In this document: one piece after another, positions 1-12,720 of the stretch | Numbering within the stretch: position 1 is the first letter of the stretch | Layout: every line of letters begins with the position of its first letter | Origin: a virus | DNA length: 12,720 nt | Strand: one strand, 5' to 3' | IMG/VR virus record: IMGVR_UViG_3300024432_001830 | Translations under genes and position numbers: made by a program | Notes under the pieces: generated by a model | Databases searched by the model: none | The model's input: only the letters and a program-made list of their open reading frames with translations | Told to the model about the DNA's origin: nothing

Positions 1-1415
1 TCATTTAAGCCTAACATGCCTACAAGATGTGAAACCTTATTAATTTTAAAATAGGGATCTCCATCATTATTCATTGTTAAAAGTGCAAGTGGCCCCTTAT
101 CTCCTAGAGATAAAATTCTTTCAATAAATCTTTGTTTTTGATGATGAGCTTTTACTACAATACTAAAAAGTTTTGTTATTCTATCAAATATCTTATCACC
201 TTTTGTTATAAGACCTATTCTAGGAAGATTAAGCGTTATATTCTGAATAGCACAATAACGCATCTTCCAAGGTGTTTTAGCGTCTTGTAAGTCATTGTTA
301 TCTAAGGTAAAACTCAAACGACAGCATTCTGATATCTTAGCTGTTTTTCCCCTATCAAATAAAAAATAAGGATTACCCATCTTTGATGCTACACTACATA
401 CATGATTTAAAAATTTTTCATGTCCTGGTGTTTGAAAAAACTTTTCAGTTATGTGTAAGTTTGGTTTTGGAAAAAAAAACGGTCTACCTGAAGCATCTCC
501 TTCTTTATATACATCAAGAAGTGCCCACACAAAATTTTGACTTTCTTTTTCATACTCTTTATAAGTTTTTCCAGTATACTTTCCTCCTGGCCCTATAGCT
601 GGTGTATTCTCAAAATGTTTAGGGATTTCCCAATAAAGATTAATATCGCTGAAGATGCTTTGGCCCCCCCGGGCGACGGCCTGTTGCGAAAATTCATATA
701 CTAGCATTTGTGCTATTTGATATATTTTTTCTTTACTTAAATCTACCAAATAAGGAGCAAAAAAAAGATTTACGGCATCCCATCCTATAGCACCTGCATA
801 GTGACATTGTAAACTAGCTGAAAATTTAACCATATGTGCTAATAAAACTTCTGGATGTATAGCTGGTTTTGCCACAGCTAAAGAGTTAGGAAGATTTAAT
901 CCGAATTTCTTAATGTATTCAAGACTCTGCCCGGAACAATAATTCCTATCTGGCATAGTAAGGTCATGAAGATGTATATCACCTTTCACATGAGCATTTG
1001 TTACGTCCTTACTAAAAACTCTTCTAAGTGCGTAGTCTTTCTTAATAATTCCTGCAAGAGTTAAATTAGTAGCTTCTGGCCCATGCGGTACATTAGCATT
1101 TTCAAGATTAGGTTTAACCATCATTTCATCTACATCATAAATAGGAACTCCTAATCTATCATGCTTAAGTCGTTCCTTTTCTAAGCCTTGTTCTATTAAT
1201 TTAGCGTTAACAAGTTCTCTCACTAAACTAGTTGTAATAGTTTTAATTTTTGAAGAAAATATCTGATCTTCAACTTCAATACTTATTTCTTCTGCTAGTT
1301 GCTCTTTTATGTTTGTTTCTCTTAAAAGGGCTTCTACAATTTTTGATCTGTCCCAGTTACTTATTTCTTCGTCTGATGTTCTTATAGACAGAGCAATATC
1401 AGTGGTATCTTTCAT
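1..1415 (-). CDS. nrdD: Anaerobic ribonucleoside-triphosphate reductase (class III RNR) NrdD. This is the N-terminal ~471 codons. The ORF is open to position 1, so the C-terminal glycyl-radical region lies beyond the left edge of the window.
   Basis: I translated the minus strand by hand from the ATG at 1413-1415, which has GGAGG at 1423-1427 six nt upstream. The translation begins MKDTTDIALSIRTSDEEISNWDRSKIVEALL, an ATP-cone-like N-terminus. It continues through NAHVKGDIHLHDL, ECCRLSF and NITLNLPRIGLITKGD. These match conserved NrdD blocks; E. coli NrdD has GDIHYHDL, MGCRSF and ISLNLPRIALEAKGD. The ORF is absent from the supplied track because it has no in-window stop. Confidence 0.9.
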   Translation of the reverse strand, partial: MKDTTDIALSIRTSDEEISNWDRSKIVEALLRETNIKEQLAEEISIEVEDQIFSSKIKTITTSLVRELVNAKLIEQGLEKERLKHDRLGVPIYDVDEMMVKPNLENANVPHGPEATNLTLAGIIKKDYALRRVFSKDVTNAHVKGDIHLHDLTMPDRNYCSGQSLEYIKKFGLNLPNSLAVAKPAIHPEVLLAHMVKFSASLQCHYAGAIGWDAVNLFFAPYLVDLSKEKIYQIAQMLVYEFSQQAVARGGQSIFSDINLYWEIPKHFENTPAIGPGGKYTGKTYKEYEKESQNFVWALLDVYKEGDASGRPFFFPKPNLHITEKFFQTPGHEKFLNHVCSVASKMGNPYFLFDRGKTAKISECCRLSFTLDNNDLQDAKTPWKMRYCAIQNITLNLPRIGLITKGDKIFDRITKLFSIVVKAHHQKQRFIERILSLGDKGPLALLTMNNDGDPYFKINKVSHLVGMLGLN

Positions 1416-1481
1416 TCCTAACCTCCTATATGTTTCTAAATCTACTCTAACCTTTATATAATACAAAAAATTTAATGCTGC

Positions 1482-1661
1482 TTATTCCCTCCAACTATAT
1501 TTTCCTTCTTTCATTCTATCTACTTCTGATTTTCTCATTGTTTTTAAAACTCTTTTTGATTTATAACCATCAATTACCGTAACAGCAAAACATAATTCTT
1601 CATCTGTAATAATTCTATCTACTTTTAAAACTTTTGTAACACAATTATCTATTATATTCAT
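1482..1661 (-). CDS. Hypothetical small protein of 59 aa (MNIIDNCVTKVLKVDRIITDEELCFAVTVIDGYKSKRVLKTMRKSEVDRMKEGKYSWRE). It is below the size cutoff of the ORF track.
   Basis: The ORF runs from the ATG at 1661 to a TAA at 1482-1484. It fills the gap between the 166-aa ORF and nrdD on the same strand. Its ribosome-binding site is weak (GAAAGAG 2 nt from the ATG) and it has no recognisable motif. Confidence 0.3.
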   Translation of the reverse strand: MNIIDNCVTKVLKVDRIITDEELCFAVTVIDGYKSKRVLKTMRKSEVDRMKEGKYSWRE

Positions 1662-1674
1662 ATCTCTTTCTGTA

Positions 1675-2175
1675 CTAAATTTCTTTTAAAAGACTTTCCA
1701 TAGAGAAATACTTATCGTTTTTTCCCCATTTATCTGATTTAATTAACTGTTCTCTTATATCTTTAACTATTTCAACAGCTTGTTCTTTACTAATAGCCCA
1801 AACAACTATGCGTAATATTTTGTCAGGAAATATTTTGTCAGGATTAGAAACATATTTATCTTTAATATACATTCTACCCCAATAAATATAACTCTTTTTA
1901 TTAGCTTCTTCTACCTGATAAAAAGTTAAAAGTTGTTTTTCTACACTATGAATACAGCCGTCTTTGAATATTACTACTTGGTAAATACTATGCCCTTCTG
2001 GATAAACATGGCTTTCTTCATCAATGATAGTTATTTCGTCGTCATTCCAATCATCATCTGGGAATCTATTTTTAAAATCATTTGCTTTTTCCTTAGAAGA
2101 AAAAATTCCTCTTACAGTATAATCTTCATAATCTCCAGTACTTACTAAAATAAAACTAGTCACTAAATTATTCAT
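1675..2175 (-). CDS. Hypothetical protein of 166 aa with no recognisable family. It contains an in-frame PDKIF-PDKIL repeat.
   Basis: The ORF-track entry has an ATG at 2173-2175 preceded by GGAGG (TTAAAGGAGGTATAT-ATG). Its start lies 11 nt downstream of the topoisomerase stop, and the GGAGG sits immediately after that stop, so the two genes are tightly packed. Confidence 0.7.
   Translation of the reverse strand: MNNLVTSFILVSTGDYEDYTVRGIFSSKEKANDFKNRFPDDDWNDDEITIIDEESHVYPEGHSIYQVVIFKDGCIHSVEKQLLTFYQVEEANKKSYIYWGRMYIKDKYVSNPDKIFPDKILRIVVWAISKEQAVEIVKDIREQLIKSDKWGKNDKYFSMESLLKEI
1814..1843. repeat. Perfect tandem duplication of the 15-nt unit aatattttgtcagga (2 copies). It lies in frame inside the 166-aa ORF and encodes the PDKIF/PDKIL repeat.
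   Basis: The two copies are visible directly in the sequence at 1814-1828 and 1829-1843. Confidence 0.8.
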
Positions 2176-2186
2176 ATATACCTCCT

Positions 2187-4058
2187 TTAAATTCCTAAAA
2201 GTTTCTTTCGATGAACAGCGTCTTTTCCCATAATATTTTCTATAAGATATTCACACTGTTCTGTTAATATTACTTTATATAAAATTCTAGTATCTGGATT
2301 CATAGCAAAAAGTTTCATATCACTAGCTTCACATTCTCCCCATCCTTTCATACGAGTTATGTGTACGTTTGCACTTTTTGGCAATTGACTTTTTATATTC
2401 TCTAAAGTATTACCATAATACTTCCTATCTTTATAAGAAGTAATGAATAAAGGAGCATTTACTACATACACCATATCCGCTTCAATTAACTCTTTCATAT
2501 AGTTAATAACTAAGCTAAGAGCCAGACATCGAATATGGTAACCGTCATCATCTTCATCTGGTATAAAAATTATTTTTCCTACACGAGCTTTAGTTGGGTC
2601 GCATAAGGTTAAATCTTTGACGTTTTGATTAGAACCTATAGATGTGAATATGTTTCGTACATCTTCGTTTTTGAATAATTCAACGGAAGGATTTTTTGAG
2701 GCATTTGTAAATTTACCTTTTAAAGATAGAATTTCTTGGTATCTAGGATCTCTGGCGTTTTTAAGTGTACCTTGAGCACTTTTCCCTTCACAAATAAATA
2801 GCTCTCTCTCTTCTGGTTTACATCTTGGTGCACCAAGCAAAACTGTAGGAAGCACATGTTTAGATGTTTTTTTAACAAAAGTTATATCTTTTATCGCTGC
2901 ACGTTTCTCTCTGAATTTATCCCGCGCTTGTTTTATTTTAACAGCTTTTGTTAAAATAGTATCAGTCAAACTTTTGTTTTTCTGAAAAAAGTCTAAAAGC
3001 AACGGTAATAGAGTATTCTTAACGTAATTCTCAGCGTCATCGCTAGAAAGTTTCTCTTTAGTCTGATTAGTATAGGTAGGATCTTTCATTCTATGATGGA
3101 TAATACCGACTAACCCTAATCTTAAATCGTCTTTGCTGTATTTGTCGTTACTGAAAGGAGCAACTGCTTCATTTAAAGCCTTTTTAAAACCAGTAAAATG
3201 ACTACCTTGTTCTGGAGTATGACAGCAATTAACATAGCTGTGTATTTTTTCCTCGTCAGCATTTGTCCATTGTAATGAAACATCTAAAAAATTATCTGTA
3301 AATTCGAATCTTTTACTTACTGTAGATAATTTATTATTTTCTACTGTTTCAATAACCCATTGGGATAAGCCATTTTTTGACTTATATATTGTTTCTTTAC
3401 CCTCAACTACAAGCACAAATTCCAAATTAGGACAAAGATATTTAATATTAGATAACCATTCTTTGAGTCTTCTTATAGGTATTCTATAGTTTTTAACAAA
3501 AATTTCTGGATCAGGTATAAATTTTACAACAGTTCCACTTTTCCAATTAATAGGAGGTTTTACATTTTCAGTAACTTCAGTTTGAGGAATACCTTGTTTA
3601 AAACTTTGATAGTACCATGTTTTATTTCCTTCTTGGCTTACATCAAAATTTTTAGAACGATATGTCCATACTTCAAAATTTGAAGACAAAGCATTTGTGG
3701 CACTGATACCAACACCATGCGTACCAGAAGTAATACTTTTACCAGAAAATTTTCCTCCAGCATGTATTCTTGTTAATACTGTTGTAAGAGTGCTAAATCC
3801 TGTTTTAGGATGGTTTTCTACGGGTATTCCTCTGCCCCTATCCGCTACCAATACCGTCATGTTTTCTTTATCTATTTCTATGTAAACTTTAGTATTTTCA
3901 TCTACTAGAAATTCATCAATGCAGTTATCGACCGCTTCTTTAATTATCTGGAAAAGAGCAGTTTTATTTATATCTCCTACGTATACTCCAGGTTTTTTTT
4001 TAATACCCTCAAGACCCTCAAAAACATCAATATCAGCAGCTGTGTAGCTATTTTTCAT
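2187..4058 (-). CDS. DNA topoisomerase II ATPase+Toprim subunit of phage T4 gp39 type (GyrB/ParE-like; GHKL ATPase, transducer, Toprim), 623 aa. It is a single chain, i.e. not split into gp39 and gp60 as in T4.
   Basis: The translation carries the GHKL signature: IIKEAVDNCIDEF (N-box DNxxDE), ADRGRGIP (G1 box DNGRGIP-like), HAGGKFSG and TSGTHGVGISATNALS (G2/G3). It carries the Toprim signature too: FICEGKSAQGT (EGDSA-like) and IPDEDDDGYHI (DxD). The overall pattern resembles T4 gp39 (KAGGNF, GGMNGVGSS) more than canonical bacterial GyrB. The ATG at 4058 follows AGGGGATAAT. Confidence 0.85.
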   Translation of the reverse strand: MKNSYTAADIDVFEGLEGIKKKPGVYVGDINKTALFQIIKEAVDNCIDEFLVDENTKVYIEIDKENMTVLVADRGRGIPVENHPKTGFSTLTTVLTRIHAGGKFSGKSITSGTHGVGISATNALSSNFEVWTYRSKNFDVSQEGNKTWYYQSFKQGIPQTEVTENVKPPINWKSGTVVKFIPDPEIFVKNYRIPIRRLKEWLSNIKYLCPNLEFVLVVEGKETIYKSKNGLSQWVIETVENNKLSTVSKRFEFTDNFLDVSLQWTNADEEKIHSYVNCCHTPEQGSHFTGFKKALNEAVAPFSNDKYSKDDLRLGLVGIIHHRMKDPTYTNQTKEKLSSDDAENYVKNTLLPLLLDFFQKNKSLTDTILTKAVKIKQARDKFREKRAAIKDITFVKKTSKHVLPTVLLGAPRCKPEERELFICEGKSAQGTLKNARDPRYQEILSLKGKFTNASKNPSVELFKNEDVRNIFTSIGSNQNVKDLTLCDPTKARVGKIIFIPDEDDDGYHIRCLALSLVINYMKELIEADMVYVVNAPLFITSYKDRKYYGNTLENIKSQLPKSANVHITRMKGWGECEASDMKLFAMNPDTRILYKVILTEQCEYLIENIMGKDAVHRKKLLGI

Positions 4059-4075
4059 ATTATCCCCTATAACTT

Positions 4076-4104
4076 AAAAAGAGGTGTGGTAACACACCCC
4101 TTTT
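4076..4104 (-). terminator. Intrinsic terminator hairpin, usable in either direction, between the acidic-protein gene and the topoisomerase gene. The plus-strand sequence is aaaaa-GAGGTGTG-gtaa-CACACCCC-tttt.
   Basis: The 8-bp GC-rich stem has one mismatch (4081-4088 / 4093-4100) around a 4-nt loop. It is flanked by an A-run upstream and a T-run downstream on the plus strand, so on the minus-strand transcript the hairpin is followed by UUUUUAA. It sits 18 nt after the acidic-gene stop and 18 nt before the topoisomerase start. Confidence 0.55.
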
Positions 4105-4118
4105 CTAGTATAATATTT

Positions 4119-4817
4119 CTACAGATCACGAGAAGCAGCTGTAGCCAATTCCATTAACAAAATACTTAATTCACTAAAAGCTTGAGCTAAACTGTCTATT
4201 GTTTGTGCGGCCTTTTTCTGTAACAAGCTGCTCTTACAATCAGCACATTTTTTATCACAAGCACAATCGTCTTCATCAAGCTTATCTTCTCCTTCTTCCA
4301 ATTCATCTTTAGGATCTAATTGCTCAGAATTCTCTTCCAATTCATCTTTAGGATCTAATTGCTCAGAATTCTCTTCCAATTCATCTTCAGGATCATCTTC
4401 ATCTTTAGGATCTAATTGCTCAGAATTCTCTTCATCTTCTTCTAATTCTTCTGTTTTTTCAGAAACATCTAATTCTTCAGACTTTTCAGTAGGTTCTTCT
4501 AATTCTTTTAGTTCATCCTCTGCTTCAGACTCTTCTAATTCTTCTACTTTTAGTTCTGATGAGAAAGAGGACTCTTCTAATTCTTCTTCAGACTCTTCTA
4601 ATTCTTCTTCAGACTCTTCTAATTCTTCAGTTTCTTCTAATTCTTCAGTTTCTTCTAATTCTTCAGTTTCTTCCAAATCCTCAACTTCTTCTAAAAACTC
4701 TTCATCTGCTTCAATATCCTCTTCCAAAGGATCTTCTATTTCGTCTAATTCCTCCTCTTCTACATCATTCCAATCTAATTCTTGATCTTCTTGTTTTACT
4801 TTTTTATTTTTACCCAT
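4119..4817 (-). CDS. Extremely acidic tandem-repeat protein of 232 aa, roughly half Glu/Asp. The repeats are (ETEELE)x3, (ESEEELE)x2 and (LEENSEQLDPKDE)x3. They are followed by a Cys knuckle (DDCACDKKCADC) and a C-terminal amphipathic/hydrophobic tail (AAQTIDSLAQAFSELSILLMELATAASRDL).
   Basis: The ORF-track entry has an AAGGAG upstream of the ATG at 4817, although the spacing is long (about 13 nt). The terminator hairpin follows immediately. The tandem repeats are visible at DNA level and stay in frame. Confidence 0.7.
   Translation of the reverse strand: MGKNKKVKQEDQELDWNDVEEEELDEIEDPLEEDIEADEEFLEEVEDLEETEELEETEELEETEELEESEEELEESEEELEESSFSSELKVEELEESEAEDELKELEEPTEKSEELDVSEKTEELEEDEENSEQLDPKDEDDPEDELEENSEQLDPKDELEENSEQLDPKDELEEGEDKLDEDDCACDKKCADCKSSLLQKKAAQTIDSLAQAFSELSILLMELATAASRDL
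4296..4430. repeat. Three tandem copies of a 39-nt unit (ttccaattcatctttaggatctaattgctcagaattctc), lying in frame inside the acidic-protein gene. The third copy carries an 18-nt insertion.
   Basis: The copies start at 4296, 4335 and 4374, giving a period of 39 nt = 13 codons (LEENSEQLDPKDE). Confidence 0.9.
4570..4683. repeat. Tandem array of 21-nt units (gactcttctaattcttcttca) and 18-nt units (gtttcttctaattcttca), about six units in total, lying in frame inside the acidic-protein gene.
   Basis: The repeats are visible directly and encode the (ESEEELE)/(ETEELE) repeats. Confidence 0.85.
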
Positions 4818-4849
4818 ACTTTATTTTTTTCTCCTTTAACCTTTACTAA

Positions 4850-6145
4850 CAAATATATCAAATAATTTAGCAAAATCATTAAAAAAACACAATGATAACT
4901 TAAGTTTAACACTACATGGTTAGAAATTCCTTTCTTTTATGGACTTTCCCAATGGATTAACCACCAACCCTCTATCAGGTACCGACTTTTTTAAAAAGCT
5001 ATCCCCAATTACTTTTCTTAGTACCCCTAATGCTCCATTAATATCAGCATTAAGTAATATTCCTGTAGAGCTTTTAAATAATCCTCTCTTTACTCTTGTA
5101 CCTAAGTATTTTTCATGATGTTTCATTTCTTCAAAAGCTAAGTGATCACATTTAGATGTATAACTTTCTTCTGTAGTAACAACTTTTATCCCTACTTCTT
5201 CAGCTTTGTAAATTATTTGTTGTATCAATTTATTAAAAGGAATATTTACGAATTTCTGATTATTTCTCTTACCTAAATGTACTTCCTGTTTCCATCCTTC
5301 ATTCTTACCAATAACTATATTTTTAATATTTTTTTCTAAACAATAATTTACAACGAATCTTGAAGTATGATGAAGATAATTGTAAACTCTATTATTCCTT
5401 TTGAAAACTAGCTTCTTTATTCTATTAGAAGTTCCAATGTTTCCTACATAACTCATAAACTTAGATAACATTTTGTTGAAATATTGATTAATAGACTTTA
5501 ATAATTTACCTTTAATAAGAACAGATACTATTTCTGACTTATTTGAAACACAAGTTGCAAGATTATTAATTCCAAGATCAATACCTAAGTATAAATTTTC
5601 ATTTAAATCACATATTTTTTTCTCCTTTTCGTATACTACCTCAATTACATAGCAGGTAGCTTGAGGTATAATTCTTATAAGTTTTATCTCTTTGAAAACA
5701 ATTTTAGATTTTAAAGGCTTCATGCCACTTTTTTCTGGAAAAAATATGTATTCATTTTTAAGTCGTATTTGTTGATTAGTAAATATTACAATGTTTTTAT
5801 CCTTTTTATAACCTGGAATCTTAGGGGTAGCTTTAAATTTACTAGAATCTTTTTTATGGCTTTTAATAGCTCTGAAATAAGATAACCAATTTTTATCAAG
5901 TAATTTAAATACTTGTTGTGCTGTTTGAGCTGGTAATACTTGATAGCACTTTGTTGCTTTAAAAAAATCATTTATTTCATAATAATCCAGATACATACCT
6001 GTTTCAAAAAAGCATTGTCTAATGAAATAATTAGCCCTGTTATAGAGATTCTTAGATAGCAAACTTATCTCATCTAGGATTTTAGATTTAAATATTATGT
6101 GTCTTTCTACTCTTTTCATATTTCTTTCTCAATTCTATATTTACA
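4850..6145 (-). mobile_element. Approximate extent of an IS1341-like (IS200/IS605-family, tnpB-only) element. Its ends cannot be identified from a single copy.
   Basis: The placement is inferred from the tnpB CDS plus the expectation that the left end (LE) and right end (RE) flank it. Only 21 nt separate the tnpB ATG from the stop of the neighbouring 155-aa ORF, so the LE must be very short or overlap that ORF. Confidence 0.3.
4920..6119 (-). CDS. tnpB: TnpB (OrfB) of the IS200/IS605 family, 399 aa. It is an RNA-guided RuvC-like nuclease / IS1341-type transposase accessory protein, and no TnpA gene is present in the window.
   Basis: The catalytic motifs are present: RuvC-I LGIDLGINNLATCV, RuvC-II NIVIGKNEGW and RuvC-III NADINGALGVLRK. 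Between RuvC-II and RuvC-III is a degenerate zinc-finger region with C-x-H...HH in place of CxxC...CxxC. The length and overall architecture are typical of TnpB. Confidence 0.85.
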   Translation of the reverse strand: MKRVERHIIFKSKILDEISLLSKNLYNRANYFIRQCFFETGMYLDYYEINDFFKATKCYQVLPAQTAQQVFKLLDKNWLSYFRAIKSHKKDSSKFKATPKIPGYKKDKNIVIFTNQQIRLKNEYIFFPEKSGMKPLKSKIVFKEIKLIRIIPQATCYVIEVVYEKEKKICDLNENLYLGIDLGINNLATCVSNKSEIVSVLIKGKLLKSINQYFNKMLSKFMSYVGNIGTSNRIKKLVFKRNNRVYNYLHHTSRFVVNYCLEKNIKNIVIGKNEGWKQEVHLGKRNNQKFVNIPFNKLIQQIIYKAEEVGIKVVTTEESYTSKCDHLAFEEMKHHEKYLGTRVKRGLFKSSTGILLNADINGALGVLRKVIGDSFLKKSVPDRGLVVNPLGKSIKERNF

Positions 6146-6608
6146 TTTGTCTTAAGCTTCTTCTTTTCTTGTTTACCTCCTCTGATTTTAAAAAAGCACC
6201 TGTATACTCAAAACCCCCAGGTTTATCTGGATTTATGTAACAAGATGTTGTATAGTACATGCCTACTTTCTCCACTTTAGTAAATTTTGTACCGTCTATA
6301 AATGGTTCTATAGTTAATTTACTTAATTCGTTTAGAAACATTTCTTTTGTTTCTTCAGTTATTTCCTTTTGGCTTAAAATACGTAACTCTACCCAAGGAA
6401 CTCTTTTTTTCTGGTCTTCAACATAGGTCAGAATCTTATGGTTTAAAAATACAATAAGATCTTTAGAGCTATTATGTATAGCTGTAGGAACATCTTTGCT
6501 TTTTTTCCAACCTATAGCCATAAATTTCATAATAAGCAATTCAAGTTCCCTGCGCATTATCATTGTAAATTTTTCGTCTGTCTCACTAAAGGGTAGATTA
6601 ACATTCAT
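6141..6608 (-). CDS. Hypothetical protein of 155 aa with no recognisable motif.
   Basis: The ORF-track entry has an ATG at 6606-6608 that overlaps the upstream gene's TGA in an ATGA arrangement, which indicates translational coupling. It is on the same strand as the rest of the operon. Confidence 0.6.
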   Translation of the reverse strand: MNVNLPFSETDEKFTMIMRRELELLIMKFMAIGWKKSKDVPTAIHNSSKDLIVFLNHKILTYVEDQKKRVPWVELRILSQKEITEETKEMFLNELSKLTIEPFIDGTKFTKVEKVGMYYTTSCYINPDKPGGFEYTGAFLKSEEVNKKRRSLRQM

Positions 6609-12518: not shown

Positions 12519-12720
12519 CTAAAATCTATCATCTTTATCATAATACTGCGCTTCAACAGATTCTACTTTCAAAATAATAAATAGAGCACAGTCTCTGTAT
12601 CTTCCTGCTTCCCTTTCACTAGTTACAAAATCTTTTGCTTCTCTTATACCGGAAAAAGGCCCTGAAATATCTTGACCATTAACAGCATTACTTTTTCTTA
12701 CAACATAATCTACTCTAATT
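12519..12720 (-). CDS. C-terminal 67 codons of an unknown protein (...IRVDYVVRKSNAVNGQDISGPFSGIREAKDFVTSEREAGRYRDCALFIILKVESVEAQYYDKDDRF). Its N-terminus lies beyond the right edge of the window. It sits immediately upstream of the MVP-homolog gene.
   Basis: The minus-strand reading frame is open from 12720 to a TAG at 12519-12521. It is on the same strand as the MVP homolog, and 48 nt downstream of its stop is the MVP-gene ATG. Confidence 0.5.
   Translation of the reverse strand, partial: IRVDYVVRKSNAVNGQDISGPFSGIREAKDFVTSEREAGRYRDCALFIILKVESVEAQYYDKDDRF

Follow-up and report, generated by a model that had tools for sequence, protein, structure and literature searches.

A transposase-less TnpB with a putative omega-RNA in a large phage: a probable selfish unit of the IS607 TnpB lineage

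Background

How does a gene for TnpB, a member of an RNA-guided nuclease family, come to lie without a transposase between two genes of a large phage, and what maintains it there? The window, i.e., the whole stretch of 12,720 nucleotides analyzed here (IMG/VR virus record IMGVR_UViG_3300024432_001830), carries such a gene on its minus strand. An initial annotation, made from the letters alone, described it as a stand-alone, IS1341-like TnpB with a likely omega-RNA at its 3' end and suggested a domesticated nuclease rather than a hopping insertion sequence (IS). In this study, we analyzed the protein, its predicted RNA, the insertion site and related copies. Below, W denotes the element, or its sequence, in the window, and L- and P-numbers denote related contigs and loci that were compared with it.

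Results and discussion

A TnpB gene without a transposase in a phage gene cluster

The element occupies the spacer between a 155-aa gene (upstream) and an acidic-protein gene (downstream). Its coding part and its left flank are as follows (a slash marks an element boundary here and below):

4920..6119, minus strand: tnpB ORF, 399 aa; IS607-lineage TnpB of the RNA-guided nuclease family, with D181, E318, D359 and Gly271 and without a zinc finger
6120..6125, minus strand: left flank AGAAAT/ATG; host DNA outside the element, at the position where the TAM is expected

The unit is compact and co-oriented with its neighbors. The gaps of 21 nt to the upstream ORF stop (6120-6140) and of 102 nt to the acidic-protein gene start (4818-4919) were confirmed, as was the stand-alone state of tnpB: a family scan of every other ORF in the window detected no tnpA. 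Likewise, no resolvase or recombinase domain was found in any window ORF or in related contigs, and no TnpA among the called genes of approximately 115 kb of related contigs. The remaining window ORFs encode NrdD, the large subunit of topoisomerase II, an MVP-like protein, zinc ribbons and proteins without a family match; NrdD and the topoisomerase subunit are phage-type by PHROG. A megablast search of the window against 50,697 phage records gave no match, and the upstream gene has just one other protein cluster among 5.8 billion proteins. Within the window there is no second copy of the element and no solo right end. A scan of positions 4600-6400 returned promoter-like sites at background rate and no terminator after tnpB.

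An intact TnpB with a rearranged RuvC site

The protein is recognized by Pfam OrfB_IS605 (PF01385; E 2.2e-17, 63.8 bits against a cut-off of 30.5), Pfam Cas12f1-like_TNB (PF07282; E 7.8e-10, 39.2 bits against 26.3) and NCBIfam guided_TnpB (NF040570; 154.5 bits against 100, residues 14-368). A PHROG match also supports its identity as TnpB, and it has at least 4332 homologues. The best structural matches of an AF2 model (pLDDT 81.5) are Cas12f, ISDra2 TnpB and Fanzor2; the matches include 8h1j and 8exa (TnpB fold) and 8iaz (ISFba1 TnpB).

Residue conservation was assessed in an alignment of 19 homologues, with the canonical RuvC-II position placed by alignment to AsCas12f. The two aspartates first proposed as catalytic, D181 (GIDLG) and D359 (NADING), are invariant in all 19. 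The glutamate proposed with them, E274 of NEGW, occupies the canonical RuvC-II position, yet homologues vary there (K, D, N or S); invariant instead are G271, which stands where RuvC-II canonically has its Glu, and E318 (EESYTSK). In the AF2 model, beta-strand 312-317 runs up to E317/E318, and an alternative Glu has been placed at an equivalent spot in the literature (PMC10691335, PMC10711439). The predicted RuvC triad is Asp-Glu-Asp, formed by D181, the alternative Glu E318, and D359.

The gene had also been credited with an atypical zinc finger made of one Cys and three His. Residues C324, H326, H334 and H335 are indeed present, and the region between RuvC-II and RuvC-III (SKCDH...KHH...FKSSTG) lacks CxxC...CxxC. 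However, the four closest relatives carry V or I in place of C324, and FKSSTG stands where the second CxxC would be, with no conserved ligand set; the finger has therefore been lost clade-wide rather than exchanged for a Cys plus three His site. Whole TnpB branches without a zinc finger are documented (PMC10691335), so its loss is compatible with TnpB membership. The ORF is full length and keeps every clade-invariant residue. As judged from alignment and predicted fold, it is a genuine, intact TnpB with the rearranged RuvC site of its clade.

Two other identities were rejected: TldR, a nuclease-dead TnpB-like repressor, because all three clade catalytic positions are intact, and Fanzor, because RuvC-I reads I-D-L-G rather than D-P-G, the zinc finger is absent and the neighbors are phage genes.

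Relationship to known TnpB systems

The IS1341-like label fits the TnpB-only architecture; by lineage, the protein is to be placed with the IS607 TnpBs. Its closest TnpA-linked relative is a Helicobacter IS607 TnpB (46% identity), encoded in a Helicobacter prophage by a gene that overlaps one for a resolvase. The 46% identity to Helicobacter pylori IS607 extends over the full length, and this protein also has Gly at the canonical Glu (IVIGKN-GWKQ). Shared with IS607 TnpB are the invariant Glu of EE-[YF]TSK, the NADINGA motif and the lack of CxxC...CxxC, and the 3'-end RNA model described below matches the IS607 3' end with 44.9 bits. Unlike IS607, W has neither an adjacent serine-recombinase TnpA nor a left end outside the ORF, and its replicon is a large virulent-type phage. 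IS607 has been described with a GG dinucleotide (PMC13565253), whereas the flanks of W are A/T-rich (AGAAAT/...CCAT/G): no GG is found at the right end (...AACCAT/GTAG), at the left end (...AGAAAT/ATG) or in relatives (AATATT/ATG).

W resembles ISDra2 and the TnpB-only (IS1341) members of IS200/IS605 in being TnpB-only, in its scaffold overlapping the tnpB 3' end, in the predicted right-flank guide, in the layout TAM/left end ... right end/target without target duplication, which is seen in the subfamily and would apply to W, and in its predicted fold. It differs from ISDra2 in belonging to another TnpB clade (15-17% identity), in having the catalytic Glu on the next strand and in lacking the finger. 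No subterminal hairpin ends, a feature of IS200/IS605, were identified for W, at the left presumably because this end coincides with the start codon.

With Fanzor2 and the 'pro-Fanzor' IS607 TnpBs (PMC10711439, PMC11832414), W shares an origin in the IS607 lineage, occurrence in virus genomes and an alternative RuvC-II Glu located shortly before the zinc-finger position; it differs in RuvC-I (D-L-G, not D-P-G) and in its prokaryotic phage setting. The published search pattern for that group demands CxxC...CxxC (PMC10711439, PMC11832414), and W has no finger. The RAGATH-18-derived omega-RNAs of IS607-type TnpBs (ISFba1; Ren 2024, cited in PMC13565253) likewise combine a structured RNA with an IS607-family TnpB, but W has no Rfam match and the published TAMs of that group are G-rich (AGGAG and GAGGG). 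From these alignments, the finger-less, RuvC-II-rearranged layout of the classic IS607 TnpB clade is widely conserved. W is a further, fairly ordinary member of a known TnpB family and introduces no new principle.

A conserved RNA scaffold at the tnpB 3' end

Conservation among copies at different loci ends at CAT (approximately 100 loci), and in W the right end stops 4 nt past the stop codon (CCAT, 4919-4916). The features of this end are:

4916..5022, minus strand: omega/right-end RNA scaffold, 107 nt; its overlap with the ORF is the final 103 nt, stop codon (4922-4920) included, and its 3' end is CCAT (4919-4916)
4974..5009, minus strand: helix P1 (AUUGGGGAU AGCUUUUU ... AAAAGUCGGUACCUGAU), RNAalifold consensus
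4954..4970, minus strand: helix P2 (GGGU[U] ... [A]AUCC), RNAalifold consensus
4922..4951, minus strand: two small 3' hairpins, recognized by eye from the sequences and lying outside the covariance model and its statistics
4951-4940, minus strand: hairpin UGGG-AAAG-UCCA
4935-4922, minus strand: hairpin AGAAA-GGAA-UUUCU, containing the stop codon
4896..4915, minus strand: predicted guide GTAGTGTTAAACTTAAGTTA, the first ~20 nt past the right end

A covariance model, R1, was built from the 3'-end alignment. It scores 99 bits on the W scaffold, which is in its seed, and also matches 40 non-seed loci, including Helicobacter IS607, and a Bacteroides phage. In the alignment, which was fitted to the model and comprises 49 distinct sequences, pairing extends to 93% of cells, whereas shuffles reach 74% and slid partners 29-48%; both sides have changed in 12 of the 19 pairs, and the covariation score of 0.449 compares with a maximum of 0.138 in slid controls. 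Helix P1 accounts for ten such pairs out of 15, with 90.9% of cells paired, and its outer stem is maintained in W via two G-U pairs. P2 is paired in 99% of cells, with two of four pairs changed on both sides (relatives have GGGU with ACCC, GGCU with AGCC, GGUG with CACC, and GGGG with CCCC). The terminal hairpin shows compensatory changes: one group has AGAAA[GRAA]UUUCU where another has GAGAG[UUUAA]CUCUC.

Rfam families gave no comparable signal: there were no matches in the whole window at E<=1, and in positions 4780-5200 at E<=10 only chance-level ones (SNORD20, E 9; SAM-SAH, E 4), with no RAGATH-18 or other omega-RNA family. Single-sequence folding of W was no better than that of shuffles (z +0.28 and -0.91 for 199-nt and 107-nt 3' regions), and neither was that of the 102-nt spacer, which indicates that thermodynamics alone is uninformative in such AT-rich DNA. 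A conserved, covarying RNA structure overlaps the tnpB 3' end and ends at the element boundary. An omega-RNA had been expected on the minus strand across 5080-4830; strand and overlap were right, and the limits of the scaffold are 5022 and 4916.

As conservation ends at CCAT (4916), the guide should run from 4915 to about 4896, with the length taken from characterized TnpB systems, whose guides are ~16-20 nt (PMC10711439, PMC13565253). This is the point where all copies diverge. The guide had first been sought at 4820-4850, and the predicted guide lies 70-90 nt upstream of that estimate; bases 4866-4818 are host intergenic DNA common to the phage with an empty site described below. Among all DNA compared, the only match to the W guide is the element's own locus. 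For the guides of the subfamily, there was one strong match beyond their own loci and orthologous copies: the L011 guide matches a duplicated polymerase-gene segment.

Related phages also contain four solo copies of the scaffold without an ORF, which have different 5' truncation points and all retain the scaffold segment:

L007, 2854-2969: solo scaffold
L007, 3358-3492: solo scaffold
L006, 7095-7230: solo scaffold
L009, 1448-1582: solo scaffold

Some features would suit an inactive relic, in which protein or RNA no longer works and the locus decays. The zinc finger is absent, the fold of W is thermodynamically weak, and the GC content of the element (25-27%) is the lowest in the window; moreover, in W alone a deletion has removed the longer third hairpin that relatives possess, and the C-terminal tail is altered. 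Nevertheless, finger loss and the Gly/alternative-Glu arrangement are common to thousands of homologues, including IS607, the full-length ORF has all clade-invariant residues, and all pairs of P1 and P2 can form in W. We regard decay as very improbable.

An insertion with an empty counterpart

The initial annotation placed the insertion within a phage gene cluster, and an empty-site homologue confirms this: L098/L099 have both flanking genes (upstream gene, 73% amino acid identity) with no tnpB between them, so W is an insertion. The spacer there is 114 nt, and that of W minus the element 119 nt. L098/L099 is the sole empty-site phage for W and is too diverged to show whether the guide matches a real target; a search for a closer empty site in IMG/VR via the topoisomerase gene found none.

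The left junction is better defined in relatives. Homology between different-locus copies of the subfamily starts at the tnpB start codon. When L009 (occupied) is compared with L214 (empty), the left junction falls precisely at codon 1, behind TAATACT or TAATATT, a motif that is also in the empty allele; AATAT(T) precedes both junction sites, and the right flank agrees with the empty allele beside AATAT over its initial 11 nt. L103, L107, L110 and L014 all read AATATT/ATG. Thus the subfamily inserts beside a motif without target duplication. The left flank of W is AGAAAT, unlike the AATATT of relatives, and the empty-site L098 reads GTAAAT/GTAG. No recognizable left end outside the ORF was found in W or the subfamily, a flanking direct repeat for W was not significant (z 2.0), and no terminal inverted repeats of W were convincing by eye. 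The preferred junction is:

Reconstructed empty junction of W: ...GAGAAAGAAAT/GTAGTGTTAAAC...

In an alternative junction model, the element would begin at 6140, immediately behind the upstream stop codon, and TGTAA and TGTAG would be a decayed duplication. In that arrangement, the right flank of W agrees with the stop-codon region of L098 at 12 of 13 positions. The two models score alike (91.5 for the alternative, 90.5 for the preferred one), and the alternative is ranked below the codon-1 junction only by analogy with L009/L214.

A selfish element or a domesticated nuclease

While the window has no other copy, paralogues that are 68-85% identical lie at other, unrelated loci and helped to define the right end at CCAT. 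W is 26-32% diverged from all of them. One, P0005, is disrupted at its C-terminus, and duplicated, diverged gene fragments adjoin several copies (L009, L011, L043 and L020).

Could W be an ordinary non-autonomous IS, moved by a phage or host transposase acting in trans, with TnpB in a merely 'restorative' role after excision? Insertion right 3' of a short A/T-rich motif without target duplication is the mark of IS605-like targeting directed by a transposase. Mobility is clear for relatives in gut phages: many sites carry nearly identical copies, with terminal inverted repeats and 7-8-bp target duplications, and 14 contigs contain an exact instance of one predicted empty site. For W and its subfamily, the lack of a TnpA in the window and in approximately 115 kb of related contigs and the missing left-end sequence outside the ORF speak against this explanation. 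In addition, copies at different loci never exceed 85% identity to one another, so that no sign of recent hopping is apparent, and a search of 185,579 reference genomes yields no relative above 50% identity, which leaves no visible host source. We consider a non-autonomous IS unlikely.

The initially favored domestication would mean that the nuclease and its RNA are kept for the benefit of the phage, e.g., to exclude competitors or cut host DNA with a fixed guide. The ORF and its catalytic residues have stayed intact after long residence, as the divergence of W suggests; the co-oriented element sits compactly in an intergenic spacer, upstream of the L098-shared segment preceding the downstream start codon; and the solo scaffolds of related phages could supply extra guides. 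Against this, the same site is empty in a related phage, the guide is a mere adjacent spacer with no other match in the DNA compared, and one paralogue, as noted, is disrupted. Presence or absence in related phages, paralogues at unrelated loci and right ends without an ORF together point to a selfish element, and domestication is improbable.

Our preferred reading is that the minus-strand segment from 6119 to 4916 is a 1.2-kb, TnpA-less TnpB/omega-RNA selfish unit of the IS607 TnpB lineage, probably kept or spread by cutting unoccupied alleles. By analogy with characterized systems, the tnpB transcript would be processed to an omega-RNA (scaffold 5022-4916, guide 4915 to ~4896), and the TnpB-RNA complex would cut DNA bearing the flank sequence next to an A/T-rich TAM. 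The target would be the corresponding site of a sister or co-infecting genome that has no insert, and recombinational repair from the occupied copy would retain or spread the element (homing). Without a TnpA or a left end that belongs to it, the element should be unable to transpose by itself, and the 15-32% divergence between different-locus copies would fit rare moves and long vertical inheritance.

Conclusions

Protein homing endonucleases shape the genomes of T4-like phages. Like the Seg and Mob nucleases of these phages, W is a small nuclease gene that is flanked by conserved genes, points in their direction and occurs in some relatives but not in others, and its paralogues carry duplicated pieces of neighbor genes. 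Unlike Seg and Mob, W would recognize its target by an RNA guide and TAM rather than by protein, and its homing is only proposed; a literature search found no demonstration of phage-to-phage homing for any TnpB. Tentatively, the TnpA-less TnpB/omega-RNA units of large phages could be RNA-guided, free-standing homing endonucleases with solo scaffolds as trans guides, a generalization that we hold as possible but doubtful. Under it, the unoccupied allele of co-infecting relatives would be cut and the element copied in by recombination, the scattered ORF-less scaffolds would be extra guide loci served in trans by one TnpB, and spread by recombination would have left the duplicated gene fragments, as well as the copies that are truncated 5' but intact 3', as its scars.

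W offers a clean anatomy of a transposase-less TnpB, comprising gene, RNA scaffold, guide position and empty-site comparison. The finger-less, RuvC-II-rearranged and yet conserved IS607 clade is relevant to the mining of compact nucleases. Homing of such units between co-infecting phages would make them an RNA-guided counterpart of protein homing endonucleases.

Identity and gene neighborhood of the phage TnpB

The tnpB gene lies between two other genes on the minus strand of this large-phage DNA:

6608-6141, minus: upstream ORF, 155 aa
6119-4920, minus: tnpB ORF, 399 aa
4817-4119, minus: downstream gene for a 232-aa acidic repeat protein

The 399-aa protein contains the Pfam domains OrfB_IS605 and Cas12f1-like_TNB, matches PHROG 506 ('transposase'), and scores 154.5 bits with the NCBIfam guided_TnpB model (cut-off 100). 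The top structural matches of its AlphaFold2 model (pLDDT 81.5) are Cas12f, ISDra2 TnpB, ISFba1 TnpB, and mimivirus Fanzor2. Its neighbors include the topoisomerase II large subunit (PHROG 543, E 5e-128), the anaerobic ribonucleotide reductase NrdD, a Major Vault Protein (MVP)-like protein, and many small ORFs without a family match, all on one strand; family scans found no transposase among the neighboring genes in the window. Given these family and fold matches and the phage neighbors lacking a transposase, the basic observation of the initial annotation holds, i.e., a TnpB ORF without tnpA. The ORF coordinates likewise bear out the spacings it gave, 21 nt from the upstream ORF stop and 102 nt to the start of the acidic-protein gene.

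Two neighbors deserve a comment. Nearly the whole of the extremely acidic protein (4119-4817, minus) is Glu/Asp-rich tandem repeats (EELEET..., EENSEQLDPKD...); it also has a Cys-rich motif and a conserved helical tail. In a phage contig with an empty insertion site (L098, 1862-2362), the homologue has other repeats (EEVPEE), and therefore the repeat array evolves fast. The MVP-like protein (10005-12470, minus; 821 aa) has the MVP shoulder domain PF11978 (E 5.5e-22) and a weak match to the MVP repeat, which is unusual for a phage gene cluster; it matched no PHROG family.

RuvC active site and lineage

We aligned the protein with 18 homologues (52-74% identity) taken from at least 4332 matches. 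The RuvC triad had been read as an intact D-E-D. Both Asp residues, D181 (IDLG) and D359 (NADxNG), were indeed invariant among the 19 sequences, but the Glu was not: E274 (NEGW), which aligns with the canonical RuvC-II Glu of AsCas12f, is replaced by K, D, N or S in homologues, and the invariant residues around this site are G271, N273, and W276. Instead, E318 (EESYTSK), directly after a predicted strand (312-317), is invariant. A rearranged RuvC-II with Gly at the old site and an alternative Glu on the next strand, approximately six residues ahead of the zinc-finger position, has been documented (PMC10691335, PMC10711439). Judged by the alignment, this is the arrangement here, with Gly271 at the old site and E318 as the predicted alternative Glu.

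An atypical zinc finger of one Cys and three His had also been proposed. The canonical CxxC...CxxC was found in none of the aligned members, C324 is V or I in the four closest relatives, His residues of the finger region are kept in some homologues but not all, and the second half of the region reads FKSSTG. These residues argue against such a finger, and its loss is, across the alignment, a clade trait. The family label, IS1341-like, was misassigned. The gene for a Helicobacter prophage IS607 TnpB overlaps that of a resolvase; this TnpB shares 46% identity with the phage protein and has the same Gly/alternative-Glu, finger-less layout, which makes the phage protein an ordinary representative of the IS607 TnpB lineage. 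TnpBs of this clade also occur on genome contigs (L134, L140-L199), many per genome in Heimdallarchaeota MAGs (36-42% identity to the phage protein) and several in filamentous cyanobacteria (Coleofasciculus).

Right end, RNA scaffold and guide

The right end was compared with those of the four closest TnpB paralogues (P0002-P0005; 68-74% identity), which occupy four distinct gene neighborhoods on phage-like contigs, and with 80 IMG/VR loci. Nucleotide conservation passes the stop codon and halts sharply at ...CCAT, beyond which all loci diverge:

5022-4916, minus: omega-RNA scaffold, from comparative evidence
4922-4920, minus: tnpB stop codon
4919-4916, minus: CCAT right end, the conservation boundary
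~4915-4896, minus: predicted guide, adjoining the boundary

For 12 sequences, RNAalifold gave a long hairpin, P1, and a short one, P2. A covariance model built from this consensus matched 52 places (40 outside the seed) as well as the 3' ends of the Helicobacter IS607 and a Bacteroides phage TnpB. In an alignment of 49 distinct sequences, standard pairs filled 93.0% of cells versus 74.0% after shuffling and 29-48% with partners slid by 1-3 columns, both sides changed in 12 of 19 pairs, and the covariation score was 0.449 (controls at most 0.138); because the sequences had been aligned to the model, these figures lean towards structure, a bias that the slid-partner controls share. Visual inspection showed two further 3' hairpins, which differ between subgroups in a compensatory manner (AGAAA[GRAA]UUUCU versus GAGAG[UUUAA]CUCUC). 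A longer third hairpin is missing in the phage element owing to a deletion that also reshapes the C-terminus.

The fold of this RNA by itself was no more stable than shuffles, and the suggested covariance search with Rfam families yielded no match to the region; it is thus comparative evidence that supports the RNA. Within the window, a profile built on the final 160 nt matched this one copy only. Conservation and covariation thus uphold an omega-RNA on the minus strand across the tnpB 3' end, but shift its guide from 4820-4850 to ~4915-4896; bases 4866-4818 are host spacer common to this and an element-less phage. By these comparisons, the element is of a genuine omega-RNA type. Decay into an inactive relic is disfavored, as the clade-invariant residues are intact and P1 and P2 can still pair.

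Insertion and junctions

In the protein collection, a single further cluster was found for the upstream 155-aa protein, encoded on contigs L098 and L099. These related phage contigs provide the empty-site homologue that the initial annotation had called for: a homologue of the upstream gene (73% identity), a 114-nt spacer, and the acidic-protein homologue, without tnpB. Removing 6119-4916 from our sequence leaves a 119-nt spacer, and on this comparison the element is an insertion. The flanks are too diverged from L098 for a base-exact junction, and two placements tie in score, one at AAAT/GTAG (slash, junction), a string also found in L098, and one at the upstream stop codon. In a related pair, element-bearing L009 and its empty allele L214 (flanking gene 89% identical), the left junction lies exactly at the tnpB start codon, after TAATATT, and the right flank GGAGATAGTCC... 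follows AAATAT in L214. Since this pair resolves the left junction at the start codon, we prefer AAAT/GTAG. Together with AATATT/ATG in four other copies, these junctions indicate that the subfamily layout is TAM/element/target, with an A/T-rich motif and without duplication of the target. The putative TAM position of our element reads AGAAAT, versus AATATT in relatives.

The first ~60 nt of tnpB (6060-6119, minus), which contain AATATT, the motif flanking the left end, are near-identical in L006, L009, L011, and L014, third codon positions included, in paralogues ~70-85% identical overall; a signal in DNA or RNA may overlap the ORF start.

Related phage contigs also carry scaffold copies without the ORF:

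L007, 2854-2969 and 3358-3492; L006, 7095-7230; L009, 1448-1582: found with the 160-nt profile
L006, 30-164: same type

Their 5' truncation points vary and the 3' part is whole, at 115-135 nt in the four found with the profile; as a group, the copies span the last 115-245 nt of tnpB and the scaffold through ...CAT, with intact hairpins and an individual downstream 'guide' each. Decay, abortive copying, or a role as guide-only loci could each explain them. In P0005 (L014, 7142-7281), the ORF ends early (374 aa), the rest of the C-terminus (NRGLVVNPLKV) is out of frame, and the scaffold is whole; the gene may have been frameshifted or be decaying while its RNA is preserved.

Several loci show flank duplications. 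On either side of the L009 element stands a copy of the final 104 nt of the upstream PD-(D/E)xK-like gene, the two being ~80% identical:

L009, 3460-3563 and 4798-4901: duplicate copies
L214, 1940-2058: empty allele

Both copies keep the reading frame, and in L214 the left and right junctions map to two AATAT(T) sites at a distance of 104 nt. This is consistent with recombination between element copies that had inserted at the two sites in different alleles, and it leaves both overlapping neighbor genes intact. A diverged duplication is also seen in L011 (1406-1535 versus 2264-2400), where the right end is followed by 130 nt from a UDG/PolA-exo gene and a second element, with an internal deletion, lies between the duplicates. 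A 73-nt flank repeat occurs in L043 (z 13.8), and L020 has a 24-nt repeat duplicating the start of the downstream gene.

Mobility and proposed mechanism

No TnpA was found in the window or related contigs, no left end outside the ORF, and, among 185,579 reference genomes, no copy more than 50% identical to this subfamily. Copies at different loci never exceed 85% pairwise identity, our element being an outlier (68-74%), and element GC (25-27%) is slightly below that of the surroundings. For these reasons, the element is most likely a long-resident selfish unit that is unable to hop alone.

The main alternative for mobility is a transposase acting in trans. Gut-phage relatives (50-54% identity; L031, L040, L044, L060, L062/L065/L068, L075, L090/L094 of IMG/VR) reside on short elements bounded by terminal inverted repeats (GGCACTTA...TAAGTGCCA or GGTAACTATATAG...TATAATTACCA), with 7-8-bp target duplications and no transposase inside, and one predicted empty site, GCAGCATA[TAAAATG]ATAACGAG, was matched exactly in 14 contigs (L200-L213). 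This pattern, which differs from the ends expected for IS605 or IS607, implies that elsewhere in the family insertion proceeds by a transposase-like mechanism. Domestication by the phage, the reading initially suggested for a TnpB in such a cluster, is disfavored by the presence or absence of the element among related phages, paralogues at unrelated sites, one of them disrupted, and a guide that, in the DNA searched, matches its own flank only.

TnpB transcripts are processed to omega-RNAs with flank-derived guides, the complexes cut TAM-flanked copies of the flank, i.e., unoccupied sites, and recombination then restores or spreads the insert (PMC10711439, PMC13565253). The selfish element described here would similarly give an omega-RNA with a guide from its right flank, its complex would cleave unoccupied, TAM-flanked sites, and recombination would restore or spread the insert. 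It would thereby persist through vertical inheritance and, probably, homing between related phages. In the papers found, phage TnpBs are either annotated or left as an open question, and 'non-restorative homing', with co-infecting phages as recipients, is a theoretical category. By sequence, this is a genuine TnpB and one more member of a known family; its value is chiefly in offering a clean case in which to test RNA-guided homing in phages.
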